Assembly (NCBI RefSeq): GCF_000006765.1 | Contig: NC_002516.2 | DNA from: Pseudomonas aeruginosa PAO1 | Lineage (GTDB): Bacteria > Pseudomonadota > Gammaproteobacteria > Pseudomonadales > Pseudomonadaceae | Strand: one strand, 5' to 3' | DNA length: 64,000 bases | Shown here: one piece after another, positions 1 to 64,000 of the stretch | Position numbering within the stretch: position 1 is the stretch's first letter | Layout of the letters: every line of letters begins with the position of its first letter | The notes under the pieces: generated by a model | Seen by the model: only the letters and a program-made list of their open reading frames with translations | Told to the model about the DNA's origin: nothing | Databases searched by the model: none | Program-made: the position numbers and the translations under genes

Positions 1-2781
<2,781 letters not shown>

Positions 2782-2787
2782 CGACGA

Positions 2788-2817
2788 AGGCGCCCGAGAG
2801 GGGCGCCTGGTCTTTTC
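2788..2817 (+). terminator. Rho-independent terminator after sdsA1
   Basis: AGGCGCCC-GAGAG-GGGCGCCT stem followed by GGTCTTTTC, between convergent genes. Confidence 0.7.
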
Positions 2818-3457
2818 AGTAGGCCACGGTGAAGCGCTGGCGATGATGACGGGGCTGCTCGGCCTCGTCGAGCATGGCTACCGCCAGGTCTTCCAGGGAA
2901 ATCCGGCTCTCGCCCTTGGCGTCGAACAGAACCTGGTCGCCGCCGAGGCGGAACTTGCCGCTGCGCTGGCCGGGTTCGAGGAGCATCGCCGGGCTGAGGA
3001 ACACCCAGTCCAGTCGTTGCTCGCCGCGCAGTTGGTCGAGGGCGTCGGCGGCGCCGAGGGCGCCCTGCTTCCACTGCTCGGGGAATTCCGGGCTGTCCAC
3101 CAGGCGCTGGCCGGGGGCGATCTCCAGGCTCCCGGCGCCGCCGAGAACCAGCAGGCGCGGCACGCCGGAGCGTTTCACGCCGTCGAGAATGGCCTGGCTG
3201 CCGGCGGCGTGGCGGGCGCGGAGGTCGGCGCTACCCCAGCCGCCGTTGAAAGCGCTGATGACCACCTCGTGGCCTGCCACGGCGCTGGCCACCTGGGCCG
3301 GGTCGCTGACGTCCGCCTGCACTACGCAGAGGCCGTCGCGCGCCGCCAGCTTGCTCGGGTCGCGGACCAGGGCGGTCACCGCGTGGCCGCGTTGCAGGGC
3401 TTCGTTGAGGAAATAGTGGCCGACGTGGCCGGTGGCGCCGATCAGGGCGATTTTCAT
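2816..3457 (-). CDS. NAD(P)-binding Rossmann oxidoreductase (putative NADH-flavin reductase family), 213 aa
   Basis: MKIALIGATGHVG (GxxGxxG), GGAGSL, and W-x-F-L-S-P motifs. Confidence 0.88.
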   Translation of the reverse strand: MKIALIGATGHVGHYFLNEALQRGHAVTALVRDPSKLAARDGLCVVQADVSDPAQVASAVAGHEVVISAFNGGWGSADLRARHAAGSQAILDGVKRSGVPRLLVLGGAGSLEIAPGQRLVDSPEFPEQWKQGALGAADALDQLRGEQRLDWVFLSPAMLLEPGQRSGKFRLGGDQVLFDAKGESRISLEDLAVAMLDEAEQPRHHRQRFTVAY

Positions 3458-3573
3458 GCTGCACCTTCCGTTCGAGAAATGCCGCAGAGCGGCGTCGATC
3501 AGCATCATCCGCCCTGTGCTCGCCGGGATAAACCGCTGCGCGGGGGGATGCACTCGTTAGCCCAGCTTAATAA

Positions 3574-4218
3574 TCAGACCTCCTCGCTGTCGCTCATCAG
3601 GGTCAGGCTGCGGGCCACGGCGAGGGCGATGAACAGGACCCCGATCACTCCTTCGCTGCCGGCCAGCAGGCGCGCCAGCGGGTTGATCGCCTGGATGTCG
3701 CCGTAGCCCACGGTGGTCAGGGTCACCAGGCTGTAGTAGACGAAGGTATCCAGGCCGAGTGCGCCATGGCTGGCGATGAAGCTGGCCGGCTGCATCTGTT
3801 CGACCATGTAGTAGGCGAGAGCGAAGGCCAGCGCCATCTGCAGGTAGAGCGCGCAGAGTCCGTAGAGCAGCTCGTGGGTCACCGGGCGCTCCTGGGTGAC
3901 GCGGCGGAACAGCGCGGCGAACAGGGTCAGGTACAGCAGGATCAGGCTCAGCCCGCGCAGCAGGCCGGGCGGCAGGCTGGAGTAGGGACTGCTGAAGTCC
4001 GCAGTGGTGTACAGGGCCAGGCTGAACAGGCCGAAGAAGGCCGTCAGGTAGACCAGCGGGCTGCGTCTGCGCAAGGTGTTCATCCCGGCCAGCACCAGCA
4101 GCAGGAGGCTGCCGAGCACCCGTGGCTTGGTGCTCGACGGCAGGCCGAGGATCGCCGTGAACAGCACGGTGGAAAAGAACAGCAGGCGGAAACGGTAACG
4201 CAGCAGCAGGGCGTTCAA
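3574..4218 (-). CDS. Potassium-channel family membrane protein with TVGYGD filter, 214 aa
   Basis: TTG start 6 nt after GAGGAG; several TM helices; TLTTVGYGDI filter at 3697-3714. Confidence 0.85.
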   Translation of the reverse strand: MNALLLRYRFRLLFFSTVLFTAILGLPSSTKPRVLGSLLLLVLAGMNTLRRRSPLVYLTAFFGLFSLALYTTADFSSPYSSLPPGLLRGLSLILLYLTLFAALFRRVTQERPVTHELLYGLCALYLQMALAFALAYYMVEQMQPASFIASHGALGLDTFVYYSLVTLTTVGYGDIQAINPLARLLAGSEGVIGVLFIALAVARSLTLMSDSEEV

Positions 4219-4274
4219 GGCGGGCTCCTCGCATCGTCGAATCGACCAGCCTGGGCGCGGACCCGCCTGCCTGT

Positions 4275-5171
4275 CTATTGGCCTTGTGTCGGATCGAACA
4301 ATTTCTGCACCACGGAAAAGTCCCGCTCCGCATAGCCCTGCTTCAGCAACAGGCGGTACAGGCTCAGCGCCAGGCTGCCCATCGGCGTGCTGCTGGCGCT
4401 GGCCTGGGCGGCTTCCTGGGCCAGGCCGAGGTCCTTGGCCATCAACTGGGCCATGAAGCCGCCGCTGTAGTCGCGCGACGCCGGAGCGTTCTCCATCACC
4501 CCCGGCCAGGGGTTGTAGACTTCCAGCGCCCAGTTGCCGCCGGAGCTGCGGCGCATGATCTCGGCCAGCACCTTCGCCTCGAGGCCGTTGGCCACGCCCA
4601 GGGCCATGGCTTCTGCGGTACCGATCATCAGCACCGCGAGGAGTTGGTTGTTGCACACCTTGGCGACCTGGCCGGCGCCGTCGGGGCCGGCATGGAAGAT
4701 GTTGCGACCCATGGCCTCGAACAGCGGCCGGGCCTTCTCCAGGGCTTCGGCGTCGCCGCCGACCATGAAGGTCAGGGTGCCGGCTGCCGCGCCGGCAGTG
4801 CCGCCGGACACCGGCGCGTCGAGCATCGCCAGGCCGCGCTCGCGGGCGGCGGCGTGGATCTTGCGCGCCGAGGTCGGGGCGATGGTCGAGCATTCCAGCA
4901 CCAGGGTGCCGGGGGCGATGTGCGCGAGCAGGCCATCGTCGTCGAGGTACAGGCCTTCGACGTGCTGGCTGGCCGGCAGCATGCTGATGACCACGTCGGC
5001 GCCCTGCACCGCGTCGCGGGCGCTGCGGGCGGCGCTGGCGCCGGCGGCGACCAGGCCGTCGACGGCGCTCTGCACCAGGTCGAAGACGTTCAGCAGGTAG
5101 CCGGCCTTGAGCAGGTTGGTGGCCATCGGCGCGCCCATGTGGCCGAGGCCGATGAAGGCGATCTGTTTCAT
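4275..5171 (-). CDS. 3-hydroxyisobutyrate dehydrogenase-family enzyme (PA0743, reported as L-serine dehydrogenase)
   Basis: GLGHMG nucleotide-binding motif, DAPVSGG, and catalytic KVCNN. Confidence 0.93.
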   Translation of the reverse strand: MKQIAFIGLGHMGAPMATNLLKAGYLLNVFDLVQSAVDGLVAAGASAARSARDAVQGADVVISMLPASQHVEGLYLDDDGLLAHIAPGTLVLECSTIAPTSARKIHAAARERGLAMLDAPVSGGTAGAAAGTLTFMVGGDAEALEKARPLFEAMGRNIFHAGPDGAGQVAKVCNNQLLAVLMIGTAEAMALGVANGLEAKVLAEIMRRSSGGNWALEVYNPWPGVMENAPASRDYSGGFMAQLMAKDLGLAQEAAQASASSTPMGSLALSLYRLLLKQGYAERDFSVVQKLFDPTQGQ

Positions 5172-5282
5172 GGAGCTCCTCCTATGGTGGCCGCGAGGCC
5201 TCTTGGGGATGCTGTGAAACAGCTTAGACGCTATGGACGTGGCGGGCCCGCGCCCTCCTTCGGCAGAGGGCGGCGCGGCGGA

Positions 5283-6386
5283 TCAGAGCCCCGCCAGCGG
5301 ATGCTCGCCCTCCCAGGTCGGCTCGAAGTGCGCCTCGATCACCGCCTGCGGGATCGATTCCACCTGCGGCCAATGCCAGTTCGGTGCGTTGTCGCGATCG
5401 ATCAGCCTTGCGCGTACCCCCTCGGCGAAGTCCGGATGGCGCGTGCAGTTCAGGCTCATGGCGTATTCCAGGCGGAACACCTCGGCCAGCGACAGGTAGC
5501 GCGCACGCTCGATCTGCTGCCAGACCAGATGCGCGGTCATCGGGCAGCCCTCGGCCAGGGTCTTCGCGCCACGCGCAAGCAGCGGGTCGGCGTCGTCGCG
5601 CAGCGCCACCAGCGCCTGCCAGGCGCTCGCCAGGTCCGGCTGGTCGAGCAGTGCGTCCAGGCGCGGCCGGCGCGGGAGCAACTGGGCCTCCGGCAGTTCG
5701 CCGCGGGCCTCGTGTTCGAGGGCGCGAAGCAGGCTGTGAAGTTGCACCTGGGGCGACTCGTTCCAGTTCATCTGCACCAGGCCGGCGAGCAGGGCGTCCT
5801 GCTGGTCGTCGAGAAGGAAGCGGTCGGCCAGGTCGAGGTCGAGAGCGTCGCGGGCGTTCATCTGCGCCGCGCTCAGGCCGAGGAACAGGCCGAGCCTGCC
5901 GGGCAGGCGGGCGAGGAACCAGCTGGCGCCGACGTCTGGGTACAGGCCGATGCCGATCTCCGGCATCGCCAGGCGGCTGGACGGGGTGACGATGCGAATC
6001 CCGGCACCCTGCATCAGCCCCATGCCGCCGCCCATCACATAGCCGTGGGCCCAGCAGATGAAGGGTTTCGGGTAGGTGTGGATGCGGTAGTCGAGGCGGT
6101 ATTCATCGGCGAAGAAGCGTCGCGCCAGGGCCGGTACCTCGCCGGGTTGCTCACGGCAGGCGTCCACCAGCTTGCGCACGTCGCCGCCGGCGCAAAAGGC
6201 CTTGGCGCCGTTGCCGCGCAACAGCACGCAGGCGATGCCGGCGTCCTCGGCCCAGGCGTCGAGTTTCGCCGCCAGGGCCTCGATCATCGGCAGGGACAGG
6301 GCGTTCAGGCTCTTTTCCGCATCCAGGGTGGCAATGCCGATGCGGAAGCCATGCAGGCTCGGGCGTTCTTCGAAAAGCACGTTCAT
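5283..6386 (-). CDS. Crotonase-family enzyme, 3-hydroxyisobutyryl-CoA hydrolase-like, 367 aa
   Basis: AFCAGGD, YVMGGGMG, AMPEIGIGLYPDVG, and C-terminal DFAEGVRARLID. Confidence 0.9.
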   Translation of the reverse strand: MNVLFEERPSLHGFRIGIATLDAEKSLNALSLPMIEALAAKLDAWAEDAGIACVLLRGNGAKAFCAGGDVRKLVDACREQPGEVPALARRFFADEYRLDYRIHTYPKPFICWAHGYVMGGGMGLMQGAGIRIVTPSSRLAMPEIGIGLYPDVGASWFLARLPGRLGLFLGLSAAQMNARDALDLDLADRFLLDDQQDALLAGLVQMNWNESPQVQLHSLLRALEHEARGELPEAQLLPRRPRLDALLDQPDLASAWQALVALRDDADPLLARGAKTLAEGCPMTAHLVWQQIERARYLSLAEVFRLEYAMSLNCTRHPDFAEGVRARLIDRDNAPNWHWPQVESIPQAVIEAHFEPTWEGEHPLAGL

Positions 6387-6444
6387 GTCGGGGCTCTCGG
6401 CTCGGGCGGGCTGTGGCGCAGCCCGCCGGGTTCGATGGGAAGGC

Positions 6445-7263
6445 TCAGCAGTTGCGCCACTTGGGATCGCGCTTCTCGAGGAAGGCGTTGACCCCTTCGC
6501 GGGTGTCCTGGGCGTCGAACAGATCGACGAAGCGCTCGCGCTCCTCCGGCAGCCAAGTGTTCGGCGCGCGTTCGCGGGCACCCTGGATCAGCGGCTTGAT
6601 GGTGCGGATCGCCACCGGGCTCTGGCGTGCCACCTTGGCCGCCAGCAGCAGGGCGGCGCCGCGCGCCTCGCCGCTGTCCACCACCTGTTCGACCAGGCCG
6701 ATGCGCAGGGCGGTTTCCGCATCCACCCGCTCGTTGCAGAGGATCATCCGCTTGGCCCAGCCTTCGCCCACCAGCCAGGGCAGCGCCTGGGTCCCGCCGG
6801 CGCAGGGCAGCAGGCCCACCGCGGCCTCCGGCAGGGCCATCTGCGCCTGGCGCTCGGCGATGCGGATGTCGCAGGCGAGGGCGCACTCCAGGCCGCCGCC
6901 CATGGCGTAGCCGTTGATCGCCGCGATCGACACCCCGCGGAAATCGCGCAGCGCCTCGAAGGCTTCGCCGAAGCGGCGGGCCATCTCGCGAGCGCGGGCC
7001 TTGTCGCCGTCGGCGAACATGTTCAGGTCGGCGCCGGCGGAGAAGAACTTCGGCCCCTGGCCGGTCACTACCAGGGCGTAGATATCGTCGTCGCGGTTGA
7101 GGTGCTCGATCAGTTGGCGCAGGCCGATCAGCGAGTCGCGGTCCCAGGTGTTGGCCGGCGGGTGGTTGATGGTGATCAGCGCGGTGTGCCCGTGCTTTTC
7201 CACGGTGAGCTTGTGGGTCAGGTCGAAGGAGGAAGCCTTGTAGGGTTCGACGGCAGTGTTCAT
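6445..7263 (-). CDS. dspI: Enoyl-CoA hydratase DspI (implicated in cis-2-decenoic acid dispersion signal), 272 aa
   Basis: FSAGADL, GGGLECALACD and LPEAAVGLLP crotonase motifs; position matches PA0745 as recalled. Confidence 0.88.
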   Translation of the reverse strand: MNTAVEPYKASSFDLTHKLTVEKHGHTALITINHPPANTWDRDSLIGLRQLIEHLNRDDDIYALVVTGQGPKFFSAGADLNMFADGDKARAREMARRFGEAFEALRDFRGVSIAAINGYAMGGGLECALACDIRIAERQAQMALPEAAVGLLPCAGGTQALPWLVGEGWAKRMILCNERVDAETALRIGLVEQVVDSGEARGAALLLAAKVARQSPVAIRTIKPLIQGARERAPNTWLPEERERFVDLFDAQDTREGVNAFLEKRDPKWRNC

Positions 7264-7328
7264 GAAGTCCCTCACTGGATCATGGGCCGGGGCGTCCCGG
7301 CACTATCGGATGCGATGGTTCGCGGCGT

Positions 7329-8492
7329 TCACAGCAGGCGATCGAGCATGCCGCCCTGCTCCAGCAGGCGGCGGGCGACGATCACCCGCATGATTTCGTT
7401 GGTGCCTTCGAGGATCTGGTGCACGCGGGTGTCGCGTACCCAGCGCTCCAGCGGATAATCGTTGAGATAGCCGTAGCCGCCGTGCAGTTGCAAGGCCTCG
7501 TTGCAGACATCGAAGCAGCGGTCGGTGGCGAAGCGCTTGGCCATTGCGCAGTACAGGGTCGCCTCGGCGTCGCCGCGGTCCAGCCGATGGGCGCCGAGGC
7601 GGACCATCTGGCGGCTGGCGGTGAGTTCGGTGAGCATGTCGGCGAGCTTGAACTGCAAGGCCTGGAAGGTCGCCAGCGGCTTGCCGAACTGCTCGCGCTC
7701 CTCGACGTAGCGCATCGACTGCTCCAGCGCCGCCTGGGCGGCGCCCAGGGAACAACTGGCGATGTTCAGGCGGCCGCCGTCGAGGCCTTTCATGGCATAG
7801 ACGAAGCCTTGGCCCTCCGGGCCGATGCGGTTGCCGGCGGGGATGCGCACGCCTTCGAAGGTGATGGTGCGGGTCGGCTGCGCGCGCCAGCCCATCTTGT
7901 CCTCGTTGCGGCCGTAGCGGATGCCGGGCGCGTCGGCCGGTACCAGGAAGCAGGAGATGCCCCTGGCGCCGTCCTCGCCGGTGCGCGCCATGACGATCAG
8001 CACCTGGGTGCTGCCGGCGCCGGAAATGAAGCACTTGCTGCCGTCCAGCACGTATTCGTCGCCCTCGCGGCGGGCGCGGGTGCGCAGGCGCGCGGCGTCG
8101 GAGCCGGCATCGGGCTCGGTCAGGCAATAGGAGGCGAGCGACTCGCCGCCGATCAGGCCGGGCAGCCAGGCCTCCTTCAGCGCCGCGTCGCCGAACGAGG
8201 CGAGCATCCAGGCGGCCATGTTGTGGATGCTGATGTAGGCGGTAGTGGCCACGCAGCCGGCGGCCAGTTGCTCGAAGATCAGCGAAGTGGACAGCCGCGA
8301 CAGGCCCAGGCCGCCGTCTTCCTCGGCGATGTACAGGCCGAGGTAGCCCTGTTCGGCGGCGGCGCGGATGACTTCCACCGGGAAGTGATGGTCGCGGTCC
8401 CAGTCGGCCGCCTTCGGCGCCAGTTCGTGGCGGGCGAAGGCGCGGGCGCTCTCCACCAGCAGGCGTTGTTCTTCGGTGAGGTCGAAATCCAT
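7329..8492 (-). CDS. Acyl-CoA dehydrogenase (isobutyryl-CoA dehydrogenase-like), 387 aa
   Basis: YCLTEPDAGSD, GSKCFISG, QLHGGYGY, and ILEGTNEI motifs. Confidence 0.93.
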   Translation of the reverse strand: MDFDLTEEQRLLVESARAFARHELAPKAADWDRDHHFPVEVIRAAAEQGYLGLYIAEEDGGLGLSRLSTSLIFEQLAAGCVATTAYISIHNMAAWMLASFGDAALKEAWLPGLIGGESLASYCLTEPDAGSDAARLRTRARREGDEYVLDGSKCFISGAGSTQVLIVMARTGEDGARGISCFLVPADAPGIRYGRNEDKMGWRAQPTRTITFEGVRIPAGNRIGPEGQGFVYAMKGLDGGRLNIASCSLGAAQAALEQSMRYVEEREQFGKPLATFQALQFKLADMLTELTASRQMVRLGAHRLDRGDAEATLYCAMAKRFATDRCFDVCNEALQLHGGYGYLNDYPLERWVRDTRVHQILEGTNEIMRVIVARRLLEQGGMLDRLL

Positions 8493-8503
8493 AGGTCCTC
8501 GGG

Positions 8504-10012
8504 TCACTTGAGATGGATGGTCATGTTCGGGCCGGCCGACGATTCGTCGGTCGTCGGTTCATCGTCGAACCAGCGGCTGGTGACGGTCTTGGTCTCGGTA
8601 TAGAAGCGCACCGCCTGCTTGCCGTAGGCGTGCAGGTCGCCGTAGAAGGAACCCTTCCAGCCGGTGAAGGAGAAGAACGGCAGCGGTACCGGGATCGGCA
8701 CGTTGATACCCACCTGGCCGACCTGCACCGCGTGCTGGTAGCGCCGAGCGGCGCCGCCGGAGCGGGTGAACAGGCTTGTTCCATTGCCATAGGGGTTGGC
8801 GTTGACCAGGGCGATGGCCTCTTCCAGGCTTTCCACCTCCAGGCAGGCCAGCACCGGGCCGAAGATTTCCTCGCGGTACAGGCCCATCTTCGGCGTCACT
8901 GCGCGGAACAGGGTGGGACCGAGCCAGTTGCCGTTGGGATAGCCTTCGACCTGGCACTGCGAGCCGTCGAGCAGGCACTCGGCGCCTTCCGCCTTGCCTT
9001 CGGCGATCAGGCGCAGCACGCGCTGGCGCGCCTGCGGGCTGATCAGCGGACCATAGGCGGCGTCCGGGTCCTGCCAGTGGCCGGGGCGCAGGACGGCCAT
9101 CCGCTCGGCCAGTTCGGGAATCCACTCGCGCGCCGCGCCGACGAACACCGCCGCGCTGATCGCCATGCAGCGCTGGCCGGCGGCGCCGCAACTGGCGCCG
9201 ACCAGGTTGCCGAGAACCTGGGCCTTGTTCGCGTCGGGGAGGATCACCATGTGGTTCTTCGCCCCGGCAAAGGCCTGCACCCGCTTCAGGTGCGCGGTGC
9301 CGGTGCGGTACACGTGCTGGCCGACGGCGACCGAGCCGACGAAGGAAATCGCCCGGATGTCCGGGTGGGTAAGGAGGGCATCGACCTGCTCGCGGCCGCC
9401 ATGAATCACCTGCAGCACGCCCTTCGGCGCGCCGGCCTCGAGGAACAGCTCGGCGAGGCGGTTGGGTGTCAGCGGATCCTGTTCGGAGGGCTTGAGGACG
9501 AAGGTGTTGCCGCAGGCGATGGCCAGCGGGAACATCCACAGCGGGATCATCGCCGGGAAATTGAACGGGGTGATCCCGGCGCACACACCGAGGGGCTGGA
9601 TCCAACTGGCGGTGTCGATCTCGCGGGCGACGTTTTCCACCGTCTCGCCCATCATCAGACTGGCCACGTTGGCGGCGTGTTCGACCACCTCGATGCCGCG
9701 CCACACGTCGCCCTTGGCATCGGCGAGGTTCTTGCCGGTCTCCCGGGCCAGCAGTTCGCCGAGTTCGTCGTGGTGTTCCTTGAGCAGGTGCTGGTAGCGC
9801 AGCATCAACCGCGCTCGCTCGGGAGCCGGGACTTCGCGCCAGGTCTCGAAGGCGCGCTGGGCGCTGGCGATGGCCTGCTCGATCTCGTCGGCGGTGGCCT
9901 TCGGCGCCAGCGCGAGGACGTCCTGGGTCGCCGGATCGGTGACTTCGACCAGCTCGCGGGAACGGCTGCCGCGCCATTCGCCGTCGATCAGCTGGGGGAT
10001 TGCCTTGGCCAT
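8504..10012 (-). CDS. CoA-acylating methylmalonate-semialdehyde dehydrogenase (MmsA paralog), 502 aa
   Basis: [18 protein letters not shown], catalytic GQRCMA, and EEIFGPV. Confidence 0.93.
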
Positions 10013-10055
10013 CGTCGCCTCCGCTTCCCGGTGGACCGGGATGTTGTTTTGAGTC

Positions 10056-10084
10056 GTTATAGCCGGCCGCAAGCCGCCTGTGGA
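10056..10084 (-). promoter_or_regulatory. Putative sigma70 promoter of the catabolic operon (-35 TCCACA, N17, -10 TATAAC)
   Basis: On the minus strand, TCCACA is at 10084-10079 and TATAAC at 10061-10056. Confidence 0.55.
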
Positions 10085-10117
10085 TTGACGATCTTGCGCA
10101 AGGGATGGACGATCTTG
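10082..10117. promoter_or_regulatory. AraC-type tandem operator (direct repeats, 21-bp period)
   Basis: GGATTGACGATCTTG (10082-10096) and GGATGGACGATCTTG (10103-10117) are 14/15 identical. Confidence 0.65.
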
Positions 10118-10144
10118 GGATTCAGACTACCGAGTCGCGTCGCC

Positions 10145-11025
10145 GTGAAGCGTTCCGTACAGACCTCCGCCTGGCCCCTGCCCAACCAGGGGGTGCGTTT
10201 CATCACGCCGCCCCGCCTGCGTCGTGCCCTGGCCCGCCATCCGCTCGGCCAGGCCTGCTACCCGCTGGCCCTCGGTTACTATCCGGAGGCGCATGGCCAC
10301 CACATGCAGCGGCGCGCGCCGGACGACAACCTGTTGATCTACTGCCGGGCCGGACGCGGCTGGCTGGAGTGTGCCGGCGAGCGCGTCGAGGTCGGCGGCG
10401 GCGACCTGCTGGTCCTGCCCAAGGGCCGGGAACATGCCTACGGCGCCGACTCGCAGCGGCCCTGGAGCATCTACTGGGTACATTTCGAAGGCGGACTGGC
10501 GGAGGATTTCCTGCGTCCGCTGGGCAGCGCCCGCGCCTGCGCCTGGGCATGCAGCCGCGCCTGCTGGCGGAGTTCGATGCGCTGCTGGCGCTGCGTCGCC
10601 AGGGCCTCAGCCTGCCGCACTTCATCCATGCCGCGCACCTGTTGCAGGGCCTGCTCACCTCGCTGGCGGTGCGTCCGGCGCGGGCCAGCCTGAAATCCGG
10701 ACGGGTGCTGGACATCGACGCGGTGCAGGCGCTGATGCGCGCGCACCTGCACGACAGCCTCAACCTCGACGAGCTGGCGGCGCAGTTCAAGCTGTCGCGC
10801 TTCCATTTCGCCAAGACCTATCGCGCCCTGACCGGCCAGGCGCCGATCCAGGATTTCATCCAGATGAAGATGGCCCATGCCTGCCGCCTGCTCGACGAGG
10901 GCGCGCTGGAGGTGCGGCAGATCGCCGAGCAGCTCGGCTACGCCGATCCCTATTATTTCTCGCGGCTGTTCCGCAAGGTGGTGGGCATGGCGCCCAGTCA
11001 CTACCGGGCGCTGCACCAGGGCTAG
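10145..11025 (+). pseudogene. AraC/MmsR-like activator with a 1-bp frameshift near 10529-10530 (PA0748-like)
   Basis: The cupin domain (VKRSVQTSAWPLP...WSIYWVHF) reads in one frame up to ...LRPLGS. The HTH domain (PRLRLGMQ...YFSRLFRK) continues in another frame. The span is 881 bp; adding one base gives a 293-aa protein. Confidence 0.9.
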
Positions 11026-11081
11026 TGCTCCGGGCATAATGCTGCATCCTGCCCGTGGGCCGAGACCGACAAGGATCGTCG

Positions 11082-11903
11082 ATGCGCAAACCCCTATCGC
11101 TCTACCACCCCTGGCTCTACTGGCTGCGGGTCTGGCAACGACGTCTCTGGCGGCACTGCCGCTGGCGTCTTGGCGGCCGTCGCTACGTGCGGTTGCCATC
11201 GGTCGACGAGCGCCTGCCGTACCGCTACATCAAGCACACCTCGAAGTTGATCCGCCGCCTCGGCGACAGCGACCTCGCCCTGCAACGCAACAAGGTGGTC
11301 AACCTGCGCCTGGCGGTGGACTGCATGAACGGCGTGAGCATCGGCCCCGGGGAGTACTTCTCGTTCTGCCGGCTGGTCGGTCGGCCCAGCGCCCGGCGTG
11401 GCTTCGTCGAAGGTATGGAGTTGTCCTTCGGCGAGGCGCGCAGCGGAATCGGCGGCGGCATCTGCCAACTGAGCAACCTGATCCACTGGATGGCCCTGCA
11501 TTCCCCGCTGCGCGTGGTGGAGCGGGCCAACCACAGCTTCGACCCGTTTCCCGACGAGGGACGGATCCTGCCGTTCGGCTCGGGCGCGGCGATCTTCTAC
11601 AACTTCATCGACCTGGTGCTGCACAATCCGACGGCGGATACCTTCCAGCTGCGCTTCCATATCGCCGCCCACCAACTGGAAGGCGAACTGCTGTGCAGCG
11701 CGCCGCGCCCTGTGCGCTACCACGTCTACGAGAGGGCCCAGCGCTTTGTCCGCGACGGCGATGCGGTGCTGAGGCTCAACGAGATCTGGCGCGACATCCG
11801 GGAAAAGGGCCAGGCCGGCACCCTGCTGGCCAGCGAGTGCCTGTACCGCAACCGGGTGCGCGTGAAGTATCCGGTGGAAGAGGCCCGCCTGTCCCGAGAT
11901 TGA
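11082..11903 (+). CDS. VanW-like domain protein, 273 aa
   Basis: GIGGGICQLSN and ERANHS motifs; AAGGA RBS. Confidence 0.85.
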   Translation: MRKPLSLYHPWLYWLRVWQRRLWRHCRWRLGGRRYVRLPSVDERLPYRYIKHTSKLIRRLGDSDLALQRNKVVNLRLAVDCMNGVSIGPGEYFSFCRLVGRPSARRGFVEGMELSFGEARSGIGGGICQLSNLIHWMALHSPLRVVERANHSFDPFPDEGRILPFGSGAAIFYNFIDLVLHNPTADTFQLRFHIAAHQLEGELLCSAPRPVRYHVYERAQRFVRDGDAVLRLNEIWRDIREKGQAGTLLASECLYRNRVRVKYPVEEARLSRD

Positions 11904-11928
11904 CAAGCGCGGCGGGCTTTTCTACGGT
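11900..11928 (+). promoter_or_regulatory. Putative sigma70 promoter of ung
   Basis: TTGACA (11900-11905), N17, TACGGT (11923-11928). Confidence 0.5.
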
Positions 11929-12002
11929 TCCGCGGCCACAGGCTGTCGGCGACCTTCTGAAAAAGGCCGGACGACTTTTTCAGTACCGAGACAGGGGGTT
12001 CC

Positions 12003-12698
12003 ATGACCGATAACGACGACCGCATCAAGCTCGAGGCGAGCTGGAAGGAAGCGCTGCGCGAGGAATTCGACAAGCCCTACATGAAGCAACTGGGCGAGTT
12101 CCTGCGCCAGGAGAAAGCCGCCGGCAAGGTGATCTTCCCGCCCGGGCCGTTGATCTTCAACGCGCTGAACACCACGCCGCTGGAGAACGTCAAGGTGGTG
12201 ATCATCGGCCAGGATCCCTACCACGGACCAGGCCAGGCCCACGGCCTGTGCTTCTCGGTGCAGCCCGGCGTGCCGACGCCGCCGTCCTTGCAGAACATCT
12301 ACAAGGAACTCAACCGCGACCTGAACATCCCGATTCCCAACAACGGCTACCTGCAGCGCTGGGCGGAGCAGGGCGTGCTGTTGCTCAATACCTCCCTGAC
12401 CGTCGAGCAGGCCAAGGCCGGCTCCCACGCCAATGCCGGCTGGCAGCCGTTCACCGACCGCGTCATCGAGGTGGTCAACGAGCGTTGCGAGCGCCTGGTG
12501 TTCCTGCTCTGGGGCAGCCACGCGCAGAGCAAGCAGAAGCTGATCGACCCGCAGCGCCACCTGATTCTCAAGTCGGCGCACCCGTCGCCGTTGTCGGCCT
12601 ACCGCGGTTTCCTCGGCAACGGCCACTTCAGCCGCACCAACAAGTTCCTCGAGCAGAACGGCAAGACGCCTATCGACTGGTCGCTGCCGGACCTCTGA
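12003..12698 (+). CDS. ung: Uracil-DNA glycosylase
   Basis: GQDPYH, VLLLN, and HPSPLS motifs. Confidence 0.98.
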
Positions 12699-12760
12699 AG
12701 GCCGCTGTCGCCCAGCTCTTCACATGGTGGGCGCCGCTGTGTGCCTCTGACCGCGCCCGG

Positions 12761-12786
12761 AAAAAAAAGCCCGCACGAGGCGGGCT
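12761..12786 (-). terminator. Terminator of the tct/AbrB operon
   Basis: A8 tract followed by AGCCCGC-ACGAG-GCGGGCT; on the minus strand this is a stem followed by a U-tract. Confidence 0.75.
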
Positions 12787-12824
12787 GGAAAACGCCACAC
12801 ATCCAGTGTGGCGGCGTGGCTCGA

Positions 12825-13862
12825 TCAGCCGGCGCGCTTCCTCCAGTAGCGGAAGCACGGCTCGGCGAGGAACAGCACCAGCAATAGCCTCAGTACCTGC
12901 AAGGCGGTGACCAGCGGCACCGAGAGCTGCAAGGCTTCGGCGGTCAGGCTCAGCTCGGCGATGCCGCCGGGCATCATGCCGAGCATCAGCGACTGGTGGT
13001 CGAGGGTGGTCAGCCAGCCGAGCAACTCGGCGGCGAGCGCCGCGGCGAACATCATCCACAGCGTGCAGACCAGGGTACGACTGACGAAGGCTGGAGCGCT
13101 GCGGAAGAAACTGCGGTTGAAATGGCAACCCAGGGCGCTGCCGATCAGCCATTGGCCGACGCCGCTGGAACCGGCCGGCAGGCCGATATGCAGGTCGAAG
13201 CCGAGGCTGACGCCGGCCGCCAGCAACAGCGGGCCGAGCAGCCAGGGATTGGGTTGGCGCAACTTCTGCCAGCCCAGCGCGACCAGCGCCCCGGCCGGGA
13301 ACAGCAGGGCCAGCCAGTGCCAGTCCACCGGCGCGGCCTGGTGCGGGCCTGGCTGGCCGCCGCCGAGCAGGTACTGGAACGCCGCCGGCACCAGCAGCAC
13401 TACCAGCAACAGGCGCAGGCTCTGCGCTGCGGCGACGCGGCTGAGCACCGCGCCGTGGCGCTGCCCGAGGTTGACCATCTCGCTGGCACCACCGGGCATG
13501 CTGGCGAAGAACGCGGTGGCGCGGTCCTCGCCGCTGCGGCGCATGAAGGCGATCGCCAGCACGCTGGAAAGCGTGGTGGCCACGGCGCCGAAGACGATGA
13601 TCACGCTATGCGCCAGCACTTGCTCGATCACTGCCGGGGTGAAGTGCAGGCCGATGCCGATGCCGACGATCCATTGCCCGCACTTGCGTGCCCCCGGCAC
13701 TTCGGCCAGCGGCAGGTCGGCCAGGCAACGCACCAGCATCACCGCAAGCAGCGAGCCGATCATCCACGGCAGCGGCCAGCCGACCAGGCTTGCCAGCCAG
13801 CCGCCAAGGGCGCCCACCAGCGGCGTCGCCCAGTACAGCCTCCAGGTGACGCGCTCAGGCAT
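12825..13862 (-). CDS. AbrB-family multi-pass membrane protein, 345 aa
   Basis: Hydrophobic protein with two repeated halves (PLPWMIGS/PNPWLLGP and MPGGASEM/MPGGIAEL); start overlaps the tctA stop. Confidence 0.85.
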   Translation of the reverse strand: MPERVTWRLYWATPLVGALGGWLASLVGWPLPWMIGSLLAVMLVRCLADLPLAEVPGARKCGQWIVGIGIGLHFTPAVIEQVLAHSVIIVFGAVATTLSSVLAIAFMRRSGEDRATAFFASMPGGASEMVNLGQRHGAVLSRVAAAQSLRLLLVVLLVPAAFQYLLGGGQPGPHQAAPVDWHWLALLFPAGALVALGWQKLRQPNPWLLGPLLLAAGVSLGFDLHIGLPAGSSGVGQWLIGSALGCHFNRSFFRSAPAFVSRTLVCTLWMMFAAALAAELLGWLTTLDHQSLMLGMMPGGIAELSLTAEALQLSVPLVTALQVLRLLLVLFLAEPCFRYWRKRAG

Positions 13863-15372
13863 CGGCCAGCCCTGTCGCGCGACGGGCCACGCGGCGGCGC
13901 CAGGCGCGGACCAGCGGCAACAGCAGCATTACCACCACCAGCGCCCAGGTCACCAGGCTGATCGGGCTCGACCAGAGGATGCCCAGTTCACCGTTGGAGA
14001 TCGACAGCGCGCGGCGCAGGTTCTGCTCCATCAGTCCACCGAGGATGAAGCCCAGCAGCAGCGGCGAGAGCGGGAAGTCGAGCTTGCGCAGGATATAGCC
14101 GATCACGCCGATGCCGACCATCAGGAACAGGTCGAAGGTGGTCGCATGCACGCCGTACACGCCGATCCCGGTGATGATCGCGATGGCCGGCACCAGGGCC
14201 CAGTTCGGCACCGCGAGGATGCGGGTGAATACGCGGACCATCGGCACGTTGAGGATGATCAGCATGACGTTGGCGATGAACAGCGAGGCGATCAGGCCCC
14301 AGACGATGTCCGGTTGCTGCTGGAACAGCAGCGGGCCGGGAGTGATGTTGTACAGGGTCAGGGCGCCGATCATCACCGCAGTGGTACCCGAGCCGGGCAC
14401 GCCGAGGGTCAGCATCGGCACCATGGCGCCGCAGGCGGAGGCGCCGATGGCGGTCTCGGGAGCGGCCAGGCCGCGCATGTCGCCCTTGCCGAACTCGCCC
14501 TTGGCACCGGCCAGCTTCTTCTCGGTCATATAGGCCACCGCGCTTGCCAGGGTCGCGCCGGCGCCGGGCAGTACGCCCATGACGAAACCGAGCAGACCGC
14601 AGCGCAGGTTGACCAGGAGTACGCTGGCGGCCTCCTTGAAGTTGAACAGCATGCGTCCGGTGGCTTTCACCGCTTCCTGGCCGTGGTGGGTCTTCTCCAG
14701 CAGCAGGAGGATCTCGCTGACCGAGAACAGGCCCAGCACCAGGACCACGAACTGGATGCCGTCGGCGAGGTGGATGCTGTCCCCGGTGAAGCGGTACACG
14801 CCGCTGTTGGCGTCGATCCCGACGCTCGACAGGAACAGCCCGAGCAGCGCCGCCAGCAGGGTCTTCAGCGGGCGGTCGCCGGCCATCCCGCCGAGGCAGA
14901 CGATGGCGAACACCATCAGCACGAAATATTCCGCCGGACCGAAGGCGATCGCCCACTTGGCCAGCAGCGGGGCGAACAGGACCATCCCGCAGGTGGCGAT
15001 GAAAGCGCCAATGAACGAACTCCAGGCCGACAGCGACAGGGCCACGCCGGCCAGGCCCTTGCGTGCCATCGGGTAGCCGTCGAGGGTGGTCATCACGGTC
15101 GAGGCTTCGCCGGGGATGTTGAGCAGGATCGAGCTGATCCGCCCGCCGTATTCGCAGCCCAGGTATACGGCGGCGAGCAGGATCAGCGCGGTTTCCGGCG
15201 GCAGGCCGAGGGCGAAGGCCACCGGGATCAGCAGTGCCACGCCGTTGATCGGACCGAGGCCTGGCAGCAGGCCTACGATGGTGCCGATCAGGGTGCCGAT
15301 CAGCGCGGTGATCAGGTTGGTCGGCGTCATCGCGACGCCGAAGCCCTGGCCGAGGTAGTTCAAGGTTTCCAT
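13855..15372 (-). CDS. tctA: Tripartite tricarboxylate transporter large subunit TctA
   Basis: GLLPGLG, YGGRISSILLNIPG, PGAGATLAS, and LTLGVPGSGT motifs. Confidence 0.95.
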   Translation of the reverse strand: METLNYLGQGFGVAMTPTNLITALIGTLIGTIVGLLPGLGPINGVALLIPVAFALGLPPETALILLAAVYLGCEYGGRISSILLNIPGEASTVMTTLDGYPMARKGLAGVALSLSAWSSFIGAFIATCGMVLFAPLLAKWAIAFGPAEYFVLMVFAIVCLGGMAGDRPLKTLLAALLGLFLSSVGIDANSGVYRFTGDSIHLADGIQFVVLVLGLFSVSEILLLLEKTHHGQEAVKATGRMLFNFKEAASVLLVNLRCGLLGFVMGVLPGAGATLASAVAYMTEKKLAGAKGEFGKGDMRGLAAPETAIGASACGAMVPMLTLGVPGSGTTAVMIGALTLYNITPGPLLFQQQPDIVWGLIASLFIANVMLIILNVPMVRVFTRILAVPNWALVPAIAIITGIGVYGVHATTFDLFLMVGIGVIGYILRKLDFPLSPLLLGFILGGLMEQNLRRALSISNGELGILWSSPISLVTWALVVVMLLLPLVRAWRRRVARRATGLADA

Positions 15373-15382
15373 CACGAAGTCC

Positions 15383-15853
15383 TCACAGCGGCAGGAAGTC
15401 GAGAACGCCCAGCGGCAGCGGGACGTCCAGGGCGCGGTCGAACAGCCAGTAGAGGCCGATCCCGAGCAGGCTCGCGGTGACCACCGCAGGGATTGGCCGG
15501 GCGCCGTAGAGAATGGCCATGCAGGAGCCGACCAGGGCGGCGCTGAGGATGAAGCCGAGCGTTTCGAACAGGCCGGCGAACACCAGCAGCAGGGCGATGC
15601 AGGCGAGCACCTTGAGCAGCACGGCGCCGCCCAGCGGTTGTTCGTCCTCGGCGTGGCGGATCGGCGTCGGCCGCGCGATCAGCCACGCCAGGCCGGCGCC
15701 CATCAGCGCCAGGCAGAGCAGCGGGTAGGCGCGCGGGCCGACCGGTTCGTAGGAAAACGGCGCCTGGTAACGCCAGCCGGCGACCGCCAGGCCGACGCAG
15801 GTGAGCAGCCAGAGCCCGGCGAACAGGCGCTGGTACAGGTTGGAACGGGTCAT
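15383..15853 (-). CDS. tctB: TTT small membrane subunit TctB
   Basis: Four TM segments, VGPRAYP motif, and position in the operon. Confidence 0.92.
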   Translation of the reverse strand: MTRSNLYQRLFAGLWLLTCVGLAVAGWRYQAPFSYEPVGPRAYPLLCLALMGAGLAWLIARPTPIRHAEDEQPLGGAVLLKVLACIALLLVFAGLFETLGFILSAALVGSCMAILYGARPIPAVVTASLLGIGLYWLFDRALDVPLPLGVLDFLPL

Positions 15854-15901
15854 GGGACGATCCTCGTGGCGCGGCCGGGGTCCGGCCGCGCGCGGGCTGG
15901 C

Positions 15902-16885
15902 TTACTGGATCAGGCCGAAGTCCTTGGCCAGTTGCTTGTACTGCTGGACCTGCTGCTTCACGTAGCCGTCGAGTTCCTCGCCGGTCATGGCGAAGGGGAA
16001 CAGCTCGCGCTGGTCGCGCAGCTTGGCGAAGTCCTCGGAGGCCAGCAGTTGGTCGAAGGCGTTCTTCCACCAGGCGTAGTCTTCGTCGCTGACCTTCGGC
16101 CCGAGGTAGAACCCGCGAACCACCGGCCAGACGATGTCGTAGCCCTGTTCCTTGGCGGTGGGGATGTTGGCCATCGCCGCCTCTGGCAGGCGTTCTTCGG
16201 AGAACACCGCGAGCAGGCGCATGTCGCCGCTGAGGATGTGCGGCATGGAGTCGGAAATGTCGGTGCTGCCGACCTGGATGTGCCCGCCGAGCAGCGCGGT
16301 GGCGATCTCGCCGCCGCCTTCCAGGGCCACGTAGCGCAGGTCGCGCGGATTGATCCCGGCGGCCTTGGCGATCAGCGCGGTCTGCATCCAGTCCTGGCTG
16401 CCGACGGTGCCGCCGGAGCCGATCACCACCTTGCTCGGGTCGGCCTTGAGCGCCTTCACCAGGTCGTCGAGGTTCTTGTAGGGCGAGTCGGTGCGCACTG
16501 CGATGGCGCCGTAGCTGGTGCCGATGGCGGCCAGCCATTTCACCGCGTTCTCGTCGAAGCGGCCGAACTTGCCCTGGGCCAGGTTCAGCAGCGAGCCGCT
16601 GGAGAAGGCGGTGATGGTGCCGGCGTCGCCCGGGCGTTGGGCGACCACCGCGTTATAGGCGACCGCGCCGACGCCGCCGGGCATGTAGGTGACGCGCATC
16701 GGCTTGCTCAGCAGCTTGGCCTCGACCAGGGCGCTCTGGGCCAGCTTGCAGGTGAGGTCGAAACCGCCGCCGGGTGACGCCGGGGCGATGCATTCGGGAC
16801 GCTTGGGTTCGGCCACGGCGGCGCCGGCCAGCAGCAGGCCGGCGGCAACCAAGGCGAGGGGACGAAAAGACAGTTTCATCATCAT
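15902..16885 (-). CDS. tctC: TTT periplasmic binding protein TctC (Bug family)
   Basis: Signal peptide; PASPGGGFD and PGGVGAV motifs. Confidence 0.95.
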   Translation of the reverse strand: MMMKLSFRPLALVAAGLLLAGAAVAEPKRPECIAPASPGGGFDLTCKLAQSALVEAKLLSKPMRVTYMPGGVGAVAYNAVVAQRPGDAGTITAFSSGSLLNLAQGKFGRFDENAVKWLAAIGTSYGAIAVRTDSPYKNLDDLVKALKADPSKVVIGSGGTVGSQDWMQTALIAKAAGINPRDLRYVALEGGGEIATALLGGHIQVGSTDISDSMPHILSGDMRLLAVFSEERLPEAAMANIPTAKEQGYDIVWPVVRGFYLGPKVSDEDYAWWKNAFDQLLASEDFAKLRDQRELFPFAMTGEELDGYVKQQVQQYKQLAKDFGLIQ

Positions 16886-16901
16886 CGGTGCTCCTGTGGA
16901 G

Positions 16902-16909
16902 TTCTTGTT
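16902..16909 (-). promoter_or_regulatory. AAnAAnAA Hfq/Crc motif upstream of tctC
   Basis: AACAAGAA on the minus strand, 16 nt before the start. Confidence 0.45.
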
Positions 16910-16914
16910 CTGGC

Positions 16915-18198
16915 TTACCAGATCGGCAGGGTATAGCTGACGATCAGGCGGTTCTCATCGATGTCGCGGGTGAAATTGGAACGGAAGGTCGCGTTGCGCC
17001 AGCGGATTCCGAGGTTCTTCAGCGCGCCGCTCTGGAACACGTACTGCAGTTCGGTGTTGCGTTCCCATTCGCGGCCTTCGCCGCTCTGCCCGGCGAGTTC
17101 GACATTGTCGCCCTTGACGTAGCGGGTCATGAAGGTCAGGCCGGGAATGCCGAGGCCGACGAAGTCGTAGTCGTAGCGCAGTTGCCAGGAACGCTCCTTG
17201 GGGCCGGCGAAGTCGTTGACCTGGACGAAGTTGACCAGGTACGGGTTGCTGCCTTCCAGGTAGGGAAAGGCGTCGTCGCCGTTCATTCGCTGCCAGGCCG
17301 CGCCGAAGGCATGGTTGCCAAGGCTGTAGGTGAACATGCCGTTGAGCGACTTGTTGTCGATGCCGCCGGCCTTGGCCGAGCCGCTGTCGGTGCTGCGGGC
17401 GAAGCGCAGGTCGCTGGTCAGTTCGCCGGGACCGATCGGCCAGCTGTGCAGCAGGCCGACGAAGTGCTGGCGGTAGACGTCCTGCAGGTTGCTGTAGTGA
17501 TAGCTGGCGGTGAGTTGGTCGGTGAGCTTGTAGTCCAGTCCGCCGAGGTCGAAGTGATCGGCGCTGACCCCGGCGAAGCGGCCGTTCTTGTCGTTCAGCG
17601 CGAGGTCCTCGGAGTCGCTGGAGTCGCGGATCTTGGTCTTTTCCAGGCGCCCGGCGGTGAAGCCGAGGTCCTTGATCTCCTTCGAGGTGAGCAGCGCGCC
17701 TTCGAATATCTGCGGGAAGATCCGCCCGTTGTTCGGTTGTACCGATGGCAGCTTCGGAATCAGCGTGCCGACCTTCAGCTCGCTCTGCGAGACCTTGACC
17801 TTGGCGGTCAGGCCCAGTTTCGAGTAGGTGTCCGGCGCGCGGCCGTCGGAATCCTTCGGCAGCAGTCCGGTACCGCTGCGGCCGCGGCCGGAGTCGAGCT
17901 TGACGCCGAGCATGCCCATGGCGTCGAGGCCGAAGCCGACGGTGCCCTGGGTGTAGCCGGACTGCAGGTTGAGGATGAAGCCTTGCGCCCACTCCTCGCG
18001 CTTGGACTGGCCGGGGCCGTCGCGGAAGTCGCGGTTCATGTAGAAGTTGCGGGTTTCCAGGCTGGCCTTGCTGTCTTCGAGGAAGCCGGCGGCGTTGCCC
18101 AGGGGCGCGATGCCGGCGAGCACGACGGCGGTGGTGGTCAGGGTGGTGCTGCGGGACGAACGTACAGACCTTGCGGCCTGCGGCAGGGAAGTCGACAT
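16915..18198 (-). CDS. opdH: OprD-family porin OpdH (cis-aconitate/tricarboxylate), 427 aa
   Basis: LETRNFYMNRDF, SGYTQG, and C-terminal ENRLIVSYTLPIW. Confidence 0.95.
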   Translation of the reverse strand: MSTSLPQAARSVRSSRSTTLTTTAVVLAGIAPLGNAAGFLEDSKASLETRNFYMNRDFRDGPGQSKREEWAQGFILNLQSGYTQGTVGFGLDAMGMLGVKLDSGRGRSGTGLLPKDSDGRAPDTYSKLGLTAKVKVSQSELKVGTLIPKLPSVQPNNGRIFPQIFEGALLTSKEIKDLGFTAGRLEKTKIRDSSDSEDLALNDKNGRFAGVSADHFDLGGLDYKLTDQLTASYHYSNLQDVYRQHFVGLLHSWPIGPGELTSDLRFARSTDSGSAKAGGIDNKSLNGMFTYSLGNHAFGAAWQRMNGDDAFPYLEGSNPYLVNFVQVNDFAGPKERSWQLRYDYDFVGLGIPGLTFMTRYVKGDNVELAGQSGEGREWERNTELQYVFQSGALKNLGIRWRNATFRSNFTRDIDENRLIVSYTLPIW

Positions 18199-18212
18199 GC
18201 AGTGGTCTCCGA

Positions 18213-18223
18213 TTCTTGTTCTT
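18213..18223 (-). promoter_or_regulatory. AAnAAnAA Hfq/Crc motif upstream of opdH
   Basis: AAGAACAAGAA, 14 nt before the ATG. Confidence 0.5.
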
Positions 18224-18283
18224 GTACGCCGAGCACCACGCTGCAGGGCGTTTTGGCGGACGATCTGCGCCGTCCATCGACTG

Positions 18284-18315
18284 ATCCTAAGACGCCAAGC
18301 TTTCGCCAGGCTTTC
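18284..18315 (-). promoter_or_regulatory. opdH promoter -10 (TAGGAT) with OmpR-type direct repeat (putative TctD box)
   Basis: AAGCTTTC (18297) and AGGCTTTC (18308) have an 11-bp period and cover the predicted -35. Confidence 0.55.
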
Positions 18316-18408
18316 AGCAATCCCCGGTGGCAGAGAAGCCATTTACCGGAGGGTTTTCCCCGGTACACTTCGCCTCTTGTGCCCTCATCCGGTGGTGGAG
18401 AACCGTCC

Positions 18409-19080
18409 ATGCGCATCCTTCTGGTGGAAGATCATCCGCAGCTCGCCGAAAGCGTGGTCCAGGCGCTCAAGGGCGCCGGCTGGACGGTAGACCTGCTGCA
18501 GGACGGGGTGGCCGCCGACCTGGCCCTGGCCAGCGAGGAGTACGCCCTGGCGATCCTCGACGTCGGCCTGCCGCGGATGGACGGCTTCGAGGTGCTGGCG
18601 CGCCTGCGCGGGCGCGGCAAGACCCTGCCGGTGCTGATGCTGACTGCGCGCGGCGAGGTGAAGGACCGGGTGCACGGCCTCAATCTCGGCGCCGACGACT
18701 ACCTGGCAAAGCCTTTCGAACTGTCCGAGCTGGAGGCGCGGGTCAAGGCCCTGCTGCGCCGCAGCGTGCTCGGTGGCGAACAGTTGCAGCGCTGCGGCGC
18801 CCTGGTCTACGACCTCGGCACCCGGCGCTTCAGCCTCGACGAGCAGCCGCTGACCCTGACCTCGCGGGAACAGGCGGTGCTGGAAGCGATGATCGCCCGT
18901 CCGGGGCGGGTGATGAGCAAGGAGCAACTGGCCGCCCAGGTCTTCGGCCTGGACGAGGAGGCCAGCGCCGACGCCATCGAGATCTACGTCCACCGCCTGC
19001 GCAAGAAGCTGGAAGGCGGCGCCGTGCGCATCGTCACCTTCCGCGGCCTCGGCTACCTGCTGGAGGCGCAGGGTGACTGA
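18409..19080 (+). CDS. tctD: OmpR-family response regulator TctD, 223 aa
   Basis: MRILLVEDH, phosphoacceptor ILDVGLP, GADDYLAKPF, and winged helix. Confidence 0.95.
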   Translation: MRILLVEDHPQLAESVVQALKGAGWTVDLLQDGVAADLALASEEYALAILDVGLPRMDGFEVLARLRGRGKTLPVLMLTARGEVKDRVHGLNLGADDYLAKPFELSELEARVKALLRRSVLGGEQLQRCGALVYDLGTRRFSLDEQPLTLTSREQAVLEAMIARPGRVMSKEQLAAQVFGLDEEASADAIEIYVHRLRKKLEGGAVRIVTFRGLGYLLEAQGD

Positions 19081-20455
19081 TGCCGGCAGCCTGCGCGGAA
19101 GGCTGCTGCTGTGGCTGGCCCTGCTCCTGCTGCTGGTGCTCCTGGCGAGCGGCCTGAGCGCCTACTGGAACGGTCGCGAGGTGGCCGACACCGCCTACGA
19201 CCGGACCTTGCTGGCCTCGGCGCGGGCGATCGCCGACGGGCTCTACGAGAAGGACGGCACCCTGCGCGCCGACGTCCCCTACGTGGCACTGGATACCTTC
19301 GCCTACGACAGCGCCGGGCGGATCTTCTACCAGGTCAACGACATCCACGGACGGATGATCTCCGGCTACGAGAATCTTCCGGCGGCACCCGCCGATACCC
19401 TGCGCACCGACGACTACCCGGCCCTGGCCAAGTTCTACGACGGCGTCTACCAGGGCGTCGACGTACGCGTGGTGAGCCTGCTGCAACCGGTCAGCGAACC
19501 GAGCATGAGCGGCATGGCGGAGATCCGCGTGGCGGAGACCGAAGGCGCCCGCGAGCGCATGGCGCGCAGCCTGATGACCGATACCCTGCTGCGCCTGGGC
19601 GTCCTCGGCGTCGGCGCGCTGGTGCTGGTGTGGCTGGCGGTGAGCGCCGCGCTGCGTCCGCTGGATCGCCTGCGTCGCGAGGTGGAAGAGCGCCAGCCGG
19701 ACGACCTGCGGCCGTTGCCGATGCTAGAGGTCCAGCATGAATTGCGGCCGCTGGTGGAGTCGCTGAACCACTTCACCCAGCGCCTGCGCAGCCTGTTCGA
19801 GCGGCAGTCGCACTTCATCGCCGATGCCGCCCACGAGTTGCGCACGCCGCTGGCGGCGCTCAAGGCGCGCCTGGAACTGGGCCTGCGCGAGCAGGAGCCG
19901 GAAGCCTGGCGTTCGACCCTGGAGACCACGGCGAAGAACACCGACCGCCTGATCCACCTGGCCAACCAGCTGCTCTCCCTGGCGCGCATCGAAAGCGGCG
20001 CCCAGGCCATCGCCGAGGGCGGCGCCGAGCGTATCGACCTGACCGCCCTGGCCCGGGAACTGGGCCTGGCGCTGGCGCCGCTGGCCTATGCGCGGGGAGC
20101 CTCGCTGGCGCTGGAAAGCGCCGGGCCGGTGTGGATCCAGGGTGAACCGACGCTGCTCAACGAATTGCTCAGCAACCTGCTGGACAACGCGCTGGCGCAC
20201 ACCCCGCAGGGCGGCAACGTGATCCTCAGGGTGCTGGAGGGAGGCGTGCTGGAAGTGGAAGACGATGGTCCGGGAATTCCCGCCGCCGACCGCGAGCGGG
20301 TCTTCCAGCGCTTCTACCGGCGCGGCGACAGCCCCGGCAGCGGCCTGGGGCTGGCGATCGTCGGCGAGGTCTGCCGGGCGCACCGGGCGCAGATCCAGCT
20401 CGACCAGGGCGAACTGGGCGGCTTGCTGGTGCGGGTGCGCTTCCCGGTGGAGTAG
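19073..20455 (+). CDS. tctE: Sensor histidine kinase TctE
   Basis: Two TMs, H-box AHELRTPL, N-box NLLDNA, and G-boxes DDGPG and GSGLGL. Confidence 0.95.
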   Translation: MTDAGSLRGRLLLWLALLLLLVLLASGLSAYWNGREVADTAYDRTLLASARAIADGLYEKDGTLRADVPYVALDTFAYDSAGRIFYQVNDIHGRMISGYENLPAAPADTLRTDDYPALAKFYDGVYQGVDVRVVSLLQPVSEPSMSGMAEIRVAETEGARERMARSLMTDTLLRLGVLGVGALVLVWLAVSAALRPLDRLRREVEERQPDDLRPLPMLEVQHELRPLVESLNHFTQRLRSLFERQSHFIADAAHELRTPLAALKARLELGLREQEPEAWRSTLETTAKNTDRLIHLANQLLSLARIESGAQAIAEGGAERIDLTALARELGLALAPLAYARGASLALESAGPVWIQGEPTLLNELLSNLLDNALAHTPQGGNVILRVLEGGVLEVEDDGPGIPAADRERVFQRFYRRGDSPGSGLGLAIVGEVCRAHRAQIQLDQGELGGLLVRVRFPVE

Positions 20456-20462
20456 GGCGGGC

Positions 20463-21299
20463 CTATTGCAGCATGCTGGTGGCGGCTTCCAGGGCGCTGG
20501 AGAGGTCCTCGTCTTCCTTCATGTCGACGGTCGGCTCGAGGCCGAGCTTGGCGAACGCCGGGATCTGGCTCCAGTCCAGGCGGGTATAGGGATGCTCGCT
20601 GCCAAGGTAGCTCTGCAGGGTGGCGACCTGGACCAGGTCGGTATAGTCCGCGCGCGGCGAGTTGCGGGCGAAGTCCAGGTGCTGGCGCGGGACCTCGGCG
20701 ATCGGCGCGGGGAAATCCCAGGCCTTGAGAATGCGCTCGCCGATCAGCGGATGGATGCGCTCGATCACATGGCTCAGGCTGATGGAGTCCGACAGCAGCT
20801 CGTTGTGATCCTCGGCGTAGGTGAGGATCGGCAGCACGCCGATCTGGTGCACCAGTCCGGCCAGGGTCGCCTGGTCCGGCGCCAGGCGGGTGTAGTGACG
20901 GGCCAGCACGTGGCAGATGCCGGCGATCTCGGTGCTCTTGTTCCAGACTTCGCGCATCTTGCGATCGACCACGTCGGTGGTGGCCTGGAACATCTGCTCC
21001 ATGGCCAGGCCGGTGGCCAGGTTGCAGGTGTAGTTGATGCCCAGCCGGCTGATCGCCATCTGCAGGTCGGTGATTTCCTTCGGGCTGCGCAGCAGCGGAC
21101 TGTTCACCACGCGGATGATGCGCGCGGTCAGCGCCGCGTCGTTGCCGATCACCTTGCTCAGGGCCTGGATGCTGACATCCGGGTCTTCCGCCGCCTCACG
21201 GACCTGCAGGGCCACCTCGGGCAGGGTCGGCAGCACCAGTTCATCCTGATCGATGGCGCGGATCAGGTCCTGTTGGACTTTGTCGGCAAGCTTGCTCAT
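20463..21299 (-). CDS. Stand-alone HDOD-domain protein, 278 aa
   Basis: LPTLPEVA, NDAALTARIIRVVNSP, LAGLVHQIG, and W-x-F-P motifs. Confidence 0.88.
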   Translation of the reverse strand: MSKLADKVQQDLIRAIDQDELVLPTLPEVALQVREAAEDPDVSIQALSKVIGNDAALTARIIRVVNSPLLRSPKEITDLQMAISRLGINYTCNLATGLAMEQMFQATTDVVDRKMREVWNKSTEIAGICHVLARHYTRLAPDQATLAGLVHQIGVLPILTYAEDHNELLSDSISLSHVIERIHPLIGERILKAWDFPAPIAEVPRQHLDFARNSPRADYTDLVQVATLQSYLGSEHPYTRLDWSQIPAFAKLGLEPTVDMKEDEDLSSALEAATSMLQ

Positions 21300-21399
21300 G
21301 GCATTTCCTTTGAAAACGCAATGGCCGGAGCACGCTCTACGTGCACCGGCCATGGGAATACTGGCGGGCCGTCCGCGGACGGCGAGGCACAGTTTACGG

Positions 21400-22344
21400 T
21401 CAGCGCTGGATTTCGCGGTCGCTGTCCAGCGTGTAAGGCAGATTGAGGAGGACGAGCGGCGCTCCTTCGGCGCTTCCGAGGCTGATCCGGCCGTCGGCGA
21501 CGGCGTCGTCTTGCAGCACGGCGAGCAATTCCACGCTGTTCTCCGGCGTACGGGCGGCCAGTACCACTTCGCCGACGCTGGTGGAATGGACTGGCGAGAA
21601 CAGCCCGGTGCCGGGCGCCGGCACCTCGTCTGCGTCCAGCGCCAGGCGATACAGGCGGCGCTTGAGGCGGCCGAGATACTGCATGCGGGCGACGATTTCC
21701 TGGCCGGTATAGCAGCCCTTCTTGAAGCTGACCCCGCCGACCGCCTGCAGGTTGATCATCTGTGGGATGAACAGCTCGCGGGTAGCGCCGAACACCTGGC
21801 CGATGCCTGCGCGCACCTGGCCGAGCAGCCAATCGTCGAGCGGCGCCTCGCGGCTGTGCTCGCGGAGCGTGGCAAGCACCGCCTCGGCGCGCTGCGCCGG
21901 AACCCATAGCTCGACGCGGCCGTCGCCCAGGGCGACGGCGAGCAGGTCGCCGTGGCGGGCGATCCTGCCGCTCTCCGCCGGGGTGTCTATCCCCAGGGCG
22001 CGCAGTGCCTCGCTGGCGTCGCGCAAGCCTATGCGGAGCCAGGCTGCGCTCTCGTCGGCAAGGCTGGCCTTGGAGAATACGGCGTATTTCTTCAGGTCCG
22101 CCAACTGGGCCTCGAGCAGCTCGCCGGCCATCGCCAGCAGCAGGCCGTCGCCCTCGGGCAGGATGCGGAAGCTCGATAGCAGGCGGCCCTTGATGTTGCA
22201 GCGGCCGCCGAGGCTGGAGGTCTCGTCGTTGAGGTAGGCGAGGTTGCAGGTCAGCTGGCCCTGGAGGAACTTGGCGGCGTCAGGGCCGCGGACGGCGAGG
22301 ATGCCTTCATGGACTAGCGGGGTGTGGAAAGCGGGGTCGGCCAT
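21400..22344 (-). CDS. ygfZ: Folate-binding Fe-S/tRNA-modification protein YgfZ
   Basis: Signature KGCYTGQE. Confidence 0.95.
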   Translation of the reverse strand: MADPAFHTPLVHEGILAVRGPDAAKFLQGQLTCNLAYLNDETSSLGGRCNIKGRLLSSFRILPEGDGLLLAMAGELLEAQLADLKKYAVFSKASLADESAAWLRIGLRDASEALRALGIDTPAESGRIARHGDLLAVALGDGRVELWVPAQRAEAVLATLREHSREAPLDDWLLGQVRAGIGQVFGATRELFIPQMINLQAVGGVSFKKGCYTGQEIVARMQYLGRLKRRLYRLALDADEVPAPGTGLFSPVHSTSVGEVVLAARTPENSVELLAVLQDDAVADGRISLGSAEGAPLVLLNLPYTLDSDREIQR

Positions 22345-22378
22345 TGCGATGCTGCGCGGTCAGTCAGTCAGGACCGTC

Positions 22379-22407
22379 ATCATAGAACTCGGTCCGAGGC
22401 TTGTCAG
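22379..22407 (-). promoter_or_regulatory. Putative sigma70 promoter of ygfZ
   Basis: CTGACA (22407-22402), N17, TATGAT (22384-22379). Confidence 0.6.
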
Positions 22408-22584
22408 CGGGCAAGAATGCCTGGCGCATCCGCCTTGGCGGTTGGCGGACACTTCCGAGGCCGCCGTCGGCATGGGCCTGCGTCCCGCGCGGATACCCTT
22501 GGTTTGCCGGGCAATACGACCAAGGGCGGACGCCGGCGGAGCGACGCCTCGTCATCGGGCCGCGCCATTCGAGCGCAACCGCCC

Positions 22585-22590
22585 TATAAT
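22585..22590 (+). promoter_or_regulatory. Consensus -10 box upstream of sdhE
   Basis: TATAAT, 26 nt before the ATG; the -35 match is poor. Confidence 0.45.
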
Positions 22591-22616
22591 GCCGGGCGTT
22601 TTCGAGGAGCCCGAAC

Positions 22617-22871
22617 ATGGCAGATGAAACCGAACTGAAACGACTCTACTGGCACAGCCGTCGCGGCATGCTGGAACTGGATGTGCTGCTGGTGCCTTTC
22701 GTGCAGGAGGTTTACCCGGGCCTGGACGCCGAGGACCAGGCGCGCTTCCGCAAGCTGCTGGAGTGCGAGGACCAGGACATGTTCGGTTGGTTCATGCAGC
22801 GCGGCGAGCCGGAAGACGCCGACCTGCGGCGGATGGTGCGGATGATCCTGGACCGTGTCCAGCCGGATTGA
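22617..22871 (+). CDS. sdhE: FAD assembly factor SdhE (YgfY)
   Basis: [11 protein letters not shown] motif; 84 aa. Confidence 0.95.
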
Positions 22872-23307
22872 GCCGTTCGAATGCCGCTGGCGGGTCTCTC
22901 CGATCCTGCTGGCGGCGAGCCTGGCACTGTGGGCCCTGGCGCTGCTGTCGATCCTGCTGGCGGCGCTGCCGGTCTGGCTGAAGCCGCCGCTTGCGCTGGT
23001 CTGCCTGGCCTACGGTGCCTGGGGGCTGTACCGCCAGGTACTGCTGCGCGGCTCGCGGGCCTTCCGCGGCGTGCGCCATGACGAGCGGGGCTGGCAGCTG
23101 TGGAGCGCCGGAAGCGGCTGGCAAGCGGTGCAATTGCGCCCTGACAGCCTGGCGTTGCCCTGGCTGATCGTACTGCGCGTGCGCCTGCCGGGCCGCTGGC
23201 GCATCCTTGGCTGCTGTATCCCGGCCGATGCATTGGGCGCCGACAGCCATCGGCGCCTGCGTGTCCGCCTGCGCTTCAGTCGCCGTAGATGGGCGGCACC
23301 AGGATAG
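22855..23307 (+). CDS. ygfX: YgfX-like inner-membrane protein, 150 aa
   Basis: GTG start overlaps the sdhE stop; two TM helices; C-terminal RRLRVRL; canonical sdhE-ygfX synteny. Confidence 0.8.
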
Positions 23308-24892
23308 TGTCGCGGGCTTCGGGCAGCAGGTCCGGATAATCCAGCGTGTAGTGCAGGCCCCGGCTTTCGCGGCGCTGCATGGCCGAGCGGATGATCAGTT
23401 CGGCGACCAGTGCCAGGTTGCGCAACTCGATCAGGTCGCGGCTGACCTTGTAGTTGCTGTAGAACTCGTCGATCTCGCTGAGCAGCAGGCGTACCCGGTG
23501 CTGGGCGCGCTGCAGGCGCTTGTTGGTGCGCACGATACCGACGTAGTCCCACATGAAACGCCGCAGTTCGTCCCAGTTGTGCGCGATGATCACGTCCTCG
23601 TCGGAGTCGGTGACCTGGCTGGCGTCCCAGCTCGGCAGGCTTTCCGGCACGGGCGTGCCGGGCAGGCGCTGGAGCATGTCGGCGGCGGCAGAGCGGGCAT
23701 AGACGAAGCATTCCAGCAGCGAATTGCTGGCCATGCGGTTGGCGCCGTGCAGGCCGGTGAAGGTGGTTTCGCCGATGGCGTAGAGGCCCGGCACGTCGGT
23801 ATGCCCGTGCTGGTCGACGAGCACGCCGCCGCAGGTATAGTGAGCGGCCGGCACTACCGGGATCGGTTGCTGGGTAATGTCGATGCCGAAGTCCAGGCAG
23901 CGCTCGTAGACGGTGGGGAAGTGCGCCTTGATGAACTCGGCCGGCTTGTGGCTGATGTCCAGGTAGACGCAGTCGATCCCCAGACGCTTCATTTCATGGT
24001 CGATGGCGCGGGCCACGATATCCCGGGGCGCCAGCTCGCCACGCGGGTCGAAGCGCGGCATGAAACGCTCGCCATTGGGCAGGCGGAGCAGGGCGCCTTC
24101 GCCGCGCAATGCCTCGGTGATGAGGAAACTCTTGGCCTGCGGGTGGTACAGGCAGGTCGGGTGGAACTGGTTGAACTCCAGGTTGCCGACCCGGCAGCCG
24201 GCGCGCCAGGCCATGGCGATGCCGTCGCCGGAGTTGCCGTCGGGATTGCTGGTATAAAGGTAGACCTTGCTCGCGCCACCGGAGGCCAGCACGCTGAAGC
24301 GGGCACGGAAGGTATCGACTTCGCCGCTTTCCCGATTCAGCACGTAGGCGCCCAGGCAGCGCTTGCTCGGCAGGCCTAGCTTGCGCTCGGTGATCAGGTC
24401 GACCGCCACCCGCTGCGACAGCAACTCGATGTTCGGTCGCCGCCGGGCCTGGGCCAGCAAGGTATTGAAGATCGCGGCGCCGGTGGCGTCGGCGGCATGG
24501 ATGATGCGCCGGTGGCTGTGCCCGCCTTCGCGGGTCAGGTGGTATTCGAAGCTGCCTTCCTCGTGGTTGTGCTGCTCGTCGCGGGTGAAGGGCACCCCCT
24601 GTTCGATCAGCCACTGGATCGCTTCGCGGCTATGCTCCACGGTGAAGCGCACCGCATCCTCGCGGCACAGGCCGCCACCGGCGACCAGGGTGTCCTCGAC
24701 GTGGGATTCCACGGTGTCGGTATCGTCCAGCACGGCGGCCACGCCGCCCTGGGCCCAGTAGGTCGAGCCCTGCGACAGTTCGCCCTTGCTGAGGACGGCG
24801 ATGCGCAGGTGTTCCGGAAGGGTCAAGGCCAGACTCAGGCCGGCGGCGCCGCTGCCGATGACCAGTACATCGTGTTGATAATGTTGGCTCAT
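23276..24892 (-). CDS. nadB: L-aspartate oxidase, 538 aa
   Basis: GSGAAGL FAD motif, [22 protein letters not shown], and RESRGLH. Confidence 0.97.
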
Positions 24893-25030
24893 GCCCGCAT
24901 TTCCCCGTGGTGGAGCCCTAGTATATAGAAGGGCCTGGCGGCACAATAGCGCACCCCCGCTGCCGGTCCGGCGGATGAGCTGCGGGCCTGTCATCGGCAG
25001 GCGTCATCAGAGCGGGGCGATGTAGTGCTG

Positions 25031-25057
25031 GAACTTTCTTAGACGCATCGGTTCCAA
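25031..25057 (+). promoter_or_regulatory. AlgU (sigmaE)-dependent promoter of algU (distal, P3-type)
   Basis: GAACTT-N16-TCCAA. Confidence 0.8.
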
Positions 25058-25214
25058 AGCAGGATGCCTGAAGACCTCGTCCGGTTGGCCTACCCAGCGG
25101 CACAGAGGCCGGGCCCTGAGCCCGATGCAATCCATTTTCGCGGGGCCCGGACACGATGTCCGGGGCCGCACGTCACGAGCGAGGAAAAAACTCGTGACGC
25201 ATGCTTGGAGGGGA

Positions 25215-25241
25215 GAACTTTTGCAAGAAGCCCGAGTCTAT
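25215..25241 (+). promoter_or_regulatory. AlgU (sigmaE)-dependent promoter of algU (proximal, P1-type)
   Basis: GAACTT-N16-TCTAT. Confidence 0.85.
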
Positions 25242-25300
25242 CTTGGCAAGACGATTCGCTGGGACGCTCGAAGCTCCTCCAGGTTCGAAGAGGAGCTTTC

Positions 25301-25882
25301 ATGCTAACCCAGGAACAGGATCAGCAACTGGTTGAACGGGTACAGCGCGGAGACAAGCGGGCTTTCGATCTGCTGGTACTGAAATACCAGCACAAGATAC
25401 TGGGATTGATCGTGCGGTTCGTGCACGACGCCCAGGAAGCCCAGGACGTAGCGCAGGAAGCCTTCATCAAGGCATACCGTGCGCTCGGCAATTTCCGCGG
25501 CGATAGTGCTTTTTATACCTGGCTGTATCGGATCGCCATCAACACCGCGAAGAACCACCTGGTCGCTCGCGGGCGTCGGCCACCGGACAGCGATGTGACC
25601 GCAGAGGATGCGGAGTTCTTCGAGGGCGACCACGCCCTGAAGGACATCGAGTCGCCGGAACGGGCGATGTTGCGGGATGAGATCGAGGCCACCGTGCACC
25701 AGACCATCCAGCAGTTGCCCGAGGATTTGCGCACGGCCCTGACCCTGCGCGAGTTCGAAGGTTTGAGTTACGAAGATATCGCCACCGTGATGCAGTGTCC
25801 GGTGGGGACGGTACGGTCGCGGATCTTCCGCGCTCGTGAAGCAATCGACAAAGCTCTGCAGCCTTTGTTGCGAGAAGCCTGA
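25301..25882 (+). CDS. algU: ECF sigma factor AlgU (AlgT/sigma22), 193 aa
   Basis: MLTQEQDQQLVERVQ, FYTWLYRIAINTAKN, and GTVRSRIFRAR. Confidence 0.99.
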   Translation: MLTQEQDQQLVERVQRGDKRAFDLLVLKYQHKILGLIVRFVHDAQEAQDVAQEAFIKAYRALGNFRGDSAFYTWLYRIAINTAKNHLVARGRRPPDSDVTAEDAEFFEGDHALKDIESPERAMLRDEIEATVHQTIQQLPEDLRTALTLREFEGLSYEDIATVMQCPVGTVRSRIFRAREAIDKALQPLLREA

Positions 25883-25913
25883 CACAGCGGCAAATGCCAA
25901 GAGAGGTATCGCT

Positions 25914-26498
25914 ATGAGTCGTGAAGCCCTGCAGGAAACTCTGTCCGCTGTGATGGATAACGAAGCGGATGAACTCGAGTTGCGGCGGGTGCTCGCAGCT
26001 TGCGGCGAGGATGCCGAGCTGCGTTCCACCTGGTCGCGTTACCAGTTGGCGCGGTCCGTCATGCACCGCGAGCCTACCCTGCCGAAGCTGGATATCGCTG
26101 CGGCGGTCTCTGCTGCCCTGGCCGACGAGGCCGCTCCGCCGAAAGCGGAGAAGGGACCGTGGCGGATGGTCGGTCGCCTGGCGGTCGCTGCCTCGGTGAC
26201 CCTGGCGGTGCTGGCCGGCGTGCGTCTGTACAACCAGAACGACGCCCTGCCGCAAATGGCGCAACAGGGGACCACCCCGCAGATCGCCCTGCCTCAGGTG
26301 AAAGGCCCGGCCGTGCTGGCCGGCTACAGCGAAGAGCAGGGGGCGCCGCAGGTGATCACCAACTCCTCGTCCAGCGATACCCGCTGGCATGAGCAGCGTC
26401 TGCCGATCTACCTGCGTCAGCACGTGCAACAATCCGCCGTCAGTGGTACAGAGAGCGCGCTGCCCTACGCTCGGGCAGCCAGCCTGGAAAACCGCTGA
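25914..26498 (+). CDS. mucA: Anti-sigma factor MucA, full length 194 aa
   Basis: MSREALQETLSAVMD; single TM; intact G5 tract at 26339-26343. Confidence 0.98.
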   Translation: MSREALQETLSAVMDNEADELELRRVLAACGEDAELRSTWSRYQLARSVMHREPTLPKLDIAAAVSAALADEAAPPKAEKGPWRMVGRLAVAASVTLAVLAGVRLYNQNDALPQMAQQGTTPQIALPQVKGPAVLAGYSEEQGAPQVITNSSSSDTRWHEQRLPIYLRQHVQQSAVSGTESALPYARAASLENR

Positions 26499-26506
26499 GG
26501 AGAGAC

Positions 26507-27457
26507 ATGCGCACCACCTCCCTGTTGCTTTTGCTTGGCAGCCTGATGGCGGTTCCCGCCACTCAGGCTGCCGACGCTTCCGACTGGCTGAATCGTCTCG
26601 CCGAGGCCGATCGCCAGAACAGTTTCCAAGGCACCTTCGTCTACGAGCGCAATGGCAGCTTCTCCACCCATGAGATCTGGCATCGCGTGGAGAGCGATGG
26701 TGCGGTTCGCGAGCGCCTGCTCCAGCTCGACGGCGCGCGCCAGGAAGTGGTCCGGGTCGACGGGCGCACCCAGTGCATCAGCGGCGGCCTTGCCGACCAA
26801 CTGGCCGATGCCCAGCTGTGGCCGGTGCGCAAGTTCGATCCCTCCCAGCTGGCTTCCTGGTACGACCTGCGCCTGGTCGGCGAATCCCGTGTCGCCGGCC
26901 GCCCGGCAGTGGTCCTTGCGGTGACTCCGCGCGACCAGCATCGCTACGGCTTCGAGCTGCACCTGGACCGCGACACCGGCCTGCCGTTGAAGTCGCTGCT
27001 GCTGAACGAGAAGGGGCAGTTGCTCGAGCGCTTCCAGTTCACCCAGTTGAATACCGGCGCGGCACCTGCCGAAGACCAGTTGCAGGCGGGCGCCGAATGC
27101 CAGGTCGTCGGCCCGGCCAAGGCCGACGGCGAGAAGACCGTGGCCTGGCGCTCGGAATGGCTGCCGCCAGGTTTCACCCTGACCCGCAGTTTCATGCGTC
27201 GCAGTCCGGTCACCCCCGATCCGGTCGCCTGCCTGACCTATGGCGATGGCCTGGCACGATTCTCGGTGTTCATCGAGCCGCTGCACGGTGCCATGGTTGG
27301 CGACGCGCGCAGCCAGCTCGGCCCGACCGTGGTGGTTTCCAAGCGCCTGCAGACCGATGACGGCGGCCAGATGGTGACCGTCGTCGGCGAAGTGCCGCTG
27401 GGCACCGCCGAGCGGGTGGCGCTGTCCATCCGGCCCGAGGCCGCCGCCCAGAAATGA
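26507..27457 (+). CDS. mucB: Periplasmic MucB (RseB)
   Basis: Signal peptide, SFQGTFVYER, and operon position. Confidence 0.97.
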   Translation: MRTTSLLLLLGSLMAVPATQAADASDWLNRLAEADRQNSFQGTFVYERNGSFSTHEIWHRVESDGAVRERLLQLDGARQEVVRVDGRTQCISGGLADQLADAQLWPVRKFDPSQLASWYDLRLVGESRVAGRPAVVLAVTPRDQHRYGFELHLDRDTGLPLKSLLLNEKGQLLERFQFTQLNTGAAPAEDQLQAGAECQVVGPAKADGEKTVAWRSEWLPPGFTLTRSFMRRSPVTPDPVACLTYGDGLARFSVFIEPLHGAMVGDARSQLGPTVVVSKRLQTDDGGQMVTVVGEVPLGTAERVALSIRPEAAAQK

Positions 27458-27909
27458 TCGAGGAGCAGGGGCGAGTGGTGGCGACCGAGCCGGGAGCGGT
27501 ATGGGTCGAGACCGTGCGCCGCAGTACCTGCTCGTCCTGCTCGGCCAATGCCGGTTGCGGCCAGGGGCTGATGCAGCGCCTGGGCGTCGGCGCGGGGCGT
27601 GCCCGGGTGCGCGCGTTGAGCGACCTGAGCCTGCGGGTCGGCGATGCGGTCGTCCTAGGAATTCATGAAGACCTGTTGTTGCGCGCCTCCGTCCTCTTCT
27701 ATCTTTTCCCTCTGCTCGGTTTTTTCGTGGCAGCATTGCTGGCGACCCGGGCGGGCCTTGTCGAACCTCTGATCATCGTGTCCGGGCTGGCGGGTTTGCT
27801 GGCGGCCTGGCTATTGGTGCGTCGGCATGCTCGTCGTCATGCCGATGATCCAGCCTCGCAGCCGGTGGTTCTGCGAGCGCTGATTTCCGGGCCGTCCGAT
27901 TCGGCCTGA
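27454..27909 (+). CDS. mucC: MucC (RseC)
   Basis: CSSCSANAGCGQG cysteine motif and two TMs. Confidence 0.95.
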   Translation: MIEEQGRVVATEPGAVWVETVRRSTCSSCSANAGCGQGLMQRLGVGAGRARVRALSDLSLRVGDAVVLGIHEDLLLRASVLFYLFPLLGFFVAALLATRAGLVEPLIIVSGLAGLLAAWLLVRRHARRHADDPASQPVVLRALISGPSDSA

Positions 27910-27948
27910 GTCTTTCTCTTCCCTCGAACATCACGGGAGCTGTAGTCG

Positions 27949-29373
27949 ATGCATACCCTAAAACGCTGTATGGCTGCGATGGTGGCCTTGCTGGCCTTGA
28001 GCCTGGCGATGACGGCCCGGGCAGAACTGCCGGACTTCACGCCTTTGGTCGAACAGGCGTCGCCGGCGGTGGTGAATATCAGTACGCGGCAGAAGCTGCC
28101 GGATCGCGCCATGGCGCGCGGGCAGCTGTCGATCCCCGACCTCGAAGGGCTGCCGCCGATGTTCCGCGACTTCCTCGAGCGCAGCATCCCGCAGGTTCCG
28201 CGCAATCCGCGCGGGCAGCAGCGCGAGGCGCAATCGCTGGGTTCCGGCTTCATCATCTCCAACGACGGCTACATCCTCACCAACAATCACGTCGTGGCCG
28301 ATGCCGACGAGATCCTGGTGCGCCTGTCCGACCGTAGCGAGCACAAGGCCAAGTTGATCGGCGCGGACCCGCGCAGCGACGTGGCGGTGCTGAAGATCGA
28401 GGCGAAGAACCTGCCGACCCTGAAACTGGGCGATTCGAACAAGCTGAAAGTGGGCGAATGGGTCCTGGCCATCGGTTCGCCGTTCGGCTTCGATCACTCG
28501 GTCACCGCCGGTATCGTCAGTGCCAAGGGTCGTAGCCTGCCGAACGAGAGCTACGTACCCTTCATCCAGACCGACGTGGCGATCAACCCGGGTAACTCCG
28601 GCGGTCCGCTGCTGAACCTGCAGGGCGAAGTGGTCGGCATCAACTCGCAGATCTTCACCCGTTCCGGCGGCTTCATGGGCCTGTCCTTCGCCATTCCGAT
28701 CGATGTCGCGCTGAACGTCGCCGACCAGTTGAAGAAAGCCGGCAAGGTCAGTCGCGGCTGGCTGGGCGTGGTGATCCAGGAAGTGAACAAGGATCTCGCC
28801 GAGTCCTTCGGCCTCGACAAGCCGTCCGGCGCGCTGGTGGCGCAACTGGTGGAAGACGGCCCGGCGGCCAAGGGTGGCCTGCAGGTGGGCGATGTGATCC
28901 TCAGCCTGAACGGCCAGTCGATCAACGAGTCCGCCGACCTGCCGCACCTGGTGGGCAACATGAAGCCGGGCGACAAGATCAACCTGGACGTGATTCGCAA
29001 CGGCCAGCGCAAGTCCCTGAGCATGGCGGTAGGCAGCCTTCCGGACGACGACGAGGAAATCGCCTCGATGGGCGCTCCGGGCGCCGAGCGCAGCAGCAAC
29101 CGCCTGGGCGTGACCGTCGCCGACCTGACCGCCGAGCAGCGCAAGAGCCTGGATATCCAGGGCGGCGTGGTGATCAAGGAAGTCCAGGACGGTCCGGCCG
29201 CGGTCATCGGCCTGCGTCCGGGCGATGTCATCACCCACCTGGACAACAAGGCGGTGACCTCGACCAAGGTCTTCGCCGACGTGGCCAAGGCCCTGCCGAA
29301 GAACCGTTCGGTTTCGATGCGGGTGCTGCGCCAGGGACGCGCCAGCTTCATTACCTTCAAGCTGGCCGAATAA
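27949..29373 (+). CDS. mucD: HtrA/DegP-family protease MucD
   Basis: TNNHVV, DVAVLK and GNSGGPL catalytic triad; two PDZ domains. Confidence 0.97.
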   Translation: MHTLKRCMAAMVALLALSLAMTARAELPDFTPLVEQASPAVVNISTRQKLPDRAMARGQLSIPDLEGLPPMFRDFLERSIPQVPRNPRGQQREAQSLGSGFIISNDGYILTNNHVVADADEILVRLSDRSEHKAKLIGADPRSDVAVLKIEAKNLPTLKLGDSNKLKVGEWVLAIGSPFGFDHSVTAGIVSAKGRSLPNESYVPFIQTDVAINPGNSGGPLLNLQGEVVGINSQIFTRSGGFMGLSFAIPIDVALNVADQLKKAGKVSRGWLGVVIQEVNKDLAESFGLDKPSGALVAQLVEDGPAAKGGLQVGDVILSLNGQSINESADLPHLVGNMKPGDKINLDVIRNGQRKSLSMAVGSLPDDDEEIASMGAPGAERSSNRLGVTVADLTAEQRKSLDIQGGVVIKEVQDGPAAVIGLRPGDVITHLDNKAVTSTKVFADVAKALPKNRSVSMRVLRQGRASFITFKLAE

Positions 29374-29384
29374 GCCGGCTGGCG

Positions 29385-29413
29385 AAAAAAGGGCGGTTTC
29401 CACCGCCCTTTTT
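29385..29413. terminator. Bidirectional-type terminator after mucD
   Basis: A6-GGGCGG-TTTCCA-CCGCCC-T5. Confidence 0.85.
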
Positions 29414-29522
29414 CATGCCCGTCAATCCGTTACCTGCGTGACGCCTTGCCCGAGCATCAGGTAAACTCCCCGGCTATTTTTCGGCGGATTGCCGCCCTTG
29501 CCCTTTTCGAGTGTGTTGAGCC

Positions 29523-31322
29523 GTGAGCGACCTGAGCCATATCCGCAATTTCTCCATCATTGCCCATATCGACCATGGCAAGTCGACGCTGGCCGATCGC
29601 TTCATCCAGATGTGCGGCGGCCTCTCCGATCGCGAAATGGAGGCCCAGGTCCTGGACTCCATGGACCTGGAGCGCGAGCGCGGGATCACCATCAAGGCCC
29701 ACAGCGTGACCCTGCACTACAAGGCGCAGGACGGTAAGACCTACCAGCTCAACTTCATCGATACCCCCGGCCACGTCGACTTCACCTACGAAGTCAGCCG
29801 CTCGCTGGCCGCCTGCGAGGGCGCGCTGCTGGTAGTGGACGCCGGCCAGGGCGTCGAGGCGCAGTCCGTCGCCAACTGCTACACCGCCATCGAGCAGGGG
29901 CTGGAAGTGATGCCCGTGCTGAACAAGATGGACCTGCCCCAGGCCGAGCCGGAGCGGGTGAAAGAGGAAATCGAGAGCATCATCGGCATCGACGCCACCG
30001 ACGCCGTGGCCTGCAGCGCCAAGAGCGGGATGGGCGTGCTGGAGGTGCTGGAGCGCCTGGTGACCGCCATCCCCGCCCCGGAAGGCGAGATCGAGGCGCC
30101 GCTGCAGGCGCTGATCATCGACTCCTGGTTCGACAACTACCTCGGCGTGGTCTCGCTGGTACGGGTGAAGAACGGCCGGGTGAAGAAGGGCGACAAGATC
30201 CTGGTGAAGTCCACCGGCAAGGTCCACCAGGTGGACAGCGTCGGGGTATTCACTCCGAAGCACACCGAGACCGTCGACCTGAAGGCGGGCGAGGTGGGCT
30301 TCATCATCGCCGGTATCAAGGATATCCACGGCGCGCCGGTGGGCGATACGCTGACCCTGAACAACACGCCGGACGTCGAGGTCCTGCCGGGCTTCAAGCG
30401 GGTCAAGCCGCAGGTCTACGCGGGCCTGTTCCCGGTCAGCTCGGACGATTTCGAGGACTTCCGCGACGCCCTGCAGAAACTGACCCTCAACGACTCGTCG
30501 CTGCAATACGAGCCGGAAAGCTCCGAAGCCCTGGGCTTCGGCTTCCGTTGCGGCTTCCTCGGCATGCTGCACATGGAGATCATCCAGGAGCGCCTGGAGC
30601 GCGAATACGACCTGGACCTGATCACCACCGCGCCCACGGTGGTCTTCGAGATCGTGCAGAAGAATGGCGAGATCATCTACGTCGACAACCCGTCCAAGCT
30701 CCCGGACCTGGCGTCGATCCAGGAAATGCGCGAACCGATCTGCCGCGCCACCATCCTGGTGCCCAAGGACCACCTGGGCAACGTGATCACCCTGTGCATC
30801 GAGAAGCGCGGCGTGCAGCGCGACATGCACTTCCTCAGCGGCCAGGTGCAGGTGGTCTACGACCTGCCGATGAACGAGGTGGTGCTCGACTTCTTCGATC
30901 GCCTCAAGTCCACCAGCCGCGGCTATGCTTCCCTGGACTACAGCTTCGATCGTTTCGAGCCGTCCAACCTGGTTCGTCTCGACGTGCTGATCAATGGCGA
31001 GAAGGTCGACGCCCTCGCCCTGATCGTCCACCGCGACAACGCCCCCTACAAGGGCCGCCAGCTGGTGGAGAAAATGAAGGAACTGATCCCGCGGCAGATG
31101 TTCGACGTGGCGATCCAGGCAGCCATCGGTGGGCAGATCATCGCCCGCTCGACGGTCAAGGCGCTCAGGAAGAACGTGCTGGCCAAGTGTTACGGTGGCG
31201 ACGTGAGCCGTAAACGCAAGCTGCTGGAGAAGCAGAAGGCTGGTAAGAAAAGGATGAAGCAGGTCGGTAGCGTGGAAATTCCCCAGGAAGCCTTCCTCGC
31301 CGTGCTCAAAGTGGATAGCTAG
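29523..31322 (+). CDS. lepA: Elongation factor 4 LepA
   Basis: [18 protein letters not shown], and C-terminal [18 protein letters not shown]. Confidence 0.99.
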
Positions 31323-31327
31323 AACCC

Positions 31328-32182
31328 ATGACACTCAATTTCCCGTTGTTGCTGGTCATCGCCGTGGCTGTATGCGGCGCCCTGGCCCTGGTCGACCTGG
31401 TGCTGTTCGCGCCGCGTCGGCGGGCCGCGATCTCTTCCTACGAAGGGCAGGTGAACGAGCCCGATCCGGCAGTGCTGGAGAAGCTCAACAAGGAACCGCT
31501 GCTGGTGGAGTACGGCAAGTCGTTCTTCCCGGTGCTGTTCATCGTGCTGGTGCTGCGTTCCTTCCTGGTCGAGCCGTTCCAGATTCCCTCGGGGTCGATG
31601 AAACCTACCCTCGAGGTCGGCGATTTCATCCTGGTCAACAAGTTCGCCTACGGTATCCGCCTGCCGGTGCTGGACACCAAGGTGATCCCGATCGGTGATC
31701 CGCAGCGCGGCGATGTCATGGTGTTCCGCTATCCCAGCGAACCGAACATCAACTACATCAAGCGCGTGGTCGGCCTGCCCGGCGACACCGTGCGCTACAC
31801 CAAGGAAAAGCGCCTGTACGTCAACGGCGAGCTGGTGGCGGAGAAACTGGTCGGCGAGGAACCGGGCACCCTGGGCAGCGTGACCCTGTACCAGGAGAAG
31901 CTGGGCCAGGCCGAGCACCTGATCCGCAAGGAAATGAGCCGCTATCGCATCGAGCCCGACCGCCAGTGGACCATTCCCGCCGGCCACTACTTCATGATGG
32001 GCGACAACCGCGACAACTCCAACGACAGCCGCTACTGGAACGATCCGAAGATCCCCAAGGATCTGCTGGGCATGGTTCCGGACCGCAATATCGTCGGCAA
32101 GGCCTTCGCCGTGTGGATGAGCTGGCCCGATCCGAAGATGAGCAACCTGCCGAACTTCTCCCGGGTCGGCGTGATTCACTGA
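31328..32182 (+). CDS. lepB: Signal peptidase I
   Basis: IPSGSMKPTL (catalytic Ser), YIKRVVG (catalytic Lys), and GDNRDNS. Confidence 0.98.
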   Translation: MTLNFPLLLVIAVAVCGALALVDLVLFAPRRRAAISSYEGQVNEPDPAVLEKLNKEPLLVEYGKSFFPVLFIVLVLRSFLVEPFQIPSGSMKPTLEVGDFILVNKFAYGIRLPVLDTKVIPIGDPQRGDVMVFRYPSEPNINYIKRVVGLPGDTVRYTKEKRLYVNGELVAEKLVGEEPGTLGSVTLYQEKLGQAEHLIRKEMSRYRIEPDRQWTIPAGHYFMMGDNRDNSNDSRYWNDPKIPKDLLGMVPDRNIVGKAFAVWMSWPDPKMSNLPNFSRVGVIH

Positions 32183-32232
32183 CCTGTGCGCAGGTTCGCC
32201 ACGCGGAAGGGCGCTCCTGCTGAATAATCGCG

Positions 32233-32270
32233 AAGCGGGGCTGCTCCCGAGGGCAGCCCCGCTTTCACTT
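32233..32270 (+). terminator. Strong hairpin after lepB (terminator or RNase III processing element)
   Basis: AAGCGGGGCTGC (32233-44) pairs with GCAGCCCCGCTT (32253-64); short TTTCACTT tail. Confidence 0.55.
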
Positions 32271-32350
32271 CCGCGAACGCCGCCGCAGGGCGCTGCCCGA
32301 TGGCGTTACCGCTCGCTGGACGGAATAACTACACTGACATGAGGTCCGAC

Positions 32351-32728
32351 ATGAGGTTCGCGCGTTCGCAGAAGGGGATGTCCCTGCTGGGGTGGCTGGT
32401 GGTGCTGGGCGTGGTGGCGTTCTTCGCCAGCGCCGCGTTCAAGATCATCCCGCACTACATGGATTACTACTCGCTGGAGAAGGTGATCACTTCCGTGGAG
32501 ACCGACAAGGCGGCCGAGGTGCGTTCCGTGCCGGAGTTCTACAGCTACGTCGGCAAGGGGATGCAGATCAACGGCATCCGCAACCTGGACCTGGAGAAGG
32601 CCCTGGAGGTGCAACTGGAAGACAACCAATTCCGGGCGCACCTGAAATATGAAAAACGCGAGCCACTGATCAGCAACATCGACCTGGTGGTCCACTTCGA
32701 CAAAGAATTCCGTGTACGCATGCCGTGA
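32351..32728 (+). CDS. DUF4845-type protein with pilin-like N-terminus, 125 aa
   Basis: GAGGT RBS; [15 protein letters not shown]; stop overlaps the rnc start. Confidence 0.8.
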
Positions 32729-33414
32729 GTAATTCGCTGGACCGACTCGAGCGCAAGCTCGGCTATACCTTCAAAGACCGGGACCTGATGGTCCTGGCCC
32801 TGACCCATCGCAGCTACGCCGGGCGCAACAACGAGCGCCTGGAGTTCCTCGGTGACGCCATTCTCAACTTCGTCATCGGCGAGGCGCTGTTCCACCACTT
32901 CCCGCAGGCTCGCGAAGGCCAGCTTTCGCGCCTGCGCGCGCGATTGGTCAAGGGCGAGACCCTGGCCCTGCTGGCGCGCGGCTTCGAGGTGGGCGACTAC
33001 CTGCGGCTGGGCTCGGGCGAGCTGAAGAGCGGCGGGTTCCGCCGCGAGTCGATCCTCGCCGATGCGATGGAAGCCCTGATCGGCGCCATCTACCTGGATA
33101 CCGGCATGGACTCCGCGCGCGAGCGGATCATCGCCTGGCTCGGACCGCAACTGCGCGAGCTGACCCCGGTGGACACCAACAAGGACCCCAAGACCCGCCT
33201 GCAGGAGTTCCTGCAGTCGCGTGGCTGCGACCTGCCGCGCTACGAGGTGGTGGATATCCAGGGCGAACCCCATTGCCGGACCTTCTTCGTCGATTGCGAA
33301 GTGGCCCTGCTGAGCGACAAGACCCACGGGCACGGCGGCAGCCGCCGCATCGCCGAGCAGGTGGCCGCGGCCGCCGCGCTGGTGGCCCTGGGCGTGGAGA
33401 ATGGCCATGACTGA
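32725..33414 (+). CDS. rnc: Ribonuclease III
   Basis: [10 protein letters not shown] signature and C-terminal dsRBD. Confidence 0.99.
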
Positions 33415-34324
33415 CATGCACGACGACATCCCCGCCGGCAGCCGTTGCGGCTACGTGGCGATCGTGGGGCGCCCCAATGTGGGCAAGTCCACCCTGCTCA
33501 ACCACATCCTCGGGCAGAAGCTGGCGATCACCTCGCGCAAGCCGCAGACCACCCGCCACAACATGCTCGGGATCAAGACCGAGGGCGAGGTGCAGGCCGT
33601 CTACGTCGATACGCCCGGCCTGCACAAGAGCGGCGAGAAGGCCCTCAACCGCTACATGAACCGTACCGCCAGCGCGGCATTGAAGGATGTCGACGTGGTG
33701 ATCTTCGTGGTCGACCGCACCCGCTGGACCGAAGAGGACCAGATGGTCCTGGAGCGCGTGCAGTACGTCAGTTGCCCGGTGCTGATCGCGGTGAACAAGA
33801 CCGACCGCATCGAGGAAAAGGCCGACCTGCTGCCGCACCTCGAATGGCTCACCCAGCAGTTGCCGAAGGCCGAGGTAGTACCGATCTCGGCGCAGCACGG
33901 GACCAACCTGGACGTGCTGGAGAAGCTGGTCGCCGAGCGTCTGCCGGAAAGCGAGCACTTCTTCCCCGAAGACCAGATCACCGACCGCAGCAGCCGCTTC
34001 CTGGCCGCCGAGCTGGTCCGCGAGAAGATCATGCGCCAGCTCGGCGCCGAGCTGCCCTACCAGATCACCGTGGAGATCGAGGAGTTCAAGCAGGAAGGTC
34101 GCATCCTGCATATCCATGCGCTGATCCTGGTGGAGCGCGAGGGGCAGAAGAAGATCATCATCGGCGACAAGGGCGAGCGGATCAAAAGCATCGGCCAGAA
34201 CGCGCGCAAAGACATGGAAGTGCTGTTCGACTCCAAGGTCATGCTCAACCTCTGGGTCAAGGTCAAGGGCGGCTGGTCCGACGACGAGCGTGCCCTGCGC
34301 TCGCTGGGCTACGGCGACCTCTGA
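33407..34324 (+). CDS. era: GTPase Era, 305 aa
   Basis: [16 protein letters not shown], and KH domain [11 protein letters not shown]. Confidence 0.98.
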
Positions 34325-34384
34325 CCGTTCCCGGCAGCCCGGCGCCAGCCGGGCGACATTCCTCTCGCGCCCGGTCGACCCGCC

Positions 34385-35086
34385 ATGTCCTTCGCCGCCG
34401 CCCAAGCCACCTACGTGCTGCATAGCCGGCCGTACAAGGAAACCAGCGCCCTGGTGGATTTCTTCACCCCGCTGGGTCGCCTGCGCGCGGTCCTGCGCGG
34501 CGCCCGCGGCAAGGCTGGCGCCCTGGCGCGGCCATTCGTGCCGCTGGAAGCGGAGTGGCGCGGGCGCGGCGAACTGAAGACCGTGGCCCGGCTGGAAAGC
34601 GCCGGTGTTCCCAACCTGCTCAATGGCCAGGCGCTGTTCAGCGGTCTCTACCTCAACGAGCTGTTGATCCGCCTGTTGCCGGCGGAAGACCCGCAGCCGG
34701 AAATCTTCGCCCACTACGCCGCGACCCTGCCGCTGCTGGCGGCGGGGCGCCCCATCGAACCGCTGCTGCGCGCGTTCGAATGGCGCCTGCTGGAGCAACT
34801 GGGCTATGGTTTCGCTCTCGATGTCGACATCGATGGGCGCCCGATCGAGCCGCAGGCGTTGTACCAGCTTTTGCCAGAGGCCGGCCTGGAGCCGGTGGCG
34901 CAACTGCAACCCGGGCTGTTCCAGGGCTCCGAACTGTTATCCATGGCCGACGCCGACTGGAGCGCCCCCGGCGCCCTGGCGGCGGCCAAGCGCCTGATGC
35001 GCCAGGCGCTCGCTCCCCATCTGGGCGGCCGGCCGCTGGTCAGCCGCGAGCTGTTCATGAACCGTAAGGAGTCACCCCGTGACTGA
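34385..35086 (+). CDS. recO: DNA repair protein RecO
   Basis: [20 protein letters not shown], and LRAFEWRLL; conserved era-recO-pdxJ order. Confidence 0.95.
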
Positions 35087-35825
35087 AGCCACTCGAATTC
35101 TGCTCGGCGTGAACATCGATCACGTCGCCACCCTGCGCCAGGCCCGGGGCACCCGCTATCCGGACCCGGTGAAGGCCGCCCTGGACGCCGAGGAAGCCGG
35201 CGCCGACGGTATCACCGTGCACCTGCGCGAGGACCGCCGGCATATCCAGGAACGCGACGTGCGGGTGCTCAAGGAAGTGCTGCAGACGCGGATGAACTTC
35301 GAGATGGGGGTCACCGAGGAAATGCTCGCCTTCGCCGAGGAGATCCGGCCGGCGCATAGCTGCCTGGTCCCCGAGCGCCGCGAGGAACTGACCACCGAGG
35401 GCGGCCTCGACGTCGCCGGCCAGGAACAGCGCATCCGCGACGCGGTGCGACGCCTGGCTGCGGTGGGCAGCGAAGTGTCGCTGTTCATCGATCCCGATCC
35501 GCGGCAGATCGAGGCCTCCGCCCGGGTCGGCGCGCCGGCTATCGAACTGCATACCGGTCGCTACGCCGACGCCGAAGACCCCGAGGAGCAGGCCCGCGAG
35601 CTGCAGCGGGTACGCGAGGGCGTGGCCCTCGGGCGTTCCCTCGGCCTGATCGTCAACGCCGGGCATGGCCTGCACTACCACAATGTCGAGCCGGTCGCGG
35701 CCATCGACGGCATCAACGAGCTGAACATCGGCCACGCCATCGTCGCCCACGCCCTCTTCGTCGGCTTCAGGCAGGCGGTGGCCGAGATGAAAGCGCTGAT
35801 GCTGGCCGCGGCGACCAAGCGCTGA
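35079..35825 (+). CDS. pdxJ: Pyridoxine 5'-phosphate synthase
   Basis: [29 protein letters not shown], and ELNIGH. Confidence 0.98.
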
Positions 35826-35874
35826 GGCAATCGCGCCCCGCTTGCCGTCGACCTGCGGGGCGGATGAAAGCAAA

Positions 35875-35900
35875 AAAAGCCCATCCGAGGATGGGCTTTT
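35875..35900. terminator. Bidirectional terminator between pdxJ and cmoB
   Basis: AAAAGCCCATC-CGAG-GATGGGCTTTT. Confidence 0.88.
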
Positions 35901-35912
35901 CCCTATTCGCTG

Positions 35913-36881
35913 TCAGGGCTTGCGCGCCACCAGCGTGGCGCGCATCGGTGCCGGCAGGCCTTCGACGGTTCGCGAACGGTCCTGCGGATCGAGGAATTCC
36001 GGCAGCGACTGGAAACGCATCCATTCGGTGGAGCGTTGTTCTTCGACGCTGGTCAGGCTGACGTCGACGCAGCGCGCGTCGGCGAACCCGGCGCGGCGCA
36101 GCCAGAGCTCCAGGGCTGCCACCGAGGGCAGGAACCAGACGTTGCGCATCTGCGCGTAGCGGTCCTCGGGCACCAGCACGGTGCTGGCGTCGCCTTCCAC
36201 CACCAGGGTCTCCAGGACCAGTTCGCCGCCGCGCTTCAGGCAGTCCTTGAGCGCCAGCAGGTGGTCGATGGGCGAGCGACGGTGATAGAGCACGCCCATG
36301 GAGAATACCGTGTCGAAGCCTTCGAGCTTCTCCGGCAGGTCTTCCAGGGCCAGCGGCAGGTGCCAGGCCGGCAGCTCCGGCAGGTAGCGCTTGGCGGCGA
36401 GGAACTGGCAGAGGAACAGCCAGTTCGGATCGACCCCGACCACGCTCTCCGCGCCGGCGCCGAGCATGCGCCACTGGTAGTAGCCGTTGCCGCAGCCGAC
36501 ATCGAGGACGCGTTTGCCACGCAGTTCGACATGTGGCGAGACACGCTCCCATTTCCAGTCGGAACGCCATTCGGTATCGACCTGCACGCCGAAGAAGTCG
36601 AAGGGGCCCTTGCGCCAGGGAATCAGCCCTTGCAGCGCTTCCTTCATCTGCGCTTGCAGCGCCGCATCGTGGTCGCTGTGCAGGGCGAAGCGCTGGGCCA
36701 GGTCGACCTTCGGCGCGGGCACCTGGGGCAGGCGCTGGACCGCGCTCCACCAACGGGCCAGGTCGCCGTGGCCTTCCTCGATGCGCGCGGAGATCTGCGC
36801 GGGCAGGCTGGTCGCCCAGCCGTACAGCGGAGAGCCGGCGAGGTGTCGCTGGAGGGCGTCGAGGGCGAGGTGCTGGATCAT
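35913..36881 (-). CDS. cmoB: tRNA U34 carboxymethyltransferase CmoB, 322 aa
   Basis: [25 protein letters not shown], and GVLYHRRSP. Confidence 0.96.
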
Positions 36882-37618
36882 GGCAGGGCGATCATCGAGG
36901 CGAAGTTGAGACACTGGAACCATTGGCTGACCCGGCTGAAGCCGGCGGCCAGCAGCCGTTCACGGTGTTCCTCGAAGGTGTCGGGGAGCATGACGTTTTC
37001 CAGCGCGCTGCGCTTCTGCGCGATCTCCAGCTCGCTGTAGCCGTTGGCACGCTTGAAGGCGATGTGCAGGTCGGTGAGCAGCGCGTGCTCCTGCGCATCG
37101 GCGAAGCGCAGTTTCTCCGAGAGGATCAGCGCGCCGCCGGGCAGCAGTGCCTGGCGGATCCTGCGCAGCAGGCCGAGGCGCTGGTCGGGGGCGACGAACT
37201 GCAGGGTGAAGTTCATCGCCACCAGCGAGGTGGGTTGCAGGTCCAGGGCGAGAATGTCGGCCTCGATCAGCTCGACCGGCAGCAGCTCCTGGTACATGGC
37301 GTCCTGGGCATGCAGGTATTCACTGCAGCGCTCGATCATCGCGTGCGAGTTGTCCACCCCGATCACCCGGCAGCCGTCGTTGCGGACGTGGCGGCGCAGC
37401 GACTGGGTGACCGCGCCGAGCGAGCAGCCGAGGTCGTAGAGCACGCTGTTCGGCTGGGCGAACTGCGCGCCGAGTACGCCGATGTTCTCGACGATGGTGG
37501 GGTAGCCCGGCACGGAGCGCTTGATCATGTCGGGGAACACGCGCACCACGTCTTCGTTGAACACGAAGTCGGCGACACGTTGCTGGGGTTGGGCGAACAG
37601 GCGATCGGACTCGCTCAC
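36878..37618 (-). CDS. cmoA: Carboxy-SAM synthase CmoA
   Basis: [20 protein letters not shown], and [16 protein letters not shown]; GTG start 7 nt after GAGGT. Confidence 0.95.
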
Positions 37619-37722
37619 GCGGGTGACCTCGGGCATCACGGCTTTTCAGGGGGCCGAATTGTAGCCGAGGGATGAGCGTCGCCCAACTGCGCGGCGACGA
37701 TTCACCCATGCGCGCAGGCGAA

Positions 37723-38295
37723 TCACCTGAGCTTGTCGGAGAAGTACTCTCCCGCGCCCTGCAGCGGACCCAGCGGGTTCTTCTTGTCTTCCAGGCGATG
37801 GATGTTCGGTTCGCCGTTGCTGACCTTGTGCACCAGCACGTCGTTGACGAAGACGAACACCGCCTTGAACGACCAGCCCTGCAACTCCCGTTTCTTGCGG
37901 AAGTTGAACACGTCCGCCCAGAAGCTGCCGACCCGCTGGGTGTCGGTCTTGCTGAAATCGAAGGCGTAGCCGATGCAACGGTCCTTCGCTTCCAGGCATT
38001 GCACCAGGCCGCCCGGCAGGTAATCGATGGGGATGTTCGGCTGGATGAACATGAGCCGCACGTCGATGAACGACAGCATGCGGCCGTTGCCCTGGGTCAA
38101 TGGATCGAAACCCAGCCCGAACAGCTGCGAACGGGTCGTGCTGCCGGGTTGCGCCTGGGAATAGCGCAGTTCGGCATCGAGGTAGTCGACGAAGGGGGAT
38201 TGGACTTCCGCTCGTTCGCTGGGCAGCAGGCTGCCGCAGGAGGAAACGAAGACAGTGGATGCCCAGAGCAGTGAGTAACGAAGAGCGGTGCCCAT
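37723..38295 (-). CDS. Uncharacterised probable lipoprotein, 190 aa
   Basis: AAAGGAGG RBS; lipobox-like FVSSC-G; second cysteine pair CLEAKDRC. Confidence 0.75.
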   Translation of the reverse strand: MGTALRYSLLWASTVFVSSCGSLLPSERAEVQSPFVDYLDAELRYSQAQPGSTTRSQLFGLGFDPLTQGNGRMLSFIDVRLMFIQPNIPIDYLPGGLVQCLEAKDRCIGYAFDFSKTDTQRVGSFWADVFNFRKKRELQGWSFKAVFVFVNDVLVHKVSNGEPNIHRLEDKKNPLGPLQGAGEYFSDKLR

Positions 38296-38426
38296 GACGC
38301 GCCTCCTTTCGGTGCCGTCGTAGATTGAGTAATAGACGACGCCAAAAAGGCCTGCCGGAATTTATTCAATCGGCTGAAAGCAGCGTGGTTGCTGGTCTGG
38401 CGGCGGATTTCCGGCGGCCCGGAAAG

Positions 38427-39179
38427 TCATTCGAAAGAAAGCCTATAGCGCTCGCCGAGGACCTTCAGGGTGCCTTCGCGACGCAGTTGGCGTAGCCCTT
38501 CGTCGAGTTCCGCGAGACGCGCGTCGACCTCCGGCAGGTGCGGGCTGAGGCCGACGTGCAGCGGCTGCCGCCCGGGTAGTTCGCCGGCGCGGCGGATCTG
38601 TCCGGCGAGCTGCGGATGATGCTCCAGGTAGTGCTCGATGATGTCGCGGTCTTCCAATAGCACGTCGATGCGGCCGAGCAGCAGTTTCTGCAGGTTGCGC
38701 GGCAGCACGCGCTCGCCGCCGAGGACCTGCAGGTGCAGGTCGTCGTCGCCGGCCTGGCTGCGCCAGGCTTCGAAGCGCGGATTGTTCACGTAGCCCTGGG
38801 CGAGGCCCAGGCGCTGGCCGAGCAGGGAAGCATCGCCGGAGTAGTGCCAGTCGCTGTCGTGGCGGGTGTAGAAGGCCAGCCCGACCCAGCCGATGGGCTC
38901 GCTGCCGACCCGCAGGCCGTCGAGTCCATAGGCGCCGACCAGGCCGTCGCGATGGCCGTCGCGGACCATCTGCACGGCGCGCGGCCAGGGCAGGCTGTCG
39001 AAGTGCGGTGGCTCCCGAAGGACCTGGCTGAGCGCCTCGACCAGGTAGCCGGGCCGCTGCGGCGTGCCAGGGCACAGGTAGGGGCAGCCGTCGTCGCCTG
39101 CGAAGCGCAACGGTTCGGCCAGCGAGAGCAGAGGAGCGGCGCAGGACAGGGCGAGCAGGACGAAGGAGGCGCGGAGCAT
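38427..39179 (-). CDS. Orphan family-3-like periplasmic substrate-binding protein, 250 aa
   Basis: Signal peptide, CPYLC, PWPRA, and LLLGRIDV motifs; no adjacent ABC permease. Confidence 0.8.
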   Translation of the reverse strand: MLRASFVLLALSCAAPLLSLAEPLRFAGDDGCPYLCPGTPQRPGYLVEALSQVLREPPHFDSLPWPRAVQMVRDGHRDGLVGAYGLDGLRVGSEPIGWVGLAFYTRHDSDWHYSGDASLLGQRLGLAQGYVNNPRFEAWRSQAGDDDLHLQVLGGERVLPRNLQKLLLGRIDVLLEDRDIIEHYLEHHPQLAGQIRRAGELPGRQPLHVGLSPHLPEVDARLAELDEGLRQLRREGTLKVLGERYRLSFE

Positions 39180-39277
39180 GGAGTCCTCGGGGCGACGGGG
39201 CCTGTCAGGATAGGCCAGGTCGCCACGGCGCAGGACGTCGGTCTTCGTACAGAATGTGTCCGCCGCGGGCAGCGGTT

Positions 39278-39682
39278 TCAGCGCACCTGGATCGCGCAGG
39301 AAAAGCTTTCCGCCGGTTCCGCGTCCTTTTCCCAGGGCCGCCGGTAGACCAGTTCCAGGCGGTCGTCGCCGCTGGCGGCGACGCGGAAGCGCCAGGTCGA
39401 TTCGCCGCCGCTGCCAACCAGGCCGCTGTCTTCTTCGGAATTGCTGTAGACCTCCGGGCCAAGGCGCTTGAGCACGCTGGCAGCAGGGTTGCGCAGTTCC
39501 CAGCGGAAGCCGGTGGTGGGATTGCTCGGCAGGGTCAGCACCAGTTCCTGGCCTTGCGTCAGCTTCAGCGGCGAACAGTCGTCGGCGTCGTCCAGGGTGA
39601 CCACCGGCTTCTGTTGCCCGGCGCAGCCGGCCAGGACCACGATGGACAATGGCAGCAGCAGACGGGAGGGGGAAAAGGACAT
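39278..39682 (-). CDS. icp: Chagasin-family (I42) cysteine peptidase inhibitor lipoprotein ICP, 134 aa
   Basis: Lipobox LAGC; NPTTGFRW, VGSGG and RPWE motifs. Confidence 0.93.
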   Translation of the reverse strand: MSFSPSRLLLPLSIVVLAGCAGQQKPVVTLDDADDCSPLKLTQGQELVLTLPSNPTTGFRWELRNPAASVLKRLGPEVYSNSEEDSGLVGSGGESTWRFRVAASGDDRLELVYRRPWEKDAEPAESFSCAIQVR

Positions 39683-39792
39683 GCAGCGCTCCTCGGCTCG
39701 AATGGAAAGGGCGCCAGCATAAACCCTGCTGGCGCCCGAGTGCCAAGGTTGGCGCGGCGGACGGCCGAACCGGTCGGCCATCCGCCGCCGGC

Positions 39793-42192
<2,400 letters not shown>

Positions 42193-42382
42193 GAGGCACC
42201 TGACTGGCTGAAACATGAGAGTCTAGATGGGGCCCCGGGGGCGGGTTTCAATCCCTGTCCGTTCAAGGATGTTGCCGAAGGTTTCCACGCAGCACGCGGT
42301 ACGCGGGTACCACTTGCGGCAAGGTGCTGGGCAGCGTCGGGCAAGTCGAGTAGAGTGCGCAAAAATTGAGCAGTTGCCGTTC

Positions 42383-43135
42383 ATGTTCGACACCCGCCTC
42401 ATCCGTCTGCCCGACCAGTCGCACACCCACGCCCACGAGCATCACCAACTGGTGATGTCGCTGGCCGGGCGCGCCGAATTCGAGGTCAACGGCTGTGGCG
42501 GGGAAGTCTGCCGGATGCGCGCCTGCCTGGTGCCGGGCGAGGCGGGCCACGTGTTCGCCGGGGTGGGCGACAACCGCATGCTGATCATCGACCTGGGCGA
42601 GGACAACCCGACCCCGGAAGACCCCGACCTGCTCGCGCGCCTGTTCGAGGCGCCGCGCTACCCGACCCTGGACGCCGACTTCCAGAACCTGCTCAGCTAC
42701 GCCGGCGCCGAACTGGCCCGCTACGGCAGCGACCCGCTGCTGACCCGTGCCCTCGGCGGAGTGCTGATCCGCGCCCTGCACCTGCGCCTGTTCGGCGAGC
42801 AGCAGCCCCTGGCGGCCAGCGGGCCGCTCGACCTGGAGCGCCTGGACGCGCATATCGTGCGGAACCTGGCGCGGCGCATCACGGTCGCCGAACTGGCCCA
42901 GGTCGCCTGTCTCAGCCCGAGCCATTTCCACGCGCAGTTCAAGGACAGCGTCGGCCTGACCCCGCACCAGTACCTGCTCAAGGTCCGCCTCGACTGCGCC
43001 GCGCGGTTGCTGCGGGAAAGCCGCCTGCCTCTGGTGCGGATCGCCGAGGAATGCGGCTTCTCCAGCCAGAGCGCGCTGACCACGGCGATGCGCCGCTACC
43101 TGGGGCTGACGCCGAAGTCGCTGCGCAAGGGCTGA
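42383..43135 (+). CDS. pruR: AraC-family proline utilisation regulator PruR, 250 aa
   Basis: N-terminal cupin (HAHEHHQLV) and C-terminal AraC HTH; close to putAP. Confidence 0.88.
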   Translation: MFDTRLIRLPDQSHTHAHEHHQLVMSLAGRAEFEVNGCGGEVCRMRACLVPGEAGHVFAGVGDNRMLIIDLGEDNPTPEDPDLLARLFEAPRYPTLDADFQNLLSYAGAELARYGSDPLLTRALGGVLIRALHLRLFGEQQPLAASGPLDLERLDAHIVRNLARRITVAELAQVACLSPSHFHAQFKDSVGLTPHQYLLKVRLDCAARLLRESRLPLVRIAEECGFSSQSALTTAMRRYLGLTPKSLRKG

Positions 43136-43153
43136 GCGCCATCCGCCACCTTC

Positions 43154-43228
43154 GGCGGATAACCGCAGGCGGTTATTCGCCCTACCGGGAGTGGTGTAGG
43201 ACGGATAACGGCGCGGACGTCATCCGCC
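43154..43228. repeat. P. aeruginosa REP element doublet (inverted pair)
   Basis: GGCGGATAAC-CGCAGGCG-GTTATTCGCCCTAC (43154-85), then GTAGGACGGATAAC...GTCATCCGCC (43196-228); between convergent genes. Confidence 0.8.
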
Positions 43229-43255
43229 GAGCGAATTCGTCCCGCACGGCCTGTC

Positions 43256-45319
43256 TCAGAACGCCACCTTCACCCCCGCCTCGATGCCGCGTCCCGCCGC
43301 CGGCACCCGGTCGCGCAGGATCGAACTGGCGTAGCGCACGGTCTGGTTGGTCAGGTTGGTGCCCTTGACGAAGGCCAGCCAGCGGCTCTCGCCGAGGTCG
43401 AAGTTGTAGCCGAGGCTGGCGCCGAGGGTGGTGTAGCCGTCGGTGGAGAGTTCTTCCTCCGGCACGCGGTGCTGCGAGGCGGCGTGTTCGACGTCGACCC
43501 GCGCCTGCCACTGCTGCAACTCCCAGATCAGCGCGGTGTTCAGGCGCAGCGGGGCGATGCGTGGCAGCGGTTCGCCGGTGTCCTTGTTCTTGGCGCGGGT
43601 GTAGTCCCCGGAGAGTTCCAGGTCGAAGTTGCCGTACGGGCTTTCCAGCAGGTGGATGCGGTCCTGCGCCTCGACGCCGTAGAAGTCCGCGCGAACGCCG
43701 CTGTAGAGGTATTCCGGCAGCGCCTCGTCATCGCCGGCGGCGACCACTTCGCCTTCCTCGTTGCGATGGCGACCGCTGGCGAGCAGGCCGATGTAGTTGG
43801 AGAAGCGGCTGTAGAACACCCCGACGCTGCCCTTGTGCACGCCGTTGTCGAAGCGCAGGGCGAGGTCGGTGGAGACCGCCTTTTCCTTGTCCGCGTCGGC
43901 ATCGCCTACCTCGTAGGTACCGGTGGCGGCGTGCGGACCGTTGGCGTACAGCTCGTAGAAGGTCGGGGCGCGCTCGGTGTAGCTGAGGGTGGCGGCCAGC
44001 GACCAGATCGGCGTCAGCTTGTACACCGCGCCGGTGGACAGGCTGCCGGTGGTGAAGCTCTGCGAACCGTCGTTCTCGGCGAAGCGCTCGTTGCCCTTGG
44101 CGTCGGGGTCCACGCGGGTGTGCTCCAGGCGGGCGCCGAAGCTGAGGTCGAGGCGGTCGCTGAGCTTCCATTCCTCCAGGGCGAACAGCGCGGCGCTGTC
44201 GGTTTCCGTGTGCGGCACGAAGGCTTCCTCGCCGAGGGCGGAGAAGCGGCTGTTGGCGAACTGCGCGCCGACCACCCCGTTCAGCGGGCCGAGCGGGCGG
44301 TGGCGGGCCTCGATGCGGCCTTCGTAGCCTTCGTTCTTGAAGGTGGTGCCGGTCTCGCCGTCCTCGATTTCCTTGTGCTCGTACTTGGTATAGGCGGCGT
44401 CCAGCTTCAGCGAGGTGAACGGGCCTTCGAGGTCGCGGATCTCGGAGGCGAAGGCGTAGCGGTCCTGCTGCATCTTCAGGCGCACGTCGTCCTCGGCCGG
44501 CGAGCCATAGTTGCTGTCGTAGCCGCTGTAGGAGAGGCCGGCGTAACCGTGCTCCCAGTGATAGGAGCCACCGACGGCGCCGCCGTCCTGGCGGCCGTCG
44601 CTGTTCTGCACCCGATGCTTGCCGGTGTCGCCGTCGATCTGCCGCTGGCGGCTGGAATGGGCGTAGCCGGGAATCCTGACGTCGTTGAACTCGCGGCTGG
44701 CGGCGTCCACGTGCAGGGCGAAGTTGCCGTCGCCGGCCTCCAGTGCGCCGGAGCGGCTACGGGTGGTGTCGGCGCCGCCGTAGCGCAGTTCGCCGCTGCC
44801 GTGGATGCCGTCGACGGGTTCGCTGGGGATGCGGTTGTCGAAGCTGTTCACCACCCCGCCGATGGCATTGCCGCCGTAGAGCAGGGCGGCCGGGCCGCGT
44901 ACCACTTCCAGGCGCTCGACGCTGTTGGGGTCTTCCGGCACCGCGTGGTCGTAGGACAGCGACGAGGCGTCGAGCGCACCGACGCCGTTGCGCAGCAGGC
45001 GGATGCGATCACCGTCCATGCCGCGGATCACCGGTCGGCTGGCGCCCGGTCCGAAGTAGGTGGAGGACACCCCGGGCAGGCCGTTGAGGGTTTCGCCGAG
45101 GCTGCCTTTCTGTCGCAGGGTCAGCTCGTCGCCTTCGAGCACGCTGCTGGGCGTGGCGGGAGATTCGTTGCCCAGCGGGTTGGCGGTGATCACCTGGGAG
45201 GGCAATTCGCTGGGGCGGCCGTCGGCGCCGAGCGTTTCCCCCGAAACGATCAGGCAGGCCAGCGCCAGTGGCGTGAGAGGCCAGAGCGGACGGGAAGGGA
45301 AAAGGCCGGAAGAGGACAT
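43256..45319 (-). CDS. znuD: TonB-dependent zinc-uptake receptor (ZnuD-like, PA0781), 687 aa
   Basis: Signal peptide, plug motifs RPVIRG and EVVRGPAALLYG, C-terminal Phe, and upstream Zur-like box. Confidence 0.85.
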   Translation of the reverse strand: MSSSGLFPSRPLWPLTPLALACLIVSGETLGADGRPSELPSQVITANPLGNESPATPSSVLEGDELTLRQKGSLGETLNGLPGVSSTYFGPGASRPVIRGMDGDRIRLLRNGVGALDASSLSYDHAVPEDPNSVERLEVVRGPAALLYGGNAIGGVVNSFDNRIPSEPVDGIHGSGELRYGGADTTRSRSGALEAGDGNFALHVDAASREFNDVRIPGYAHSSRQRQIDGDTGKHRVQNSDGRQDGGAVGGSYHWEHGYAGLSYSGYDSNYGSPAEDDVRLKMQQDRYAFASEIRDLEGPFTSLKLDAAYTKYEHKEIEDGETGTTFKNEGYEGRIEARHRPLGPLNGVVGAQFANSRFSALGEEAFVPHTETDSAALFALEEWKLSDRLDLSFGARLEHTRVDPDAKGNERFAENDGSQSFTTGSLSTGAVYKLTPIWSLAATLSYTERAPTFYELYANGPHAATGTYEVGDADADKEKAVSTDLALRFDNGVHKGSVGVFYSRFSNYIGLLASGRHRNEEGEVVAAGDDEALPEYLYSGVRADFYGVEAQDRIHLLESPYGNFDLELSGDYTRAKNKDTGEPLPRIAPLRLNTALIWELQQWQARVDVEHAASQHRVPEEELSTDGYTTLGASLGYNFDLGESRWLAFVKGTNLTNQTVRYASSILRDRVPAAGRGIEAGVKVAF

Positions 45320-45417
45320 TGCGGGCTCCATGGTCATGGGTCGGACTTTTTTCAGGCCAAAGCGAACCCAGGCCCTTCCCGGAGGAAGGGCGACGGGGTC
45401 GGATCGGCGTATTTATT

Positions 45418-45440
45418 GGGATGTTATATTATTTCTTTTT
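45418..45440. promoter_or_regulatory. Zur-box-like site overlapping the znuD -10 region
   Basis: GGGATGTTATATTATTTCTTTTT matches about 16 of 22 defined positions of the gammaproteobacterial consensus GAAATGTTATANTATAACATTTC. Confidence 0.65.
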
Positions 45441-45545
45441 GTGTCGGTAGACCCGCGTAGCCACTCTGCATGGCGTCGTGCCGACGTGCAGCGGCAATGT
45501 CCGCATGCCTGCCGGCGAAGAGGAACGGGAAAGTTCCGCAGCCAG

Positions 45546-45607
45546 GAGTTTTCCGCAAAAACTCCAGAGTCTTTCGCAAGAATCGCCCCTCTCGCAGCCA
45601 CTACATT
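45546..45607 (+). promoter_or_regulatory. putA promoter with AraC-type tandem repeat (putative PruR site)
   Basis: GAGTTTTCCGCAA (45546) and GAGTCTTTCGCAA (45567) have a 21-bp period; candidate -10 TACATT at 45602. Confidence 0.55.
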
Positions 45608-45751
45608 CCGCTATCCGCTGGTGCCTCGCGCCGGCGGAATGGGCCTGACCCATACTGATCCGTATTCCCGCGCCACAGGATGTGCCGCGCCGCCGGCACA
45701 ACCCGCCGGCGGCGGTGCCCCGGGCAATGGACGCCTGGCCGGACTTCTTTC

Positions 45752-45759
45752 AATAACAA
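45752..45759 (+). promoter_or_regulatory. AAnAAnAA Hfq/Crc motif upstream of putA
   Basis: AATAACAA, 23 nt before the ATG. Confidence 0.5.
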
Positions 45760-45782
45760 TGGCTCCACAAGAGGAGGGCGTG

Positions 45783-48700
45783 ATGTTCAAAGCCAGTCAC
45801 GTCTTGCAGGGCGAGGACCAGACCCGGTCCGCAGCCGAATTCTTCCCTGTCATCAGCGCCAACTACGCGGTCGACGAGGAAGCCTACCTGGGCGAACTGC
45901 TGCAGCTCGCCGACCCCGGTCCCGACGGCATCGAGGCTATCCGCCGCAACGCCCGCGCACTGATCGAAACCGTGCGCAGCCGGGACAACGCCGTCGATAC
46001 CCTCGACGCACTCCTGCGCCAATACAGCCTGGACACCCAGGAAGGCCTGATGCTGATGTGTCTGGCCGAGGCGCTGTTGCGTGTGCCTGACGCGGCGACC
46101 GCCGACGCGCTGATCCGCGACAAGCTGTCCGCCGCCGACTGGCAGCGCCATCTCGGCCAGAGCGACAACGTTCTGGTCAATTTCGCCGCCTGGGGCCTGG
46201 TGATGACCGGCAAGGTGGTGAACATCGACGAACGCACCGACGGCCGCGCCCCGAGCGTCATCAGCCGGCTGGTGCAGCGCTCTGGCGAACCGGTGATCCG
46301 CGCCGCGATGAACCAGGCGATGAAGCTGATGGGCAAGCAGTTCGTGCTTGGCCGGACCATCTCCGAAGCGCTGAAGAACGGTCGTCCATGCCGCGAGCAG
46401 GGCTACACCTATTCCTTCGACATGCTCGGCGAGGCCGCGCTGACCGCCGCCGACGCCGAGAAATACATGGCCGACTACCGCCAGGCCATCGACACCGTCG
46501 GCGCCGAGCCGCAGGTCGGTCCGGGGCCGCGGCCGTCGATCTCGATCAAGCTCTCGGCGCTGCATCCGCGCTACGAAGTGGCGCAACGCGAGCGGGTGCT
46601 CAGCGAGCTGTTCGCCAATGTCCTGGAACTGGCGGTGCGCGCGCGCAAGCTGAACGTCGGCATCACCATCGACGCCGAGGAAGCCGATCGCCTGGAGCTG
46701 TCCCTCGAACTCTACGAGAAGCTGATGCGCGACCCGGCCATCGCCGGCTGGGGCGAGTTCGGCCTGGTCATCCAGGCCTACTCCAAGCGCTGCCTGCCGG
46801 TGCTGGTATGGCTGACCCTGCTCGGCCGCGAGCTTGGCGCACGCATCCCGCTGCGCCTGGTGAAGGGTGCCTACTGGGACAGCGAGATCAAGCAGTGCCA
46901 GGTGCAGGGCGCCGATGGCTACCCCGTCTACACCCGCAAGGAAGGCACCGACACTTCCTACCTGGCCTGCGCCCGCTACCTGCTCAGCGAGCACACCCGC
47001 GGGGTGATCTACCCGCAGTTCGCCAGCCACAACGCCCACACCGTGACCGCCATCCTCGCCCTGGCCGACGAAGCCAGGGCCGCCGGCGGCGAGGAGCGCG
47101 ACTTCGAGTTCCAGCGCCTGCACGGCATGGGCGACGCGCTGTACGACACGGTGATCGAAAAGTACCGCCGCAACGTGCGCATCTACGCCCCGGTCGGCGC
47201 GCACAAGGACCTGCTGCCGTACCTGGTCCGCCGCCTGCTGGAGAACGGCGCCAACTCTTCCTTCGTGCACAAGCTGGTGGACCCGCGCGTGCCGGTGGAG
47301 ACGCTGATCCAGCACCCGGTTACCCAACTGCGCCAGTTCAAGACGCTGGCCAACGACCGTATCCCTCTGCCCCAGGCGATCTTCGGCGCCGGGCGGAAAA
47401 ACTCCCAGGGCATCAACATGAACATCCAGAACCAGTGGAACGAGCTGGAGCTCGCCTACAAGCCGCACCTGACCCGCCAGTGGCAAGCCGCGCCGATCGT
47501 CAACGGCGAGAAGCTCTCCGGCCCGGCCCACGAAGTGCGTTGCCCGTACGACCTGGAGAGGCTGGTCGGCAGCGTCCAGTACGCGTCCGCCGAGCAGGCC
47601 GGCAAGGCCCTCGACGTGTTGCAGGCGGCCTGGCCGCGCTGGAGCGCCACCCCGGTGGACGAGCGTGCCGGCATCCTCGAGCGTCTCGCCGACCTGCTGG
47701 AAGCCCAGCGCGGCGAGCTGATGGCGCTGTGCACCCTGGAAGCCGGCAAGTCGTTGCAGGATGGTATCGACGAGATCCGCGAGGCGGTCGACTTCTGCCG
47801 CTACTACGCCCAGCAGGCCCGCCAGCGCCTGGTCCGCGAGGAACTGCGCGGCCCGACCGGCGAGCGCAACGAGCTGTTCTACGAAGGCCGCGGCATCTTC
47901 GCCTGCGTCAGCCCGTGGAACTTCCCGCTGGCGATCTTCCTCGGCCAGATCAGCGCCGCGCTGGTGGCCGGCAACACCGTGCTGGCCAAGCCGGCCGAGC
48001 AGACCAGCCTGATCGCCGCGCGCACCGTCGAACTGATGTTCGAAGCCGGCCTGCCGAAGGACGTTATCGCCCTGCTGCCGGGCGACGGCGCCACCCTCGG
48101 CGGCGTGTTCTGCCGTGACGCGCGGGTCGCCGGGGTGGCCTTCACCGGCTCCACCGACACCGCCCGCATCATCAACCGCCAACTGGCCGAGAAGCCCGGC
48201 GCCATCGCCACCCTGATCGCCGAGACCGGCGGGCAGAACGCGATGATCGTCGATTCCACCGCTTTGCCGGAACAGGTGATCAAGGATGCGGTACAATCCG
48301 CGTTCACCAGCGCCGGCCAGCGCTGCTCCGCGCTGCGCGTGATGTACGTGCAGCAGGACATCGCCGAGCGGGTGATCGAGTTGCTGAAGGGCGCCATGGC
48401 CGAGCTGAAGGTCGGCCCGACCGAGGTGCGCGTCAGCGACGTCGGCCCGGTGATCGACGCCGAGGCCAAGGCCGGCCTGGAGCAGCACATCGCCGCGCTG
48501 AAGGCCGCCGGCAAGCTGATCGCCGAGACCAAGGTGCCGGGCAACCTGAACGGTCACTTCGTCGCTCCCGTCGCGTTCGAGATCAGCGGCATCGACGAGC
48601 TGAAGAAAGAGAACTTCGGCCCGGTGCTGCACGTGGTGCGTTATGCCGCGCAGGACCTGGAAAAGGTCGTGCAGGCGATCAACGCCACCGGTTTCGGCCT

Positions 48701-48965
48701 GACCATGGGGGTCCATAGCCGCAACGAGGAAACCGCCCGTCGCATCGAAGAGCTGGCGCGGGTCGGCAACCTCTACATCAACCGCAACCAGATCGGCGCG
48801 GTGGTGGGCGTGCAACCGTTCGGCGGCCACGGCCTGTCCGGCACCGGTCCCAAGGCCGGCGGGCCGAACTACCTGCTGCGTTTCGTCAGCGAGCGCACCA
48901 CGTCGGTGAACACCACCGCGGTGGGCGGCAACGCGTCGCTGCTGTCGCTGGCCGACGCCGAGTGA
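45783..48965 (+). CDS. putA: Bifunctional proline dehydrogenase / P5C dehydrogenase PutA, 1060 aa (no N-terminal RHH repressor domain)
   Basis: SFDMLGEAA, RLVKGAYWD, RRLLENGANSSF, GQRCSALR, and PFGGHGLSGTGPKAGG. Confidence 0.98.
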   Translation: MFKASHVLQGEDQTRSAAEFFPVISANYAVDEEAYLGELLQLADPGPDGIEAIRRNARALIETVRSRDNAVDTLDALLRQYSLDTQEGLMLMCLAEALLRVPDAATADALIRDKLSAADWQRHLGQSDNVLVNFAAWGLVMTGKVVNIDERTDGRAPSVISRLVQRSGEPVIRAAMNQAMKLMGKQFVLGRTISEALKNGRPCREQGYTYSFDMLGEAALTAADAEKYMADYRQAIDTVGAEPQVGPGPRPSISIKLSALHPRYEVAQRERVLSELFANVLELAVRARKLNVGITIDAEEADRLELSLELYEKLMRDPAIAGWGEFGLVIQAYSKRCLPVLVWLTLLGRELGARIPLRLVKGAYWDSEIKQCQVQGADGYPVYTRKEGTDTSYLACARYLLSEHTRGVIYPQFASHNAHTVTAILALADEARAAGGEERDFEFQRLHGMGDALYDTVIEKYRRNVRIYAPVGAHKDLLPYLVRRLLENGANSSFVHKLVDPRVPVETLIQHPVTQLRQFKTLANDRIPLPQAIFGAGRKNSQGINMNIQNQWNELELAYKPHLTRQWQAAPIVNGEKLSGPAHEVRCPYDLERLVGSVQYASAEQAGKALDVLQAAWPRWSATPVDERAGILERLADLLEAQRGELMALCTLEAGKSLQDGIDEIREAVDFCRYYAQQARQRLVREELRGPTGERNELFYEGRGIFACVSPWNFPLAIFLGQISAALVAGNTVLAKPAEQTSLIAARTVELMFEAGLPKDVIALLPGDGATLGGVFCRDARVAGVAFTGSTDTARIINRQLAEKPGAIATLIAETGGQNAMIVDSTALPEQVIKDAVQSAFTSAGQRCSALRVMYVQQDIAERVIELLKGAMAELKVGPTEVRVSDVGPVIDAEAKAGLEQHIAALKAAGKLIAETKVPGNLNGHFVAPVAFEISGIDELKKENFGPVLHVVRYAAQDLEKVVQAINATGFGLTMGVHSRNEETARRIEELARVGNLYINRNQIGAVVGVQPFGGHGLSGTGPKAGGPNYLLRFVSERTTSVNTTAVGGNASLLSLADAE

Positions 48966-48974
48966 TACTCCGTT

Positions 48975-48996
48975 CCCGGGCGCCTTGGCGCCCGGG
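48975..48996 (+). terminator. GC-rich hairpin after putA (weak terminator or stability element)
   Basis: CCCGGGCGCC-TT-GGCGCCCGGG; poor U-tract. Confidence 0.45.
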
Positions 48997-49251
48997 TCGG
49001 TTTCCGGGGTTCGCCGCAGCGAACGCCGAGGGAAATGACCGCCGTTCCGGTGCGTGCCCGGAACGGACCATAAAGGACGATTTTCCCTGCCCGACAGGGG
49101 AGGGATCGTGAGGCGTGGGCCTGTTCGGACTCGTTTGAGGCCACCCACGTTTCCGGCTTGCTCCGGCAAGCGCTCACGGAGTGACGCCACAAGCGCCATT
49201 CTGCCAACCAAGGGCCCGCTACCCGTTGCTTGCACACGCAAGGGCCCGGAT

Positions 49252-49259
49252 AAAAACAA
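49252..49259 (+). promoter_or_regulatory. AAnAAnAA Hfq/Crc motif upstream of putP
   Basis: AAAAACAA, 17 nt before the ATG. Confidence 0.5.
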
Positions 49260-49276
49260 GCAATAGGGGAGTCCCT

Positions 49277-50797
49277 ATGAGTGTCAATACGCCCACGCTG
49301 ATCACCTTCGTGATCTACATCGCGGCCATGGTCCTGATCGGCCTGGCGGCATATCGCTCCACCAACAACTTCTCCGACTACATCCTCGGTGGCCGCAGCC
49401 TCGGCAGCTTCGTCACGGCGCTGTCCGCCGGCGCCTCCGATATGAGCGGCTGGCTGCTGATGGGCCTGCCCGGCGCGGTGTACCTGTCCGGCCTGTCCGA
49501 AAGCTGGATCGCCATCGGCCTGATCGTCGGCGCCTACCTCAACTGGCTGTTCGTCGCCGGCCGCCTGCGGGTGCAGACCGAGCACAACGGCAACGCGCTG
49601 ACCCTGCCCGACTACTTCACCAACCGCTTCGAGGACAACAGCCGCCTGCTGCGGATCTTCTCGGCCCTGGTGATCCTGGTGTTCTTCACCATCTACTGCG
49701 CTTCCGGCATCGTCGCCGGTGCGCGCCTGTTCGAGAGCACCTTCGGCCTCTCCTACGAGACCGCGCTGTGGGCCGGCGCCGCGGCGACCATCGCCTACAC
49801 CTTCATCGGTGGCTTCCTCGCGGTGAGCTGGACCGACACCGTGCAGGCCTCGCTGATGATCTTCGCGCTGATCCTCACCCCGGTGATCGTGATGCTCGCC
49901 ACCGGCGGCGTCGAGCCGACCTTCACCGCCATCGAGCTGAAGGACGCGACCAGCTTCGACATGCTCAAGGGCGCCTCCTTCATCGGCGTGATCTCGCTGA
50001 TGGCCTGGGGCCTGGGCTACTTCGGCCAGCCGCACATCCTGGCGCGCTTCATGGCCGCCGACTCGGTGAAATCGATCCCGGCCGCGCGCCGCATCTCCAT
50101 GACCTGGATGATCCTCTGCCTCGGTGGCGCCGTGGCCGTGGGCTTCTTCGGCATCGCCTACTTCCAGGCGCATCCGGAGCAGGCCGGCGCGGTCAGCGAG
50201 AACCCCGAGCGGGTATTCATCGAGCTGGCCAAGATCCTGTTCAACCCGTGGATCGCCGGCGTGTTGCTGTCCGCCATCCTCGCCGCGGTCATGAGCACCC
50301 TGAGCTGCCAGCTGCTGGTCTGCTCCTCGGCGCTCACCGAGGACTTCTACAAGGCCTTCCTGCGCAAGGGCGCCAGCCAGCTGGAACTGGTCTGGGTCGG
50401 TCGCGCCATGGTGCTGCTGGTGGCGGTGATCGCCATCTGGCTGGCCTCCAACCCGGAAAACCGCGTGCTCGGCCTGGTGTCCTATGCCTGGGCCGGCTTC
50501 GGCGCCGCCTTCGGCCCGCTGGTGCTGTTCTCCCTGCTGTGGAAGCGGATGACCCGCAACGGCGCGCTGGCCGGCATGATCGTCGGCGCGGCGACGGTGA
50601 TCCTGTGGAAGAACCTGTTGGGCTGGACCGGCCTGTACGAGATCATCCCCGGCTTCCTCTTCGCCAGCGTCGCCATCGTCGTCTTCAGCCTGCTCGGCAA
50701 GGCGCCTTCGACGAGCATGCTCAAGCGCTTCGACGATGCGGAGCAGGAGTACCGCGAGGCGCACCAGGGTTCCGCCGCTCCGGTAACCCAGCGCTGA
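49277..50797 (+). CDS. putP: Na+/proline symporter PutP, 506 aa
   Basis: SDYILGGRSLG, SAGASDMSGWLLMGLPG, and GYFGQPHILARFM. Confidence 0.98.
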   Translation: MSVNTPTLITFVIYIAAMVLIGLAAYRSTNNFSDYILGGRSLGSFVTALSAGASDMSGWLLMGLPGAVYLSGLSESWIAIGLIVGAYLNWLFVAGRLRVQTEHNGNALTLPDYFTNRFEDNSRLLRIFSALVILVFFTIYCASGIVAGARLFESTFGLSYETALWAGAAATIAYTFIGGFLAVSWTDTVQASLMIFALILTPVIVMLATGGVEPTFTAIELKDATSFDMLKGASFIGVISLMAWGLGYFGQPHILARFMAADSVKSIPAARRISMTWMILCLGGAVAVGFFGIAYFQAHPEQAGAVSENPERVFIELAKILFNPWIAGVLLSAILAAVMSTLSCQLLVCSSALTEDFYKAFLRKGASQLELVWVGRAMVLLVAVIAIWLASNPENRVLGLVSYAWAGFGAAFGPLVLFSLLWKRMTRNGALAGMIVGAATVILWKNLLGWTGLYEIIPGFLFASVAIVVFSLLGKAPSTSMLKRFDDAEQEYREAHQGSAAPVTQR

Positions 50798-50894
50798 TCG
50801 AGCCTGCGGGCGGGTAAAGCGCCCGCGCATGGAGACGGCCCGCCCCGCAAGGTGCGGGCCGTCGTTTTGTCCGGCGGCTGCTGCGCCTGGCCGC

Positions 50895-50924
50895 GCAGGA
50901 CGGATAACGGCAGCCGCGTTGTCC
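50895..50924. repeat. Degenerate REP element
   Basis: GCAGGACGGATAACGGC is 16/17 identical to 43196-43212; between convergent putP and LysR genes. Confidence 0.55.
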
Positions 50925-50941
50925 CTGTCCCGCCGCGCCGC

Positions 50942-51859
50942 TCAGGCGTCCCGCTCCAGCCGGCAAGCGTGCCCCGACTGTCGTGCCTCCAGCCTCAGCC
51001 ATTCGAAGAATGCCTTCACCGGCGGATGACGTTCCCGTCCGGGCACGCATAGCGCGCTGTAGCCGGCGCCGTCGACACTGATATCCGCTCTGTAGGGTCG
51101 CAGCAGGCCGCTGGCGACGCTTTCCGAAACCAGGATCGAACTGGCCAGCACCAGTCCCTGGCCGGCGATGGCCGCCTGCAGGGCGTAGTGCTCCTCGTCG
51201 TACTGGCGGATCACCGGCTGGCCCTCCATCCAGTCTTCGCCGGCCTGCGCGCACCAGGCCTCCCAGCCGTGGGCGTAGAGCCTGGAGTTGTGCCAGCGCA
51301 CGCTGATCAGGGTCGGCTGCCGTTCTGCGGCCAGGGCGACCTGGGCCGGCGAGCCGTAGACCGCGAAGCATTCGTCGAACAGGCAGAGACCGTAGAAGTT
51401 CGGATGGTCGTCGAGGCTGTAGCGGATCACCAGGTCGATGCTGGCGTCCTGGTGCAGGTCGAGGACTTCGCAGTTGGTGTCCAGGCGCAGGTTGATCTGC
51501 GGGTGCGCGGCGTAGAAGCGGCCGAGACGCGGCACCAGCCAGAGGGCGGCGAAGGCCGGGGTGGTGGAGACCGTCAGGTTGCCTACGCTGCGCTGCGGAC
51601 GCAGCGTGTCGACGCTCTGCGAAATTTCCAGCAGGGCCCCGTGCAGGCTGCGGAACAGCCGTTCGCCACAGTCGGTCAGGCGCGCTTTCCGTGGCAGGCG
51701 CTGGAACAGCGGAACGCCGAGCCAGGCTTCCAGCGAACGGATCTGGTGGGAAACCGCGGTTGGCGTTACCGCAAGCTCCTCGGCGGCGGCCTTGAAGCTC
51801 GACTGGCGGGCCGCCGATTCGAAGGTGCGCAACGCGGTCAGCGGCAGGGAAGCGAACAT
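50942..51859 (-). CDS. GcvA-like LysR regulator divergent from azoR1, 305 aa
   Basis: LPLTALRTFESAAR...AAEELAVTPTAVSHQIRSLE. Confidence 0.92.
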   Translation of the reverse strand: MFASLPLTALRTFESAARQSSFKAAAEELAVTPTAVSHQIRSLEAWLGVPLFQRLPRKARLTDCGERLFRSLHGALLEISQSVDTLRPQRSVGNLTVSTTPAFAALWLVPRLGRFYAAHPQINLRLDTNCEVLDLHQDASIDLVIRYSLDDHPNFYGLCLFDECFAVYGSPAQVALAAERQPTLISVRWHNSRLYAHGWEAWCAQAGEDWMEGQPVIRQYDEEHYALQAAIAGQGLVLASSILVSESVASGLLRPYRADISVDGAGYSALCVPGRERHPPVKAFFEWLRLEARQSGHACRLERDA

Positions 51860-51871
51860 TGGAATCTCCAT

Positions 51872-51907
51872 GGGTGAACTGAATTCACCCTGAACAACTA
51901 TTGCTCA
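51872..51907. promoter_or_regulatory. LysR recognition and activation boxes
   Basis: GGGTGAA-CTGAA-TTCACCC is a perfect 7-5-7 repeat (T51875-N11-A51887), directly followed by the imperfect TGAACAACTATTGCTCA. Confidence 0.65.
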
Positions 51908-51997
51908 TTTGTCGGGAACCCCCGCTGCCAATAATTTCTGGCTCCAGGAGAAGGGCCTTGAGGCCATTCGAGTCTAGCCGAATCCAAGGAGATACAG

Positions 51998-52636
51998 ATG
52001 AGTAGAATTCTTGCAGTGCATGCCAGTCCGCGAGGCGAGCGCTCGCAGTCCCGGCGTCTCGCCGAGGTTTTCCTGGCGGCCTATCGCGAAGCCCATCCGC
52101 AGGCCCGCGTGGCTCGCCGCGAAGTCGGCCGGGTACCGCTTCCGGCGGTCACCGAGGCCTTCGTCGCCGCCGCCTTCCATCCCCAGCCGGAACAGCGTTC
52201 GCTGGCGATGCAGGCCGACCTGGCGCTGAGCGACCAACTGGTCGGCGAACTGTTCGACAGCGACCTGCTGGTGATCTCCACGCCGATGTACAACTTCAGC
52301 GTGCCCAGCGGCCTGAAGGCCTGGATCGACCAGATCGTGCGCCTCGGGGTGACCTTCGATTTCGTCCTCGACAATGGCGTCGCCCAGTACCGGCCGCTGC
52401 TGCGTGGCAAGCGTGCGCTGATCGTCACCAGTCGCGGTGGCCATGGCTTCGGCCCGGGCGGCGAGAACCAGGCGATGAACCACGCCGATCCCTGGTTGCG
52501 CACCGCGCTGGGTTTCATCGGCATCGACGAGGTCACGGTGGTCGCGGCGGAAGGCGAGGAATCCGGCGGCAGGTCCTTCGAGGACTCCTGCGACGAGGCG
52601 GAACAGCGCCTGCTGGCGCTGGCGCGGTCGGCCTGA
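51998..52636 (+). CDS. azoR1: FMN-dependent NAD(P)H:quinone oxidoreductase / azoreductase 1
   Basis: [30 protein letters not shown], and SRGG motifs. Confidence 0.92.
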
Positions 52637-52645
52637 GGAGCCGCC

Positions 52646-52951
52646 ATGGCCTGGTTCCATCTGCTGGTGGCGGCGGCCTTCGAGGTCGCCTTCGCCATGG
52701 GCATGAAGTTCTCCAACGGCTTCGGCAGACTCTGGCCGTCGTTGCTGACGGTGGTCGCGGCGATCGGCGGGATCTATTTCCTGACCCTGGCGCTGCGCGA
52801 GTTGCCGGTCAGCGTCGCCTATCCGATCTGGACCGCGATCGGCTCGCTGGGCACGGTGTTCCTCGGCGTCCTGCTGCTTGGCGAGAGCCTGACGGCGGTG
52901 AAGCTGGTTTCTGTCGGGTTGATCGTCGCCGGGGTGGCCGGGCTCAAGTAA
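52646..52951 (+). CDS. SMR-family small multidrug/cation exporter (SugE/Gdx-like), 101 aa
   Basis: Membrane-embedded Glu (AAFEV), LPVSVAYPIWTAIG, and four TMs. Confidence 0.9.
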   Translation: MAWFHLLVAAAFEVAFAMGMKFSNGFGRLWPSLLTVVAAIGGIYFLTLALRELPVSVAYPIWTAIGSLGTVFLGVLLLGESLTAVKLVSVGLIVAGVAGLK

Positions 52952-53006
52952 GCGATGCGGCATTTGGCCTACAATCGGCCGCGTTTCCGTTCCTTCGAGA
53001 GCAGCC

Positions 53007-54170
53007 ATGCTGACCACCCTGGCGGTGTCCAACTACCGCACCCTGCGCGACCTGGTGATGCCGCTGCGGCGCCTGAACCTGATCACCGGCGCCAACGGCG
53101 CCGGCAAGTCCAACGTCTACCGGGCCTTGCGCCTGCTGGCGGACAGTGCGCGCGGCGAAGTGATCCCGTCGCTGGCGCGCGAGGGCGGCCTGCCATCGAC
53201 CCTGTGGGCGGGACCGGAGGACATCAGCCGGGCCATGCGCAGTGGCGCCCAGCCGATCGAAGGCAGCGTGCGCCGGCAGTCGGTGAACCTGCGCCTGGGC
53301 TTCGCCGGGGAGGATTTCGGTTATTGCATCGACCTCGGCCTGCCGGAGCCAAGCCAGAGCAAGTTCGGTCTCGACCCGGTGATCAAGCGCGAATGCATCT
53401 GGGCCGGCCCGTTCCTGCGCCCGGCCAATGTCCTCGTCGACCGTCGCGGGCCGTTGTTGCGCGCACGCGGCGGCGGCGGTCGCTGGGAAGTGGCGGCGCA
53501 GCACCTCGCCACCTTCGACAGCATGCTGGGCGCGGCGGTGGACCCGCGACAGGTGCCGGAACTGCTCGGCCTGCGCGAGCGGATCCGCTCCTGGCGCTTC
53601 TACGACCATTTCCGCAGCGACGCCGAGGCACCGGCGCGGCGGCCGCAGATCGGCACCCATACGCCGGTGCTGGGCGCCGACGGCGCCGACCTGGCCGCGG
53701 CCCTGCAGACCATCCGCGAGATCGGTGATGCGGCGGCGCTGGACGAGGCGGTGGACGATGCCTTTCCCGGCAGCCGCCTGCACATCGACAACCCGGGAGG
53801 GCGCTTCGAAGTGCTGATCGAGCAGCCCGGCCTGCTGCGGCCGCTGCGCACCGCGGAGCTGTCGGACGGCACCCTGCGCTACCTGCTGTGGATCGCCGCC
53901 CTGTTGTCGCCGCGGCCGCCGGCGCTGCTGGTGCTCAACGAACCGGAAACCAGCCTGCATCCCGACCTGCTGCCGGCCCTCGGGCGCCTGGTCGGCCAGG
54001 CCGCGCAGCACTCCCAGGTGCTGGTGGTGTCGCACGCCGCGCGGCTTGTCGCGACGCTCGAAGAGCACCCGGAATGCCATTCGCTGGGGCTGGAGAAGGA
54101 CTTCGGCGAGACCCGCATCCAGGGGCTGCGCGAGCTGGACCGACCGGCCTGGTACTGGCCGGTGCGCTGA
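53007..54170 (+). CDS. Stand-alone SMC/ABC-type ATPase (AAA_21-like), 387 aa
   Basis: Walker A GANGAGKS, signature LSDGT, Walker B variant LLVLNEPETSLHP, and H-loop VSH. Confidence 0.85.
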   Translation: MLTTLAVSNYRTLRDLVMPLRRLNLITGANGAGKSNVYRALRLLADSARGEVIPSLAREGGLPSTLWAGPEDISRAMRSGAQPIEGSVRRQSVNLRLGFAGEDFGYCIDLGLPEPSQSKFGLDPVIKRECIWAGPFLRPANVLVDRRGPLLRARGGGGRWEVAAQHLATFDSMLGAAVDPRQVPELLGLRERIRSWRFYDHFRSDAEAPARRPQIGTHTPVLGADGADLAAALQTIREIGDAAALDEAVDDAFPGSRLHIDNPGGRFEVLIEQPGLLRPLRTAELSDGTLRYLLWIAALLSPRPPALLVLNEPETSLHPDLLPALGRLVGQAAQHSQVLVVSHAARLVATLEEHPECHSLGLEKDFGETRIQGLRELDRPAWYWPVR

Positions 54171-54174
54171 ACCG

Positions 54175-57100
54175 CTACAGGCGGCCGATCTGTTGCGGCG
54201 ACAACGGTACCTGGCAGCGGGTGGCGGTGCGTGGGTCGAGGTAGTCCCTGAGGAGCGGTGCCATGCCCTTGAGTACCTGCACTGGCAGGGCCGAGGTGAA
54301 CTTGAACTGGCTCGACTCGCTGCCGTCGACGTAGGCGGTGAGGGTACCGAAGTGCCGCGGGCCGATGTAGAAGACGAAAGTGGCGGTGCGGTTCAGTGCC
54401 TTCGAACTGCGCACGTGGCCGCCGGCGCTGAAGGTCTGCAGGCGGTTGTCGCCGGTGCCGGTCTTGCCGCCCATCACCAGTGGCGCGCCGTCCGGACGGC
54501 TGAAGGTGCCTTGCAGGCGCCGCGCGGTGCCGGCGTCGACCACCTGGGACAGCGCGTTGCGCAGGGTCGTGGCGACCTCCGAGGTCATCACCCGCTGGCC
54601 GAGGGTGGCTTCCGGGGCGAAGCGCGTCTCGTAGGGCGTACCCAGGGCGAAGTCGAGGTGCTCCAGGCGCAGGGTCGGCATGCGCACGCCATCGTTGACG
54701 ATGATCCCCATCAGTTCGGCCAGCGCCGCCGGGCGGTCGCCGGAGCTGCCCAGGGCGGTGGCGTAGGAGGGCACCAGGTGATCGAAGGGATAGCCGAGTT
54801 TCTTCCATTGCTGGTGCAGGTCGAGGAAGGCCTCCACCTCCAGCAGGATGCGGATGCGCTTGTCGCGGGCGTTCTTGTGCCGCGACTTGAACAGCCAGCC
54901 GTAGACCTCCTTGCGCTCGGCGCCGCTGGCCGCCACCGCCTCGCCGAAGGTCGCCTGCGGCTGCTTCTGCAGATAGCCGAGCAGCCATAGCTCCAGCGGG
55001 TGCACGCGGGCGACGTAGCCCTGGTCGTTGAGGTTGAACTTGCCCGGGCCGTAGCGCTCGTACAGCTCGGCGGCGCGCTTGTCGGTCAGGCTGCCGCGGG
55101 GCAGGCGTTCGCGGAGGAAGGCGCTGAAGCTCGCCAGGTCGGCCTGTGGCTGCAGGTAGCGGTGGATCGCGGCCAGCCGCACCGGCCAGGGACGCAGGCC
55201 GTCGAGGAAGGTCTCCAGGCGCTGGTTGGCGTCCTTGTCGCGGTACTTGACCCAGAAGCGGCGCAGGTAGACCTGGCTTTCCTTGTCGACGAAACGGTCG
55301 AGGTAGTCGGCGCGGCGCGGGTCCTTGTCGTCGGCCAGCAACTGCACCTTGCTCCCGGCGTTCTGGTAGATATCGTGGCGGATCAGGTCGCGCAGCAGGC
55401 GCACGAAGGGCAGGTTGATCGATTCGCGCAGGGCTTCCAGCAGCATCGGCCGGCGGCCGTTGTCTTCCTTGCGGAAGTTGTTGAAGGTGTGCAGCCCGCC
55501 GCCGGTGAAGAAGCTCTCGTAGGGGCTGGCCGAATAGCGCCGTTCCATGGCCGCCTGGAGCATCGCGGAAAGATCGCGGTCGCGGCTGGCGACCAGGTAG
55601 TCGATGCCCCAGCGGAGGATGAAATCGAGCGGCTCCACTTCCACCTTGCGCAGCTCGGCGACGCTCATGCCGCCATAGTCGCGGTGGATCTGCGCGACGG
55701 TCTCCAGGTAGCTGGCCAGCACCCGTAGCTTGGCGGTGGAGCCCAACTCCAGCTTGCTGCCTTCGTTGATGTCGAAGGGCTGGTCGGTGTTGTCGGTCTG
55801 CACCCGCACCTGGTTGCCGCTCGGCGTACGTTCGAACAGGGTGAAGCTGTAGCGTACCGAGCGGGTCGAGGTCGGGGTCAGCAGGCGTTCGCCGATCAGC
55901 CCGAGCTGGGCGGCGTAGTCCGGGTCGGCGAGTTTCTGCAAGTAGGCGGTGACGCTTTCCTGCAACTCGTGCTGGAGGGTGGTATTGGCCCGCAGGTCGA
56001 GACGGTCGAGGTCGTACAGTGGCACGCCGAGCATCCCGGCCAGGCGGGTGCGAGCCAGGGTCACGCCCTTGTTGGTCGGCAGCGGTTGCACCGTCGGCTG
56101 GCTGCGTGGGTCGCGGAACGCCAGCTTCTGCGCCAGCGCCGCATCGCGTAACGGCGCCTCGATGACGCCGGCCTGGGTCAGGACCCGCAGGTGGCTGTCG
56201 GTCATCCGGTCCAGCTCGTCGCGGCCGCGCGGCGCCAGATAGAAGGAAGGCCGGCGGTGGGCGATCATCAGCGCCAGCACCTGGCGCAGGGCCAGGCCCT
56301 GGGCGGCGAGTCCGGCCTTGCCGTCGAGTGCCTCGCCGACCTGCCGGTAGTCGGCGCCGTACCAGACCCACAGGCCATCGGCCAGGCCGGTGACCTCGCC
56401 GTAGCCCGGCGCCGCCGACAGCGGCACCGAGTTGAGGTAGGTGAGCACGATGTCCTGGCGCGCGGCGAAGTTGGCCGGGCCTTCGCGATAGCTGCGTACG
56501 CTGGCCGAGAGCATCTGCCGCAGCTTGTCGCCGATGCTGCCGGTGCGCCCTTCGGCAGAGTGGCGGTATTTCTCGATCTGGGTCGCCAGGGTGCTGCCGC
56601 CGGAGGAGTGCGCGCTGAAGCCGAGCATCTTGCCGACCTGCGACAGCGCCGCCTGGGTGAAGCGACCCCAGTCCACTGCCGGGTTGAGGTAGGGGCGTTC
56701 GTGATCGAGCAGGTCGCGGTTCTCGATGAACAGCAGGCTCTGCACCACCAGCGGCGGCAGGCTGGCGAAGTTCGCGTAGCGCCGTTGCGGATAGCGGAAG
56801 TCGTAGATCGGCACGCCGCGGCAATCGGCGATGTCCAGCCCGGCCTGGGCCTTTTCCGCGTAGGGCGGGAACAGCCGGTGTTCGGCGTAGCGCATCAGTG
56901 CCGGGGAGAAGTGCGCCTGGCGGGTGATGGCGTAGTCGCGGTCGTACAGGCGCTGCATGAACGAAGGCAGCAACTGGTAGCCGAGGCGGCGGTCGAAGGG
57001 GCCGTCCGCCGGGAACAGGATGGCCTCGCTGGGACCCTGGCGCACCTCGTAGTCCAGGGTCGCGGCATAGCGTGCCAGCTCGCGTGCCTGCAGCCGCGAG

Positions 57101-57270
57101 GTGTGCGCTTCGTGAAGTACCACGATGCCCACCGCGGCGAGGATCGGCAAGGCGAAGCCGATCAGCATCAGGCGTTGGCGGAGACGGCTTTTTCGAGGAG
57201 AAGCGGAGGCAGGGAGACTGCAGGGTTGCAGCTCGGAAGGGTCGTTCGTGGATCGTTCTGATGCACCCAT
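54175..57270 (-). CDS. Atypical class A PBP-like protein (GT51 transglycosylase plus transpeptidase-like domain with large insertions), 1031 aa
   Basis: N-terminal TM; GT motifs IENRDLLDH, GGSTLATQIEK and RQDIVLTYLN; TP motifs STAK, SIN and KTG. Confidence 0.8.
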   Translation of the reverse strand: MGASERSTNDPSELQPCSLPASASPRKSRLRQRLMLIGFALPILAAVGIVVLHEAHTSRLQARELARYAATLDYEVRQGPSEAILFPADGPFDRRLGYQLLPSFMQRLYDRDYAITRQAHFSPALMRYAEHRLFPPYAEKAQAGLDIADCRGVPIYDFRYPQRRYANFASLPPLVVQSLLFIENRDLLDHERPYLNPAVDWGRFTQAALSQVGKMLGFSAHSSGGSTLATQIEKYRHSAEGRTGSIGDKLRQMLSASVRSYREGPANFAARQDIVLTYLNSVPLSAAPGYGEVTGLADGLWVWYGADYRQVGEALDGKAGLAAQGLALRQVLALMIAHRRPSFYLAPRGRDELDRMTDSHLRVLTQAGVIEAPLRDAALAQKLAFRDPRSQPTVQPLPTNKGVTLARTRLAGMLGVPLYDLDRLDLRANTTLQHELQESVTAYLQKLADPDYAAQLGLIGERLLTPTSTRSVRYSFTLFERTPSGNQVRVQTDNTDQPFDINEGSKLELGSTAKLRVLASYLETVAQIHRDYGGMSVAELRKVEVEPLDFILRWGIDYLVASRDRDLSAMLQAAMERRYSASPYESFFTGGGLHTFNNFRKEDNGRRPMLLEALRESINLPFVRLLRDLIRHDIYQNAGSKVQLLADDKDPRRADYLDRFVDKESQVYLRRFWVKYRDKDANQRLETFLDGLRPWPVRLAAIHRYLQPQADLASFSAFLRERLPRGSLTDKRAAELYERYGPGKFNLNDQGYVARVHPLELWLLGYLQKQPQATFGEAVAASGAERKEVYGWLFKSRHKNARDKRIRILLEVEAFLDLHQQWKKLGYPFDHLVPSYATALGSSGDRPAALAELMGIIVNDGVRMPTLRLEHLDFALGTPYETRFAPEATLGQRVMTSEVATTLRNALSQVVDAGTARRLQGTFSRPDGAPLVMGGKTGTGDNRLQTFSAGGHVRSSKALNRTATFVFYIGPRHFGTLTAYVDGSESSQFKFTSALPVQVLKGMAPLLRDYLDPRTATRCQVPLSPQQIGRL

Positions 57271-57460
57271 GCTCGCACCGCCTGTAGCTGCGCAATTCAT
57301 CCGCACCTGGGGGGAAGTCTAGTTGTCCCGCTGCAACCCTGCTGTCATTCGTGCAAGGAAAATCTCCCCGGCGGCAATCGGACGACCGAGGATTGGAGCG
57401 GCGTGGCGCAGGGGTTAGAGTGTCTGTCTGAGTTCCTTGTGTTTCGGGTCCGGAATGTCG

Positions 57461-57664
57461 ATGCGCACACTTTTCTCCCTTCTCGTCGGTGTCGTCCTGG
57501 CGGGTTTCTCCGGCCTCGCGGCGCAGGCCGCGCCGGCGCCCTTCTACAAATGGCAGAGCAAGCTCGACGGTCAGGTCGCCTGCATGCAGACCTCGCCGGG
57601 AGACGGCTGGGTCAGGCTCGACGGCCCCTACCGCGATCTCCGCTGCCGCGAACCCCTGCGCTGA
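57461..57664 (+). CDS. Small secreted protein, 67 aa, with two cysteines
   Basis: Signal peptide ending AAQA|A; mature APAPFYKWQSKLDGQVAC...RCREPLR; host-like codons. An alternative start is 57455. Confidence 0.72.
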   Translation: MRTLFSLLVGVVLAGFSGLAAQAAPAPFYKWQSKLDGQVACMQTSPGDGWVRLDGPYRDLRCREPLR

Positions 57665-57668
57665 CCCC

Positions 57669-57785
57669 ATGCAGCGCAGCCGGCTGCTCGAGCGCAGCTG
57701 GCGCCTGCAAGGCCAGCGCGAAACCGTCCACTCCCGGCTCGGCCGGCCGCTGTCCCTGCTGCTGCGCGCGCGGCCCAGGGAGTGA
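57669..57785 (+). CDS. Possible 38-aa small ORF or gene remnant
   Basis: ATG 4 nt after the upstream stop; G/C at the third position in 36 of 38 codons; no clear RBS. Confidence 0.3.
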   Translation: MQRSRLLERSWRLQGQRETVHSRLGRPLSLLLRARPRE

Positions 57786-58071
57786 ATCCATTCAGCGTTG
57801 GCGGTCCTTACGCCTTTGGTCCAGTTGCCCCATCGCGGGGCATGACGGCCTTGAAATCTTGTGTAAAACTCCGGCCCGACCTCAGTTGTAGTCGACTCCC
57901 GCAATGCCCACGTTCGCTCCACGAGAGCGGACAGCCTCTTCCGGTGTGCAGTCCTGGAACCTATGACGCCCCGTCGTCGCCTGCTGTGCGGTATCGCGCA
58001 GGGGCCGCGCCGTTGGCGAAATCCGCTTCCCTACCCCGACCGCACGAGCGAGTCCGCAACTGATCTATCTC

Positions 58072-58079
58072 AATAACAA
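58072..58079 (+). promoter_or_regulatory. AAnAAnAA Hfq/Crc motif upstream of the permease
   Basis: AATAACAA, 15 nt before the ATG. Confidence 0.5.
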
Positions 58080-58094
58080 AATGAGGTTGTTCCC

Positions 58095-59510
58095 ATGTCG
58101 TCTGTCGGCGAACAGAAGGTTCAAGACGGCTCCCTGAAGCGCGAGCTCGGTGAGCGACACATCCGCCTGATGGCGCTCGGCGCCTGTATCGGCGTCGGCC
58201 TGTTCCTGGGCTCGGCGAAGGCCATCCAGATGGCCGGCCCGGCCATCATGATCTCCTACATCCTCGGCGGCCTGGCGATCCTGGTGATCATGCGCGCCCT
58301 CGGCGAGATGGCGGTACACAATCCGGTGGCCGGTTCCTTCAGCCAGTACGCCAAGGACTACCTGGGCCCGCTGGCGGGCTTCATCACCGGCTGGAACTAC
58401 TGGTTCCTCTGGCTGGTGACCTGTGTCGCCGAAATCACCGCCGTCGCCGTCTACATGGGTATCTGGTTCCCCGACGTGCCGCGCTGGATCTGGGCCCTGG
58501 CGGCCCTGGCGAGCATGGGCACGATCAACCTCATCGCGGTGCGTGCCTTCGGCGAGTTCGAGTTCTGGTTCGCCCTGATCAAGATCGTCACCATCCTGGC
58601 GATGGTGGTGGTCGGCATCGGCATGATCGCCTTCGGCTTCGGCAACGACGGCATCGCCACCGGAATCTCCAACCTCTGGGCCCACGGCGGCTTCATGCCC
58701 AATGGCATCCAGGGCGTGCTGATGTCGCTGCAGATGGTGATGTTCGCCTACCTCGGGGTGGAAATGATCGGCCTCACCGCCGGCGAAGCGCGTAACCCGA
58801 CCAAGACCATTCCCAGCGCGATCAACTCGGTGTTCTGGCGCATCCTGCTGTTCTATGTCGGCTCGCTGTTCGTGATCATGTCGCTCTATCCGTGGAACGA
58901 GATCGGCACCCAGGGTAGCCCCTTCGTGATGACCTTCGAGCGCATGGGCATCAAGACCGCCGCCGGGATCATCAACTTCGTGGTGATCACCGCCGCGCTG
59001 TCGTCCTGCAATGGCGGCATCTTCAGTACCGGGCGCATGCTCTACAGCCTGGCCCAGCATCGCCAGGCCCCGGCCTTCTTCGGCAAGGCCTCGCGCAGCG
59101 GCGTACCGCGCCGGGCGCTGATCCTGTCGATCCTGGCGCTGCTGCTGGGCGTGTTGCTGAACTACCTGGTGCCGGAGAAGGTATTCGTCTGGGTGACTTC
59201 CATCGCCACCTTCGGCGCGATCTGGACCTGGGCGATGATCCTGCTGGCCCAGTTGCGCTTCCGCAAGACGCTCAGCCCGGCCGAGTGCGACAAGCTGCAA
59301 TACCGCATGTGGCTGTACCCGGTCAGTTCCTACCTGGCGCTGGCGTTCCTGGTGATGGTGGTGGTGCTGATGGCCTTCTTCGAGGACACCCGCATCGCCC
59401 TCTACATCGGCCCGCCGTTCATCCTGCTGCTGACCGTCCTGTACTACGCCTTCAACCTGGCGCCGAAGGAGCCTGCCGGCACCGGCTCGGTAAGCCGCGC
59501 GGCGTCCTGA
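58095..59510 (+). CDS. APC-superfamily (AAT) amino acid permease, ProY-like, 471 aa
   Basis: RHIRLMALGACIGVGLFLGS, FGEFEFWFALIK, and AGEARNP. Confidence 0.93.
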   Translation: MSSVGEQKVQDGSLKRELGERHIRLMALGACIGVGLFLGSAKAIQMAGPAIMISYILGGLAILVIMRALGEMAVHNPVAGSFSQYAKDYLGPLAGFITGWNYWFLWLVTCVAEITAVAVYMGIWFPDVPRWIWALAALASMGTINLIAVRAFGEFEFWFALIKIVTILAMVVVGIGMIAFGFGNDGIATGISNLWAHGGFMPNGIQGVLMSLQMVMFAYLGVEMIGLTAGEARNPTKTIPSAINSVFWRILLFYVGSLFVIMSLYPWNEIGTQGSPFVMTFERMGIKTAAGIINFVVITAALSSCNGGIFSTGRMLYSLAQHRQAPAFFGKASRSGVPRRALILSILALLLGVLLNYLVPEKVFVWVTSIATFGAIWTWAMILLAQLRFRKTLSPAECDKLQYRMWLYPVSSYLALAFLVMVVVLMAFFEDTRIALYIGPPFILLLTVLYYAFNLAPKEPAGTGSVSRAAS

Positions 59511-59530
59511 GCGGTGTAGCGCCGGAAAAG

Positions 59531-59559
59531 AAAAGGGGCCTCGGACGAGGCCCTTTTTT
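59531..59559. terminator. Bidirectional terminator
   Basis: AAAAG-GGGCCTC-GGAC-GAGGCCC-TTTTTT. Confidence 0.85.
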
Positions 59560-59589
59560 CGTTGCGCCGATATCCGGTCCGGTGCATCC

Positions 59590-59622
59590 GGCGGATAACG
59601 CCGTTGGCGTTATTCGCCCTAC
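59590..59622. repeat. P. aeruginosa REP element
   Basis: GGCGGATAAC-GCCGTTGGC-GTTATTCGCCCTAC has the same arms as 43154-43185. Confidence 0.8.
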
Positions 59623-59635
59623 CCAGGCTGGGGCA

Positions 59636-60451
59636 TCAGCCCGCCAGCATGCTCAGCATCACCGCCGCCAGCAGGCCGACGTACACCCGTGCATGCAGCG
59701 CATCGGGAATCCGCCCGATCAGCGGGGTCGCCAGGCGGATGCCGAGCCAGCCGCCGCCGGCCAGGGTGGCGAAGGCCAGCAGGTCGATGTAGCCGACGAA
59801 GCCTCGGCCCAGGCCTTGCTCCTGGTAGCCGGCCAGGACCAGGTAGGTAAGGGTGCCGCCAAGAGCCACCGGCAGGCTCAGCGGGTTGGCCATGGAGGTC
59901 GCCTGGGTCATGCTCAGCCCGCAGCGGCGCAGCAGTGGTACGGTCATCACGCTGCCTCCGACGCCGAGGAAGGTGGCGATCGCACCGATCAGCGTTCCGC
60001 CCAGGCGCGTCTCGCCGACGCCCAGCGGCCGCGCCTGGCGCTCCTCGGCGCGGCTGAGGAAGCCGCGACGCAACAGGCAGTCGAGGATGGTGATGGCGAG
60101 GTAGGCGACGAAGGCCAGGCGAATGAAGTCGCCGCTGGCCAGGCCGACCAGCGCCGCGCCAAGCACCGCGCCGACACCGATGTACGCGCCCAGCGGCCAG
60201 ACATAGGCGCGCAGCAGGCTGCCGGCGCGCCGGTGGCGATAGGTGGCGAGGGCGGCGTTGACGATCATCACGCAGGTCGAGGTGGCCACCGCGACCTGCA
60301 TGGCCGCCTGGGCCAGCGGGTCGTCGGCGGCGCGACCGAGTTGCAGCAGGTGATAGAGCAGCGGCACCACCACGAAGCCGCCGCCAAAGCCGAACAACAC
60401 GGCGCTGACCCCGGTGAGGCAGCCGCAGAGAAAGAGCAGGAGATAGAACAT
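59636..60451 (-). CDS. TauE/SafE (TSUP) family membrane exporter, 271 aa
   Basis: GFGGGFVVVP and GVGGSVMTVP repeats. Confidence 0.88.
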   Translation of the reverse strand: MFYLLLFLCGCLTGVSAVLFGFGGGFVVVPLLYHLLQLGRAADDPLAQAAMQVAVATSTCVMIVNAALATYRHRRAGSLLRAYVWPLGAYIGVGAVLGAALVGLASGDFIRLAFVAYLAITILDCLLRRGFLSRAEERQARPLGVGETRLGGTLIGAIATFLGVGGSVMTVPLLRRCGLSMTQATSMANPLSLPVALGGTLTYLVLAGYQEQGLGRGFVGYIDLLAFATLAGGGWLGIRLATPLIGRIPDALHARVYVGLLAAVMLSMLAG

Positions 60452-60508
60452 GGCGGGTTTCCGGAGCGAGAGCGGAAGGCCAGCTTAGGCGTCCCGGGGC
60501 TGGCCCGC

Positions 60509-60545
60509 TTCGCGAGGTTGGCCAATACTATTCGCGTTTCGGCCA
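60509..60545. promoter_or_regulatory. Putative AraC tandem site for the TauE gene
   Basis: TTCGCG-N5-GGCCA (60509) and TTCGCG-N4-GGCCA (60531); candidate -10 TAAGCT on the minus strand at 60487-82. Confidence 0.45.
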
Positions 60546-60557
60546 GATGCTTCGACC

Positions 60558-61346
60558 ATGCGCAACGCTTCCATCGAGCAGTACGACGCCACGCCCCGGG
60601 CCGTGGTGGCCATGGGTACCGACTATCCCGACGGCTACCTGCTGCCGCGCCATCGGCATCGTCGCGCGCAATTGCTGTACGGTGCCAGCGGGGTGATGCA
60701 GGTGCGTACCGGCGACGCCGGCTGGGTGGTGCCGCCACAGCGCGCAGTGTGGATTCCGCCGGGCGTCGAGCACGAGGTGCGAATGCTCGGGGTGAGCACC
60801 CGCAGCCTGTACATCGAGCCCGGCAGCGCCATGGCGATGCCGGCGCACTGCCAGGTGCTGGCGGTGTCGCCGCTGCTGCGGCAACTGTTGCTGGCGGCGG
60901 TGGACATGCCCCTGGAATACGACACCGAAGGTCGCGACGGCGCGTTGGCGACGCTGTTGCTCCATGAGCTGGCGGCAGCCGAGACGCTGCCGCTGCACGT
61001 GCCCTTGCCGCCCGAGCCGCGCTGGCTGGCGCTCTGCGAGGCGTTCCTCGTCGAGCCCGACATCCGCGCCAGCGCCGAACGCTGGGCCGGGTTGCTGCAT
61101 ACCAGCCTGCGCAGTTTCAACCGCACCTTCCGTCGCTACACCGGCCTCAGCTTCGGTGCCTGGAAGCAACGCGCCTGCGTGGTGCAGGCACTGGCGCGGC
61201 TGGCCGGCGGCGAAACGGTCACCGCCATCGCCCTGGACTGCGGCTACCAGAGCCCGGCAGCCTTCTCGACCATGTTCCGCCGGGTCCTCGGCCAGCCGCC
61301 CAGCGCCTTCCAGGCGGGCGCGCTCAGATCGCCAGGAGGTCCATGA
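60558..61346 (+). CDS. Cupin plus AraC HTH regulator (NimR-like), 262 aa
   Basis: [19 protein letters not shown], and [14 protein letters not shown]. Confidence 0.9.
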
Positions 61347-62808
61347 AGCGGTTCACCGGCGTGGCTTCCAGCGATGCCTGGTGGCTGCACAGGTCGAAGA
61401 TCCTCTGGCAGCGCTGCGGCGGGAAGCGCGTGGCCAGGTTGGCCTTGAACTTCTCCTGCAGCAGCGGGATGCCTTCGGCGCGCCGGCGGCGATGGCCGAG
61501 CGGGTACTCCACGGCGACCTGGCCGGTGCTGCTGCCGTCGTCGAAGAACACTTCCACGGCGTTGGCGATGGAGCGCTTGTCCGCCTCCAGGTATTCACGG
61601 CTGTAGCGCGGCTCCTCGACGATCTCCATTTTCTCGCGCAAGCGGTCGATCAGCGGGTGGGCGGCGTGGAAGGCGTCCTCGTAGTGCTCGGCCACCAGGT
61701 CGCCGAAGATCAGCGGCACGGCGGTCATGTACTGCAGGCAATGGTCGCGGTCTGCGGGGTTGGCCAGCGGGCCGACCTTGGAAATGATGCGGATCGCCGA
61801 CTCGTGGGTGGTGATGACGATGCGGCTGATCCGTTGCAGGCGGTCCTTCACCAGCGGATGCAGGCGCACGGCGGCCTCGGCGGCGGTCTGCGCGTGGAAT
61901 TCGGCGGGGAAGCTGATCTTGAACAGCACGTTTTCCATCACGTAGCTGCCGTAGCCCTGGGGGAAGCTGAAGCGCCGCTTGTCCTCGGGCTTGGTCGCCA
62001 GGTCCTTGCTGGTGTGGCTGAACAGGACATCGTAGAAACCCCACTGCGGCGCGCTGAGCACGCCGGGAATGCCCATCTCGCCGCGCAAGGCGATGTCCGC
62101 CAGGCGCACGCCGCGGCTCGTCGCGTCGCCAGCGGCCCAGGACTTGCGCGAGCCGGCGTTCGGTGCGTGACGGTAGGTGCGCAGGGCCTGGCCGTCGACG
62201 AAGGCGTGGGAGAGGGCGGCCAGCAGTTGCTCGCGGTCGGCCCCCATCAGCTTGGCGCAGACGGCGGTGGACGCGACCTTGACCAGCAGCACATGGTCGA
62301 GGCCGACGCGATTGAACGAGTTCTCCAGGGCGATCACGCCCTGGATCTCGTGGGCCATGATCATCGCTTCCAGTACCTGGCGCATGCTCAGCGGCGCTTC
62401 GCCGTTGGCCAGGCGTTTCTGCGAGAGGTGGTCGGCGACGGCGAGGATGCCGCCGAGGTTGTCCGAGGGATGGCCCCACTCGGCGGCCAGCCAGGTGTCG
62501 TTGTAGTCCAGCCAGCGGACGATGCAGCCGATGTCCCAGGCGGCCTTGACCGGGTCGAGCCGGAAGGAGGTGCCCGGCACCCGCGCGCCGTGCGGGACCA
62601 GGGTGCCCTCGACCAGCGGGCCGAGGTGCTTGGTGCATTCCGGGAAGCGCAGCGCCAGCAGGCCGCAGCCGAGGGTATCCATCAGGCAGTTGCGGGCGGT
62701 GTCCAGGGCCTCCGTGGAATCGATGCGGTAGTCCAGCACGTAGTCGGCGATGTCCTGCAGGACGGCGTCGTAGTCGGGACGTTGGTTGAGATCGACGTTG
62801 GCACTCAT
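61324..62808 (-). CDS. prpD: 2-methylcitrate dehydratase PrpD, 494 aa
   Basis: [29 protein letters not shown], and FPAEFHAQ. Confidence 0.96.
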
Positions 62809-62942
62809 CGCGTACTCCAGTGGTTCGTAAGTGGTGGGTTTCCTCTCGGGTCAGGCTGGTTCGGGGATGGTTTTTCTTGTCGTGGCTGCAAGACGCCCCG
62901 GCCTTTCGCGGTGGCGGAAGGCCGGGGCAAGGATAGGTCGGT

Positions 62943-64000
62943 TCAGAAGGCGTCGCCGGGTACGCGCACCCAGCCTTCCATGAGGATTCGCGCGCTGCGG
63001 CTCATGATCGCCTTGGTCACCGTCCATTCGCCGTTCGCCTGGCTGGCCTCGGCGCCCACTCGCAGGGTGCCGGAGGGATGGCCGAAGCGTACCGCGCTGC
63101 GTTCGCCGCCGCCGGCGGCGAGGTTCACCAGGGTGCCGGGAATGGCTGCGGCGGTGCCGATGGCCACCGCCGCGGTACCCATCATCGCGTGGTGCAGCTT
63201 GCCCATGGACAGCGCGCGGACCAGCAGGTCGATATCGCCGGCCGCCACCAGCTTGCCGCTGGCGGTGCGGTAGTCGCGGGGCGGGGCGACGAAGGCGATC
63301 TTCGGCGTGTGCTGGCGGGTCGCGGCTTCCTCGGGGGTCTTGATCAGGCCCATGCGCAGGGCACCGGCGACGCGGATCCGTTCGAAGCGCGCCAGTTGCT
63401 GCGGGTCGCCGTTGATCTCTTCGCGCAGCTCGGTGCCGCGGTAGCCGATCTCCTCGGCATTGACGAACACCGTGGGAATCCCGGCGTTGATCATGGTCGC
63501 CTTGAAGGTGCCGACCCCCGGCACCTCCAGGTCGTCCACCAGGTTGCCGGTGGGGAATATGGCGCCGCCGTCCTCGCCGTCGTCGGACGGGTCGAGGAAC
63601 TCCAGCACGATCTCGGCCGCCGGGAAGGTCACTCCGTCCAGCTCGAAGTCGCCGGTTTCCTGGACTTGGCCGCCGCTCACCGGCACGTGGGCGATGATGG
63701 TCTTGCCGATATTGGCCTGCCAGATGCGCACCTCGCAGATGCCGTCTTCCGGTATCCGCGCCGGATCCACCAGCCCGGCGTGCAGGGCGAAGGCGCCGGC
63801 CCCGGTGGAGAGGTTGCCGCAGTTGCCGCTCCAGTCGACGAAGGGCTTGTCGATGGAGACCTGGCCGTAGAGGTAGTCGACGTCATGGCCCGGCTGGCTG
63901 CTCTTCGAGAGGATCACGCACTTGCTGGTGCTGGAGGTGGCGCCGCCCATCCCGTCGATGTGCGCGGCATAGGGGTCGGGACTGCCGATCACCCGCATGA
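62943..64000 (-). CDS. prpF: 2-methylaconitate cis-trans isomerase PrpF; 5' end lies outside the window
   Basis: GMGGATSSTSK, GNCGNLS, SMGKLHHAMMGT, and SRSARILMEG. Confidence 0.95.
   Translation of the reverse strand, partial: MRVIGSPDPYAAHIDGMGGATSSTSKCVILSKSSQPGHDVDYLYGQVSIDKPFVDWSGNCGNLSTGAGAFALHAGLVDPARIPEDGICEVRIWQANIGKTIIAHVPVSGGQVQETGDFELDGVTFPAAEIVLEFLDPSDDGEDGGAIFPTGNLVDDLEVPGVGTFKATMINAGIPTVFVNAEEIGYRGTELREEINGDPQQLARFERIRVAGALRMGLIKTPEEAATRQHTPKIAFVAPPRDYRTASGKLVAAGDIDLLVRALSMGKLHHAMMGTAAVAIGTAAAIPGTLVNLAAGGGERSAVRFGHPSGTLRVGAEASQANGEWTVTKAIMSRSARILMEGWVRVPGDAF

Follow-up and report, generated by a model that had tools for sequence, protein, structure and literature searches.

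PA0788 of Pseudomonas aeruginosa is a divergent homologue of class A penicillin-binding proteins with a variant GT51 motif and an enlarged transpeptidase domain

[quoted passage not shown] The gene lies in a 64,000 nt window from strain PAO1, the whole stretch of DNA that was analysed. On balance we favour the view that PA0788 is a periplasm-facing aPBP of a fourth clade beside PBP1a, PBP1b and PBP1c, which combines PBP1c-type polymerisation with acyl transfer by Ser511 and serves as a non-essential accessory enzyme. β-Lactams are the main treatment for P. aeruginosa, and the list of its PBP targets is generally regarded as closed. PA0788 is conserved and expressed, has a mass of about 116 kDa, and its penicillin-binding motifs are intact as judged from sequence.

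The PA0788 Gene and Its Published Record

The gene was identified through a database protein of 1041 aa, PA0788, that is 100% identical to its product:

54175..57300, minus strand, PA0788 coding sequence in the public annotation (1041 aa, ATG at 57300, stop codon at 54175-54177)

A first-pass annotation of this DNA had placed the start at an in-frame ATG at 57270, for a product of 1031 aa (54175..57270, minus strand). This reading frame and every motif listed for it were found at the positions given there; the public start lies 10 codons further upstream. Residues are numbered here from the ATG at 57270, and published PA0788 numbering is obtained by adding 10. A published primer matches 57095-57111, which corresponds to residue 64 of 1041. 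The sequence cluster of PA0788 holds 2544 near-identical members, and a PADLOC scan of the protein gave no match.

The gene had been regarded both as unrecognised and as an addition to the classical list of P. aeruginosa PBPs. The second point holds, PA0788 being a genuine protein of the class A PBP type. The first does not, since NCBI/PGAP already names it 'transglycosylase domain-containing protein' or 'penicillin-binding protein', and it appears in proteomics and pulldown studies. One study that detected the protein by proteomics gives it a mass of 116.4 kDa and the label 'possible PBP', and reports that its abundance falls at high sub-MIC meropenem (PMC9948630). A CF evolution study calls it a PBP and reports parallel non-synonymous PA0788 mutations in a β-lactam-treated lineage (PMC4199492). 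Pulldowns with two lytic transglycosylases, RlpA and SltB1, also enriched PA0788, and the recombinant PA0788(64-1041) was insoluble (PMC9712689). A published function for PA0788 was not found in the literature.

PA0788 is flanked by genes for an AAA_21 ATPase and an amino-acid permease. Many long ORFs overlap in this region, for example 53879..57922 on the minus strand (1347 aa). Neighbourhood analysis revealed no conserved gene partner across 80 orthologous loci, and functional inference from operon structure was therefore dropped. The commonest neighbours were an amino-acid permease (27 loci), a methyltransferase, a Glu-synthase-like gene, OpgC together with a GT2 gene (in the P. fluorescens group only), and others. 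A small secreted ORF upstream was considered as a partner and rejected, being adjacent in close relatives only. A CTAGACT heptamer, taken earlier as an RpoS-like -10 element that may hint at stationary-phase expression, is present at 57316-57322, and a promoter scan found no sigma-70-like promoter. CTAnACT occurs upstream in 8 of the 80 loci, in about three lineages and at varying distances; about 0.35 would be expected from whole-locus composition, a background that underestimates AT-rich intergenic DNA.

Membrane Anchor, Fold and Family

The N-terminal part of PA0788 comprises two elements:

57112..57174, minus strand, single N-terminal TM helix, residues 33-53 (from sequence; AF2 helix 29-57)
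56821..57099, minus strand, extra alpha/beta domain, residues ~58-150 (from AF2 secondary structure, pLDDT >90)

The one N-terminal TM segment proposed earlier is borne out by a single hydrophobic helix in both the sequence and the AF2 model. It is preceded by the basic cytoplasmic tail RKSRLRQR, and the whole cytoplasmic part amounts to only about 30, poorly conserved residues. From these features PA0788 is predicted to be a bitopic inner-membrane protein with N-in topology and catalytic domains facing the periplasm. Alignments to PBP1a, PBP1b and PBP1c by hhalign begin only at about residue 142-162. In PBP1b, the UB2H domain takes the sequence position of the alpha/beta domain of PA0788.

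The AF2 model of PA0788 reached a pLDDT of 91.6 and a pTM of 0.86. Its top Foldseek matches were S. aureus PBP2, E. coli PBP1b and A. baumannii PBP1a, with E values from 2e-15 to 1e-10. At the sequence level, PBP1b was matched in the PDB with E=7e-5 by the single sequence and 4e-11 by the family profile. PA0788 belongs to a large family of proteins of about 1000 aa with thousands of full-length homologues in several Gram-negative phyla; C-terminal SPOR or SH3 domains occur in some of these proteins, in keeping with a peptidoglycan context. None of the established subfamily models accepts PA0788: it scored 40.7 bits for PBP1b (TIGR02071, cut-off 717.75), 42.9 bits for PBP1a (TIGR02074, cut-off 508.75), and for PBP1c 20.2 (TIGR02073, cut-off 494.2) and 17.7 (NF051885, cut-off 900). 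PBP_1c is the best NCBIfam match over the GT region. Among the hallmarks of a class A PBP, PA0788 has the membrane anchor, the GT51 homology, the motif-1 Glu, and SxxK, SxN and KTG in this order. It lacks the R-K-x-x-E of motif 3, where the accepted class A member PbpC of E. coli also has Gln, so that not all class A PBPs share this hallmark.

The GT51 Domain Has a Variant Motif 3

The GT domain and its motifs map as follows:

56116..56811, minus strand, GT51 (peptidoglycan glycosyltransferase-like) domain, residues ~154-385 (PF00912; hhalign to PBP1b and PbpC)
56701..56727, minus strand, motif 1, IENRDLLDH (E183 = E233 of PBP1b; EN for canonical ED)
56569..56601, minus strand, motif 2, GGSTLATQIEK (G224, S226, T227, Q231 and K234 invariant)
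56515..56529, minus strand, variant motif 3, D248-K-L-R-Q252, in place of R-K-x-x-E
56431..56460, minus strand, motif 4, RQDIVLTYLN (Y278 and N280 nearly invariant)

The Pfam families Transgly and Transpeptidase both score above threshold in PA0788, the former (PF00912) with 59 bits and E=5e-16 (GA cut-off 27). Alignment of the GT domain to known structures needed the family profile and hhalign, which gave probabilities of 96.4% for E. coli PBP1b and 96.2% for PbpC; a single-sequence phmmer search of residues 154-385 against the PDB returned no GT51 chain, only noise.

The general-base Glu, E183, is invariant both in 63 diverse family members and in 81 orthologues from Pseudomonas and Aeromonas. 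The comparison of motif 1 to the canonical EDxxFxxH thus stands for this Glu but not for the remainder, as the Asp of 'ED' is Asn in 47 of the 63 members and His190 is mostly replaced by Pro. The earlier claim that all catalytic motifs are kept fails at motif 3, which the first-pass annotation had left out. Gln252 aligns to E290 of PBP1b, and the Glu of the canonical RKxxE is replaced throughout the 63 members, 59 of which have Asp or Glu at position 248. Like Gln252, K249 and the five motif-2 residues are invariant in these members and also in the 81 orthologues. Terrak et al. are said to have found E290 of PBP1b to be catalytic. The motif-3 Glu of PBP1b is likewise called catalytic elsewhere (PMC7400108). 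Since this Glu is gone, motif 1 reads EN in most members, and the motif-1 and motif-2 residues F237, H240, T269 and Q270 of PBP1b are changed in the PA0788 family, polymerase activity could, judging from the sequence, be weak or absent. Our first reading of the E-to-Q change as the mark of a dead GT domain was revised, because the same change is present in E. coli PbpC.

The Transpeptidase Motifs Are Conserved within an Enlarged Domain

The TP domain contains the following elements:

54226..55755, minus strand, penicillin-binding (acyl-serine transferase) domain, residues ~506-1015, both insertions included (PF00905; PDB phmmer/hmmsearch; Foldseek)
55729..55740, minus strand, SxxK, S511-T-A-K514 (S and K invariant; N-terminus of the long helix 510-532)
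55516..55674, minus strand, insertion 1, residues ~533-585 (~45 aa beyond PBP1b; short helices between helix alpha-2 and the SxN loop)
55414..55422, minus strand, SxN, S617-I-N619 (S and N invariant; loop between helices 610-615 and 620-636)
54826..55365, minus strand, insertion 2, residues ~636-815 (~180 aa, all-helical, between the SxN helix and the W-x-x-L-G-Y-P helix)
54457..54465, minus strand, KTG, K936-T-G938 (invariant, then T-G-D; beta-strand 933-947)

The Pfam score for Transpeptidase (PF00905) was 23.8 bits (cut-off 22.1). S511/K514, S617/N619 and K936/T937/G938 are invariant in the 63 members, which share 35-51% identity, and in the 81 orthologues; conservation in homologues thus extends from E183 to all TP motif residues. 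In the AF2 model, each of the three motifs is located on the secondary-structure element that is usual in all PBPs. The KTG is the sole K[ST]G in PA0788, and the KTG strand is followed by two further strands in the model. The ALGSSGDRPAALAELMG..NDG segment listed earlier is also present.

The spacing of the motifs is as wide as had been noted, with 106 aa from SxxK to SxN and 319 aa from SxN to KTG; in E. coli PBP1b, S510 and S572 are 62 aa apart, and S572 and K698 126 aa. The two insertions within the TP fold that had been deduced from this spacing were found, and amount to about 45 aa and about 180 aa. Insertion 2 is conserved across the PA0788 family; folded alone, it matched no structure in the PDB. 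Over residues 820-950, the C-terminal half of the TP domain including KTG, PA0788 aligns well to PBP1b. N-terminal of residue 820, a greedy hhalign alignment of the complete TP region was meaningless, and the N-terminal half showed only short local matches to PBP1b, at SxN (E=1.4e-3; GRRPMLLEALRESINLPFVRL in PA0788 versus GRVMLVDALTRSMNVPTVNL in PBP1b) and at SxxK (E=0.21).

Discussion

[quoted passage not shown] The reading that we favour, a divergent aPBP with PBP1c-type polymerisation, would make it a synthase or repair enzyme that is not essential and acts under particular conditions, an analogue of PBP1c and not a back-up for PBP1a/PBP1b. The GT51 domain would bind lipid II or nascent glycan and polymerise it by PBP1c-type chemistry, with Gln252, Lys249 and the acidic position 248 (one helical turn earlier) substituting for the motif-3 Glu. 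Ser511 would then attack D-Ala-D-Ala stem peptides, so that the new strand is cross-linked, or possibly trimmed, and the helical insert beside the SxN loop may gate substrate access or dock partners. A band of about 116 kDa is not known among the PBPs that Bocillin or penicillin labelling usually reveals in P. aeruginosa; PA0788 could be of low abundance or poorly acylated.

Possible, though we find it less convincing, is that PA0788 is effectively monofunctional: the GT51-like domain would have ceased to polymerise lipid II and would bind glycan strands, or possibly cleave them in the manner of lysozyme. It would thereby position an active acyl-serine transferase domain, a DD-transpeptidase, DD-carboxypeptidase or endopeptidase that acts together with lytic transglycosylases on peptidoglycan already in place. 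The change of the motif-3 Glu to Gln, the partly degenerate motifs 1 and 2 and the failure of the GT domain to find a GT51 structure in a single-sequence search are in line with this, as are the perfectly conserved TP motifs, the pulldown with RlpA and SltB1, and the inability to replace PBP1a/1b. In canonical aPBPs both activities are coupled, transpeptidation depending on ongoing glycan synthesis (PMC4632607), and with its altered GT site the PA0788 family may have uncoupled them. Yet the invariance of E183, K249, Q252 and the residues of motif 2 across phyla exceeds the needs of a binding module, and E. coli PbpC, with the same K-x-R-Q, is named peptidoglycan glycosyltransferase in RefSeq and counted among the glycosyltransferases (PMC10455606). 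The JGI name 'Carboxypeptidase' is a generic COG label and carries no weight as evidence.

It seems improbable that PA0788 is a non-catalytic pseudo-enzyme, acting as scaffold or regulator of a cell-wall complex or as a sink or sensor for β-lactams. Such a function would fit the fact that no activity of PA0788 was ever shown, the large insert that could occlude the cleft, the drop in abundance at high sub-MIC meropenem, and the parallel mutations in the β-lactam-treated CF lineage. Pseudo-enzymes normally lose their catalytic residues, whereas the nucleophile and general-base residues of PA0788 are invariant at 35-51% identity, and a cytoplasmic part of about 30 poorly conserved residues leaves no signalling output domain. 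A chance collection of motifs in a spurious high-GC ORF might be suspected from the many overlapping long ORFs of the region; this notion deserves practically no credence, being refuted by the thousands of full-length homologues, Pfam scores above threshold, the confident fold and the peptides seen by mass spectrometry.

Going beyond the favoured reading, we suggest only tentatively, as a rather doubtful proposal, that the PA0788 family is an undescribed multi-phylum aPBP clade to which the insert of about 180 aa and the PBP1c-type GT site give a distinct substrate or regulation. PA0788 could, for example, act directly with RlpA and SltB1 as a synthase for repair or for stationary phase, one that standard β-lactams acylate poorly. 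If the proposal of an undescribed clade is true, PA0788 would have a part, so far overlooked, in cell-wall maintenance and the β-lactam response in Pseudomonas and Aeromonas. If it is active, PA0788 would represent an additional target or bypass route in PBP occupancy studies, and could help to explain what 'spare' aPBPs such as PBP1c are for. In PbpC of E. coli and Citrobacter, as in the whole PA0788 family, the second 'catalytic' Glu of GT51 has given way to another residue, which bears on the role proposed for this Glu. Conserved and without structural relative, the helical insert adjoins an active site that is a major drug target.

Comparison with Known Class A PBPs

S. aureus PBP2 and A. 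baumannii PBP1a match PA0788 over both domains (TM ~0.5-0.57 on target) at 10-14% identity; unlike PA0788, they have a canonical motif 3 and are not known to have an insert at the SxN position. The best PDB sequence match is E. coli PBP1b (MrcB; structures 3VMA/5HLB; Foldseek E=5e-15), which shares with PA0788 the order of TM helix, extra domain, GT51, linker and transpeptidase, at about 14% identity in the structural alignment. PBP1b differs in its motif 3 (RKxxE versus [D/E]KxRQ in the PA0788 family), in its TP fold, which is smaller by about 45 and about 180 residues, and in being half of an essential pair, which PA0788 is not.

PbpC (PBP1c), the third class A PBP of E. coli and a non-essential one, has GGKIRQ as motif 3, with Gln at the position equivalent to E290 and the K-x-R-Q of PA0788. 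The distance from GGKIRQ to motif 4 is 16 residues, as it is from RKANE in PBP1b, and K[IF]RQ was found in 120/120 PbpC sequences, all from Escherichia or Citrobacter. E. coli PBP1c cannot compensate for the loss of PBP1a/PBP1b (PMC7554673), and PbpC and PA0788 are thus alike as 'extra' aPBPs unable to replace this pair. PbpC relatives all carry a C-terminal BiPBP_C domain (PF06832), which a Pfam scan did not find in PA0788, and pbpC forms an operon with an alpha-2-macroglobulin gene, a neighbour that PA0788 does not have. The TP domain of PA0788 is much larger than that of PbpC and not specifically similar to it (hhalign score 32), and the helical insert is present in the PA0788 family but not in PbpC. 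Since the GT domain of the family aligns no more closely to PbpC (score 72.8) than to PBP1b (73.4), the K-x-R-Q shared by PbpC and PA0788 could be convergent.

Gene, locus and published record

The minus-strand ORF at 54175-57270, which the first-pass annotation proposed to encode an oversized class A PBP-like protein, is intact and gives an uninterrupted translation of 1031 aa. From the flanking genes the locus was identified as P. aeruginosa PA0781-PA0793, and the gene as PA0788. These flanking genes encode a TonB-dependent receptor, a LysR regulator, a flavodoxin-like FMN reductase, a small SMR-type membrane protein, an AAA_21 ATPase and an amino-acid permease, and also include prpD and prpF. 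An NCBI protein of 1041 aa (‘transglycosylase domain-containing protein’, cluster of 2544 sequences) is 100% identical to the PA0788 product, and the primer published for cloning PA0788(64-1041) is an exact match to 57095-57111. Public records place the start at ATG 57300, in frame and 10 codons upstream of ATG 57270, from which residues are numbered here (adding 10 gives PA0788 numbering). The two starts differ only within the disordered cytoplasmic tail. Another ORF on the same strand, in a different frame (53879-57922, minus, 1347 aa), spans the entire gene; it was rejected as a gene, its Arg/Pro/Ala-rich low-complexity translation being typical of a high-GC artefact.

The gene had been taken as unrecognised, which is not the case: it is annotated, and a proteomic study names its product as a ‘possible PBP’ (116.4 kDa; 16-18 peptides detected), with levels 2.5- to 3.6-fold lower when meropenem was at its highest sub-MIC (PMC9948630). 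In pulldowns with RlpA and SltB1, PA0788 was enriched by a factor of more than 50, and a soluble construct came out insoluble (PMC9712689). Sub-lineages of a hypermutable CF strain carried five non-synonymous and zero synonymous mutations in PA0788 (PMC4199492), and the LysR regulator PA2206 negatively regulates genes including PA0788 (PMC3557286). No functional test of PA0788 was found in these studies.

The sequence CTAGACT (57316-57322), which had been read as an RpoS-like −10 element, lies 16 nt upstream of the annotated ATG. A sigma-70 promoter scan at PA0788 found nothing. Within the 180 nt upstream, CTAnACT is present at 8 of 80 orthologous loci, from about three lineages and at varying distances; the expectation was about 0.35 from whole-locus composition, a background that is mostly coding DNA. 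We consider this promoter hint suggestive at most.

PA0788 is a very divergent class A-type PBP

PA0788 scores above the Pfam cut-offs for both Transgly (59 bits, cut-off 27; residues 154-349) and Transpeptidase (merely 23.8 bits, cut-off 22.1; residues 847-940), but is far below the cut-offs of the NCBIfam models for PBP1a, PBP1b and PBP1c (43, 41 and 20 bits versus 509, 718 and 494). The sole PDB sequence matches are to E. coli PBP1b, over residues 820-950. With a family profile the PBP1b match improves to E=4e-11, and weak matches over motifs 1 and 2 are added. An AlphaFold2 model built with 63 family members as input is confident (pLDDT 91.6, pTM 0.86), and its best PDB matches are full-length bifunctional class A PBPs (aPBPs), namely S. 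aureus PBP2 (E=2e-15), E. coli PBP1b (5e-15) and A. baumannii PBP1a. The product of PA0788 is a PBP, although a very divergent one, and the Pfam and structural matches bear out its assignment as an extra class A-type PBP.

Every motif quoted for the GT51 glycosyltransferase (GT) and transpeptidase (TP) domains was found where it had been placed:

56701-56727, minus: IENRDLLDH, GT51 motif 1 (E183)
56569-56601, minus: GGSTLATQIEK, GT51 motif 2
56431-56460, minus: RQDIVLTYLN, GT51 motif 4
55729-55740, minus: S511-T-A-K, SxxK
55414-55422, minus: S617-I-N, SxN
54457-54465, minus: K936-T-G, the sole K[ST]G in the protein

An alignment of 63 family members (35-51% identity to PA0788) showed invariant residues on the GT side (E183, G224, S226, T227, Q231, K234, K249, Q252) as well as on the TP side (S511, K514, S617, N619, K936, T937, G938); the active-site residues are likewise invariant in 81 orthologues. 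In the model a long helix (510-532) carries S511 at its N-terminus, S617-x-N lies in the loop between two helices, and K936-T-G belongs to a beta-strand (933-947) after which come two further strands. Each TP motif is thus predicted to occupy its place in the penicillin-binding fold.

The proposed two insertions within the TP fold are also supported. In PBP1b the distances are 62 aa from S510 to S572 and 126 aa from S572 to K698. PA0788 has about 45 aa more between SxxK and SxN, modelled as short helices (~533-585), and about 180 aa more right after the SxN helix (~636-815), modelled as about 12 helices. Conservation of the large insert equals that of the catalytic parts; W792, F815 and W822 in this region never vary, and there are conserved HPLELW and RIRxxLE blocks. 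Modelled alone it is still confident (pLDDT 84.7), and a comparison of this model to the PDB gave no match (best E=1.3, TM 0.17). Between the TM helix and GT51, at the position of UB2H in PBP1b, the model shows another alpha/beta domain, about 90 aa long.

The glycosyltransferase site has a Gln in motif 3

The first-pass annotation regarded all catalytic motifs as apparently kept, giving GT51 motifs 1, 2 and 4 and passing over motif 3. It is here that the claim fails. Profile alignment to E. coli PBP1b (probability 96.4%) pairs E183 with E233, GGSTLATQIEK with GASTLTQQLVK, D248-K249 with R286-K287, and Q252 with E290, the Glu of motif 3 (RKxxE) that is described as catalytic (PMC7400108). Position 252 is Gln, never Glu, in all 63 members, an acidic residue (Asp or Glu) occupies position 248 in 59, and in 47 the ‘ED’ of motif 1 is replaced by ‘EN’.

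The main rival to an active GT site is that the GT-like domain merely binds glycan and that the TP domain performs the chemistry, and Gln252 might be taken as a mark of such inactivity. This use of Gln252 was set aside, since E. coli PbpC (PBP1c) has the same K-x-R-Q form. When the four E. coli GT51 proteins were aligned, PbpC (L083:5014-7326, the pbpC gene of E. coli K-12) showed GGKIRQ where PBP1b has WRKANE (compared with 56515-56529 of the window), with 16 residues from the lysine to motif 4 in both. In E. coli PBP1c, too, motif 3 of GT51 is missing the second ‘catalytic’ Glu, and K-[IF]-R-Q was present in 120/120 PbpC sequences retrieved from Escherichia and Citrobacter. Moenomycin-sensitive activity was reportedly shown for PbpC by Schiffer and Holtje (1999). 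Because PbpC, named peptidoglycan glycosyltransferase in RefSeq and cited as a glycosyltransferase (PMC10455606), carries K-x-R-Q too, this form is no proof of inactivity; the alignments indicate that it is a natural GT51 variant of E. coli/Citrobacter PbpC and the PA0788 family. Since residues 248 and 252 are one turn apart on helix 246-260 of the model, the conserved acidic residue 248 might provide the carboxylate. We consider a purely glycan-binding domain the less likely reading.

Distribution of the family and gene neighbourhood

An exhaustive search for PA0788 relatives at E<=1e-30 gave 804 clusters (50% identity level). Most of the best 150 are about 1000 aa long and align end to end at 37-51% identity; some are shorter or partial (600-860 aa). 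Among species-representative genomes at least 574 loci contain a relative; the best 80 are from Pseudomonas, related genera and Aeromonas (62% identity for Aeromonas). Distant members are found in Micavibrio, Burkholderiales, Rhodocyclaceae, Bryobacterales (Acidobacteriota), Poribacteria and Oligoflexia. A few of these have SPOR or tandem SH3 domains at the C-terminus, modules known to bind peptidoglycan (proteins P0334, 1086-1159; P0375, 1101-1168; P0137, 1087-1225).

No neighbour gene is conserved across the best 80 orthologous loci, so PA0788 looks monocistronic. Its close neighbours are:

52646-52951, plus: ORF of 101 aa whose product has four hydrophobic segments, the first of which includes a conserved Glu (AAAFEVAF), resembling an SMR/SugE-type small multidrug transporter
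53007-54170, plus: AAA_21 ATPase gene, probably PA0787, convergent with PA0788 with 4 bp between the stop codons
57461-57664, plus: 67-aa ORF with signal peptide and two Cys, divergent, about 160 bp upstream of PA0788

In PADLOC the ATPase scores best against HEC-01A, a candidate defence protein (E=2e-43), with AriA, mad3 and AbiLi-like models ranking next. The locus shows no obvious gene for a partner nuclease, the upstream gene being the small 4-TM transporter. The 67-aa ORF adjoins the PA0788 orthologue only in P. paraeruginosa, P. citronellolis and P. panipatensis. In Aeromonas a complete rRNA operon (16S, tRNA-Glu, 23S, 5S) in the same orientation lies upstream of the orthologue at a distance of about 0.9 kb (L025:1-5082), and because of this operon many draft contigs break off 750-1000 bp before the start of the gene (loci L016, L017, L026, L029, L039, L045, L054, L065). 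In the P. fluorescens group the orthologue is downstream of genes for OpgC (periplasmic glucan succinylation; e.g., L063:2056-3213) and a family-2 glycosyltransferase (e.g., L069:1454-2392), in about 20 and 14 loci, respectively. This envelope-related neighbourhood is lineage-specific.

Proposed role of PA0788

The original observation was real, with one important omission, motif 3. Of its interpretation, the extra class A-type PBP stands, while the gene had already been noticed, the GT site is of the PBP1c type, and the protein is not a redundant synthase. We lean towards PA0788 having an accessory role in synthesis or repair that is specific to certain conditions; both sites would be active, and the insert peculiar to this family would serve in regulation or docking. 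The PA0788 family represents an uncharacterised, widespread fourth aPBP clade. In P. aeruginosa, PBP1a and PBP1b are synthetically lethal (PMC8536351), and therefore PA0788 cannot replace them. E. coli PBP1c is likewise unable to substitute for PBP1a/PBP1b (PMC7554673), and in this respect PA0788 is to P. aeruginosa what PBP1c is to E. coli.
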